Positions 1-64,000 of a stretch of 64,000 nt of DNA are shown here, one piece after another. The position numbers and the translations under genes were made by a program. Origin of the DNA: Mobula hypostoma (Eukaryota); assembly GCF_963921235.1 (NCBI RefSeq), contig NC_086097.1:176578001-176642000 (forward strand). Direction: 5' to 3'. Under the pieces are notes generated by a model that was not told the DNA's origin, ran no database searches, and saw only the letters and a program-made list of their open reading frames with translations. Every line of letters begins with the position of its first letter. Within the stretch, counting starts at the first letter, position 1.

Positions 1-2232
1 GAAAGATGTAGCTGAAGAGATTGTGGTGGCATTAGCAATGAACTTTCAAGAATCACTAGATTCTGGAATGGTTCTTGAAGACTGGAAAATTGCAAATGTC
101 ACTCTACTCTTCAAGAAGTGAGAGAGGCAGAAGAAAGGAAACTTTAGGCCAATTAGCCTAACCTTAGTGGTTGGGAAGATGTTGGAGTCAATTATTAAGT
201 TGATTATCTCCTCAAAACTAATTAGGAACTCCAAGACCTGGCCTGAATACCTCTTTGTGCAATTGAATCCTGGATCTCCTCACTTGTTGACCCCAGTCAG
301 TTCAAACTGGCAAAAACATCTCCTCCACAATCTTCATCAGCACAGGAGCACCACAGAGATGTGTACTTAGCCCTCTGCTCTACTCGCTTTACACCTGTGA
401 CTGTGTGGCTAAGTACAGCTCCAACAGCATATACTAGTTTGCTGATGACACCACAGCTGTGGGCTGTATCAAAGGGGGTGATGAATCAGCATACAGGAGG
501 GAGATTGAAAACTTGGCTGAGTGGTGTAATAACAACAATCTCTCACTCAACGTCAATAAGACCAAGGAAATGATTGCAGACTTCAAGAGAGGGAATCCAG
601 AGGTCCATGAGTCAGAAATCATTGGAAGATCAGAGGTGGAGAAAGTCAGTAACTTTAAATTCCTGGGTGTCACTATCTCAGAGGACCTGTCCTGGACCCA
701 TCATATAAACATAGTTGTGAAGAAAGCACGGCAGCACCTCAATTTCCTCAGGAGTCTGAATAGGTTCAGCATGTGATCAAAAACCCTGGAAAACTTCTAT
801 AGGTGTGTGGTGGAAAGTGTGCTGACTGGCTGCATCACAGCCTGGCATGGGAACACCAATGCTTTAGAGTGGAAAATCCTACAGAAGGTAGTGGATTCAG
901 CCTAGTACGTCACGAGTTGGACCCTCCCAACCATTGAGCACATCTATATAACATGTTGCCATAGAAAAACAGCATCAATCATCAAAGATTTTCATCACCC
1001 AGGCCGTGCTCTTTCCTTGCTGCTGCCATCAGGTAGAAGGTTCAAATGCTGCGGGACTCACACTACCAGGTTCAAGAACTGTTACTACACCTCAACCATC
1101 AGGCTCTTGAACAAAAGGGGCGAACTACACTCATTTGAGGACTCATTGAAGGACTCTTATATTGTTATTTCATGCTCATTATTTATTGCTATTTACTTAT
1201 ACTGTATCTGCATTTGCACAGCTTGTTTACAGTTAACAGTTCCTGATGCTTACAGTTCACAGTACTGTTCTATAGATTTGCTAGGTATGCCCTCAGAAAA
1301 AGATTCTCAGAGTTTTATGTGGTGACATGTATGTACGCTGATAATGAATTTTATTTTGAACTTTGAAGTTTGAAAGTATGAAGTCTCAGGGTAGTTGGAA
1401 GCACATGATAAAATAGACTGTATTCAGCATGGTTTCCTCAAGGGAACATCTTGCCTGGCAAATCTGTTGGAATTCTTTAAGGAAATAACAAGCAGGATAG
1501 ACAAAGGAGAGTTGGTTGATGTTGAGTAATTGAATTTTCAGAAGGCATTTGACAAGATGCCACTCATGAGGCTGTTTAATCAGCTATGAGCCTATTGCAT
1601 TACAGGAAAGATTCTTGCATGGGTAAAGCAGTAGTTGATTGGTACGAGTCAAGGAGTGGGAATAAAGGAAGTCTTTTCTGATTGGCTGCTGGTGATTAGT
1701 AGTGATCTACAGGGGTCTGTGTTAGGACTGCTTCTTTTTACATTGTATGTCAATGATTTGGAGATTCATAAAAATGATTCCAGGATTGAGTGGCTTTTCA
1801 TATGAAGAATGTTTGATGGCTCTGAGCCATTATTCACTGGAATTCAAAAAAATGAGGGGTGACCTCATTGAAACCTATCAAATCGTGAAAGGCCTTGATA
1901 TGGAGAGAATGTGGAGATGTGGAGAGAATGTTTCCTACAGTGATTGGGTCTATTCAGAGGACACAGTCTCAGGATAGAGCGGTGTCCTTTTAGAGTGGAG
2001 ATGAGGAAGAATTTATTTAGCCAGAAAGTGCTGTATCTCTGGAATTTTTTGCCACAGGCCACTGTGGTAGTCAAGCCTTTAAGCACATTTAAGGCAGGAG
2101 TTGATAGGTTTTTGATTAGTCAGGGGATGAAGGGATGCGGGGAGAAGGCAGGAGATTGGGGCTGAGAGGAAAATTGCATTGGCCATGATGAAATGGCAGA
2201 GCAGACTCAATGGGCCAAATAGCCTAATTCTA
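1..2232 (+). mobile_element. CR1-clade LINE, decayed ORF2 and 3' UTR; interrupted by Rex1 (200-1375), 3' tail displaced to about 3457-3485
   Basis: Bases 2-199 translate to KDVAEEIVVAL...EDWKIANVT.LFKK...NFRPISLT.VVGKMLESIIK. The element resumes at about 1377 with QHGF.KG.SCL.NLLEF...FQKAFDK.P. An internal deletion near 1760 joins YVNDL to RF.KMIPG. Confidence 0.9.
200..1375 (+). mobile_element. Rex1/Babar-clade LINE, 5'-truncated (RT C-terminal half and 3' UTR)
   Basis: Contains FADDT followed by GCIKGGDESAYRREIENLAEWC..NNLSLNVNKTKEMI.DF...FKFLGV.IS.DLSW (ORF 459-776). Ends in a TTTGAAC-like tail. Confidence 0.88.
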
Positions 2233-2576
2233 GGTTCAAAGGTTCAAAGGTACAATTTAATGTCAGAGAAATGTATACAATATACATCCTGAAATATTCT
2301 TCTTTTGCAACCATCCATGAAAACAGAGGAATACCTCAAAGAATGAATGACAGTTAAATGTTAGAACCCCAAAGTACCCCCAGCTCCTCCCTCCCGCGCA
2401 CAAGCAGCAGCAATCAATGATCCCCCTCCCCCCACCAGCAAAAAAAAGCATTGACACCCGCCACCGAGCACTCAAGCGTGAGCAAAGCAATAGCAGAGAC
2501 ACAGGCTTGCAGTTACCCCAAAGATGTTGCATTTCACCTTGTATTTGACATACCACAGGTTTGTTTTTTTTCTCTT

Positions 2577-2580
<4 letters not shown>

Positions 2581-2620
<40 letters not shown>
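2581..2620. repeat. (TC)n microsatellite
   Basis: Direct reading. Confidence 0.97.
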
Positions 2621-2624
<4 letters not shown>

Positions 2625-2958
2625 ACACACATAAGGGAGAAAGAGGTGTCTCCATTTTCCCAGTGAGCAGGGAGATGTAACAAGCAATTCGCTGGTTTAC
2701 GATGTTAAAAGTCCGTTACATCGCTTTTTTTCAAGCTCTGTGTCTGAAGATCGCGAAGATCCCAGGTCTTCAGGCACACAGCTGTAGATATTTCGATTCC
2801 CCCGATGATACACGGGTCTCCTGTCGTGACACCGATCCTCAATCTGCCCACCTCCAGAGCCCCTAGATCCTAGGCTTCTGAATCTGAGCCGGACTCTTAG
2901 GCTGAGCCTTTGGCATGTTGAACAACGGCCAGTTATAGAACCCCGACAGCGGGTCACT

Positions 2959-3023
2959 GCCCGGTTAGCTCAGTCAGTAGAGCACGAGACTCTTAATCTC
3001 AGAGTCGTGGGTTCGAGCTTCAC
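2959..3023 (+). pseudogene. tRNA-Lys(CTT) pseudogene or SINE head, lacking the 3' acceptor strand
   Basis: GCCCGGTTAGCTCAGTCAGTAGAGCACGAGACTCTTAATCTCAGAGTCGTGGGTTCGAGC closely matches vertebrate tRNA-Lys-CTT, with the anticodon at 2992-2994. The expected 3' end GTTGGGCG is absent. Confidence 0.88.
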
Positions 3024-3067
3024 TCTCCATTTACTGAGGGATCTGAATCCCAAAGCATTTTCATTTA

Positions 3068-3244
3068 GGTTGCCTGGTGGTGTAGTGGCATCAGCACCAG
3101 ACTTTGAGACAAGTGGTCCTGGGTTCGAATCTGGTTGCTCTTTGCTAGGTTGAGTGGTGAGCTAGCAAGTCAGCTGACAGAAAGCTAATGACACAGTAAA
3201 TTTTTGCCCAAAGCGCCGTAGCGCGCAGAGAGAAATAACTAACT
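3068..3244 (+). mobile_element. tRNA-derived SINE
   Basis: A box TGGTGTAGTGG at 3078-3088, B box GGGTTCGAATC at 3121-3131, and a (TAAC)n tail. Confidence 0.75.
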
Positions 3245-3499
3245 CCCTTGTCTTATAGTCTTATGGTCCTTATTAAAAAAAGAGACCGGATTCCATTCCA
3301 GCAAAGAACCGTGGTCGGAGTGTAACTCCAGATCAGTGTCTTCAAAAGAACCCTGAAAGGGAAAAATAGAGATATTAAAGATGGAAATAGAGTTTTTTTC
3401 GAAGATGCAAGCAAAGGCATTGCCGTTAGGTGCCATTAATCCTCCTAAGCTCCACCTTCTACTCCTATGCCTTATGGTCTTATGTTGTTTTGAGACAGC

Positions 3500-3716
3500 A
3501 GTAGAATGCAAAGCATAAAAAATACATCTTACAATAAATAAATAGTGCAATAGAGGAGGAGTGAGGTAGTGTTAATGTGTTCATGGGATGTTTAGAAAAC
3601 TGACAGTAGAAAGGAAGAAGCCCTTCCTGAATCATTGAGTGTCAGTTTTCAGGCTCCTGTACCTCCACACTGATGGCAGTAATGAGAAGAATGGCTATCC
3701 CAGATGGTAAGGGACC
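3500..3716 (-). mobile_element. Rex1-type LINE 3' fragment
   Basis: Antisense of the Rex1 ORF end (LPSG.RYRSL.T.TQ..RNSFFP-like region) and 3' UTR. Confidence 0.6.
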
Positions 3717-4767
3717 TCCCATTCCCCCTTTCACCCTTTTATCCAGATCATCTCCCTTCAGCACTCTCAGCCCTGATGCAGGATCTCAACACGAAACATC
3801 GACTATCTCTCTTCCTCCACAGATGTTGCCCCTCTGACTTCCTTCAGAAGTTTGTTTTTAATATGCCACTGGAAAAGCTGTTCTTTTTACCTGCACTGTT
3901 AATTATTGCAAAATCACAATGGTTTTCCTCATTTATCTTAATATGAACGAACCTCTGACAACATCTTTGCTGTAAATAAGTACTTTCCTGTTAGTTCTGA
4001 TACACACAGGGATCAGACTGGAATTTGTACCCTTATGGCCTGGAGAATGCTCTGTTAATCACCCTTAACAGCTCCACATTATGTAAGTAAACTTCACAGC
4101 ATGTCTTTATAATATGCAAGGTAAAATAAATTGGTAAATTAGTTTAATATTGCCACCTGTAAAGAGGTATAGTGCAAAACCTGACATGCATACCATTCAT
4201 ACAGATCAATCCATTACACAGTGCAAGGTAAATAGTCAAACTGAATGCAGAATAAAGTGTTACACTTACAGGGGAGTCCACTGCAGGCAGAGAAAAGGTG
4301 CAAGGCTATAATCAAAGTTCAAAGTTCAAGGTATATTTATTATCAATATATATATGCTATATATGTACAACCTTGAGATTTGTCTTCTTACAGGCAGCCA
4401 CAAAACAAGAAACCCAATAGAGCCCATTAAAAATAACCCACACAACAAAGGCCATCAAACACCCAATGTGTGAAAAAAAACAACTCATGCAACAATACAG
4501 GTAAACAAATAACATTCGGAACATGAACTGCAGAATCCGAGAACGTGAGGCCATAGCCACAAAGGCAGGTCATCGTAGCTTGCAGCCCATCAGCTGTAGG
4601 CCACAGCAACCTTGTGGAGCAGAGATCTGAACACCGGCCCACCCTTTGCCTCCAGCCCCGATGCTCCGATCTTTTCAATCTGGCCCAATACTTAAAGCAG
4701 CAAACAATTCCTCCGGCTCCGCCGCATCTGCTCTCAGGATGAGGCTTTTCATTCTAGGACGAGGGAG

Positions 4768-5508
4768 ATGTCTTCATTTTTTAAAGAAAGGGGCTTCCCT
4801 TCCTCCACTATCAACTCTGCTCTTAAACGCATCTCCCCCATTTCACGTACATCTGCTCTCTCTCCATCCTCCCACCACCCCACTAGGAAAAGGGTTCCCC
4901 TGGTCCTCACCTACCACTCCACCAGCCTCCGGGTCCAACATATTATTCTCCGTAACTTCCGCCACCTCCAACGGGATCCCACCACTAAGCACATCTTTCC
5001 CTCCCCCCCCCCTGCATTCCGCAGGGATCGCTCCCTACACAACTCCCTTGTCCATTCATCCCCCCCATCCCTCCCCACTGATCTCCCTCCTGGCACTTAT
5101 CCGTGTAAGCGGAACAAGTGCTACACATGCCCTTACACTTCCTCCCTTACCACCATTCAGGGCCCCAAACAGTCCTTCCAGGTGAGGCATCACTTCACCT
5201 GTGAGTCGACTGGGGTGATATACTGCGTCCGGTGCTCCCGATGTGGCCTTTTATATATTGGTGAGACCCGACGCAGACTGGGAGACCGCTTTGCTGAACA
5301 TCTACGCTCTGTCCGCCAGAGAAAGCAGGATCTCCCAGTGACCACACATTTTAATTCCACATCCCATTCCCATTCTGAAATGTCTATCCACGGCCTCCTC
5401 TACTGTAAAGATGAAGCCACACTCAGGTTGGAGGAACAACACCTTATATTCCATCTGGGTAGCCTCCAACCTGATGGCATGAACATCGACTTCTCTAACT
5501 TCCGCTAA
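4768..5508 (+). CDS. Penelope-like element C-terminus: RT thumb/linker, Cys-rich finger and GIY-YIG endonuclease (5'-truncated, frame open)
   Basis: Motifs include ERGFP, PLVLTYH, CKRNKCYTC, FTCESTGVIYCVRCSRCGLLYIGETRRRLGDRFAEH, HF...H and E...I..LGSLQPDGMN. Confidence 0.88.
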   Translation: MSSFFKERGFPSSTINSALKRISPISRTSALSPSSHHPTRKRVPLVLTYHSTSLRVQHIILRNFRHLQRDPTTKHIFPSPPPAFRRDRSLHNSLVHSSPPSLPTDLPPGTYPCKRNKCYTCPYTSSLTTIQGPKQSFQVRHHFTCESTGVIYCVRCSRCGLLYIGETRRRLGDRFAEHLRSVRQRKQDLPVTTHFNSTSHSHSEMSIHGLLYCKDEATLRLEEQHLIFHLGSLQPDGMNIDFSNFR

Positions 5509-5800
5509 GGCCCCACCTCCCCCTCGTACCCCATCTGTTACTCATTTTTATACACACATTCTTTCTCTCACTCTCCTTTTTCTCCCTCTGTCCCTCTGAA
5601 TATACCTCTTGCCCATCCTCTGGGTCACCCCCCCCTGTCTTTCTCCCTAGGCCTCCTGTCCCATGATCCTCTCGTATCCCCTTTTGCCTATCAACTGTCC
5701 AGCTCTTGGCTCCATCCCTCCCCCTCCTGTCTTCTCCTATCATTTTGCATCTCCCCCTCCCCCTCCAGCTTTCAAATCCCTTACTCACTCTTCCTTCAGT

Positions 5801-5838
5801 TAGTCCTGACGAAGGGTCTCGGCCTGAAACGTCGACTG
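5801..5838 (+). ncRNA. Minimal type-I hammerhead ribozyme motif
   Basis: Stem I AGTC/GACT, core CTGACGA (5806-5812), stem II GGGT-CTCG-GCCT, GAAA (5826-5829), palindromic ACGT, GTC cleavage triplet ending at 5833. Confidence 0.78.
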
Positions 5839-6885
5839 CGCCTCTTCCTATAGATGCTGCTTGGCCTGCTGCATTCACCAGCAACTTTGATGTATGTTGC
5901 TTGTTCATCACTCTCAGGCCCGGCTCTGCCGCTTTGATCTGGCCTGAAGTCTGCAATGGCCAAACATCGGCTTGTTCCTCACTCTCCGGTGTGGGTCCTA
6001 CCACCTCGATCCGGCCCGCAACTGCACTGCACCTCCAAGATTCCAGTTCACTGAATCCGCCAGAACGCCACAAAAATGCCAGGTCGTACAGATGGTTCAA
6101 AAGCACAGCTCTCAAAGGGAAGTTACAGGTTACTGATGGCAGTGATCATAGTCCATAAAAAGTGTAATTAATAGAGTAGTTAGTAAAGTGCCACTGAGTC
6201 TCATCAGGTCGAGGGTCTATCTGTTTATATTAGTCTTGTACCGGTGGTATTGAAGCTGATCTTGAGCCTGGTGTTACACAATTTCAGGGTTTTTTACCTT
6301 CTGCAAGATGGTGGGGGAGAAGAGGGAGTGTACAGGGTGGCAGGCATCTTTGATTATGTTGGATGCCTTACAGAGGTAATGAAAAAGTGTAGATGGAGTT
6401 GTGAGGGAGTGGGGGAAGGCTGGTTTCTGTGATGTTCTGAACTGTGTCTACAACTCTGTAGTTTCTTGTTGTCACAGGCAGAGCAGTTGCCATACCAAGC
6501 CATTGATGCATCCAGATAGGATGCTTTCTGTAGTGCATTAGTGCATTGGTAATAATTGCTGATGGTCAATGGGGATATGCCAAATTTATTTAGCCTCTTG
6601 AGGAAGTAGAGGCATTGGTGAACTTTCCTGGCCGTACCACCAAGCTGCTTGGGTCAGGGCAAACACTTGGAGATGTTCACTTCTAGGAACTTGAAGATCT
6701 CACCTCTCTTGACTCAGCACCACTGATGTAAACAAGACCATGTGTGCTGCCAGTTTTCCCGAAGTCAATGATCAGCTTGTTTGTTTTGCTGACTTTGAGG
6801 GAAAGATTGTTGTCATGACACCATGTCACTAAGCTCCCCATCTCCTTCCTCAGACTCATTGTTATTTGAGATTTGGCCCACTAAT

Positions 6886-7430
6886 GTTTTACATGCCGTC
6901 AGTGTAGATCATCCCAAACATCAGTACGTTGAGGTAGGAAAAGGGGGAAACAACAGCAGAATGCAGAAAAATTAACACAGTTACAGTAACGGGAAAGAGC
7001 AGTGCAGACACACAGACAGTAAGGTTCAAAGCCATGATGTGGTAGATTGTCAGTCAGGAGTCCCATCTTATCGTTCTAAAAGTTAGTTCAAAAGTCATAT
7101 AATAATGGGATAGAAGCTGTCCTTGAGCCAGGTGATATGTGCTTTTGTCTTTTTGTATCTTCTATCTGATGGGAATGGGGGGGAGAGAGAATGTCCAGGG
7201 TGAGAATGGTATTTGATTATGCTGCCTGCTTTTGGGAGGCATCTGGAAGTGTAGGCAGGATCCACCGAGTGGAAGCTGTTTTGTGTGATGCAACCTGGTT
7301 GGGTTCTCAACTCTGCGGTTTCCTGTACTCATGTGCACAACGGTTGCCATACCAAGTTGGGATGCATTCGGTTAGGATCCTTTCTATTATGCATCTGTAG
7401 ACATTGACAAGGGTCTAAGGTGACATGTTA
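6886..7430 (-). mobile_element. Rex1-type LINE 3' fragment
   Basis: ORF 7095-7310 reads SIIK..SHPGHSL..P.PS.RRY......T..KDSFYP. Confidence 0.7.
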
Positions 7431-7867
7431 CATGAGTGGGGCACACTCATGATAGAGGTAGTTGTGATCATAAACAATTTTACTCCTTAATTTGTCATTT
7501 AATAAGATTGCACCGAATGCGCTGTTTTCATTCAGTTCCTTATTCTTTGATTTATCTACTATTGAAAGATCCACTGTTTAAAGTGAATCATTTTGAAAGA
7601 CTATTGGAGAAGAGAATACAAAAACCCTTACCAATTTTTGTCAATGCACCCGTCTTCAATCAGCAGCAAGCATGTACCAGCAGGCTGAAGGACAGCTTCT
7701 ATCCCACTGATATCATTCTTTCAATTGGACCTCTTATACACCTCAAAATGGATTATTACCTCAAAATCCTTGTTATAATCTTGTGCTTTATTGTTTATCT
7801 GCACTGTACCATTTTGGGAGTTTTTACACTTGATTCTGCAATGCACTGTGTAATGATTTGATCTCCA

Positions 7868-8150
7868 CGATGGGCACTATAGTAGCGTAGCAGCTAGCAC
7901 AACATTGGGGCATCGGAGTTTGCAATTCAATTCCAACATCATCTGTAAGGAGACTGAGCATCGTCCCCATGGAACGCCTGGGTTTTTGCTGGGTCATACG
8001 GTTTCCTCCCACAGTGCAAAGACTACCAGTTAGTAGGTTAATTGGTCATTGTAAATTGTCCCGTGATTAGGCTAGGGGTGAATCACGGGTTGCTGGGTAG
8101 TGCAACTCAAAGGGGCAGAGGACCTATTCCACGCTGTATCTCTAAATAAT
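7868..8150 (+). mobile_element. tRNA-derived V-SINE (HE1-like) with CR1-type tail, inserted in a Rex1 3' UTR (7665-8205)
   Basis: Degenerate A and B boxes, V-domain-like GGTTTCCTCCCACAGTGCAAAGAC...GGTTAATTGG, and tail ...CCTATTCCACGCTGTATCTCTAAAT. Confidence 0.7.
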
Positions 8151-8607
8151 CAGTATGCAAGTCAAGCTTTTCACTGTATGTACATGTGACAGGAATAAAC
8201 CAATGTTAATATCTTTGGAGGGGAGGCTGATTTTCCTGTTACACGGAGCTTGTTGCAACTCTCTGCAGTTTCTCCGGTCTTTGCAGCACCAAAAAAAATT
8301 AAGAAATATAATACTTGGGTCGCTGTCAAAATTTTGATGTATAGGTTTGCAATCCCACCATAGCTAAGACCTCCACCTTAAGATGTGGAACACAGAGCTG
8401 CCCAAGGTGAAGCAGATGTGGTCTTTTGATGGCTATGCTATACCCTAGTTGCAAACCATCTGTTATGTATTCCAGTTTAATAGTTACACAGACTAACATA
8501 TTGCAGGCTAGGGTCAGGACACACAGGCATTAAGTGACTAAGCTAGCATAAAGAGCTCTAGTCTTGAGGCATGAATTCAAATCTCACCATAGCAACTGGG
8601 GAATGCA

Positions 8608-9084
8608 CAGTACTGTGCAAAAGTCTTAAGCACATATATATAGCTAGAGTGCCAAAACTTTTTGCGCAGTACTGTAATAATTTTATGTATTGCACTGTAC
8701 TGTTGCAGTAAAAAAACACAAATTTCATGACATATGTGAGTGATGATAAACCTGATTCTGATATGGGTCTCTGTTGTGGATGAGAGTGGGAAGGAGGCAT
8801 GGAGAGAGGACTCATGAGGTGAGGAAGCAGGAAGACATTCTATAATGATCAGTAACCCAATTGTTTGGAATCAAATAACCTTGCCTGGTGTCTCAGGGCT
8901 GGGTGTGTCTGTCCCTGGCATTCCTTCTCTGCCACCTGCCCCATGCCCCTCATGCAGTGCTCCACCCTTGCCATTCCCAGCATCCTTTGCTCCCTCTCCG
9001 CTCCACGTTGACAAATACGGTCCTGTGCAAAAGTCTTAGGCACCCTAGCTATATATATGTGCCTAAGACTTTTACACAGTGCTA
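8608..9084. mobile_element. Composite Tc1/mariner-type MITE made of two hairpin mini-elements in inverted arrangement flanking captured DNA
   Basis: A CAGTACTGTGCAAAAGTCTTAGGCAC-like TIR occurs four times, in units 8608-8674 and 9018-9084. TA flanks at 8675-8676, 9016-9017 and 9085-9086. Confidence 0.75.
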
Positions 9085-9302
9085 TAAATTTAAGTTGTTT
9101 ATTGAATTAAATTAATTTAAGTAATTTAAGTGGTTTTATTACATGTAAGTAAACCTGGAAAGATTAAAGTGAAACTTACCCTCAAGAAAATGTTGTTACA
9201 AAATTGTTAAGATCTACCTACCTACATCTCTAATGTCCTGTACAGTGGAAAAACTGCTCGTTGATAGGTGACTCCAAGCTCATTAGTGTGAACCGAAGAA
9301 TA

Positions 9303-9807
9303 TACACTCAGTAGCCACTTTATTAGGTACACCTGCACACCTGCTCATTCATGCAAATATCTAATCAACCCATCATGTAGCAGCAACTCAATGCATAAAA
9401 GCATGTAGACATGGTCAAGAAGTTCAATTATTAATCAGACCATTCATCCGAATTGGGAAGAAATGTGATCTAATTGACTTTGACTTTGGTGCCTGATGAG
9501 GTGGTTTGATTGTCTCAGACTGCAGATCTCCTGAAATTTTCACACACAACGGTCTTTAGAGTTTACAGGGAATGGTATGAGTGGCAGTTTTGTGGGCAAA
9601 AATGCCTTGTTAATGAGAGAAAATAGAGGAGAATAGCCAAACTGGTTCAAGCTGACAGGAAGATGACGGTAACACAGGTAACCACACATTACAACAGTGG
9701 TGTGTAGAAGAGATCTCCAAGTGTACGAAATATCGAATCTTGGAATGGATGGGCTACAGCAGCAGAAGACCATGAACATACTGTGCTCAGTGTCCACTTT
9801 ATTAGAT
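9303..9807 (+). mobile_element. Tc1 transposon derivative: left TIR, decayed transposase N-terminus and a second direct TIR copy
   Basis: TA followed by CACTCAGTAGCCACTTTATTAGGTAC. Remnant reads GKKCDL.DFD ... LVQADRK.TVTQ.TT.YNSG ... WMGYSSRRP. TIR recurs at 9786-9805. Confidence 0.8.
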
Positions 9808-10299
9808 AGCTAAATTATAACCGTTGCACCTTATTTGTTTACCTTCACTATATTTCCTCTGTAACTATAGCATTCTGTTCATTCTGTATTCCTTTGTACT
9901 TCTTTGATGTACTTATAGGATATTGTATAAGTATCATATAAGTGTCTGGATGACATGTAAACAAAAGCTTTTCACTGCATATCAGTACATGTGATAATAA
10001 TAAACAAATTACCAGTTACTACTGTTCAAAATGATGATGGAAAAAGGTTAACCTAGGCATCACTTTCCGGTTTCATTGACATCAATCCTAGTGACATGGC
10101 AACACACCGATTAACTGCTTCCTCTTGTGGTGCCATTGGAAGAACCCTGCTGTGTACAAATCAGCTGCTATTTGTCTCTATTACCAGTGTGAATACACTT
10201 CAGAAAAGGCTCTGTGTGCTGTAAAAGGGATATTTAATGCATTGCTATGCATTCAGTGGCCTATATTGGGAGATCAAGAATTCAACTTTCAGTATATAG

Positions 10300-10860
10300 A
10301 GCTTCTGTTCAAGAGTCCATTAAAAGTGGACTACAAAGTGTCTAAGTTTGGTGTTCGTGTTTTCAAGATTTTCTACTTTCTGCCCAATGGGAGGGGTGTG
10401 AAGAAAAAATGACCAGCATAGGAAGGGTTCTTGCTTTCCCAGAGTAGTGGGAGCTGTAGACATAGTCCATGGAGGGGAGGCTAGTTTGTATAATGGACTA
10501 GACTGTGTTCATAATTCTCTCCAATTTCGACCAGACTTGGGCCAAGCAGCTGCCATTCCCAAGCTGTGACTGAGATATTATAAAAGTAAAAAAAAATGCA
10601 AAATATTGTGTTACAGTTTCAGACAAAGTGCAGTGCAGGTAGACTAATAAAGTGCAAGGGCATGATGAGGTAGACTGTGAGGTCAAGAGTTCATCTTATT
10701 GTTCTAGGGGACCATTCAATAGTCTCATAACAGCAGGATAGAAGCTGTCCTTGAGCCTGGTGGTACAAGCTTTCAAGCTTGAATAGCTTCGAAGAAAAAA
10801 TGTTCAGGGTGGGATGGGTGTTTAATAATACTGGCTGCTGTACCAAGATAGTAAGAAATC
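10300..10860 (-). mobile_element. Rex1-type LINE 3' fragments (two)
   Basis: Antisense Rex1 3' motifs GAAGCTGTCCTTGAGCCTGGTGGTAC and AAAGTGCAGTGCAGGTAGAC. Confidence 0.6.
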
Positions 10861-11709
10861 TATTGAGCAATAATCATAATTCACAGCAGCATAAAAACCA
10901 AATTGTCTAATTAGTGACCAATAAGACTCCAGCCTCTGCTTTCTACTTTCTATTTCCATCTACTGACTGCCTGGGTTTTGCAGTTATACCACCTGATACC
11001 ATAGCTTGTACAATAGCAAACGTGCTCCATTGTCCTAAGGACAATTGAATGCAAACTTTTTCCTCTGTTTCTAAGATGGTGGCGTGTTTGATCATAGCGA
11101 CTTCTTCTGGGTCAACCAATGGTGTTATTGTCCTTTTTGAATGTTATTTTTTATGATTGCCAGACCCTGCTGCACATTAAGGACTTAAAGCACTGTAGGT
11201 CCACCCCATTAGCGAGTTGCTCAACGGCAGAGAAACTGAAGAGCTGGACTTAGTGTGGATTGTGCGTCAGAGAGTCACCGATGCACTAATGAGGTGTAAG
11301 GCAAGTGATCATCTTAGCCGCTCTTCTTGTGATCGCAAAACCCTGTTGAACCTTGTTCACGTGCAATACTGCAAGTCTGATTCATTGATTTGTTTGTGGA
11401 CAACAGGGGCGGACGTCAGAGAAGATGCATGACCTTTTTTGTAGTGAGATCTAGGCCTCAAGCCTCAGTGTTGCCTCTTTACAGCCACCTGAGAGAGATG
11501 TGTTGCTGTGGGTTCACCCCTCCAGAGGCTATGTAGGCACAGCAAACAAGTTTGAGTTGGTGCTGCTCCCAGTGTTCGCTTGGCAGAACACCAGCTGTAT
11601 TGTGGTTAACTGCAGATTTCTGCAATACACATGGACTCAGGGTCTTGGACTGTTCTTTTTGTGTGACTATATTTTACTGATATCTTGTATGTGCTTGCTG
11701 TCTTATATG

Positions 11710-13345
11710 TCATCATGGAGGGATCAGAAGTCAAAAGGGAGAGCAATTTCAAGTTCCTGGGTGTAAACATCTCTGATGATATATCCTGAGCCAACATATC
11801 GATGCAACTACAAAGAAAGCACAAAAGCAGCTAAATTTCGTAAGGAAATTGAGGAAATTTGTTATATCATAGAGTCATAGGAATGTAGAGCACAGAAACA
11901 TGCCCTTCAGCTCATCTAGTGAATGACAAACCATTTAAAATGCCTAGTCCCATCGACCTGCACCCAAACCATAGCCCTTCATACCCCTGCCATCCATGAA
12001 CCTATCCAAACTTCTCTTAAATGATGAAATTGAGCTCGCATGCACCACTTGCGCTTTCATGACCCACTGAGTGAAGAAGCTTCCCCTCAGGTTCACCTTA
12101 AATTTTTCAACTATCTTCACCCTTAACCTATGACCTCTAGTTGTAGTCTCAGTGGAAAAAGCCTGCTTGCATTTATCCTATCTATATCTCTTGTAATTTT
12201 GAATACCTCTTTCAAATCTCCCCTCAATCTTCTACATTCCAAGAAATAAAGTTCTAACTATTTAATCTTTCTTTCTAACTCAGGTCCTCCAGTCCTGGCA
12301 ACATCCTTGTTAATTTTCTCAATACTCTTTCAAACTTATTTACTGTAGGTAGGTAACCAAAACTGCACAAAATAAATACTTCAGATCTGGCCTCACCAAT
12401 GTCTTATGCAACTTCAACATAACATCCCATTTCCTGTACTCAGTACTTTGATTTATGAAGCCCAATGTGTCAAAAGCTTCCTTTATGACCCTATCTACTT
12501 GTGACACCTTTCTTAATGATTTTCAAATCCTTTTATTCTACCACACTCCTCAGTGCCCTACTATTCACTGTGTAAGACGTACCCTGATTGGTCCTGCCGA
12601 AGTGCAACACCTCGCACTTGTCTGCATTAAATTCTATCTGGCATCTTTTGGCTCATTTTCCCAGCTGGTCCTGATCCCACTGCAAACTCTGATAGTCTTC
12701 ATTCCTGTCCACTACCACCCCAGTCTTGGTGTCATCCGTAAATTTGCCAATCCAGTTAACCACATACACTTGCAAATTTCCACAATGTACTATGGACAGA
12801 ATTCTAATTGGTTGCATCACTGTCTGGTATGGAGCGGGGTGGGGGGGGGGGAGCCACTGCACAGAATTGAAATAAGCTGCAGAAAGTTGCAAACTCAGCC
12901 AGCTGCATGATGGGCACCAGCCTCTCCAGTATTGAGGACATCTTCAAAAGGCAGCATCGATCAATAAGAACCCCTATCACCAAGGACAAGCCCTTTTCAC
13001 ACTGCTTCCATCAAGGAGGGAAGGTTGACTCAGACCTCCCTCGACGTTCCCCTCCATCAAGGAGGAGATGGAGGAGCCTAAAGGCACACACTCAACAATT
13101 GAGGAATAAGTTCTTCCCCTCTGCCATCAGATTTCTGAATGGACATCGAACTCATGAACACTACCTCATTACTTTTTCTTTTTTTCTCTTTTTGCACTAC
13201 TTATTCAATTTGTCTTTTGAAAATATATACAGTATATACTTCATAGTTTCTATTATTGTGTATTGCAATAGTACACTGCTGTTGCACAATAACAAATTTC
13301 ATGACATATGCCAGTGATATTAAACCTGACTGTTTCTGATTCTGA
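11710..13345 (+). mobile_element. Rex1-type LINE, 5'-truncated, with 22-bp TSD
   Basis: FKFLGVNIS.D near the start, RSLKAHTQQLRNKFFPSAIRFLN near the end, and a (TTCTGA)n tail. TSD TATGTGC[T/A]TGCTGTCTTATATG at 11688-11709 and 13346-13367. Confidence 0.85.
11868..12764 (-). mobile_element. CR1 LINE 3' part nested in Rex1
   Basis: VVNWIGKFTDDTKTG..VD...QWDQDQL (ORF 12653-12892) and CR1 3' UTR with (CTATGACT)-type tail. Confidence 0.85.
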
Positions 13346-13844
13346 TATGTGCATGCTGTCTTATATGCACCTTGTGCCATGTGTGACTGTTGGTACTGTG
13401 TTTTACTCCTTGATCCCAGAGGAATGCTGTTTCATTTGGCTGTATTCATGGGTATTCATGTATGGTTGGATGACAATTGAACTTGAACTTCATTGGTCTC
13501 AGTTTTTGAGCTCTGATAGAAAGACTGGCATTTATTCCCGTCTCTAATAGCCCCAGCTTAGCTATTTTATGGGACATTGGGCACTCATGATGTTATTTCT
13601 CCATCAGAGAAATCAGTATATATTGGGCTCTACCCTGGAAGAACATCTCTGTTTTATTTATAAGAGGATCCTGAGCATCCTGCTCCACATGGCTGGTTCC
13701 ATTCCCACTTGATGTTGCTGGCTGTGACTTCCTGCATCGTCCTAATGACTCCCAAAGCAAGCAGGCAACATCTTCTGTCCTGATTTTAGGCTCAGGAATG
13801 TAAGCAACAATTTCAGATAACCCGGCACTCCAGGTTTCCATAAA

Positions 13845-14035
13845 CATAAGAGATTTTGCAGATGACAGAAATCTTGAGTGACACATGCAATACGCTTGAG
13901 GAACTCAGCTAGTCAAGCAGCATCTTTGAAAGGAAATAATCAATCGACATTTGGGCCAAAACATTGACTGTTTATTCCCCTTCATCGATACTGCCTGAAT
14001 GGCTGAGTTCCTCCATCATTTTGTGTGTGTTACTG
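13845..14035. mobile_element. Old fold-back Penelope-derived element with collapsed hammerhead core
   Basis: Inverted arms GAGGAACTCAGC...CAGCATC and GATACTGCC...GCTGAGTTCCTC, related to the Penelope 3' repeat. Confidence 0.6.
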
Positions 14036-15165
14036 CAGGAACTCATCCCACATTTCAACAGTCACAGTCTTTTTCTCTGCTGATAATTTCAAATTATTAT
14101 TCATCTTCCTCTGTTTTCACTGCTTCCCAGTTGCCCTTCCGTTCTTCCTTCATGCTTCATACAAAGCCTGCTCCGTCATTACCTTTATCCCTTAAATCTC
14201 TGTAGTTCCCAGCACATCATTCACCTTCCCTTTTATTTTCCCCTCCTTTATCCAATTTCTTTGCCACATAAAACTTATTTTGTCCTCTAACTGTTTCCAA
14301 TTCTGATGAAAAATCTTTCATCTGAAACATTAACTATGCTTTTCTCTTTGTAGTTGCTGACTGATCTGATGGATATTTCCAGCATTGTCTGTTTTTAATT
14401 TCAGGCTTTTCAACATCTGCAGGATTTTGCTTGTGTATTTCAGAGGCTACAGTAGAGTTAGTAGAGACCATGTTGATGTCACAGCCAAGAAAGCTCATCA
14501 GTGTCTTTACTTCCATTGAAGACTAAAGATATTTAGTATGCCCCCAATGACCCTTACAAATGTTTTTCAATGGACCATAGAAAGCATCCTGTCTAGATGC
14601 AAAACAGCTTCAAAGTACAAAGTAAATTTATTATCGAAGTACGTATATGTCATCATATACAATACTAAGATTCTTTGTCTCGCAGGCATTCACATTAGAG
14701 CAAAAAATACAATAGAATCAATGAAAAACTACAAACAAAGACTGACAATCAATGGTGCAAACCAAGACAAACTATGCAAATACAATTAATGATAATAATA
14801 ACTAGATAAATAAATAATACTGAAAAAGTATTTGTATTTTCACACTGTGTTGATGTGCACGTGTGCTGGTGGTGGTTGTGGAGATGTTATTGCCATTCCA
14901 AACAGACTGGAGTCTGCAAGTGCATTAATCAAGAGTGATTGGCAACTGCTCTGTATGTGGACGCAGCTCAACACATTGCACAAAAAGCTTCCCCTCCATT
15001 CATACTGTCTACACTTTTTGCTGCCTTAGTAAAGCTGCTAGCATAATCAAAAATCCCAGCCTCCCAGAGCATTCTCTCTTCTTCCTCTCCCATTGGGCTG
15101 AAAGCCTGAAAGCATGTACGACGAGGCTCAGGACATCTTCTATTCCACTGTTATCAGAATTTTAA

Positions 15166-15628
15166 AAGCCACAACACCTTATATTCTGTTTGGGTAGCCT
15201 CCAACCTGATGGCATGAACATTGACTTCTCTAACTTCCACTAATGCCCCACCTCCCCCCTCCCATACCCCATCCGTTATTTATTTATATACACACATTCT
15301 TTTTCTCTCTCTCCTTTTTCTCCCTCTGTCCCTCTCACTATACCCCTTGCCCATCCTCCCCCCTCCCCCTTTTCTTTCTCCCTAGGCCTCCTGTCCCATG
15401 ATCCTCTCATATCCCCTTTGCCAATCACCTGTCCAGCTCTTGGCTCCATCCCTCCCCCTCCTGTCTTCTCCTATCATTTCGGATCTCCCCCCCCCTCCCA
15501 CTTTCAAATCTCTTACTAGCTCTTCCTTCAGTTAGTCCTGACGAAGGGTCTCGGCCCGAAACGTCGACTGTACCTCTTCCTAGAGATGCTGCCTGGCCGG
15601 CTGCGTTCACCAGCAACTTTTATGTGTT
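15166..15628 (+). mobile_element. Penelope-like element 3' end, same family as 4694-5903
   Basis: QHLIF.LGSLQPDGMNIDFSNF* followed by a near-identical CT-rich repeat and hammerhead motif. Confidence 0.9.
15533..15570 (+). ncRNA. Minimal type-I hammerhead ribozyme motif
   Basis: TAGTC-CTGACGA-A-GGGT-CTCG-GCCC-GAAA-C-GTC-GACTG; all core nucleotides present. Confidence 0.8.
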
Positions 15629-16459
15629 TTGTATGGTCAGATGGACTCCGGACCTCACAATCTACCTCATTGTGATATTGCACATCATTGTTTACCTACA
15701 CTGCACTTTCTCTGTATTTGTATTAAGAAACAGAAAGCCTACAGCACAATGCAGGTTCTTCAGCCCACAAAGCTGTGCTGAACATTGTGTTATTGTGTTA
15801 TTGTATCCCCTTGTACTGCCTCAATGTACTGTGTAATGAACTGATCTGTACGAACACAATGCAGGACAAGCTTTTCACAGTATCTTCGTACGTGTGACAA
15901 TAATAAACCAATTTTAATACTAATAAGGTACATTACTCATATCTCATACCCAGACAGAATAAGAACAACAGATTCCAACACCTCCCCTCCCCCTGGAAAG
16001 GTTCTGATGAAATGATGGATCCTTGCAAATTTCAGTAGCTTCACAGTCACCATTAATGATACAGGCTGATTAACTCCAGATTTATCTGATTAACAGGGGA
16101 TTCCCTTTTTCTAGATATGGTGAATGGATTGAATCTTTTGTGTCAGATTTAGTGGAAACCTCTAGGATTGCTAATTCAATCATAAAATTATTGCAATTAA
16201 CACAGAAGGTGGCCATTTGGAATTATACACAGTTCAAATAGAATGTGGCTTTCTAAAGCCACTTTAAGCAAATAATAACATATTTGATAGATTAGCAGAG
16301 GAATCCTGATTACGTTGCACCTGACTGTGGCAATGTTATTATTACATCTTCTTTACCTTCACAATGAGGTAGAAAAGAAATGAGGAAGAAATCAGTTCAC
16401 ACCTAGAAAACAGTAAGCTGAGAGCTCCTGTCACATCTACACTGGGTTTTGTTTTGTTT

Positions 16460-17115
16460 TGTTCATTATTATCATGTGTAGCAAGGTACAGTGAAAAGTT
16501 TTTCTTGCATACTGTTCTTGCAGATCAAGTCATTACACAGTGTATTGAGGTAGTACAAGGGGAAACAATAACAATGCAAAAAGAAGTGTAACAGCTATCA
16601 AAGAAATGCAGTGCAGGTTCAGCGATAAAGTGCAAGATCATAATGGGATATCAAGAGGGCCGTTTAAGAGTCTGATGGCAGCAGGATATAGGCTGTCCTT
16701 GAGTCTTGCAGTATATACTTTCAGGTTCGTTCATCTGCCACTCGATGGGAAAGGGGAGAAGATGGAATTTCTGAGGTGGGTAGAGTCCTTTGTCAGGCTG
16801 GCTGCTTTACTGAGGCAGTGAGAAGTGTAGACAGAGGGGAGACTGGTTTGTGCTGTGCTGCGTCCATACCTTTCTGCGGTTTCTTGTGGTCACGTACAGA
16901 GCAGTTGCCATACACACAGTGCTTTTTTATGATACATCGATAAAAATTGGTAAGAGTCAACAGTCACATGCCAAATTTCTTTAGCGTCCTGAGGAAGTAA
17001 AGGTATTGGCGAACTTTCTCGGCTCATTCCATCAATGTGGTTGGAACAGGACAGGCTGTTGGTGAAGTTCACACGCAGGAATTTGAAGCTCTCAATGCTC
17101 TCAACATCAACACCA
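16460..17115 (-). mobile_element. Rex1-type LINE 3' fragment
   Basis: Antisense of ESFKFL.VN.TN.LS and Rex1 3' UTR motifs. Confidence 0.7.
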
Positions 17116-17856
17116 TCCTCTCCTCACTACCTACATTGGATGCTTCTCACATTTCATCACAGTCTGTTCTTGACCCTCCTTCCAGCACCTAAGTTACGGA
17201 CTCTTGTGTTATGGACTCCTTGCTAGCTCATGGCACAAGCATGGTACATGTTTGACTTCCTGGCCAACAAACCCTAATCAGTAATGACAAACAGCAACAC
17301 CCCCATAATAATTGTCCTCAACACTGGTGCCCCGCAAGTCTGCATCTCAGACCCCTACTCTGCTCTCTGTACACTCACTGTACACTCTGTACTCTGCTCT
17401 CTGTACACTCACAGCTGTGTGACCAGATTCTGCTCTAACTCCATCTGCAAGTTTGGGCCACATCATCAATAGTGATGAGTTTGAGTAGGGGAAGGAGATA
17501 GAGAGCTTAGTAACATTACATCATGACAACAACCTTTCCCTCATTGTCAACAAAACAAAAGAGTTGCTTATTGACTTTAGGACAGAGGGGCGGTATACAT
17601 GCTCCTGTCTTGATGAACAGTGTTGAGGTTGAGAGAGTTAAGAGGTTTAAGTTTGTTGGAGTGAACATCACCAATAGTCCCTGCTAGTTCATCCACATAG
17701 TCACTATGACCAAGAAAGCTTACCAATGCCTGTAATTCCCCAAATAGCTAATGAAATTCAGCATGTCGTTAATGACCCTCACCATGTTTTACATATGCAC
17801 CTTAGAAAGCATCCTACTGGGATATGTAATGCTCAGCTATATTGGCCCATATATAT

Positions 17857-18522
17857 CTGGAGAAAATCCTGCCCAGCACCGGCCTGGATGCTTCCCGCTG
17901 GGTCGGTTGCTGTACCACTGCCACCCAAATCAGTTCCAACCATCAATCATCAGCCAGCACACACAGTACGTTTTACCAAGCACACATTATAGATGTTACT
18001 AAGTCTATGAAATTAATATAAGTTCAATACAGAAAAAGAAGGAATGGAAAAAGGCCCCAGACTTATCAAAGTTCAAGTTCTTCGTGCACAAGTTGGAGCT
18101 CAGGAAGTTCTTCGGGACCACCCGGACCCCGTCGACTCACGGCTCGGGACCACCCGGACCCCGTCGACTCGCGGCTCGGGACCACCCGAACCCCGTCGAC
18201 TCACGGCTCGGGATCACCGGAACGATCGACTGGAGCCTTCCCGCACGTCCGTCGTCCTCCCCGTCTCTCGTCCGACTCCCCGCCAAAATCCCTCGTTCCC
18301 AGTCATATGAGACAGCATTATCACCCGAAGAAACAATAACATGAACACCATTGGCTAATAGCACCCTGCTCTCTGTATTAACCCAGGCAAATGTCTAGCT
18401 CGAGACTTTCTCAGCATTTAACATAACATAGAAGCCATTTTATTTCACATACGCAGCAGTTTAAAAGATTAACATAACAAAGAAACCATTTTAAATTTAA
18501 CATATAAAGAAGCCCCGTACAG
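17857..18522 (-). mobile_element. Unclassified LTR-like insertion (666 bp) with CTG...CAG ends and ATATAT flanks
   Basis: CpG-rich block cleanly interrupting Rex1. ATATAT at 17851-17856 and 18523-18528. Minus-strand CCAAT near 18352. Confidence 0.6.
18114..18222. repeat. 32-bp CpG-rich tandem repeat (about 3.4 copies)
   Basis: Unit GGGACCACCCGGACCCCGTCGACTCACGGCTC starts at 18114, 18146 and 18178, with a partial copy at 18210. Confidence 0.95.
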
Positions 18523-19399
18523 ATATATCATGATGAGGCCATAAGGAATTTCAGAGATAGATAAACAAAACCAAGCCTGTCATGAAAACCAGCCTCCTTT
18601 CCACTGATTCTCTCTACACTTTCCATTGCCTCAGTAAACAGCCAATTTATTCAAAGTCACCACTTCCCATGTATCATCTGGCTCAGGCACAACTTGTATC
18701 CTACTGTTTTAGGACCTTTAAACAGACCTCTTGTACAATAAATATAAAATTTGTCTCTCAATCTTCCTATTGTGACCCTTGCATTTTATTTGAGTACCTG
18801 CACTGGATTTTCTCCAAAACTGCAATACTATTCAGATTTGTCTTCTTTTCGTACTACCCTGTTGTACTTATTTATTGTATGGTCTACCTGAATGGCAGGT
18901 AAATAAACCTTTTCATTCCATCTCAGTACATGTGACAATAATAAACAAATTGCCAATAACTACAGCCTGCACTGGTCCCTTTCTGAAAATGCATTTGTGT
19001 CTCTTTTCACTGCCTACAGTGCCATCTCTCCCCTGCTTAAAGTACACCTATGTTCCTGTGAAGCATTCAGTAGCCCTTTACGGATTCCTTCAACAGTACT
19101 GATTAAGAGTCTCAACTCAGATCTGTCCATTTCCCTCCCTCAATGCTGCCTGAGCCATTGAGTTCCTCCAACATTTTGTATGTTGTTACATTTGCTGGAA
19201 CAGGGCTGAAGAAATGATGTACTGTCAGGGTCTCTTCAACGAAATCCAACCCTCCCACCAGCAACTACCCTTCCCTCTCAGATGAGGGCAAGAGTGTCCA
19301 CATTGCCACATCAGAACTCAGTACATTGTGAAACATTCCATAAATAACGTCAGCTCAGGATTAAATGAGTCATTGTTGGGCAGGCAGATGGCTACAAAG

Positions 19400-19715
19400 A
19401 GATCATTGAGCTCGGTAGTACGTGTATTGAGGCTTTTGCATCTTCTGTCTGATGGGAAAGGGGAAAAGGGAGAATGTCTGGGTTGGGTCGGGTCGGGTCC
19501 TTGACTATGTTAACTGCTTTACTGAAGCAGCAAGAAATATGGATGCTGTCCATAGGGTGGAGACTGGTTCCTGTGATGTGCTGGTCTGTGTCCACAACTC
19601 TCTGCGGTTTCTTTGAAGTCACATACAGAGCGGTTGCCATACCAGGCCATGATGCATCTGGACAGAATGCTTTCTATGTTGCATTGATAAAAATTAGTAA
19701 GAGCCAATGGTGGTA
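19400..19715 (-). mobile_element. Rex1-type LINE fragment
   Basis: LTNFYQCNIESILSRCIMAWYGN (ORF 19519-19707). Confidence 0.8.
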
Positions 19716-19799
19716 ACGATCAATCCTTCGAACTCGGCTATTTCCAGTTTTTACCAATGATCCTGATGAACAGATAGGATATGATGTTTTGAAATTTGC

Positions 19800-20240
19800 C
19801 AATGGAAGTAAACTGGAGACTGGCCCTTCAGCCCAACTCTGCCATGCCAGCAAAGGTGTCTACCTGAACTTGTCCCATTTGCCCATGTTTAGCCTACGTC
19901 CCTCAATTTTTCCTATCCATGTATCTGTCCAAGGAACTTTTAAATGTTATAAGTGTAGCTGCCTCTACCAATTCCTCTGGCAGCTCATTCCATGTACACA
20001 CCACCCTCTTCTGAAAAAGTTGTCTTTTAAATCTTTCCCCTCTCACCTTTCACCTTAGACCAATGCCCTCATTTTAGACTCTCCCACTCTTGAGAAATGA
20101 TTGTGATCATTCACTCTATCTTTGCTGCTCCTGGTTTTATAAACCTCTGTGAATTACCCACTCTGTCTTCATCACTCCTGGAAGGGATGTCCCAGTCTAT
20201 CCAGTCTCTCCTTATAATCCAAGCCCTCCTTGAGTAAAGA
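19800..20240 (-). mobile_element. CR1 LINE 3' fragment
   Basis: Antisense CR1 3' UTR and end of ORF2. Confidence 0.7.
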
Positions 20241-21239
20241 AGTTCTGAATTCCCTGTTGAAACCTGACATCTGACTTCTCCCTGTTTTTGCCTTTGTTCT
20301 AGCCCTCTAATGTCCCGAAGCTTCAGCAATTGGTCTAGCACACAGTTGTAGACTATAGCAGAGCCTGATGCAAAGAGTAAGCCCTTTGACGGTCATTCAC
20401 AGCCGAAGTTCAGTTACTCCTACCTTGTTTCATTTAGCCTAGTGTGCATTTGTGTCACTCTCTCTTTCGAAGGAGATTTGCAAAAATGACAATATCACTC
20501 TTTTTTTAAGAATAAAACCCTCAGACATACTTTAAAAGAAAATGCAGGTACAATTGCTACACTGCTAGTTAACGGGCTATTATTAGAAGTGGGTGATATA
20601 TGCCATGTCAGATGGTACAGCTTAGGAAGAACATCAGAGCAGTGATGATCAATGCATAATTCTCAGTGCTTGACACTCTGTATTCATTTAATGAACTGCT
20701 GGTTTTGTTGTTAATTAAGGTCACAATCTCACATCCACACACATATACACATGCAGATAAATAACAAACCCCTGGAGTAATTAAATAAAAATGAACATGT
20801 TGGTAGTTAGATCGAACTTCAGCGAAGCTGAAACCACCATATTCTGATCAAACAAATCCTTTCCTCTCACATTAAAGGACGTAAGATGACTCCTGGTAAA
20901 AGTAGTTTATGAACAAGTGCCACATTAATTAAAATCAATTTGTAAAACTGAAGTGCTGGATAAATTTCTGTTTGGGAATATGATTGGAAGATTAAAGCAG
21001 CATAATTATTAAGGGTGCAAATATTAACCAGTGGGGAGAGTTTCAACATAGTGGAGTGTTAAGTGAAGATCAAATGGGAAAACCAGTGAGTGTTGGAAAT
21101 TAGACCTCAGCTCCTGGACCAAGGGCTTTATTGATTTAAGGGGAAGGAGCCAATCTGCACTAAGGTACTTTTGAAAATGTTTAATAACCAAAGCAAGCTT
21201 GGAGATCACCAGATTTCCCCTTCTGCGGGAATCATAAAG

Positions 21240-22800
21240 TTATAGAGTCATACAGCATGAAAACAGACCTTTCAGCCCAACTGGTCCATTCAGGCTACTG
21301 TAAGTTAGTCCTATTTGTCTACATTAGACCCACTTCCCTCTAAACCTTTCCCACAAATATTTATGTCCAAGTACATTTTAAATGTTATTAATGTATTTGC
21401 CTCAACCACTTCCTTTGGTGGCTCATTCCATATACTGACCACCCTCCAGGTGAAAAAGTTGCACCTCTACTAAATCTCTTCCTTCTCACCTTAAACCTAT
21501 AGCCTCTTGATCCTGATTTCCCAACAGTGGGAAAAAGACTGTGCACATTGATCCTATCTGTTGCCCTATTAATTTTACACACCTCAATAAGATCACTCCT
21601 CATCTTCCTATGCTCCAATGAATAAAGTCCCAACCTGCTCATCCTCTCTCCATAACTCAGTCCCTTTAGTCCTGACAGCATCCTTGAAAATGTCTGTACT
21701 CTCTTCAGCTTCAAACGTTCATTTATTGTCAAAGTATACAACTCTGAAACTCTTAATGCCACTTAATGGCACCTTTTCTATAGCAGAGTGACCATAACTG
21801 AACAGAATGTTCCAAAAGTGGCCTCACAACATAACTCCAATTTATGTATTCATAAATGAGGACTGATAAATACATGAAAACAGCACACACAAAAAGGTGG
21901 AGGAACTCAGCAGGTCAGGCAGCATCTATGGAAATGAAGTAAGAGTCAATATTTTTGGGCCAGGACTGAAAAGGAAGGGCGAAGATGCTAGAATAAAAAG
22001 GTTGGTGATAGGTGGGGTGGGGAGAACATGAATATCCAGAAGGTAAAAGGTGAAGCCAAGTGAGTGGGAAAGGTAAAGGGCTAAAGAGGAAGGAATAGGA
22101 GAGGAGAATGGATCATGGGAGAAAGGGAAGAAGGACAGGGCACCAGGGGGAGCGGATAGGCAGGTGAAAAGAGGTCAGAGGCCAGACTGGGGAACAGAAG
22201 TAGAGGGAAAGGAGAAAGATAAGAAATACTCAAAGGAGAAATTGGTACTCATGCCATCAGGTTGGAGGCTACCTAGACAGAATATGAGGTGTTGCTACTC
22301 TACCCTGAGTGTGACCTCATCATGGCAAAAGAGAAGGCCATGAGCCAACATGTCAGACTGGGAATGAGAATCGGGATTAAAATGGTTGGCCACCCAGAAT
22401 TTCCGCTTTTGGGAAATGGAGTGGAGGTGCTCAACAAGGCAATCCCCCAGTTTATGTTGTGTCTTACCAATGTAGGGGAGTCTGCATCAGGAGCACCGGA
22501 TATAATAGGCAACCCCCAACAGATTTGTTACCTCGCCTGGAAGGACTTTCTGGGGTCTTGAATGAAGGTAAGGGAGGAGGTTAATGGGCAAGTGATCTGT
22601 TTTCCCAAAATGCAACACTTCACACTTATAAAAGTTTATCTTCATTTGTCATTCCTCAGCCTACTTACCCAGCTGATCAAGATCCCTCTGTAAATCCCTG
22701 GATAACCGTCTTCACTGTAAATGACACCACCTATTTTAGTGTCATTTTCATACTTACTAACCATGCATTGCACATTCTCATCCAAACCAATGATATATGT
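21240..22800 (-). mobile_element. CR1 LINE 3' part, interrupted by a Penelope element
   Basis: RVQ.FSRMLSGLKGLSY.ER.SRLGLYSLE.RKMR.DLIEV (ORF 21388-21762); resumes at 22595-22800. Confidence 0.8.
21880..22592 (-). mobile_element. Older Penelope-like element (decayed GIY-YIG and 3' repeat)
   Basis: Antisense of QHLIF.LGSLQPDGM at about 22250-22295 and the YIG.T region near 22470; GA-rich repeat and degenerate hammerhead region at 21945-21970. Confidence 0.75.
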
Positions 22801-22809
22801 AAGGCCTCC

Positions 22810-23740
22810 TTGTTATCTAAAGATGTAAAGGTCAATTTCAAAGAGATGGTGTCTTCAGAGGATTGTTTATAGGCTCTCAAACTGTGTGCAATTCTGACTG
22901 CTCCATTACAAGAAAGATGTGGAGGCTTTGAAAAGGACAGAGGAGAGATTTGTTAGAACGCTGCCTGGATTAGAGAGTATGAGCTATAAATTGAAGTTTA
23001 TTGTTGTCATACTGTGGGTACACATACACATCATATAAATGTATTGAAATTTAGCTTTTTGCAGCAACAGAGTACATTAGAGGATGAGGGTAAACATAAA
23101 TTAGCATAAACATAATTTAACATAAATTATACTTAACTTACTTGATGAGATGAGTGTGAGATGGGATGAGGAAAAGAAATATAGTCCAAGGTCATGTTAA
23201 GATTTTTCAGGTTCGTTCAGGAATCCTATGGCAGTGGGGAAGAAACTGCTGTTGAACCTTGAGGTGTGGGTCTTCAGGATGCTGTTCCCCCTGCCTGAAG
23301 GCAGCATTGAGAAGAGTGCATGACCTGGTTGGATGGGTTCCTGATTGTGAATCTCATTGAACAAATTTGGTTTGTTTTCTCTGCTGATTCGGAGGCTGAG
23401 GAGACATCCGATGTAAGTTTATATAAAATCATATAATTTAAGTAGATAAAGTAGATGATCACGATCTTATTTCCAAGGTAGAAACGTCAAGTACTTAAGG
23501 TGAGAAGGGGAAAAGTTATCTGAGATGTGAGAGTGGTAAGTGTCTGAAATAGCAGCCAGAGAGTGTAGTGGAAACAGATATGACAGGAGTGTAAAGATTA
23601 ACATATAATAAAGCAGGGAATGGAGGGATATGAATTGTGTAGAGGCAGAAGAGATTTTGTTTTATTTGGCATCGTATTTAGCACTGGTATCGTGAACTGA
23701 AGGGCCTGTTCCTCTGCTTTACTCTTCTATTTTCTATGTG
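22810..23740 (+). mobile_element. CR1 fragments interrupted by a minus-strand Rex1 tail (about 22990-23350)
   Basis: CVQF..PLQERCGG-like region (HYKKDVEAL equivalent), then CR1 3' UTR ending GAAGGGCCTGTTCCT...TTCTATTTTCTATG. Confidence 0.65.
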
Positions 23741-24589
23741 AATTCTTCACTGTTCACACACAGAGATGTGGATTGGGTGTTTCTGCTCATTTACCAGATT
23801 CTCCCTTATAGTTTTTCCCCCAAAAACTTTTTTTTAAGACAGCTGTTTCCTGCTTTCCAGTTTCCAAGGCAACTCTCTTAACTAGTCTCTTACAGTGAAA
23901 ATGGTAGCCTGTTCTTCCTCAAGCTCTCTGTCCTCAAGCAAAAACAACAGTGACTATGTTGTCTCACTCCTGCAGAACTATAATTTTTACAATTACTCTT
24001 GTAGCACTTATTCATCCTTACAGGTAAAAACATTTGGATAAGTATATGGATTTGAGATGTTTATAGCGATATAGGGCCAAATGAAAGCAAATGGAACTAG
24101 CTTGTGGGCACCAGGGTTAGCACGGATGAGTTAGGTCAAACAGCCTGTACCATGCTGTATTGCTACTAAACTCTATGACATTATAACTTAAAAAACTCAT
24201 TTTTGTGGAATCATACAGCACAGAAACATGCCTTTTGGCCTATCATATCCATGCCAACCATTTTATCCATCCACACTAACTCTTCTCATTTGCCCATAAT
24301 AGGACCCTCTGTTATTGAAGTGTCTGTCTAAATTCCTCATAATCACTGTATCTGATACCACCACCTCCTTTGTCAGCTGGTTCCAGATATCAACCACTCT
24401 CTTTGTGATAAAATTTGAAGATCTCTTTGAAACTTCCCTCTCAGCTGAAACTTACACCTTTTTGTGTTTTATATCCCTACCAAGGAAAGTAGGGTTAATG
24501 CACATGCAATGATTTGGTACAATGTATTTGGAATAGAGTACATTGGAAAGCCCGTTGTAAAAAAAAAGTTAAAAATTGCTATGTATTGT

Positions 24590-25209
24590 TGGTAAATTAG
24601 TTTATTGCTGTTACATGTACCAAGGTACGAGGCAAAACTACATATTGCATGCCATCCATAAAGATCATTTCATTATAACAGTGCATTGAGGTAGTATTAG
24701 GTAAAAGAATGGAACTGTTTCAGTTGTAGAGAAAGTGCAGTGCGAGAGTCATAGTGAGGTAGATTGTGAGGTCAAGAGTCTACATTATTGTACTTGGGTC
24801 TATTCAATAGTCTTATAATAACAGGACAGAGGCTGTCCTTGAGCGTGATGGTACGTGCTTGCAGGCTTTTGCATCTTCTGACCAATAGGAGGAGAAAGAT
24901 GAGAGAATGTTTAGGGTGGCTGGGGTCTTTTCTGTTAAACAATGTAAAATACAGCCTTTAGTAGTTTTAGTTCGCCATAGCAATATACTTTGTACTTTAT
25001 TGTCGCCAAACAATTGATGCTAGAGTGTACAATTATCACAGCAATATTTGATTCTGCGCTTCACGCTCCCTGGAGTACAAATCGATAGTAAATATTAAAA
25101 ATTTAAATTATAAATCATAAATAGAAAATAGAAAAGGAAAAGTAAGGTAGTGCAAAAAAAAACAGAGGCAGGTCCGGATATTTGGAGAGTACAGCCCAGA
25201 TCCGGGTAT
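24590..25209 (-). mobile_element. Two Rex1-type 3' end fragments (24590-24930 and a younger-looking one at 24988-25209)
   Basis: Rex1 3' UTR motifs. The second fragment is flanked by AATATA at 24982-24987 and 25210-25215. Confidence 0.55.
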
Positions 25210-25569
25210 AATATAAGCCCATAATTATTAAAGCACTTATGTTTTTGAAAATCCTGCTGGAAAGTAATTCTGTTATTGCAAGTCTGAAAATCTCTGGTCT
25301 CTAGCCTCCTTTCCCCCACTGAAGCAATTTTTTTACAGTGTTATTTTCTTAAACATGATGGACTATATTTACTCAAGTTATGCCATAACCAACCTTTTGC
25401 ATGCAATGAAATGTCCCAACTCCTCCTAAACCTGTGAAGACAAGTATGACACATACCTTCTTCACCACCTGATCTATTCTATCCACCTGCCTTTCTTTCT
25501 AATTTCTCTCATTGTCTTTTTTTCTTCATTTCAATCTTCCTTCACTCTCTTTATCTCTGTTTAATGCTT

Positions 25570-26848
25570 ATTTTTGCCTACTGGAGTAACAGGTCCACAG
25601 CAGGTGACAGATCATTAGCTCTTCACACAACCCTGGAACATCTGGACAGCAAAGCTGCATACATCAGGATGCTCTTTATCGATTACAGCTCAACATTTAA
25701 ACTCCAAGACCAGGGTCTCAGTACCCTCTTGTGCAATTGGATCCTGGATTTCCTCACATGCTGACCTCCCCCGCTCCCCCAGTCAGCTTGGACTGCCAAA
25801 AGCATCTCCTCCACAATCTCCATCAGCACAGGTGCACCAGAGGGCTGCGTGCTTATTCCCCTGCACTACTCCCTTTATCCTTATGACTGTGTGACTAAGT
25901 ACAGCTCCAACACCATATTCAAGTTAGCTGATGACACCTCTGTTGTGGGCCATATCAAAGGTGATGATGAATCAGCATACAGGAGGGAAATTGAAAATTT
26001 GGCTGAGTGGTGTCATTACAACAATCCCTCGCTCAATGTCGGCAAGACCAAGGAGCTAATTGTAGACTTTATGGGAGGTCAAAGTGCCGATCCTCATCAG
26101 AGGATCAGAGGTGGAGAGGGTCAGTAACTTTAAATTCCTGGGTACCATTATCTCAGAGGACCCATCATATAAATGTAATTGCATCGAAAGCATGACAGTG
26201 CCTCTACTTTCTTAGAAAGCTGTGGAGATTTGGCGTGACATCAAAAACCTTGACAAACTTCAATAGATGTGCAGTGGAAAGTGTATTGATTAGCTGCATT
26301 GCAGCTTGGTATGGGAGCACCAAAGCCTGTGAACGCAAAATCCTACAAAAAGTAATGGATTTGGCCTAGTACATCACAGGTAAAGCCCTCCCAACCATTG
26401 AGCACATCTACATGAAATGTAGGAAAATAGCATCTATCATTAAAGATCCTCACCACCTCAACCATACTCTGTTCTCGCTGCTGCCATCAAGCAGAAGGCA
26501 GAAGAGCCTCAGGACTCACACCATCAGGTGTAAGATCAGTTACTATCCCTCAACCATCAAGCTTTGAACAAAAGAGGATAATTACACTTATCTATTGATA
26601 TGTTCCTACAACAAATGATCTCACTTTAAGAACTCTTTATCTTGTTACTTCATACACTTGTTTTTTATTGTTATTTATTTATATTTGCATTTCAACAGTT
26701 TGTTGTCTTCTATGCTCTTGCTCTTTCACTGATCCTGTTTACAATTACAATTCTATCAATTTTTTGAGTATGCCTTCAGGAAATAGAATCTTAGGGTTGT
26801 ATGTGGTGACACATGTGTAATCCGATAATAAATTTTACTTTGACCTTC
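25570..26848 (+). mobile_element. Rex1/Babar LINE, RT region to 3' end
   Basis: Contains [45 protein letters not shown] and KLADDT...GDDESAYRREIENL. Confidence 0.9.
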
Positions 26849-27374
26849 GAACATTTCTTTCTGTTTTGTTCCACTACTTACTCCTCCGATGGTAAGAGTG
26901 CCCTCAATCATCTGGAGAGATTGGGTAAACTCAGATTGTTCTCCTTACAGGAGAGATGGTTAAGGGAAGCTTTATTCAAAGTGTTTAATATATTGAGATG
27001 TCCTGCATATAGTATATTTCCCTCCATTCTCTGGATACATGTGCCTATCTAAGAGCAATTATTGCAACTGCCTCACTACTGCCCCTGGCATTGCATTCCA
27101 AGCATACATCGTCTCCTTAGAACTTTTCCCCTCTCACCTTAAATGCATGAAGCGGTTTAGTCTGAGGAACACAGAGCAACACACACAAAATGCTGGAGGA
27201 ACTCACCACGTCAGGCAGCATCTATGGAAAGCAATGAGCCGTTGATGTATTTGGGCCAGGATTTTCAGCATCTGCAGAATCGCTTGTGTTTATGATTTGC
27301 CAACCCAACTATATTCATACACTTTTTCGATGTTTCAATGATATCGCCTCCTATTCTCCTAACTTTTAAAGGAT

Positions 27375-29835
27375 TCATAGAAACCATAGAAAAACTACAG
27401 CACAGAAACAGGCCTTTTGGCCCTTCTTGGTTGTGCCGAACCATTTTCTGCCTAGTCCCACTGACCTGCACACGGAACATATCCCTCCATACACCTCCCA
27501 TCCATATATCTGGCCAATTTATTCTTAAATTTTAAAAAAGAACCCGCATTTACCACCTCGTCTGGCAGCTCGTTCCACACTCCCACCACTCTCTGTGTGA
27601 AGAAGCCCCCCCTATTTTTCCCTTTAAACTTTTCCCCCCTCACCCTTAACCCACGTCCTCTGGTTTTTTTCTCCCCTTGCCTCAGTGGAAAAAGCCTGCT
27701 TGCATTCACTCTATCTATACCCATTATAATTTTATATACCTCCATCAAATCTCCCCTCATTCTTCTACACTCCAGGGAATAAAGTCCTAACCTATTCAAC
27801 CTTTCTCTGTAACTGAGTTTCTCAAGTCCCGGCAACATCCTTGTAAACCTTCTCTGCACTCTTTCAACCTTATTAATGTCCTTCCTGTAATTTGGTGACC
27901 AAAACTGAACACAATACTCCAGACAACAGGAATTCTGCAGATGCTGGAAATTCAAGCAACACACATCAAAGTTGCTGGTGAACGCAGCAGGCCAGGCAGC
28001 ATCTGTAGGAAGAGGTGCAGTCGACGTTTCAGGCCGAGACCAGACGAGGTCCTGACGACTGCACCTCTTCCTACAGATGCTGCCTGGCCCACAATACTCC
28101 AGATTCGGCCTCACCAATGCCTTATACAACCTCATCATAACATTCCAGCTCTTATACTCAATACTTTGACTATAAAGGCCAATGTACCAAAAGCTCTCTT
28201 TACGACCCTGCGACGCCACTTTTAGGGAATTTTGTATTGCATTCCCAGATCCCTCTGTTCTACTGCACTCCTCAGTGCCTTACCATTTACCCAGTATGTT
28301 CTACCTTGGTTTGTCCTTCCAAAGTGCAATACCTCACACTTGTCTGCAATACCTCACACTCCATCTGCCATTTTTCAGCCCATTTTTCCAGCTGGTCCAA
28401 GTCCCTCTGCAAGCTTTGAAAACCTTCCTCACTGTCCACTACACCTCCAATCTTTGTATCATTAGCAAATTTGCTGATCCAATTTACCACATTATCATCC
28501 AGATCATTGATATAGATGACAAATAACAATGGACCCAGCAATGATCCCTGTGGCACACCACTAGTCACAGGCCTCCACTCTTAGAAGCAATTCTCTACTA
28601 CCACTCTTTGGCTTCTTCCATTGAGCCAATGTCTAATCCATTTTACCACCTCTCCATGTATACCTAGCGACTGAATTTTCCTAACTAACCTCCCATGCGG
28701 GACCTTGTCAAAGGCCTTACTGAAGTCCATGTAGACAACATCCACTGCCTTCCCTTCATCCACTTTCCTAGTAACCTCCTCGAAAAACTCCAATAGATTG
28801 GTCAAACCTGACCTACCATGCACAAAGCCATGTTGACTCTCCCAAATAAGTCCCCTGTCTATCCAAATGCTTGTAGATTCTGTCTCTTAGTATTCCCTCC
28901 AATAATTTACCCTCTACCGACTTCAAACTTACCGGCCTATAATTTCCCGGATTACTTTACCATCCTTTTTTAAACAATGGAACAACATGAGCTATTCTCC
29001 AATCCTCTGGCACTTCACCCGTAGACACCGACATTTTAAATATATCTGCGAGGGCCCCTGCAATTTCAACACTAGTCTCCTTCAAGGTCTGAGGGAATAC
29101 CCTGTCAGGTCCTGGGGATTTATCCATTTTAATTTGCCTCAAGGTAGCAAGCACCTCCTCCTTTTCAATCTGTAAAGTTTCCATGATCTCACTACTTGTT
29201 TCCCTTAATTCCATAGACTTCATGCCAGTTTCCTTAGTAAATACAGACACAAAAAAACCATTTAAGATCTCCCTCATTTCTTTTGGTTCCGCACATAGCC
29301 ACCACTCTGATCTTCAAGAGGACAAATTTTATCCCTTACAATCTATTTACTCTTAATATACCTGTAAAAACTCTTTGGATTATCCTTCATTTTGACTGCC
29401 AAGGCAACCTCATGTCTTCTGTTAGCCCTCCTGATTTCCTTCTTAAGTATTTTCTTGCACTTTTTATATTCCTCAAGCACCTTATTTATTCCCTGTTTCC
29501 TATACATGTCATACAACTCTCTCTTCTTCTTTATCAGAGTTCCAATATCCCTTGAGAACCAAGATTCCTTATTCCTATTCACTTTACCTTTAATCCTGAC
29601 AGGAACGTACAAGCTCTGCACTCTCAAAATTTCTCCTTTGAAGGCTTCCCGTTTACCAATCACATCCTTGCCAGAGAACAACCTGTCCCAATCCACGCTT
29701 TTTAGATCCTTTCTCATTTCTTGAAATTTGGCCTTCTTCCATTTCAGAACCTCAACCTATGGACCAGATCTATCCTTGTCCATGATCAAGTTGAAACTAA
29801 TGGTGTTCTGATCACTGGAACCAAAGTGCTTTCCT
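27375..29835 (-). mobile_element. CR1 LINE, about 2.4 kb, relatively young (APE end, RT, 3' UTR)
   Basis: Consecutive ORFs read NPKSFYRYIKSK, KSPGPD, LTNLLEFFEEVT...[37 protein letters not shown]...KFAND and RPNLEYC...FFTQRVV..WN.LP. Confidence 0.95.
27924..28089 (-). mobile_element. 166-bp fold-back Penelope mini-insertion with 14-bp TSD
   Basis: TSD CACAATACTCCAGA at 27910-27923 and 28090-28103. Perfect 34-bp inverted repeat at 27990-28023 and 28056-28089. Sequence matches the 3' repeat at 5815-5903. Confidence 0.9.
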
Positions 29836-30469
29836 GCAGAAAGTATTTACTCTTTCAAATTTCCGATGTCTTCTGGTCCAAGAATGATCCCAAATTCTTC
29901 AGTCTTAAGTCCCCTCAACCGTGGGATTACTGTAGCCAATCTATTGGGCTTCCGCTTCCAGATCTTTCATCAGTTGTAAAATATGGCACCCAAAAAATAA
30001 TCAGTAATTCAAGGAAGATATGGCCAAATGCAGGAACTGGCACCTGGTCAGCATGGTTCCCAGACCCAAAAAAACCTACCAAATAACACATAAAACCTAA
30101 AATAACACTAACATATAGTAAAAGCAGGAATGATATGATAAATACACAGCCTACATAAAGTAGAAATTATGAAGATTAAGCCAAAACTGATTCGTGGGGT
30201 AAAAAAAAATCTGCACATCACGCATGCGCACACAGGTGCCCGCGCAAGGCTTTATGGTCATGGTAGTCTTTCTCGGGGTAAACACAAATGTCCCGTGATT
30301 TGACTGCTACTTTTGTCCCTTATTTGGGAGTAAGAAAGTTGGCAACCCTGGTGAGGTGTCCGTCAGTAAGTTAGCTCCTGTTCTTAGATTTAATAATTTT
30401 CATCTGTGAAAATGCAATTTCACATAGATAAGTTGACCCGAAGTAGGCACTGACTTTTAGTGCTATAAA

Positions 30470-31210
30470 ACTAAGGCACACACTGTGCATTGCTCGGCCC
30501 AATCAGTAGTATTTGCCACCAGTTTATGAATGGGGATGTCATTTTCACGGACATATTTTTTTAAACTCATTGTAAATATCCTTACCTCTCGTTCTTTCCT
30601 TTAATTGCAAAAGAGTGAGGAAGTCCTCCTTTGTCGTAAAATTCTGGAAGGCCATTCTGACAAATACAGCAAGCTGAGCTGTTTGCATTACATCCAGGGA
30701 TTCATCGAACTGTAGTGAAAAATATTCACGTCCTCTGACAGTGACTCTACCCTCCTTGTCACTGTTGCAGGGCCAAGCAGTATATTATGTATTGCGGTTG
30801 TGATGCTGTTTTTGTTTTTAAAGTCATTAAAAACAGTCTCTGCAGTAATGACCATTGCTTCCTTGAATAAATCGCCATCTGTAAAAGGCTTCTTGTGTTT
30901 AGCCAAAAGATGACTTACACGAAATGATGCTTCAACAGCAGCCTTATTTTGAGCAGCACGTTTTGTGGAAAACCATTGCTGGGCCTTCAACTCCGATTTC
31001 AGCTCAACTTTCCAGGCACGAATTGTGCTCTTTGGGGAATAGATGTCTTTAAATTCCTGGTGGTTGGTGTTGCGGTGCTGCTCCAGATTCCCTCTTTTAA
31101 CCAGTGCTTGTGTTTGATGGCACAACATACATACACACTTGTCTTTCACCAAGGTAAATCGAAATTCCTCTTCCCATTCTGGATGGAATTTGTATGTTTT
31201 CGCCTTCTTT
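30470..31210 (-). pseudogene. hAT transposase N-terminal remnant (GTF2IRD2/EPM2AIP1/SPIN-like)
   Basis: KAKTYKFHPEWEEEF.FTLVKDKCVCMLC...NL.QH..TNH (BED-like finger) and ASFRVSHLLAKHKKPFTDG. After a frameshift, FSLQFDESLD...AQL.VFVR contains the first catalytic Asp. Confidence 0.88.
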
Positions 31211-31640
31211 CGTGGAGCCTTCGCTATGCTATCAGGATATCACGAGCGATTGCCAATTGCGTCGCCTCTGATCTGGGCCGACATTTACGTGCTGGGCAGC
31301 ACCTAATTAATTAGCTTGTTTATTTCAGCTTTTCTTCTTAAAGATTTGCTGGTGCGTCCCGACTACCGCTGTACCCCTGCATGCTTCGTGGCCCAGAGGT
31401 TGGGGACACTGCCGTATATCGATGTTTGCGACAGGCTGTACTCTTATCTAATTGGTCACTTTGATGCAGCACAGGCTACGCTGAAAACGCGGTGCATGGC
31501 GGGGGAGCTACACACACGCGCACTGGGCAGAAAGAACGGAACTAAGCCCCCGCAACCCAGAAACAATCTCTCTTTATAAACAGCTTTTTAGTGAAAATAT
31601 TGCTATATTACCGTTATCATAATTAATATTACTTACTTTT

Positions 31641-33572
31641 TAAAATTAAAAATATTGCGGAACTGGAGCCAAATTTGTAAAGAATACTTAATCACAGGAT
31701 ATAAGTTTAAATTAACAACTTTACCTAATTGCGTAGGTAAAGGAGCCCCCAATAACGAAGTTAAATAATACTGTTTTACAACTTTTAGTTCCAGGTCTAC
31801 CCAAATTGGCCGATCACTCTTATCAACCCAGTATAACCAAAAGGACATGTATCGTGGATTAACAGCCCAGTAATACATTCTAAAATTAGGCAAAGCAAGA
31901 CCTCCATCCTTTTTCAATTTTTGTAGATGACATTTACTAATTCTTGGTCTTTTATTATTCCAAATAAAACATAAAATAATAGAATCAATCCGATCAAAAA
32001 ACTTCCTAGTCAAAAAAACAGGAATATTCTGAAATAAATACAAAAATTTCGGTAGAATCATCATTTTAACTATATGAATACGACCAACAAGTGAAAATGT
32101 AAGTGGACTCCATCTACTAAATAAATACTTCATAGAGTCTACCAAGGGAACAAAATTAGCTTTATAAAGATCCTTATAGATTTTAGTAATTACAATACCT
32201 AAATATCTAAAAGAGTCTGAAACTTTAAAAGGAGTATTATCATATATAGAAACAGAATCATTTAAAGGGAACAATTCACTTTTACTAAAATTAATTTTAT
32301 ATCCTGAAAAACCTCTGAATTCATTAAATAATTTTAACAGGACAGGAATGGATTTGTAGTTTAATTTACCGAAATTACTTTTTTAAGCCTTCTTTGAGTG
32401 ATCCAATGTTTTTACTTTGGAAAAATGAAGGTATTAATTCTTTTTTGGATTTATTTAAAGAAGATAGATTGATGTCCTTTGAACAATTAATTGATAAATA
32501 TTCTCTTTCATACTCACACTTTCTGCAATACCTTCAAGTTAGATATTTTTTACAGAAATATTTAAGTAATTTCCCTTACATATTGGAGGCTGACCTGTTA
32601 GATACTATTATGAGTATGAATCCTTTAATTAAGGGTTCTATTGGAAGAATTTATAATTTACTATTACAATGGGATAAGCGTCCTTTGTCTAAGATTAAAC
32701 AGGATTGGGAAAAGGAACTTAATTTGACTTTTATGGCGGAGGATTGGATGTGGATATTGAAGTTGGTTAACTCTTCTTCAATTTGTGCTAGCCATTCATT
32801 GATTCAATTTAAAATTGTACATCGTTATCATTTGACAAAGGAGAGACTTTCTAAAATCTTTCCTAATGTTGATAGTTGATAGATGTAAAACTGAGATAGC
32901 TACACTGACACATATGTTTTGGTCTTGTTCTATATTGGAACAGTTCTGGAAGTCGGTTTTCTCAACAATTTCTAAAGCACTTAAAATTAATTTACAACCT
33001 AATAAATTAACTGTGCTTTTTGGAATAGTTCCTCAAAATATTTATGATATTTCTGTGTTTGACCAACATGTTATTGCATTTGTTACATTGGTTGCTAGGA
33101 GGACCATTTTGTTGAAGTGGAAGGATACATCAGCTCCCACTTTGTCACAATGGTTCTCTCAAGTGATGCTATGTCTTAGTTTGGAGAAAATTAGAAGTCG
33201 AACCTTTGAACCTTTATTTGATTTTGAGAAAAGATGGGGCTCATTTGCTCGCTATTATCATTTGAGTTAATTGATATAATTTTTCCATGATCTAATTGTA
33301 AATTCTTTTAGTATATTTTCTTTTCTTGCTGGCGGTTTAAAGTTTATTTTTAGAAGCTTTTTGTATGACGCGTGGCTCCGGGGTTGTACACCTAATGAGT
33401 TCTCTTTTTTTTCTCACTTTTCTGCTCAGTAGGTTTTTTTTTTGTTATCACAAAATTTTGTTTTCAGTCTTTAAGATGATGGTTTTTTTTGAGGCATTGT
33501 AAGTGTTGTTACTTCGATGTACTCATGTTATTTTTCCTATATATACAATAAAAAGATTTGAAAAGAAAGAAG
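31641..33572 (+). mobile_element. L1-clade LINE, 5'-truncated, with twin-priming inversion (31641-32351 inverted) and 14-bp TSD
   Basis: Minus part: FSGYKINFSKS...FRYLGI...GRIHIVKMMILPKFLYLFQ...GGLALPNF..YYWA. Plus part: IQFKIVHR...RC......LTHMFWSC. AATAAA at 33547-33552 and an A-rich tail. TSD TATTACTTACTTTT at 31627-31640 and 33573-33586. Confidence 0.93.
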
Positions 33573-33784
33573 TATTACTTACTTTTATAATGCTCACATT
33601 ACAACAGTATTTGTGTATTTATTTTTGATTTTTCTTCGGGATCTACTGGGAACGTCTCAAAGATCGACCGGTCGATCACGATCAACGGGTTGGCGACCCC
33701 TACACTAGATTGTAGAAGATAAAACAATAATGCAGACTAAAGTGTTCTAATTACAGAGAATGTTCAGAGCAAGTAGACAATAAA

Positions 33785-34885
33785 ATGGATCCTGGCTTTC
33801 CATACTTGCAGACCCCAGTCACTTTGGATTGTCAACAACATCTCCTCTACAATCTCCATCAGCAAAAGGCTGTGTGCTCAGGCCCCTGCTCTACTCGCTT
33901 TACACTTATGACTGAGTGGTGAAGCACAGCTCCAATGCCATATTCGTCTACTGACGACACCACTGTCACAGGTCGAATCAAAGGTGGTGAGCAATCAGCA
34001 TATAGGAGAAAGAATGAAAATCTGACTGAGTGCTGCCATAACAATAACCTCTTACTCGATGTCAGCAAGACCATTGGGCTGATTACAGACTTCAGGAGAA
34101 AGAAACCGGAGGTCCATGAGCCAGACCTCATTGGAGGATCAGAGGTGGGAACGGTCAGCAAATTTAAATTCCTGGGAGTTATTATTTCGGAAGACCTGTC
34201 CTGTGCTCAGCATGTACATGTAATTATGGAGAAACCACGACAATGCCTCTACTTCCTTAGGTGTTCGCGGAGATTTGTCACGACATCTGAAACTTTGACA
34301 AGCTTCTATAGATTGGTTGTGGATGGTATATTGACTGGCTGCATCACAGCCTGGTATGGAAGCACCAATGCCACTTAATGGAAAATACTCAAAACTTAGT
34401 GGATACAATTTAGTTCATCATGGGTAAAGCCCTCCTAACCATTGAGCATGTCCGCGTGAAACACTGTCACAGGAAAGGAACATCTATCATCAGAGACCCC
34501 CACCACCCAGGACCTGCTTCCTTCTTACTGTTGCCAGCAGGAAGAAGATACTGGAGCCTCAGTACTCACACCACCAGGTTCAGGAACATTTACTACCCCT
34601 CAACCATCAGGCTCTTGAATCAAAGGGATGACTTCACTTGACTTCACTCGCCAAAACATTGAAATGTTCTTACCACCAATGGACTCACATTCAAGAACTC
34701 TGCATCACATGTTCTCAATATTTATTGCTTATTTATTTATTATTATTATTTCTTCATTTGTATTTGCACAGTTTCTTGTCTTCTGCAGTCTGATTGAACA
34801 CCCTAGTTGGACAATCTTTGATTGATACTGTTATGGTTATAATTCTATAGATTTATTATGCCCACAAGAAAATTTATCTCATGGT
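33785..34885 (+). mobile_element. Rex1/Babar LINE fragment
   Basis: TDDTTVTGRIKGG..SAYRR...FKFLGVIISEDLS...CITAWYGST (ORF 33935-34378). Confidence 0.88.
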
Positions 34886-34899
34886 TGAATATAGTGGCA

Positions 34900-35425
34900 T
34901 AGTCCTGATGTTCCTGTACCTCTTTCCTGATGGTAGTGAGTCAAAGAGATTGTGGTAGGGATACTCAACCATGCTTCGGCTTCTTCACATACAATGCTCC
35001 CAGTAAATATCATAAATAGTGGAGGAGGGAGACCCCAGTGATCCTTTCGGCAGCTTTTACTATCCTCTGTAGTACCACACAAGAATGCCCTCATGGTGCT
35101 CTTGTAGGAAGTTGGTAGAATGGGGTTGGAGAGCCTTGCACACTGCCATTTCCTCAAAGTGTAAATGCTGCTGTGCCTTCTTAACTAATGAGGAGGTATT
35201 GAGGAGGTTAGATCATCTGTTATGTGCACGCTTAGTGCTCTTCACTCTCTCCACCACAAAGCCATTGATGTGCAATGGAGAGTGATTTAACTGTGCCTTC
35301 CTGAAGTCCACAATCATCTGTTTTGCCTTGTTCATGTTGAGACTCAGATTGTTATTCTCACAGCATTTGACCAGCCTCTCTACCTCCTTTTTGTATGCTG
35401 ATTCATCATTGTTGTTAATGAGGTA
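34900..35425 (-). mobile_element. Rex1-type LINE fragment
   Basis: Antisense of the DESAY..EVERLV.C.ENNLSLN..K..QMIVDFR region. Confidence 0.7.
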
Positions 35426-36159
35426 GATTCATCAGCCTCTTTAGCATCTAGAGCAAATTAGCGTGCTTGCCATCTTTCTCGGCCATGGCATTAGCAGTAT
35501 GGCCATAGAGTGGATTTGATACCAAGCTAAGATCAGCTATGATCTCATCCAATGGTGGGATCACCTCCATTCATTCTTCTAATATCAATTTGTTCTTTTG
35601 ATGGCATCCATGGAGATTTCCATCTCTTTTGTATAATTTTAGGAGTATATAGAACTTATGACCTGGACTGTGCAACTGTCGACGTCTTTGGCTTCTAATG
35701 AGAGGATTTGTTATAGATTTAGCCATGGATTAGAGCGAGATCTCTCGGGAAGAAACCAGCTCCTGAGTGAAGTTGTGCTGCTGGAGAAACATCGATTTCT
35801 GTGACAGGAATCTTTGGTCTAATCAAGTTAGAACAATATTCCAAGACCTTTGGTTCTATTCATGAATTCAGACTTTGTTCAATCCCCTGTTTCCTCGTCT
35901 GTTGCAAAATGCGCTGTTTAAAGCATAATTACCTTAAATCTCTGAATATTCATTGCGCATTGTCAAGTTTAGGCTTAGTTTCATCAACTACCAGTACAAG
36001 CTATGAAGTAACAGTGGATGAGGCAAGGAAAATAAGACCGAAGCAAAGCAGTTTGGACTACGCTGTCATTGATCAAAAGTTAAACTTCCACTTTCACACT
36101 TTGCTCTGCCATGAACAATATAAAACAAAATCAATGCTGTTTTTGAGCAATCTGTTTAT

Positions 36160-36935
36160 TAGATTTACAAAGTTGTATGGTACAAAAACGGGACTTTGGC
36201 CAAACTTTTCCATGCCAACCCATGTTCCCACCTAAACTAGTCCCATTTGCCACTGTTTGGACTCCATACCGCTTTCTTATCTGTGTACCTATCCAAGTGT
36301 CTTTTTAATGTTGTTATTCAGCTAGGTTCTCTAACAACTTGTTGAACATACTCACTGCCTTCTGAATGAACATACTCACTGTCTTCTGTCTTCAGGTTCC
36401 TTTTAGATCTTTCCCTTCTCACTCTAAACATCTCTCCCCTAGATTTAGTCTCAACTACGCTGGTAAAAAAAACTGTGTGTGTTCATCTTATCTATGCCCC
36501 TCATGATTTTATTTCCCTCTATAAGGTAATGGATAGGAGTAAGAGGGGTTCAGGGGGATATAGGCCAAACACAAGCAACTGGGACAAGCGTGGTAGGTGC
36601 TGTGGTCAGCTTGGATGAGTTGGGCAGACGGACCTGCTTCCATGTTGATTCCTCAATGATTCCATGTCCTACTGTCCCAGGGGAGTGTACAAAGTCTTCT
36701 ACCAGCAGAATGGAAGTTGTCTTTGAGTCTGGTGGCACATGTTCTCAAGTTTTAGTATCTTCTGCCTAACAGGAGAAGGGAAAAGAGAAAATGAGCAGAA
36801 TTCAAGGGGGGAGGGGTCTTTGATTATGTTGGTTGCTTTCTCAAGGCCGCAGGAATTATAGGTGGAGTCAGTTGAAGGACGGCTGATTTTCATGATAGAA
36901 TGAGCTGCGTTCACAACACTCAACAATTTCTTGTG
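36160..36935. mobile_element. Cluster of CR1 3' fragments (both strands) and a minus-strand Rex1 fragment
   Basis: CR1 UTR motifs at 36160-36660; KATNIIKDPS in ORF 36699-36926. Confidence 0.6.
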
Positions 36936-37614
36936 TTAACATTCTCAGGTTCCATCCCTCTTTCAGTTACACCCCTTATCAGAATTACATTGGTGTTGCC
37001 ATTGATGGGGTTAGTAATTGACTGGAACAACACGGTGGGATGACTGAATCTAATTGGCTTGTGAGTTACAGCAGAAAAATTGGTGATGAAGAGGACATTA
37101 AAAGTAACAATAAAACAATCCTTCTGTTAGTTAAGAGCAAATTTCTCAAGCTTGATCAAATATTTCAAGTGTCAGATTAAATGGCCAAAGGAGTTTAAGA
37201 ATGAAGTCTTGGTCATAAGAGGACACATCATACATACAAGACCGAACCAATTAGTTGATATTAATCCTTTAAAGATTTGCTTGAAGTAGAGAACAAAACA
37301 CTGCCATTTACAAGGAGATAATCCCAGCAGGTCATACCTTTCCACTTGAATCAAGCTTTTAATAATAAGAGGCTAACTGAGCAAGAATCGTCAAGGAAAC
37401 TGCATTCTAATTATACATCCAAGTGGAGTGAATTAGTTGGGAGCAGGTTTTCAGGTAATGAGTTTGCATAGTTCCCAATTAATTTGTTTCGTTATGTCTT
37501 CGTTATGCTTTGTTAATGTGATATCACAGTAAAGAGATGAAAAAGAACATTCTTGTTAAAGAGTTCAATATCTTATTAAATCCAAATGACCAAATCAATG
37601 TAAGTGTTGCTGCA

Positions 37615-38250
37615 ATTGGTATTGGTATTGCTATCAGTTTATTATTGTAACCTGTACCAATAATAAAATGAAATGCTTTTGTTTGCATGCCATCAAGACA
37701 GATGATTGCATACATAAGCACATTGAGATAGTAACAGATGGTAGCATATAGTCACAAGACAGATGATACAAGAGATTCTGCATAGGATGAATCTCTTGAG
37801 GATCACTTTGCATTTTGTGTGTGTTGGAGAAAATAGTGTTACAGTTATAGAGAAAGTGTAGTGCAGGTAGACAAATCAGGTGCGAGAGCATTAACAGATG
37901 AAGTATGAGAGCTCCTGCTTTAGTGTACGAGGGGTCCATTCGAGTGTCTGATAACAGTCGGGTAGTTGCCCTTGAGCTACGTGCGCTCAAGCTTTTGCAC
38001 TTTTTGCCCATGGAGGCAGTGAGAAGAGAGTATGATTAGAGGTGCTTAACATTCTCCAAAGGTAGTGGGAAGTTTAGATAAAGCTAATGGAGGAGAGATA
38101 GATTTGTGTGATGGACTAGGTTGTGATCACAGCTCTCTGCAATTTTTTGTGGTCTTGGGCAGAACAGTTGATGTACCAAACTGTGATGCTTCTATACATC
38201 TGGATAGAATGCCTTCTATGGTTCATTTATAAAAACTAGTGATGTTCACA
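37615..38250 (-). mobile_element. Rex1-type 3' fragment
   Basis: Antisense Rex1 3' UTR with (CAATAC)n tail. Confidence 0.65.
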
Positions 38251-38357
38251 AGTCCTACTAAAGGATCCATCTGAATGTAAAAAAAACTTGATGCTGAGAG
38301 TGTTGCCCTGGGTGAGACATCGATAATGGCTTGCTTGTCCTTCCAATACATTTTGAA

Positions 38358-38631
38358 CTCAAAATAATCTGCAGATGCTGGGATCAAAGCAACACTCACA
38401 ACACGCTGGACGAACTCAGCAGGTTGGGCAGTATCCGTGGGCCGGAACCCTTCGTCAGGACTGAAGAGGGAAGGGGCAGAGGCCCTATAGAGGCCCACCC
38501 TCCCCCACCTTCTTAATAGGGCCTCTTCCCCTTCCCTCTTCAGTCCTGACGAAGGGTTCCGGCCCGAAACGTCGACTCATCATTTCCACGGATGCTGCCC
38601 GACCTGCTGAGTTCATCCAGCATGTTGTGAG
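38358..38631. mobile_element. 274-bp fold-back Penelope mini-element with 13-bp TSD
   Basis: Long inverted arms. TSD AATA[C/G]ATTTTGAA at 38345-38357 and 38632-38644. Confidence 0.85.
38542..38577 (+). ncRNA. Minimal type-I hammerhead ribozyme motif
   Basis: AGTC-CTGACGA-A-GGGT-TCCG-GCCC-GAAA-C-GTC-GACT. The antisense partner at 38439-38463 lacks the GAAAC half. Confidence 0.8.
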
Positions 38632-39971
38632 AATAGATTTTGAAGATTTTAGGCAGTGGTACGAAAATTAAAGGACATAGATTTGAAGTGACAGGGGTAA
38701 AATAGACTTAGGGAAGAACATTTTCACACAGAGGGCAGTGGGTATATGAAATGAACTGCCAATCTGTATTTGGGCAGATACATAGATAGGATAGGTCATT
38801 CAGCCAAATGGTACTAGCTCAGTTAAGCACCTTGGTCATCATGGACAAGTTAAACTGAATGCCTATTTATGTGCTGTACAACTTTCACACTTCATGTCAT
38901 GGTCTAGAGAGAAGATATTACACTGGCTGAAACCTGACATGTTCACGTTAAAATGAAAGTAGTGGATACTGTAATGTGGAAATAACTGATCACAATAGTC
39001 AGCTTTGAAGTTAGATTGTGTTTATTTGAATGCAAAAAGCATTTAATAAACTTGCACAGCCAGGAACATTAGCAATAAATAACAGCTTATTCAGCAGAGT
39101 CTGCAATAGTTATTTTGCACCATATTACCAATTCCACTTTGAGCATGCTAACATGCATAAAGTTCTGCAGTAATATTTCAAGAAAGGTCATTTATGCTTC
39201 AAAACATCTCATTCTGAAAAGGTCAACCAATTAATTTGCAGGCACACCAGAGTTAAGATGTGGGATGCAGGAGATTAAATGTGGCTTTTATGGATCATGG
39301 GAGACGTAAATAAGAAAGGATGGCACCTGTCCCTATGGCAGATGGATCCCTAAATGAGGTACAAGTCTAAAGCAATAGATCCTGTGACCCAGAGTGTGTT
39401 GTTTCATTGCTGATGCAATGGTGGTTGTCAAACTTCCCCAGCAGCAGGCTGTATGGAATCTGTCCAGGAGGTGTGCGACAATGACAGTGCTGGAAGGTTA
39501 CTCCAGGTCTCTAAATATGAAATGATAGCTGAAAAGAAATGATAAGAAGACTTGCATTTGTGCAGTGCACAGAATTAAAGGGCACTGGTGAACATTGTTG
39601 ATCACCTGTTTTGTGAAAGATATCAGAATCACGTTTATTATCAACGACAAACATTGTGAAATTTGCTGATGTAAAAAATTACTAAAAATTTAACGATGAA
39701 AATAAATAAATAAATACTATAAAAGAGGAATAGTGAGGTAGTGTTCATGGACCATTCAGAAATCTGACGGCCGAGTGGAAGAAGCCATTCCTAAAAAATA
39801 GAGTCTGGGTCTCCTGTACCTCCTCTAGGTGTTGACTATGATGTCAGTTTAAACTAATCACATCTACCTGCATGTGGAGATAAAAGGTTCAGGGAAATCT
39901 ATGTAAGCAAATTGGAGCAAGTCTTATTAGAATTAAAATTGGTTTATTACTGTCACATGTACCGAGATACA

Positions 39972-40749
39972 ATAGGAAAACAGATTATTATCTGAATGGT
40001 GGCCGATTAGGAAAAGGGGAGGTGCAACGAGACCTGGGTGTCATTATACACCAGTCATTGAAAGTGGGCGTGCAGGTACAGCAGGCGGTGAAAAAGGCGA
40101 ACGGTATGCTGGCATTTATAGCGAGAGGATTCGAGTACAGGAGCAGGGAGGTACTACTGCAGTTGTACAAGGCCTTGGTGAGACCACACCTGGAGTATTG
40201 TGTGCAGTTTTGGTCCCCTAATCTGAGGAAAGACATCTTTGCCATAGAGGGAGTACAAAGTAGGTTCACCAGATTGATTCCTGGGATGGCAGGACTTTCA
40301 TATGAAGAAAGACTGGATGAATTGGGCTTGTACTCGTTGGAATTTAGAAGATTGAGGGGGGATCTGATTGAAACGTATAAGATCCTAAAAGGATTGGACA
40401 GGCTAGATGCGGGAAGATTGTTCCCGATGTTGGGGAGGTCTAGAACGAGGGGTCACAGTTTGAGGATAGAGGGGAAGCCTTTTAGGACCGAGGTTAGGAA
40501 AAACTTCTTCACACAGAGAGTGGTGAATCTGTGGAATTCTCTGCCACAGCAAACTGTTGAGGCCAGTTCATTAGCTATGTTTAAAAGGAAGTTAGATATG
40601 GCCCTTGTGGCTACAGGGGTCAGGGGGTATGGAGGGAAGGCTGGGTTCTGAGTTGGATGATCAGCCATGATCATAATAAATGGCGGTGCAGGCTCGAAGG
40701 GCCGAATGGCCTACTCCTGCACCTATTTTCTATGTTTCTATGTTTCTAT
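39972..40749 (+). mobile_element. Young CR1 LINE 3' end with open 209-aa ORF2 C-terminus, inserted in a minus-strand Rex1 tail (39935-41250)
   Basis: ORF 40022-40651 reads RDLGV...KKANGMLAFIARG...LYKALVRPHLEYCVQFWSP...FFTQRVVNLWNSLP. (TTTCTATG)n tail. GATACA duplicated at 39966-39971 and 40750-40755. Confidence 0.95.
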
Positions 40750-42107
40750 GATACAGTGAAAATCTCATTTGGCAGATTAATAGACTACAACAGTACATTG
40801 AGGTAGAACAATAACTGAAAGCAGAACGGTTACAGAGAAAGTGCAGTGCAGGTAGACAACAAGGTCCAACATCATAACTTATGACTGTGTGGTCAAGAGT
40901 ACATCTTATCATAGCAGGGATGGGAGAAGCGAGAAGTGGGAATGTCTGGGATTGGAGGGGTGGTGGGGTGAGGGGGAGGATCTTTGGTTCTGTAGGCTGC
41001 TTTAACAAGGCAGTTGGAAGTGTAGGTAGTGTCCGAAGGGTGGCTGGTTTCTGTAATGTGCTTATCTGTGTCCACAGCTCTCTACAATTTCTTGCAATTT
41101 CCTGCCGTATCAAGCCACGATGCGTCTGCATAGGATTTTCTCAGTGGAGCATCGATAAAAATTGGTAAGGGTTAACGGGGACATGCTGAATTTCTTTAGC
41201 CTCTTGAGGAAGTTGTGGCATTGGTGAACATTTTTGGCTATGGTGTTACATGGTGTCAAGAAGGAGGGGGTCTTAAGTGTCATAGGAGGCATACAGATTG
41301 ATTATTTTCACGACGCAGAGCGTAACGGCACTGATTATTTGTTGTCAAGTGATCAGAAATAAGGTCATTTCTACCATAGCTGTTGCCAAGTGGACTAGCA
41401 CTGTCCTGGGACTAATCAGCTTTGGAGGTAAAGAGATTGCAGTAAAACAGCAATCATGGCTGATCATTCAGGATGGTAACAGGTTGAACTACCAAGATTT
41501 CCACCTGGGACTGAATGGGCCAATCATTTCTGGTTTCTCAGAACATAAGTAGTTTTGCACATAATCATTAACATTAAGTTAATGAAGTAACCTGCTACGA
41601 TGTCTTTACAAGTGTTCATCAGGCTTTTGGACAGGCACATGAACAGATAGAGAAGGGAATTATGTGGATCATGTGCTGGCAGAAGGGATTTTGTTTTATT
41701 TGATATTGTGTTTATATGGATTGAACGGCCTGTTCCATGTTCTATGTTCTACATTCCAGGTCAACAGCTTAAGTAAAGACACAGTTTACTGAATACAATA
41801 GCATTATTGGATCGCAAATAAGCTCTGATGGAGGGTATTTGGTCTGAAATATTATTTGTTTTGCTTTTCACGGATGTTGCCTGACATGAGTTTTTCCAGA
41901 ACTTTCTATTTTTATTTCAATATAATTAAATTCTTATTTGTAATTACCTGCTAATTTAAGTGGGTAACTCAAGAAGATGGCAGTGAGCTTAATTAATGTC
42001 ATTGCTCAGTACAACAGTGTGCTTTTCTGCAAGAATGGGAGCTATTGATAGAGTAGAAAGCCGGTATCTTTTGTCCATGGTGGAAATATCAAACACTGGA
42101 GGACATA

Positions 42108-43510
42108 CCCTTGTTCAAAAAGGGTAGTAGGGATAGTCCAGGTAATTATAGACTAGTGAGCCTTATGTCTATGGTGGGAAAGCTGTTGGAAAAGATCCTT
42201 AGAGATAGGATCTGTGGGCATTTAGAGAATCATGGTCTGATCAGGAACAGTCAGCATGGCTTTGTGAAGGGCAGATTGTGCCTAACAAGCCTGATAGAGT
42301 TCTTTGAAGAAGTGACCAGGCATATAGATGAGCGTAGTGAAGCGGATGTGATCTATATGGATTTTAGTAAGGCATTTGACAAGGTTCCACATGGTAGGCT
42401 TATTCAGAAGGTCAGAAAGCATGGGATCCAGGGAAGTTTGGCCAGGTGGATTCAGAATTGGCTTGCCTGCAGAAGGCAGAGGGTGGTGGTGGAGGGAGTA
42501 CATTCAGATTGGAGGGTTGTGACTAGCGGTGTCCCACAAGGATCAGTTCTGGGACCTCTACTTTTCGTGATTTTTATTAACGACCTCGATGTGGGGGTAG
42601 AAGGGTGGGTTGGCAAGTTTGCAGACGACACAAAGGTTGGTGGTGTTTGTAGATAGTGTAGAGGATTGTCAAAGATTGCAGAGAGACATTGATAGGATGC
42701 AGAAGTGGGCTGAGAAGTGACAGATGGAGTTCAACCCGGAGAAGTGTGAGGTGGCACTTTGGAAGGACAAACTCCAAGGTAGAGTACAAAGTAAATGGCA
42801 GGATACTTGGTAGTGTGGAGGAACAGAGGGATCTCGGGGTACATGTCCACAGATCCTTGAAAGTTGCCTCACAGGTAGATAGGGTAGTTAAGAAAGTTTA
42901 TGAGGTGTTAGCTTTCATAAGTTGAGGGACAGAGTTTAAGAGTCGCAAGGTAATGATGCAGCTCTGTAAAACTCTGGTTAGACCACACTTGGAGTACTGT
43001 GTCCAGTTCTGGTTGCCTCACTATAGGAAGGATATAGACGCATTGGAAAGGGTACAGAGGAGATTTACCAGGATGCTGCCTGGTTTAGAGAGTATGGATT
43101 ATAATCAGAGATTAAGGGAGCTAGGGCTTTACTCTTTGGAGAGAAGGAGGATGAGAGGAGACATGATAGAGGTATACAAGATATTAAGAGGAATTGGTAG
43201 AGTGGATAGCAAGCGCCTCTTCCCCAGGGCACCACTGCTCAATACAAGAGCACATGACTTTAAGGTAAGGAGTGGGAAGTTCAAGGGGGATATTAGAGGT
43301 TTTTTACTCAGCGAGTGGTTGGTGCGTGGAATGCGCTGCCTGAGTCAGTGGTGGAGGCAGATATACTGGTGAAATTTAAGAGACTACTGGACAGGTATAT
43401 GGAGGATTTTAAGGTGGGGGGTTATATGGGAGGCAGGGTTTGAAGGTCAGCACAACGTTGTGGGCTGAAGTGCCTGTACTGTGCTGTACTGTTCTATGTT
43501 CTATGTTCTA
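42108..43510 (+). mobile_element. CR1 LINE (RT to 3' end) nested in an older CR1 tail
   Basis: FKKGSRD.PGNYR.VSL...[18 protein letters not shown]...[11 protein letters not shown]...[21 protein letters not shown]...KFADDTK; (TGTTCTA)n tail. Confidence 0.95.
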
Positions 43511-43812
43511 TACATTTAAGGAGAAAGGTGGACTATTCAAAGGAGATGTGTGGGGCAAGTTTTCTAGCATAGAGAATGGTTGATGCCTAGAATTGCCAGT
43601 CAGTACAGGGACTGCAGGGATATGGACTAGGTGTCGTTAGATTAGTTAGTCCCAACATTGTGGGCTGAAGGCCTGTTTTTACACTGTTCTATGTTTTATT
43701 ATAGAGACTGATGGATGAACAGAATTTGGAAAGAGGGTGATAATAGTCTGGCAAATATTCTACCAGAGAGATCTTGTGGAAGGATTCGCCCTTCCATATT
43801 GTCTCATTAATG

Positions 43813-44943
43813 TGTCATGGTCCGGTCCGTGAAGTCTGCATTCCGGTTCATGGTCCGGTCCTTGGATTCAGGACTCCGGGTCTTCCAGCTGTCCCTTGTT
43901 TTGTTTGAGTTAATCATAGGCACCTGATTCCCATCTTGTAGCTTGGAATATAAATAGCCTTGAGGTCAAGTGTGGGTAGTTGGTTTATCTTGTCAAGATA
44001 CCCTGGGAGCAACCTGCTGGTGGAAGGCTCTAATGGCCACTTGCCATCTTAAGGCTGCATTGGGGAATCATCCCCTCATGCAGCCTTGCTGTCAGTATTC
44101 GGAGCTGTCTTTGTGGTATGGATTTGGCTGTTTCCTGGGCCAGCTGAGTGGCTGTCAGCCACTCTGAGCTAGGTAGAGATCTGGCTGTTTCTGTAGCCAG
44201 CCAAGGTTGCTGACCGTGACTGCTACTGGGAGCAACCCCAATGCAGAGACGGAACTGTCTGTCATTCTTTGGTGTTTGTCTCTTCTTGTCCTCTCCTCTG
44301 TGGGGTAAGTCAGCCCATTCTGCTGTTGCCCTGCGGGGGGGGGGGGGGATCTGTCTTGTCCTTGCCTCTGTGGAGTAAGTCAGGCTGTTCTGCTGTTACC
44401 CGACGGATGGTCCTGTCCCACCTTGGTGTGGAGAAGAAGTTGAGTCCCGGCTTGTCTAAGTATAAGTCCCAGCTCTATGTCTATGTACTGCCCTGTCTCA
44501 TGTTGGTGTCGTATTAAAGATGAGTCCCGGCTCTATGTTGATGTACAGTTCCCAGTCTGCTCTGAGCTCCAGCCTCCGAGTTATCAGCCTCTGCATTCCA
44601 AGAGCCAAGAACCCAGCCTGCACACCTCAAGCCTCTAGACCCCAGCCATATCCTGTCCTGTAGTCATGACATGTCCTTACCTGGTTCTGGGGCTTGAGCT
44701 CAAGGCAAGACCCAGGTTCTGGGTCCTTGTCCAGTCTCTGGCTCGGAGCCCAAGCCCAGGCTCCTAGTGCATAGTCCCTTGTCCGGGTTCCCTGTCTTGT
44801 CCAAGTCCTAGCCCAAGTCTGCGTTCTTGTCTCTGCTCCTTGTCTGTATCCTGTCACGTCCCTACTCTAGTCAAGTCCTGTTCCTTGTACTTCAGTGTCT
44901 ATGTCTTGCACTTGGGTCCGTTTGCAATGCCCCCATTGTGACA
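43813..44943 (+). mobile_element. Solo LTR (1131 bp), Gypsy-like
   Basis: TGTCA...TGACA termini. Flanks TAATG (43808-43812) and CAATG (44944-44948). TATAAATA near 43948. Confidence 0.8.
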
Positions 44944-45610
44944 CAATGTGTAAAAGACACTTAATTTGTTTCAGTGAAAGTAAAACTTAGAATATTGAAA
45001 ACTGAATAGTATAGCATAGCAGATGTCCTTTGGCCCATGATGTGGTGCTGACCTTTTGAGCTACTCCAAGATTAATCTAACCCTTCCCTTCTGCATAGCC
45101 CATAACCTTTATTTTTTCTTTCATCCATGTGCCTATCCAAGAGTTTCAGCCTCTACCACCAACCCTGGAAGTGTATTCCAGGTGCCTAACACTCTATAAA
45201 CAATGTACCTCTGACATCCCCCCGCCCCATAACTTCCTTTGATGTCCTCTCGTATTGCCCATTATCATCCTGTGAAAAAGTTGCTGTATGTCCACTCTAT
45301 CTATGCCTCTTATAGATGCCTCTATTAAATTATCAAGTTGCCGCTCATCCTCCTCTGCTCCAAAGAGAAGCCAAAGCTCACTCAATATCTCTCTGAAGAT
45401 AAGATATCGGAATAGGAGGGAGAGCTCCCCTGCCTTTCTTCACAAGGACTTTACCATTGCCATTGTTTTATCCCTCCCATCAGCATTTGGAGCCCACTGA
45501 ATTCATTGTTTTTCTAAAAACAAGGGACATAAAAAAGTTCCGCATGGGACAGGCCATTCAGCCCACAATGTCTGTGATGACATATTAAACTAATCTCATC
45601 CGCCTCTAGA

Positions 45611-45918
45611 TGTTACAAGACACTCCCAACCACGCCAGTTTCTGGGTTCACACTCTAACCCTCTGGAGTATGGAAAATTGGTGTGGCCCCCTTAAGGGTT
45701 CAGGACTGTCCTGCTAATTGGCAATCATGTTTTGGGTGCCGAGAATTGAATATTTAAAGAGCACCTGACCAGGGCCTCAGCGCTCAATCGTAAGTCTCAC
45801 TGGAGATAGCGTCTAACATTTTCTTTTTGCTCAGTTCTCATTCCAGCTTTATACCGTGCCTTCAGATACTCTAGCATCTGGGTCCTAACCATCCTTGTCA
45901 AGGTCTTTCATCACAACA
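45611..45918 (+). mobile_element. Possible short solo LTR inside a CR1 tail
   Basis: TGTTA...CAACA ends interrupting a minus-strand CR1 3' UTR; no clean TSD. Confidence 0.4.
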
Positions 45919-46199
45919 CATGAATTATTTCCCTCAGTCCCCATCATCTTCATGTACAGTAACTATCTAAAAGCCTCAAGTATTACACTATCATATCTGC
46001 TTCCACCACTATCCCTGGCAGCTTGTTCCAGGTGCCTAGTGACCTCTGTGTTTAAAAATAAAAAAATAAATCTCATCCCCTACATCTCTTTTCATTTTTC
46101 CCTCTATTAGTGATCATTTTGTAGACTTGGGTAGTCTAATGAAAAGGGGCAAAGGCACTGCAGGAGATATTTTGTTCATCACCAAAGAAAATAAAATAT

Positions 46200-46430
46200 G
46201 TGACTCAGTGGTAGCACATGCTGCGCAGTTTGACAGCGGAGTTGAATCTGAACCTTCACCAGAGAACTAATCATGCAATAAAGGTTCATGCTCCTGGTTC
46301 AGTACCAAGGGAGTGCTGCTCTCTCGGACATACAACCACCCAGCTGAATAATTAAACCAGTGCCTGGCACTGACCTGTTGCAGTGAAGTGAAGAGGAATG
46401 CCCTACCACTATTTATACTGCATCAACCCC
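46200..46430 (+). mobile_element. Ancient DeuSINE/AmnSINE-like SINE remnant
   Basis: GTGACTCAGTGGTAGCAC head and CAGTACCAAGGGAGTGCTGC..TCTCGGA Deu-like core, recognised from recalled consensus. Confidence 0.5.
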
Positions 46431-46444
46431 AATGCTTTCTATCA

Positions 46445-47100
46445 TCGGATAAGGCACTGAGTACATGATTTTGAATTTCCATGTTACAACTGTACAGAAC
46501 ATTGGAGAGACAGCACTTGGAATACTGTGTTCAGCTCTGGTTGCCATAATATAGGAAGGATGTGATTGAGCTAGCGAGGTCGCAGGAAAGGTTCACAAAC
46601 ATGTTACCAAGAATGGAGGGCTTGTGTTACGAGGAACGACTAGATAGTCTGGGACTGTTTTCCCCGGAGTAAAGGAGGCTGAAGGATTACTTCACTTATT
46701 TTATGAGGAAAGGTTGAGTGAGCTGGGGCATTTCTCCTTGGAATGAAAGAGGATGAGAAGCAACTTGATTGAGGTACATAACCTTATGGAGAAGCATGGA
46801 CAGAGTGGCCAACCAGAACCTTTTCTTTTTCCCAGAGCAGTGGCCAATACCAGAAGATGTCCATTTACGGTGAGTGGAAGAAAGTTTAGGAGATGCGTCA
46901 GATATTACACACAGAGTGGTAAGTGCCTGGAATGCCTAGGCTTGTGAAACAGGCTGATACAATAGGGTCTTTCATTAAAAAAGCTCTTCGATGGGTACAT
47001 GGGTGTAAGAAAAACGGAGGGTTATGGGCTATGGAGGAGGGACGGGCTAGAATGATCACGGTGTATGCTTATATTGGTTAACACAACATCATGGGATGAA
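46445..47100 (+). mobile_element. CR1 3' fragments (two, nested)
   Basis: HLEYCVQLWLP.YRKDVI and RMRSNLIEV motifs. Confidence 0.75.
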
Positions 47101-47104
47101 TATT

Positions 47105-48230
47105 CAAGATTCAGGATTGTTAAATGTCATTTCCTTCACAAGTGTAAAGGAGAACAAAATAATTGTTACTTAAACCATTTAAATTTAAGGAGAGAGAGTA
47201 AAGATTTAAAGGGGACCGGAGAAGCAATTCTTTTCACATAGAGGGTTGCGAATGAGCTGCTAGAGGAAGTGGTAGAGGTAAATACAATAACATTTAGAAG
47301 ACATTTGGACAAGTTCATGGATAGGAAAGGTTTAGAGCTCCAGATTCAATGCAGCACAAAACATAAAAAAGATAAAGATAATAATAATAATATTAATAAT
47401 AAACACAACAAATATAAATGCATAAGATAGCTTATACAATAGATTGATTGTCTGTCCATAAAGTGAAGCTATGCACAGGAATGTCTGAATGTCTGTACAT
47501 AAGGTGACTGACAGGAAATAATAAAGTAGTGGTGATTGGGGACGTGGACAGGTGGGTAAAGTAATTGTTTTTGTCTGGTGGGCCTGGAGTGGATATTATG
47601 TTGATCCTCCCTGATGGGAGTGGGACAATCAGTCCATGGGCAGGATGGGAAAGATCCTTCATGATGTTACTGGTCTTTATCCTTTGATGGTGGTTAGGCT
47701 GGTGCCGCTGATGCAATGGGCAGGTTTGGCTACCACACCATCTGTCTACCACAGTGCAGTTTCCATAGCAAGCAGTGACATATCTTATTAGGATGCTCTC
47801 TACTGTGCATCTGTAACATAATGTGAGTATGGATGTACACCATCCAGCTCTCTTCAGCCTCAGAAAATGGAAGTATTGGTGAGCTTTCCTGACTGTGTAC
47901 GATGTGTCTGGGATTATGAGAAGTTGTGTGAGACGTGAACTCTCAGGAGTTTGAAGCTGCTTGCAGTTTCCTCTGCTATGTCACCAATGTAAAGGGGAGT
48001 GTGAGTGGTGTGAGTTCTCCTGAAGTCAATAACCATCTCCTTCGTCTTGCTGACATTAAGGAAGAGGTTATTTACCTGGCACCAACCAGCCTCGAGCTCT
48101 TCCACTCCCTTTCTCCAGACCGTCTCATCACTGCTGGTAATGAACTGCACCACTGTCATGTCAAGGGTAAACTTGACAATGCGATTACTTGTGTAAGAGT
48201 GTGTACTGAGCTGTACAGTTCTATGTCCTA
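47105..48230 (-). mobile_element. Rex1-type LINE fragment
   Basis: WCQVNNLFLNVSKTKEMVIDFRR (ORF 47914-48159) and DLSHPAHGL..PLPSGR. Confidence 0.8.
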
Positions 48231-49094
48231 TGTTAGTTTTATAGAGATATCAAAATCATGAGGGGCATATATAAGCTGAATGGCTACAGTCTATTATCCA
48301 GGGTAAAGGAGTCTAAAATTAGACTGTTTAAATTTAAGGAGGGAGGCAAAAGATTTAAAGGAGACCTGCTGGGCATTTTTTTTTCACATAGAGGGTTGGG
48401 AGTATATGGAATGAGCTGCTAGAGGAAGTGGTAGAGGTAGATACAATTATAACATTTAAAGGACATTTGGACAAGTTTGTGGATAGGAAAAGTTTAGAAC
48501 AATATGGGAAACAATATAGGCAAATAGGACCAGCTCGGGTTCTGTTCCTGCGAGCTGTTTATACCTAAACAGTTTACAAATCAGAAATATGGTCGCCAAT
48601 TGAGTTCCCACATTTCCGAGATATCTACAGCCAACACAGAAGCTGACAAGTATATCCTGCTCATCTCCCAAATGCTCATTCATATTTATGAGCTGGATGT
48701 AATTTGAGGGATTGTAATCTGTGGAGGATCTGTATATGACTTTACTAACTACAGTATAAAGAATTTCAGGAGGCATTGGATTAACTTACTATATTGAAAT
48801 CATTAATCTGTATTGCTTTTTAGTGACCTTATTAAAAATATGGAATCAAATGGCTTCTCAAACACCTGCAACTCTCCGCCTCATATCCACATGTGAGTCT
48901 GACTAGTCTAAGATTCCCAAGTGAAGTTTTAGTTAATTTAAAACTGCAATAAGTATGTGTCTCATAATTTTGAATTCACAATTTTAATTTACAATGGGAA
49001 TTATGAAATGAATTTTTAAAAATGAACTTTTTAAACATATATCACTTTTCCATTAATAAATAACAAGGTAATTTACGGTTATAATAATATAAAA

Positions 49095-50115
49095 CCCAGA
49101 GAATGTAATGTTATCTACCAGTGTAGTGTGATGTCCATTGGCAGTGGGAGAACAAAATGAAAACAGGCAAATGTGAGGGGAAGGAGTGAAACAAGAACTT
49201 GCAGATGATGGGTGGATCGAGGTGAGGAAGGTTGATAAACAGATGGAGGAAGGGAGAGTAGGAATGGTGACAGAAGCTCGGAGGTAATAGGTGCAAGTGG
49301 CAAAGGCTGCAGATGGTGGAAATCTAATTTTTCCTGCACAGTCTACAACCCGATGGCATGAACATTGAATTCTCCAATTTTAGGTCAACAGCTTCCTTTT
49401 TCTTTCCCTCCTTGACTACCCAGTTCCTCCCACACCCACCTCAACTTTCATCACTCTGCTTCTTTCCACTCTCCACCCACTCCATCTTCCTCTCCTATTA
49501 CTTCCCATTATCTGCAGATCGCAGAGAAGATGCGAGGAGGTTGTGGGGACTGAAGGGCCTAAGTTATAGGGAAAGGTTAGCCAGGTTAGGTTTTTTCTCA
49601 TTGAGACATAGGAAAAGAGGGGCAAACTTACAGCCATGTTTAAAATTATGAGAAGCATAGGTAAAATGGTTGGTAACTGTCTTTTCCCCAGGTACGGGAG
49701 TCCAAAGCTAGGGGCATAGATTTAGGGTGAGAACAGAAAGATTCAAGTAGGACTTGATTGGCACCCGTTTTCACCCAGAGTGGTAAGTGTACGGACTAGC
49801 TACCAGAGGAAGTGGTTGAGACAGGTACAATAGTATCATTTAAAAAGCACTTAGATATGTACATGGAGGGGAGAGGCTTGGAGGGAAATGGGCAAGAAAT
49901 TCAGACTAGCTGGATGGACAATGCATTTGGCAGGGACTTGTTGGGCTGAAGGGCCTGTAGCAAAGCCATGTTGCTATTTAATCTAAGACTCTATGAAGAC
50001 AGGTGAGATGTCTCAACCGAAATCAGCAGGAGTTCATTTCCTACCACAAATCCTGACCTGTTAGGTTCTTCCAACACTTTATGTGTTGCTCCAGATACCA
50101 GCATCTGCCATCTCT
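49095..50115. mobile_element. Old Penelope element with inverted 5' arm, interrupted by a plus-strand CR1 (49520-49995)
   Basis: LQPDGMNIEFSNF at 49340-49385; GA-rich arm on the left and CT-rich arm on the right; Penelope tail CCAGCATCTGC near 50100. Confidence 0.6.
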
Positions 50116-50229
50116 AGTGTCCATGTCTTTCACCAAAATTTTAAATCCCTGATCGTTGAATCACTGAAAATATAAAAAGATTCCCTCTCTATAACAGAGA
50201 TGTGTAAGTAACAAAGTATCACCTCGGGA

Positions 50230-50885
50230 ATTGGTATTGATATTAGTATTGGTATGGGATTATTTTTGTCACATTGACCAATATATAGTGAAAAGCTTGT
50301 CTTGCACATTGTTTATAGATATGAAATCATTACACAGTGCATTGAGCTAGAATAAGGTACAGTAACAATAACAATGCAGAATAAAGTGAAAAGGCTACCA
50401 ATAGATGTATTGCAGGTAGATTATAAAGTGCAATATCAGAACAGGGTAGATTGTGAAGTCAAGAGTCTGTTTTATTGTTCAAAAGTTCTATTCAAACGTC
50501 TGTTAACAGTGGGATGGAAGCTGTCCTTGAGCCTTTTGGTATGTGCTTTCAGGCTTTTGTATCTTCTATCTGACGGCAAAAGGGAAAAGAGAAAATATCC
50601 AGGGTGGGTGAGGTCTTTGATCATGCTGACTGCTTTACTGCGACAGCAAGAAGTTTAGACAGAGCTCATAGATAGGTCCTGTGATGCACTGAGATGCGAC
50701 CACAACTCTCTACTGCAGGAGGTTTCAACCTGGGATCCACAGACCCCTCGGTTATTGGTAGGGGTCCATGGCATAAGAAATGTTGGGAAACCCTGCTCTA
50801 TAGTTCCTTGCAGTCACATGCAGAGCACTTGCCATACCAAGCCATAATCCATTCAGACAGGATGCTTTCTATGGTGCTATGGTAA
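50230..50885 (-). mobile_element. Rex1-type LINE 3' part containing a small hAT-type MITE (50717-50794)
   Basis: Rex1 UTR motifs. The MITE has CAGGAGGTTTCAACC...GTTGGGAAACCCTG termini. Confidence 0.65.
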
Positions 50886-50889
50886 TTTG

Positions 50890-51520
50890 GAACACAGGCC
50901 TTCATCCGTCAATGCATTAAGTACAGGAATTGGGACGTTACAGCGCAGGGATGAGATATTGGTGAGACTGCACTTGGAGTATCATGTACAGTTTTGGTCA
51001 CCCTTTTATAGGAGAAATATTATTAAACCAGAAAGAGTGCAGGAAAGATTTACCAGGATGTTGCCTGGATTTGGAGTCCTGAGTTAAAGGAAGGAGTTGC
51101 ATAGACTGGAATTTTATTCCCTGGAATGTAGGAAATTGAGGGATATCCTGGAAAAGGTATATAAGATCATGAGAGGCACACAAAGGGTGAAAACATATGG
51201 ACTTTGTTCCCAGGAGGGGGAGCTAAAAACAAAAGGGTTTTAGATCAGAGGGAGGAATTTTAAAAAGGATTTTGGGGCAGCTTCTTCACACAAAGGATGG
51301 TGTGTATTTGGAATGAGCTGCCAGAAATAGTGGTTGAGATGAACACATTAGCAATACTTAAAAGCCATCTAGGTAAGTGCATGGATAGGAAAGGCTTAGA
51401 CAGCAATGCGCCAAATGTGGGATGATGGAACTAGCTCGCTGGGCAACAGTTTTGGCATGAACGAGTTGGACTGAAGGTCCTGTTTCTACTGTATGGCTTC
51501 ACAACTGCATGACTATGGCT
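50890..51520 (+). mobile_element. CR1 LINE 3' part
   Basis: LVRLHLEYHVQFWSP.YR...ERVQERFTRMLPG. Confidence 0.85.
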
Positions 51521-52739
51521 CTCTATCCATCCAAACTAAATTCCCTTGTCCCCTTCTCTCAAACACCTTCTCAATCTTCTTTGCTCCAAGGAGTACACTG
51601 ATCCCTCCATGCCAGAATCATCCTGACCAAAATGATCAGATGAGGCATGCTTAGCTTCAGCAGAGAACCTTTGGTTCTGCTGGCTTGTTGTTCATAATTA
51701 GCCCGGCTCTGCTTTCACCAATAATGTATATTGATGTGTGCTCTCATTATTCCGTTAACAATTGTGCATTAGATATGAGAACCTACTCCATAATTAATGA
51801 AAAATGTAGACTGCAAGCGAGGATTAGACAGAACCTCTTGCAGTGAAAGAACCGAGTTAGTGTCTGCTGATTTTACCTCATCTTATTTCACTTTCCATAA
51901 TTAGATTTCAAACAAAGGTTTTCCAAAGTGAAGGGATGCCCTGATTGTTCCGATGTCGCAGTGACTTATGACCTAGTTGCCCTGCGTGGGCCATAGAACA
52001 GCAAGCGCTTTGTTACAGGATGTACATTGTCAATCTTGCCTTTTGGATGTGTTCATCGACTATCAGTACAAATGCTGCAGATTTTCCTTTGTAATATCTG
52101 CCATCACATTAATGAGACATCGCATCACTGGTTTGTGAACCTATTGTGCCATCATTATATCTGAATCCCGCCAGACTGCATGGCTTCAGTAGTAAATGAA
52201 GGCATCACTCTAATCACCGGTAGCTGGATATACAGATAAAGAAGGCAAAAAGCTCTGGTGCATCCATGATTCAAAGTAAAGATAGGTCAAAAGGTGACAG
52301 ATGTTGGCTGTTGTTCGGCAGCTGCCAACTTAGTTTTTCTCAGTTTTATTCACAACAGGCATCTGATAGCTGATTCTTTTAAAATAAAACCCTCATTTAA
52401 ATAAAACCCTTATTTGTATGCAGATTTCCAGCCAACTATAGACCTCGAAAGAGAGAGAGCAAATGGTCACACTATTAACACTTTTATTTAATAGAATTTA
52501 TTTCCTACACTAGAAAGATAACTGGAAAATTAAGAATAAAGCAAAAATTTCTGGGCCAGCATAGCAGAAAGAGGGAGCTTTTGTGGAGAAAGAGAGAGAA
52601 TGAAGGAGCATTGAACTGAAAAGAAGCTCAGTCTGTCCCTTCATAAATGCTGCTTGACTTGCTGAATATTTGCAGCATTCTCTGTTTTATTTCAGACTTC
52701 CAGGATCTGTGAATGTTGCTTTAGAGTTGGAATTTGGGC

Positions 52740-53440
52740 TGAAATAATATTCATCTCCCTGGTATCTCTTGCAGATGGTTACACACCTTGTTGCAGTCTG
52801 CTTCAACCACTCAGGGAAGAAGGCACTGTCAGTGGCAGTGCATGAAGGCACTGTACAATACAACGAATGGTGCTAGCAAATGTGTTGGAAGTTCCTGTTC
52901 TGATTGCAAGAACTTTTTGGAAATAGGTAATGTAAAATGCTGTGAGTCCAATTCACTGGTTCGTTGGCAAGATCAATGAAGAAGGAGCTGCTTGGCCTCA
53001 TTTGGTTGGGCAGACTGCATTCACACCTCGGGTGCTGAGGAAGGAGATGCCTGAGCTGGCTGTGTGCCGCTGGATTCCACGCTGGGATGGAAGCTGTGCT
53101 GTGCTCTAGTGTTCGCTCAGTGGGAGAGAAGCTGAATTATGTTCGTCTGTGTCTTCATTGTGCGATATGAGGAACTGCCATGGGCTATTCTCGCAGGAAA
53201 CGTGGCTCCAGGACAACATCCATCAATCTAAGGGCTATGACACTCAGGGACCTGGGCTATATTATTATTGTCTTTTACATTTGTTTTTATGACTACTGTA
53301 TATTTTTGTGCTATCATAATTATATCAGCTGAGTGCTGTGTGTGATTGTTGGTTCGGTGGTTTGCACGTTGGCCCCAGAGGAACGCTGTTTCATTTGGCT
53401 GTATTTGTTATGGCTGAATGACAATTAAACTTGAACTTGA
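52740..53440 (+). mobile_element. Non-coding retroposon with (TTGAAC)n tail, related to 11070-13492
   Basis: Shared 3' block CCCAGAGGAA.GCTGTTTCATTTGGCTGTATT...ATGACAATT.AACTTGAACTT; 5' boundary approximate. Confidence 0.55.
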
Positions 53441-54121
53441 GATCTAAATTGACTTCATAGCCATCCCATTGGTGTTCCAAATCATTTGCTGGATTAAATC
53501 AAGTTCTGTTTATTGTCAAATGCGGAAGTATATCGGCATACAGGTGCAATGAAAAGCTTACTTGCAGCAGTGTCGCAGGTATATCACATTAAAAACACAA
53601 CATTTGGAAGAAAGACATAAATCATGCATAAATTGTACAAGGAAGAACAATTAGAACCAAAAAAAAGTCTATTGTAGAGTAAAATAACCATAGTGTTGCT
53701 ATACTGATTAGGGTTTGCAGGTTGGTTCCAGAACGGAATATTTAAATGGAAGTTGGTGTTCCTGAACCTGGTGGTGTGGGACTCCTACCCAATGTGCTGG
53801 ATGCTGGGGTGGTATTAGATTATCTGGAATAAATTTCCATTCCTTTTCCTATGTTTTATCCTTGTTGTTGCTGCAGACTTCAAGATTAAGGTGTGTGAAA
53901 TCTTGAGGGGCGTAGATGGGGTGAATGCATTCAGTCTTTTTCCCAGAATTGGAGAATCATGAACTAGAGGGCATAGGTTTAAGATGACAAGCGAAAGAAT
54001 GTTTCAAAACTTGAGGGGCAATGTTTTTACACAAAAGGTGGTTTCATGAGCTCTCAGAGGAGGTGGTTGAGACAAATATAATAAGAACTTTCAAAATTCA
54101 CTTGGACAGGTACATGGATAG

Positions 54122-54231
54122 TGTTGTTGAGTGAACAATCTCACCGGAGAGACACAGTTGGCAGATATGAAAAGTGCTCTTTTTATTTGATACACACAGA
54201 TACGATACTCACAAATAAGCTACCTTTTGGA

Positions 54232-54263
<32 letters not shown>

Positions 54264-54605
54264 GAGGGAAAGACAGAGACCCTTTCAGAGCAAGAGAAGT
54301 GCTCAGCCCAACGCTACACAACATTTCAAAGAACAAATCATCCACAATGTTTCCTTTGAACTACACACAATCCTCACACCTCTTGCTTCACACTCACACC
54401 TCAGACATCAAGTAACGAATTTAAATCAGCATTGTCTGGTCTTCCAGTTAACTGTGGGGTCTTCCAGTTAACTTGGTTTCTGGTTCTTACGATCCCGTTG
54501 TTCAGAGCTGCATTTTAGATTTAATCTACAATTCATATTCGTATCTGAAGACTGGTGGCTGAAGTTATTTGCTACATGTGCTAAACCCCAAAAAATACTC
54601 CAACA
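54122..54605 (-). mobile_element. Solo LTR (484 bp), TGTTG...CAACA, inside a CR1 3' end (53885-54730)
   Basis: Perfect 5-bp TSD GATAG at 54117-54121 and 54606-54610. Minus-strand AATAAA near 54182-54187. Internal (GA)n at 54237-54262. Confidence 0.88.
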
Positions 54606-55282
54606 GATAGAAAAGGTTTAAAGGGCAAACACTGACAAAAGTGATTGGCTTGAATGAACCATCTTGGTTGGCATGGGCCAGGTGGGCCAAAGGGCCTGAT
54701 TCTGTATGGCATAACTTTATGACTCTCGTAAGACTGATGAATCTGATGATAACCAAGAATCAACAGATGGTCTGAAGTCATGATTTAATTGAATGGCCTC
54801 TTAATGCTCCTGCATCTTTAATCCATGGTAAGTTTCACCTATAGAGGGCAGCAAAGATCACATATTAGCTGAACATTTGATCTTGGAAGGGAATGTTGTT
54901 TCATCAAGATCCCAGAAAACATGATCGTTTAATAGGCAATCAGAAAATCAACATCCAAGTCCTTCATCAAATAAATATTATACTTCAAACCAAGTGATTT
55001 AATGAGAGCTTGCATAGAAGGAATATCCAACTGAATAATGCTCAGCCAAAGATAATGGTCCATAATTTATTACATCCATTATTAAAAAGACCCCCCACCA
55101 CCCAGGTCTTGCCTTGTTCTCATTGTTACCATTGGGAAGGAAGTACAGAAGTCTGAAGCCACACTCTCAGCAACTCAGGAAGAGCTTCTTCCCCTCTGCC
55201 ATCTGATTTCTGAATGGACATTGTACCCATGAACAATATCTCACTACTTTTTTTATGTCCATTTTTGCACTACTTATTTAAC

Positions 55283-55287
<5 letters not shown>

Positions 55288-55326
<39 letters not shown>
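55288..55326. repeat. (TA)n microsatellite within a Rex1 3' UTR (55080-55345)
   Basis: Direct reading. Confidence 0.95.
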
Positions 55327-55330
<4 letters not shown>

Positions 55331-56299
55331 CTTGATTCTGATTCTAAATGAACTGCCTGTTTTTATTCCTTCTCAACATCCCAGAGCCTATCTCAGCAGC
55401 GGCTGGAAAGACACTGTGAACATAATGGTGCAAGAGGCCTCCCTCCTTTTCTATAATTTACAGTGGTTCTATCATTCTATAATAAAACCAGACCATTATG
55501 GGAGTGAGGAAGGAGGCTTTGTTATCCGTGGCACCCACCAGCTTCTGGAAGGCTCTGACAGATGGTTAACCCCCCATGAACATCTCATCAGGCTTTCGGT
55601 ACCGCTGTGGCTTTCAATACTTCTGGAGGTCTGGGAAGATAAAATAAATAATTAAAGCTCTTTAAAAATTATTAAAAATGTAAAAACATAGAAGCAATTA
55701 TATTACATAAAACATAATTGAATAATTAAAAACATCACAGTAACTTATAAGAAGGAACATTCTTTTCCTTTTCCATCCATCAGCTTAGAAACCAAAACCG
55801 ATATTTGAACCAGAAACAGTGAGTTCACTCGGACTCATTTTTTGGTAGGAGTTTTTGTTTCATTTATTCATTCACAGGATGCAGGCATTACTGACAAGAT
55901 TAAAGTCACAATCGAGTTTATTGTCATGTGTACAAACACGTAGGCACAGACACAATGAAAAGCTTGCAGCAGTACCCCAGACATATAGAATCATATAAGC
56001 AGCATTCACAAGAAAAGTAAATTAAACACAATTTTTACAAGAAAGAACATAGAGCAAAAATATTATCTATTTTAGTGCAAGGTTATCAAAGTATTCATAT
56101 GTCGCTATAATGATAGTGATTAGGGTTGTGTCAGTTCATTCAAGATGTGAATGGTTGAAGGGAAGTAACTTATTGAACCTAGTGATGAGGGACTTGAGAC
56201 CTCTCTGATGACAGACTCCTAAACCTAATTTCAATTTTAACGACTGAGGGGACTTAGCAGGGTCGATGCTCAGAGAATGTATCTCCTTGTGAGGATCAA

Positions 56300-58575
56300 A
56301 TTCTGCAGCAGTGTCTCAGAAAATGGAATTTGACTCAGACAAGTGTGAGGAATTTCAGTTTGGGAGATCAAATATAAAAGGACAATGCATAGTTAATGAA
56401 ACAGTGCAGCACAGTACAAACACTTTGGCTAACAATGCTGTGCCGACCTTTTATCCAACTCCAAGATCAATCTGATGCTTCCCTCCTGCATAGCTCTTCA
56501 TTTTCTATTATCTACGTGCCTTTCCATGAGTCTCTTAAATAATATCATAAGATGTAGGAGCAGAATTGGGCCATTCAGCCCATCGAGTTTGCTCCTCCAT
56601 TCCATGACGGCTGATTTATTATCCTGCTCAACTCCATCTCCTACCTTCTCCCCGTAACCTTTCACACCGTGACTAATCAAGAACGTATCAATCTCCACTT
56701 TAAATATACTCAGTGACTTACCCTCCACAGCCATCCATGGCAATGAACTCCACAGACTCAATATCCTGTGGCTAAAGAAATTCCTCTTAATCTCTGTTCT
56801 AGATCTACGTCCTTCTATTATGAGACTGTGCTCTCTGCTCCTAGAATCTCCCACTATAGGAAAAATCCTCTCCACATCCACTCTATCTAGGCCTTTCAAT
56901 ATTCGATAGGTTTTAATGAGGTTACACCCACATTTTTCTAAACTCTAGCAAGTACAGGCCTAGAGCCATCAAACACTATTCATACATTAACACTTTAATT
57001 CCTTGAATCATTCTTGTGAACCTCCGGACGCTCTCCAATGCCAGCACATCTTTTCTAAGATAAGGGGCCCAAAACTGCTCACAATACTCTCAGTGCAGTC
57101 TGACCAATGCTTTATAAAACCTCAGCATTATGTTATTGGTCTTATATTCTAGTCTTCTCGAAGTGAATGCTAGTGTTGCGTTTGCCTTCCTTACCACCGT
57201 CTCACTTTGCAAATTAACCTTTAGGGAATTTTGCACAAGGACTCTCAAGTCCCAAATATCCCTTCTGCATCTGCCTCTACTGCCACCATTGACCATGTGC
57301 TCCATTCATCCACCACTCTGTATAAAAAACCTGCCTCTGATATTCCCCCCTTACTTTCCCCCAATCATCATAAAATTATGCCCTCTCATGTTAGCCATTT
57401 CCACCCTAGAAAAAGATGCCGGCTGTCCACCCTATTAATGCCTCATTAAGTTAGATCTCATCCTCTTTGCTCTGAAGAGGAAAACACTCTCACAACCTGT
57501 TATCATGAGCCACACTCTGTAATCCATGAAGTATCTGGTAAATCTACTCTGCACCCTCATTTTTAAAGCTTCTACATCCTTCCCATAATGAGGTAACCAA
57601 AAGTGAACACAATACTCCAAAAGGGTTCTAACCAGAGTTTTGTAGAGCTGCTGCATTACTTCACAGCTCTTGATCTCAATCCTTGACTAATGAAGGCCAA
57701 CACACTATACACATTCTTAACCACCCTATTAACTTGTGCGGCAGATTTGAGGTATCTCTGGACATGGAGCCCAAGATTGTCTGTTTTCCCACACTACTTA
57801 GAATCCAGTTATTAACCCCACACTTTGACTTCAAGTTCGACCTTGCAAACTTGGAAGGCAGTTGAATTCCATCTGCTTTTTCTCAGACCAGCTACACTTT
57901 TAGTAGCATTAACATACAGAGAGATCCTGGGGTCCAAGTCTATAACTCTCTGAAATTGACCACACAAATGGACAGGGTAGCAAGGAAGGCACTGAGTTCA
58001 AAACTGAGATAGTTATGCTGCAACTTCGTAAAACTCTGGTTAGGCCACATCTGGAGTATTACATTCAGTTCTGGTTGCCCCATTATAAGAAGAATTTGGA
58101 GGCTTTGGAGAGGGTGTAAAGGAGGTTTACTGAGATGCTGCCTGGATTGGAAGGCGTGAGCTATAAAGAGAGATTGGTCAAATTGGGTCTTTGTTTACTG
58201 AAGTGTTGGAGACTGAGGAGAGACCTGATAGAAGTTTATAAAATCATGAGAGGCACAGCCAGCATCATTTACCCAGGTTCAAAATATTAATACTAAAGCG
58301 GATGCATTTAAAGTGAGAGGGGAAAGTTCAAAGATGGTGTGTGGGGCAGGTTTTATTTACACAGGGAGTGGTGGAATGCTTGGAAAGAATGGCCACTGGT
58401 ATGGAGGGAGATACAACAGAGATATTTAAAGGAATTTTCGATAGGTACATGAATATGAACAGAATGGAGGGACTATGTGCAGACAGAATGGATTAGGTGC
58501 ATTGCTTTATTAGATCGGCATAACATTATGTATCAAAGGGCCTACTTTTTAATGTTCTGTTCTATGTCCCATGTT
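56300..58575. mobile_element. Triple-nested CR1 cluster: plus-strand CR1 split by a minus CR1 (56400-57890), itself split by a minus CR1 (56547-57254)
   Basis: CR1 C-terminal motifs in each part (ORFs 56498-56899, 57090-57305, 57435-57656). AATATC is duplicated at the inner junctions. Confidence 0.8.
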
Positions 58576-58734
58576 CATATTGAAGACAAATAAGGAGGAA
58601 TTTCTCTCAGAGGATCATGAACTTCGGAACTGTTGCTGCTAAATCGATGAACATACTCTAAGCCAAGCTGTGCAAAGGATTAGGGAAAAATTAAACAGAC
58701 CTGTCAGGAAAGTGGAATTGAGACCAAGGTCTGA

Positions 58735-60310
58735 TGGAAGTTCAAAGTAAAACTTATTATCAGAGCATATACATGTCTTCACATACAACCCTGAGATTCT
58801 TTTTCTTGAAGGCATACTCAGCAACTCTATAGGACATGAACTGCAAACAGGATCAAGGAACAACAAACTGTGCAAATGGAAATATAAATAAATAAATAGC
58901 AAGTATGAAATAACAGAATAAAGCGTCCTTAAAGTGAGATCATTGGTTGTGGGAACACCAGAAATATAATGAGTGTAGTTATGCCCTCTTGTTCAAGAGC
59001 TTGATGGTTGAGGGGTAGTAACTGTTCTTGAAACTGGTGGTGTGAGTCCTGAGGCTCTTTTAACTTCTACCTGAAAGAAAGCTTATTGGGTGTTAGCTTT
59101 CATAAGTCGAGGGATAGAGTTTAAGAGTCACGAGGTAATGATGCAGCTCTATAAAACTCTGGTTAGACCTCACTTGGAGTACTGTGTCCATTTCTGGTCA
59201 CCTCACTGTAGGAAGGATGTGGAAGCATTGGAAAGGGTACAGAGGAGATTTACCAGGATGCTGCCTGATTTAGAGAGATTAAGATTATGATATTATTATA
59301 CATTATGATCAGAGATTAAGGGAGCTAGGGCTTTACTCTTTGGAGAGAAGGAGGATGAGAGGAGACATGATACATGTATACAAGATATTAAGAGGAATAG
59401 ATAGAGTGGATAGCCAGTGCCTCTTCCCCAGGGCACCACTGCTCAATACAAGGGGACATGGCTTTAAGGTAAGGGGTAGGAAGTTCAAGGGGGATATTAG
59501 AGGTAGGTTTTTTACTCAGAGAGTGGTTGGTGCGTGGAATACACCGCCTGAGTCAGTGGTGGAGGCAGATACACTAGTGAAATTTAAGAGACTACTAGAC
59601 AGGTATATGGAGGAATTTAAGGTGGGGGCTTATATGGGAGGCAGGGTTTGAGGGTCGGTACAACAATGTGGGCTGAAGGGCCTGTACTGTGCTGTACTAT
59701 TCTATATTCTCTGTTCTATGATCTATGTTCTATGATGGCATCAGCCAGAAAAGAACATGTTGGTGGGGATCTTTCATGATGGTTGCTGGTTTTCTATGGC
59801 AACGTTTCATGTAGAAGTACTCAATGGTTGAGAGGGCTTTACCCATGAGGTACTGCGCCAAATCTGTTACCTTTTGTAGGATTTTCCACAGAAAGGCATT
59901 GGTGTTCCCATACCAGGCCGTAATGTAGCCAGTCAGCACACTTTCCACCACACATCTTTCAAGGTTTTTGATGACATGCTGAATCTCCACAAGCTCCTGA
60001 GTAAACAGAGGTGCTGTTGTGTTTACTTTGCAATTACCTATATATATGATGGGTCCAGGACAGGTCCTCTGAAATAGTAACACCCAGGAATTTAAAGTTG
60101 CTGTCTTTCTCCATCTGGCTCATGGACCGCTGTTTTTCCTCTCCTGAAGTCTACAATCTGAACCTTGCTGACATTGAATGAGAGACTGTTGTAATGACAC
60201 CTCTCAGCCAAATTTTCAATCTCCCTCCTGTATGCCGATTCATCACCACATTTGATACAGCCCACATCAATGGTATGTAATGTTGGAGATGTACTTAGTC
60301 ACACAGTCAT
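58735..60310 (-). mobile_element. Rex1/Babar LINE split by a CR1
   Basis: RCVVESVLTGYITAWYGNTNA (ORF 59730-60083); tail GTTCAAAGT at the left end. Confidence 0.85.
59075..59731 (+). mobile_element. Young CR1 3' end, same subfamily as 42890-43510
   Basis: Near-identical stretches by eye, including FPRAPLLNTR.H.FKVR. Confidence 0.92.
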
Positions 60311-60397
60311 ATTTACTCAGCCGTAATCTTACTGAATGGGAGGGTGGTGCAGGATTGAGGGTCCGAATCACCAATTCCAGCTTCTACTGTGTAGTGG

Positions 60398-60715
60398 ATG
60401 GCATGGTATTGTAGCGGCTAGTGTAACGCTGTACAGTGTTAATGATCAAAGTTCGATTCCTGTGGCTGTCTTTAAAGAGTTCGTATGTTTTCCCCATAAC
60501 TGCATAGGTTTCTTCCAAGTTCTCCAGTTCTCCCCCCCCCCCACCTTCCAAAGATGTTAGTAAGAGTTAATAAATTGTGGGCATGGTATGTTGGCACCAG
60601 AACCATAGCAACACTTGCAAACTGCCCCCAGCGCATCCAGGCAAACAACGTATTTCACTGAATGTTTTAATGTTTCGATGTGCATGTGAGAAGTAAGGAC
60701 TATTGCTCATCTTTA
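60398..60715 (+). mobile_element. tRNA-derived V-SINE-like element with non-CR1 (Rex1-like) tail
   Basis: A box TGGTATTGTAGCGG, B box GTTCGATTCC, V-domain-like core, tail ATTTCACTG...CATGTGA. Confidence 0.65.
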
Positions 60716-60961
60716 TTACTTATGTAAACTGACTGCCACATTTCCATTGTTACAATAGAGACTACATTTTGAATCTTACCTTATTGTCTGTAACACATTC
60801 TGGGATATCCAGTTAAGGAGGTGAAACTTTTCCAATATCATTTTTTTAAAGAATGTAAGCAAAGAATAAAACACAATAATTTTGGTATAATTAAACATCT
60901 TATTATTAGCTAGTTTCTTTTCTTGATATCTAATGCTGACAACTAAGTCTCGAGTTGAGGC

Positions 60962-61168
60962 ACCAAGAGACCTGCAGATACTGAAATCTGGAGCAACAGA
61001 AATAAAGCTGGAAAAGCTCAGGAGGTCACGAGCATCTGTGGGTGGGGGAGAATGAATTGTTAATGTTTCAGGTTGAAACTCTGCATCAGAATTAATTCTC
61101 TAACAGTCCAGATGAAGTGTCTGAACTCAAAACATCAGCTATCTGTTTCCTCCTCATGGATGGTGCTA
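60962..61168. mobile_element. Old fold-back Penelope-derived element
   Basis: CTGCAGATACTG.AATCTGGAGCAAC arm and an opposing CAGTCCAGATGAAG...AAAC degenerate hammerhead arm. Confidence 0.55.
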
Positions 61169-61169
61169 G

Positions 61170-64000
61170 AGTGAGCAGTCAGATGTCTTGGTACATATTG
61201 GCACCAATGGCATAGGTAGGAAAGGTCCTAAAAAGAGATTTTAGTGTGCTAGGTAGAAAGCTGGAAAGGAGCACCACCAGGGTAGTAATCTCTGAGTTGC
61301 TGTCTGTACCGTGTACCAGTGAGGGTCAGAATAAAATGATTAAGCAGCTGAATGCGTGGCTGAGTAACTGGTGCAGGGGGCAGGGAACCAGATTTCTGGA
61401 TCCCTGGGATCTCTGCTGGAGAAGGTATGACTTGTACAAAAGAGATGGGTTACACCTGAACCAAAGGACGGACCAATATCCTTTTGGGCAGGATGCTAGA
61501 GCTGTTTGAGAGGGTTTAAACTAATTTGGCAAGGGCGATTGGAACCAGAGTGATAGGGCTAAGGATGGGGTAACCTGTTCACGAACAGAGGCAGTATGTA
61601 GTGAGACTGCTAGCGAGGAGAGGCTGATGATAGGGCAAAATTGCTGTCAATGGAACAAGTTGCAATGAAAAAGGGGAGCAACCACATAAAGAGTGATGAA
61701 TACAGGATTGAAGGTGTTATAGTTGAATGCAAGCGGTATATGGAATAAGGTAGATGAACTTGCAGAACAGTCACAGATTGGCATGTACGATATTGTGGGC
61801 ATTACCAAGTTGTGGCTGAAAGAAGATTATAGCTGGGAGCTTAACATCCAAGGATACACATTATATCAAAAGGACAGGCAGATAGGTAGAGGGTGGTTCT
61901 GTAGCTCTGTTAGTAAAGATTGAAATAGGATTATTATAAATAGGAGACATAGGATCAGAAAGTGTAGAATCTTTGTGGTTAGAGCTAAAAAACTGAAAGG
62001 GTAAAAAGACCCTAACGGGAGTTATATACAGATCTCTGAACAGTAGGAATTCATGGAGGACTTCAAATTGCAGGTAGATTGGGAAAATCTGGTTGGTGCT
62101 GGATCTCCAGAGGGAGAATTTGTAGAAATGAGATGGCTTTTTAGAGCAGATCATGTTCGAGCCCACTAGGGGATCAGCTATTCTGGGGTGGGTGTTGTGG
62201 AATGAACTGGAGTTGATTAGAGAGCTAAAGGTAAAGGAACCCTTAGAAGTCAGTGATCATAATATGATAGAATTCATCTGGCAATTTGAGATGGAAAAGC
62301 TGAAGTCAGATTTTACATTTATTAAAATGGAGTAATGGAAATCAGAGGCATGAGAGAGGAGCTGACTAAAATTGATTGGAGGGGAACACTAGCAGGGATG
62401 ATGGCAGAGAAGCAATGGCTGGAATTTCTGGGAGCAATTCGGAAAGCACAGGATAGATAAATCCCAAAGAAGAAGAGTATTCTAAAGGCAAGATAACGCA
62501 ACTGTGACTGACAAGAGAAGTCAAAGGCAACATAAAAGCTAAAGAGAGGCAAAAATTAGTCTGGCATTAGAGAATTGGTAAGCTTTTAAAAACCAACAGA
62601 AGGCAACTAAAAGAAGTCATAAAGAAGGAAAAAGTGGAATATGAAGTTCAGCTAACCAATTATAGTAAAGAGGATACCAAAGTTTCTTCAGATATATAAG
62701 TACAAAAGAGAGGCTACAGTGGATATCAGACCACTGGAAAATGATGCTGTAGAGGTAGCAATGGAGTTCAAGGAAATAGCGGTGGAACTGAATAAGTATT
62801 TTACATCTGTCTTCACTGTGAAAGACATTACAGCATGCCAGAAGTTTGGGAGTGTCAGGGGATGGAAGTTTGAGATTGTCAGGGGACAGAAGTTAGTAAA
62901 GTTACCATTATTAGGGAGAAGGTGCTTGGGAAACTGAAAGATTCAAAGATAGATAAGTCACATGGACCAGATGCTCTAAACCCCAGGGTTCTGAAAGAGG
63001 CAGCTGAAAGATCGTGGAAGCATTAGAAATGATCTTGCAAGAATTATTGCTTTCTCGCATGGTTTCAGAGGACAGGAAAATTTCAAATCTCACTCTACTT
63101 TTCAAGAAGGGAGATAAGCAGAAGAAAGGAATTATAGGCCTGTTAGTCTGACCTGAGTGGTTGGGAAGGTGTTGGTGTCAATTGCCAAGGATGTGGTTTT
63201 GGGGTACTTGAAGGGATATGATAAAATAGGCCAAAGTCTGCATTGAATTGATGGCTTTTTGGCCAAGTTTGTGGATAATGTGAAGATAGGTGGAGGGGCA
63301 GATAGTGTTGAGGAAGCAGAGAGGCTACAGAAGGACTGAGACAGATTAGGAGAATGGGCAAAGAAGTGGCAGAAAGAATACAGTGTAGGGAAAAGTATCT
63401 CCATGTACTTTGGTAGAAGTAAAAGTGTAGGCTATTTTCTAAATAGAGAGAAAATTCAAAAACCTGAGGTGCAAAGGGACTTGAGGGTTCTCATGCAGGA
63501 TTCCCTAAAGGTTAATGTACAGGTTGAGTCAGTGATGAAGAAGGCAAATGCAATGTTAGCATTCATTTTGAGGGGACTAGAAAATAAAAGCAAGGATATA
63601 AGGTTGAGGCTTTATAAAGCATTGGTGATGCTTAGAGTATTGTGAGCAGTTTGGGGCCCCTTATCTAAGGTAGGACATGCTAACATTGGAGGGCGTTCAA
63701 AGCAGGTTCACGAAAATGATTCCAGGATCGAAAGGTTTATCATATGCTGAACATTTGTTGGCTCTGGTCCTGTACTCACTGTAATTCAGAAGAATGAGAG
63801 GGGATCTCATTGAAAGGCCTTGATAGAGTGGACGTGGAGAAGATCTTTCCTGTGGTGGGGGAGTCTAAGACCAGAGGACACAGCCTCAGAATATAGTGAC
63901 ATCCATTTAGAATGGAGATGAGGAGGAATTTCTTTGGTCAGAGAATGGTAAATCTGTGGAATTTGTTGCCACAGGTGACTATGGAGGCCAAGTCATTGGG
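61170..64000 (+). mobile_element. Long decayed CR1 LINE: ORF1 SGNH-esterase remnant, APE endonuclease and RT with internal deletion; runs off the window
   Basis: Esterase: HIGTN...VVISELL.VP...LNAWL..WC...RDGLHLN. APE: NASGIWNKVDEL...DIVGITK.WL, PTRG.AIL..VL and SDHNMIEF. RT and C-terminal motifs follow. Confidence 0.92.

Follow-up and report, generated by a model that had tools for sequence, protein, structure and literature searches.

A 274-bp fold-back in Mobula hypostoma as a probable truncated and inverted Penelope-like insertion

The 274-bp element at positions 38358-38631 of a 64,000-nucleotide stretch of the Mobula hypostoma genome (hereafter the window) is very probably a single, abortive insertion of an endonuclease-positive (Neptune-type) Penelope-like retrotransposon (PLE) that was dead on arrival. 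Its architecture is already known, namely that of an ordinary Penelope insertion with extreme 5′ truncation and inversion. Both arms are the last 130-140 bases of a Penelope-like pLTR, placed head-to-head, with the tail on one of them. The preliminary description had left two readings side by side. One of them, repeated extreme 5′ truncation of a PLE with inversion, is supported by the GIY-YIG-linked pLTR, the target-site duplication (TSD), the one-sided tail and the differing junctions. A non-autonomous, retrozyme-like family is disfavored by the lack of tandem same-strand hammerheads, by a motif sequestered by its antisense copy and again by the differing junctions. The parts of the insertion are as follows.

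38345-38357, plus strand: left TSD copy, 13 bp, AT-rich, recognized by its flank match (a match of this quality at like spacing, with a slack of ±5, occurs at 42 of 200,000 random window positions)
38358-38394, minus strand: 37-bp Penelope tail, on the left arm only, the distal 3′ end of the family, as judged from contig exits and the one-sided tail in PMC8557442
38395-38489, minus strand: left arm, a 5′-truncated pLTR end in antisense, starting about 30 bp before the hammerhead core
38490-38493, no strand: junction with 4 extra bases, occurring once in the window
38494-38631, plus strand: right arm, a 5′-truncated pLTR end in sense and without tail, starting 52 bp upstream of the hammerhead core
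38542-38577, plus strand: minimal type I hammerhead that lacks helix III, has a bulged base behind the core and a palindromic 15.2-16.2, following the motif definition of PMC4209133
38632-38644, plus strand: right TSD copy; a contig of run X9 starts matching exactly at 38632

Self-alignment of the insertion to its reverse complement pairs 38395-38488 (minus) with 38516-38563 and 38586-38631 (plus). The arms are identical at 89 of 94 aligned bases, and 22 bp are extra in the right arm only. Three of the five mismatches are CpG-type transitions, and the insertion is therefore slightly aged. Long arms had been reported earlier and are present, although the wording "almost entirely" inverted repeat slightly overstates them: 188 of the 274 bases are paired, and the 37-bp left tail, the 27-bp center (38489-38515) and the 22-bp loop-out are unpaired. 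The flanking 13-mers, 38345-38357 and 38632-38644, agree at 12 of 13 positions, which confirms a 274-bp element with a 13-bp TSD carrying one mismatch. The tail at the left end only fits the 30-40-bp one-sided Penelope tail, and at 38356 a total of 180 contigs of run X1 pass from the element into dissimilar sequence (agreement 0.37). A MITE has terminal inverted repeats running to both ends; here the left end is formed by the tail, which the repeat does not include.

The predicted fold of 38345-38644 reaches −201.9 kcal/mol (z −20.9), a value equaled in 0 of 200 shuffles, and the rod-like hairpin proposed for a transcript holds as a predicted structure. A microRNA precursor was considered and rejected: the 10 miRNA-family matches of an Rfam scan all fall below the gathering threshold (for example 55 versus 78 bits), as a generic hairpin would give. 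In the search for a host gene, a Pfam scan of 137 of the 164 window open frames of at least 75 aa, with six more scanned separately and the remaining ones omitted as evident repeat frames, returned transposon-type or sub-threshold matches only.

The hammerhead of the right arm consists of stem I (38542-38545/38574-38577), the core (38546-38552), a bulged A, helix II (38554-38565) and GAAA (38566-38569), with the cut site inferred after 38573. Stem I has 4 bp and helix II 3 bp, and the GAAA and CGUC leave no room for a helix III. On the minus strand the motif (38464-38441) retains the 5′ side of stem I, the core and part of helix II; a 22-bp deletion in the left arm, with 2-bp microhomology, has removed the GAAA and the cut site. 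The claim of a hammerhead sequence on both strands is thus borne out as an intact plus and a deleted minus copy, with "complete" applying only in the sense of the minimal type without helix III. No hammerhead family matched at E ≤ 1 when the window was scanned with Rfam.

Forcing the hammerhead fold is predicted to cost 41.9 kcal/mol in the fold-back versus 5.4 in the right arm alone, and the core bases of the fold-back have a predicted pairing probability above 0.998. According to PMC4209133, a minimal hammerhead from a PLE pLTR needs a second copy on the same strand; a lone motif did not cleave, and dimers cleaved little. The element studied here has no same-strand partner, its second copy being antisense and devoid of GAAA and cut site. 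The hammerhead is a passenger from the pLTR; on the folding model it would be held in the hairpin of a transcript, unable to cut.

These features bear on the possibility of a retrozyme-like element that self-cleaves, circularizes and spreads via circular RNA, a reading to which we give almost no credence. Animal non-LTR retrozymes (PMC7229834; bioRxiv 10.64898/2026.07.22.740005) are likewise small, protein-free and related to PLE pLTRs, with a type I hammerhead; the bioRxiv study derives them from such pLTRs and records them in one chondrichthyan, and the present element, at about 270 bp and without an ORF, resembles them. However, retrozymes repeat in direct tandem, each unit having a working hammerhead and at least two consecutive units a complete one, and they make circular RNAs, whereas here the copies are inverted, one is broken, and the single intact motif is of the minimal kind that did not cleave alone and is sequestered by pairing of its core. 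A hammerhead motif together with a rod-like fold should therefore not be equated with a retrozyme. Separately, contigs of organism C (run X9) contain a joint from 38577 back to 38543, that is, a 35-base hammerhead unit repeated head-to-tail. Such a unit could form a dimeric ribozyme and offers a lead for true mini-retrozymes of the family.

The source of the arms is found elsewhere in the window, where the hammerhead and its surroundings recur at 5806 and 15538 on the plus strand. Two longer copies link this sequence to a protein.

4696-5905, plus strand: 5′-truncated Penelope-like copy of a sister subfamily, encoding the C-terminal 270 aa with CX4CxxC and GIY-YIG, followed by a pLTR with the same hammerhead at 5806-5829
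21874-22614, minus strand: old 5′-truncated copy of a subfamily nearer the fold-back, a GIY-YIG remnant followed by the same pLTR end

The presence of the same pLTR and hammerhead behind the GIY-YIG ORFs of both copies identifies the arms as the 3′ end of a PLE pLTR. The arms are about 78-80% alike to the sister-subfamily pLTR (5509-5905). The 270-aa ORF preceding it (4696-5508) matches Pfam GIY-YIG above the cut-off (E 7e-5) and has 31 longer homologues, including shark proteins at 61% and 55%; relatives of about 900 aa carry RVT_1 and GIY-YIG (P0018, P0027). The copy at 21874-22614 is recovered by tblastn at 59-61% identity (E 1e-26), and at the DNA level it aligns along the right arm from end to end, also upstream of the hammerhead. 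A CX4CxxC linker lies at residues 137-145 of the ORF (4696-5505) and is kept in most aligned relatives. A CX2-5CxxC linker before a C-terminal GIY-YIG is a mark of Neptune and Nematis elements (PMC8557442); the assignment to Neptune is read from the sister-subfamily ORF, by a motif shared with Nematis, in a window that holds no RT core of the family. The C-terminus of an annotated shark protein (P0001) reads through the pLTR and ends in a translated hammerhead-region peptide, a sign of the same motif after the ORF in another species. The window holds more fragments of these Penelope-like families, each in one orientation, at 15171-15631, 3715-3855, 19085-19194, 41865-41899 and 49292-49384. A search of the copies at 4.7k, 15k and 22k for an inverted piece at the 5′ end found none.

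The window contains three other fold-backs, the last of them probable.

13848-14034, no strand: older fold-back with the tail on the left, as at 38358; junction at about +10/+15 of the hammerhead core
27924-28089, no strand: young fold-back of the sister subfamily, absent from the preliminary description; perfect 14-bp TSD, junction at about +9/−4
60962-61168, no strand: probable fold-back of great age; its left arm and tail are clear, its right arm is marginal

The first, which had been placed at 13845-14035, is clear: its arms (13877-13945 and 13966-14034) align with a score of 53 versus a shuffle maximum of 27. The second lies within a LINE that we take to be CR1-type, and its flanks align to overlapping, consecutive parts of another copy of that LINE; with the perfect TSD, this gives independent support that the Penelope-like family makes such target duplications. 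It has no whole hammerhead, since the left arm is truncated inside helix II, and in the right arm a deletion ends within 2 bases of the cut site. Both young fold-backs, at 38k and 28k, carry a hammerhead deletion in one arm. The third, at 60962-61168, had been listed as an older example and is sustained in part: its arms each match the family in opposite orientation (the right arm marginally, at 32-33 versus shuffle maxima of 28-30), but they do not align to each other above shuffles. TSDs were also sought around the 13k and 61k fold-backs and the two longer PLE copies, with nothing convincing. The tail-less arms at 28048-28089 and 61098-61167 stop at about +55 to +60 of the core versus +85 at 38k, and the tail-less end is therefore not fixed. 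At 27165-27291 an antisense pLTR end is followed by a sense tail only, whose match is marginal (26 versus a shuffle maximum of 24); by its layout this is probably a fifth fold-back.

Could the inverted arrangement have arisen at the DNA level, or in two events, with a second truncated copy landing beside the first or a fold-back repair following insertion? The junction bases and their neighbors duplicate 8 bases of the left arm (38478-38485 = 38489-38496), so that 38490-38493 looks like a templated, microhomology join, and both this junction and the deletion in the left arm resemble end-joining repair. The family is also dense, with at least 8 fragments in 64 kb. Against this, one TSD surrounds both arms, as it does at 27924-28089, and the asymmetry of tail and no tail recurs in the window fold-backs and in the literature. 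The near identity of the arms extends to letters at 38558-38559 that both share and that are missing from about 60% of the family depth, as would be expected of a single template. We regard a DNA-level or two-event origin as highly improbable.

A further alternative is a fold-back family that is non-autonomous and multiplies as one unit, its transcribed hairpin RNA being copied in trans by a Penelope RT/GIY-YIG protein via the tail end. This was approached through the junctions, in the window and in contigs of four of 24 public runs, X1 and X22 (organism A), X5 (organism B) and X9 (organism C), aligned to 38050-38950 at 85% likeness. Relative to the core, the break points are −30/−52 (38k), +10/+15 (13k), +9/−4 (28k) and about 0/−7 (61k), all four different, and the 38k junction occurs once within the 64-kb window. 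Among the 15 joints listed of 92, 11 run arm-to-arm, left to right; all lie at different places, with 1-3 contigs each and anchors of only 20-30 letters. Bridging letters are known in 7 of the 11 (3-29 long, all different), and the other 4 contain unknown letters. Outside this count are two "opposite strand" joints, one tandem joint and one in the flank; the "opposite strand" joints are read as ordinary one-orientation copies. None of the 31 records listed, beside 56,374 pieces outside the listing, crosses 38489-38494. A copy sharing the 38k junction yields no joint, and because the element's own junction contig is also not among the records listed, short shared-junction contigs could be missed.

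Two further readings of the contigs were set aside. A right-hand cluster of joints at 38540-38553 was considered as a hot spot and rejected, since other subfamilies begin to resemble the reference there (loose ends at 38542). The depth of the bin 38484-38514 (101,317 in X1) was rejected as a junction copy number, since arm sequence lies on both sides of the bin.

The contigs also continue past both truncation points, 16 from X5 behind 38489 and 11 from X9 before 38502, and both arms are therefore truncations of a longer sequence. The summed depth over the arms in X1 is 1-2.3 million versus about 12 on the unique flank, which is not a copy number; the Penelope pLTR family is very abundant. Two X9 arm-to-arm joints have depths of 38.5 and 46.7 versus 2.7-6.5 on the unique flank, depth again not being copy number, and the joint 38382-38543 is present in two species, so that some junctions may be multi-copy. 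The 11 arm-to-arm joints listed are other head-to-head insertions with other junctions, and the result leans clearly to independent events, though a minority of repeated junctions may exist. Whether many loci share a central junction near 38488 was the check proposed earlier; the window and the listed contigs of the four runs lean to differing junctions.

A replicating unit would draw some support from the retained tail and RT start region, from the abundance of the arm sequence and from the few X9 joints at several times flank depth. pLTRs alone sufficed for trans mobilization in a rotifer (PMC3846280), and hammerhead cutting is dispensable for insertion in vitro (PMC11167929). It is nevertheless a distinctly unlikely explanation: the four window fold-backs and the 11 listed joints all differ, no listed record spans the 38k junction, family members extend past both truncation points into upstream pLTR that the element does not have, and a 94-bp duplex would presumably obstruct the template. 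Among the very numerous hairpin insertions of this Penelope family in cartilaginous fishes, some could be source copies re-mobilized as palindromic units, or the mass of hairpins could be a genome-wide dsRNA source that silences the parent element; taken together we think this rather unlikely.

Organism B carries the insertion, since contigs of its run X5 cross both element ends (38050-38385 and 38602-38950). In run X9 a contig breaks off at 38352 and a second begins to match at exactly 38632, after 20 letters, with an implied overlap of 28 where 30 is expected; these ends are only suggestive of an empty site in organism C. Of the contigs of run X22, which is only guessed to be RNA, 3,143 lie on the repeat arms, with a single joint between arms, and the unique flank 38236-38328 has none; the run is uninformative for or against transcription of the locus.

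An abortive Penelope-like insertion could have formed as follows. The RT/GIY-YIG protein of a full-length copy would nick an AT-rich site on both strands, with 13 bases between the nicks. From each of them cDNA would be primed on the same RNA region, once from a distal start, including the tail, and once from a proximal start, without it. Both cDNAs would stop early, and a short microhomology join with templated bases would unite their ends. Loss of 22 bp from the left arm and decay of CpGs would have followed. A precedent exists in the Poseidon protein, which nicks and extends both strands at AT-rich DNA in vitro; two RT start sites bound the tail, and hammerhead cutting was not needed for insertion (PMC11167929). 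The two-nick mechanism is that of the Poseidon element in vitro and is applied to Neptune and to the inversions here by analogy. For palindromic junctions, PMC3846280 proposes self-priming on an antisense template. The offset, templated junction at 38k would fit self-priming less well, and the near-palindromic 13.9k junction would fit it better.

The insertion has close counterparts among known elements. PLE insertions include an inverted 5′-truncated copy and a 30-40-bp one-sided tail (PMC8557442), and rotifer copies have 8-10-bp TSDs and a 31-bp tail with inverted pLTRs (PMC3846280). Compared with these canonical complex insertions of endonuclease-positive PLEs (PMC8557442; PMC3846280), the element shares the head-to-head copy, the tail at one end, the TSD at an AT-rich site and the pLTR hammerhead. 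It differs only in degree, with copies of 130-140 bp, no ORF and the whole insert forming a hairpin; the window fold-backs have TSDs of 13-14 bp versus the rotifer 8-10 bp (PMC3846280). In Schistosoma, truncated PLEs bear two minimal hammerheads 100-700 bp from each other, one per strand (PMC4209133). The present element has the same motif type (bulged base, palindromic core, no helix III) on opposite strands, with cores about 90 bp apart, but lies in a host that the protein homologues suggest is of cartilaginous-fish type, and has a deletion in one copy. In Drosophila, inverted-repeat copies of Penelope are siRNA sources (PMC3681739), and the long duplex of the putative transcript is a shared feature. 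Among the papers listed on palindromic or miniature Penelope elements of cartilaginous fish, none treats such an element as far as the listing shows, and on Penelope hammerheads in sharks only a review was listed; Repbase and Dfam lay outside that search, and a named shark family may exist.

On its own the insertion has little import, since it only adds another truncated copy to a Penelope-like family. It does show the inverted-copy-plus-tail structure in clean and compact form. In so abundant a family, a tally of junctions, TSD lengths and ends could test the inversion mechanism, and the population of junctions and of arms with and without tails would constitute a large natural data set for comparing the two-nick and self-priming models.

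Several other features of the window were observed. On the minus strand, 30691-31239 contains a frame with a weak Spin-doc zinc-finger match below the cut-off, presumably a DNA transposase remnant. Positions 2966-3023 (plus) give a partial Rfam tRNA match (31.2 versus a threshold of 29 bits) that we take to be a SINE head. A GDSL esterase-like frame at 61216-61506 (plus), also below the cut-off, starts directly after the 61k fold-back and is presumably ORF1 of the LINE that hosts it. Finally, 31636-33270 contains long non-LTR-type coding fragments on both strands, facing apart, with no Pfam match.
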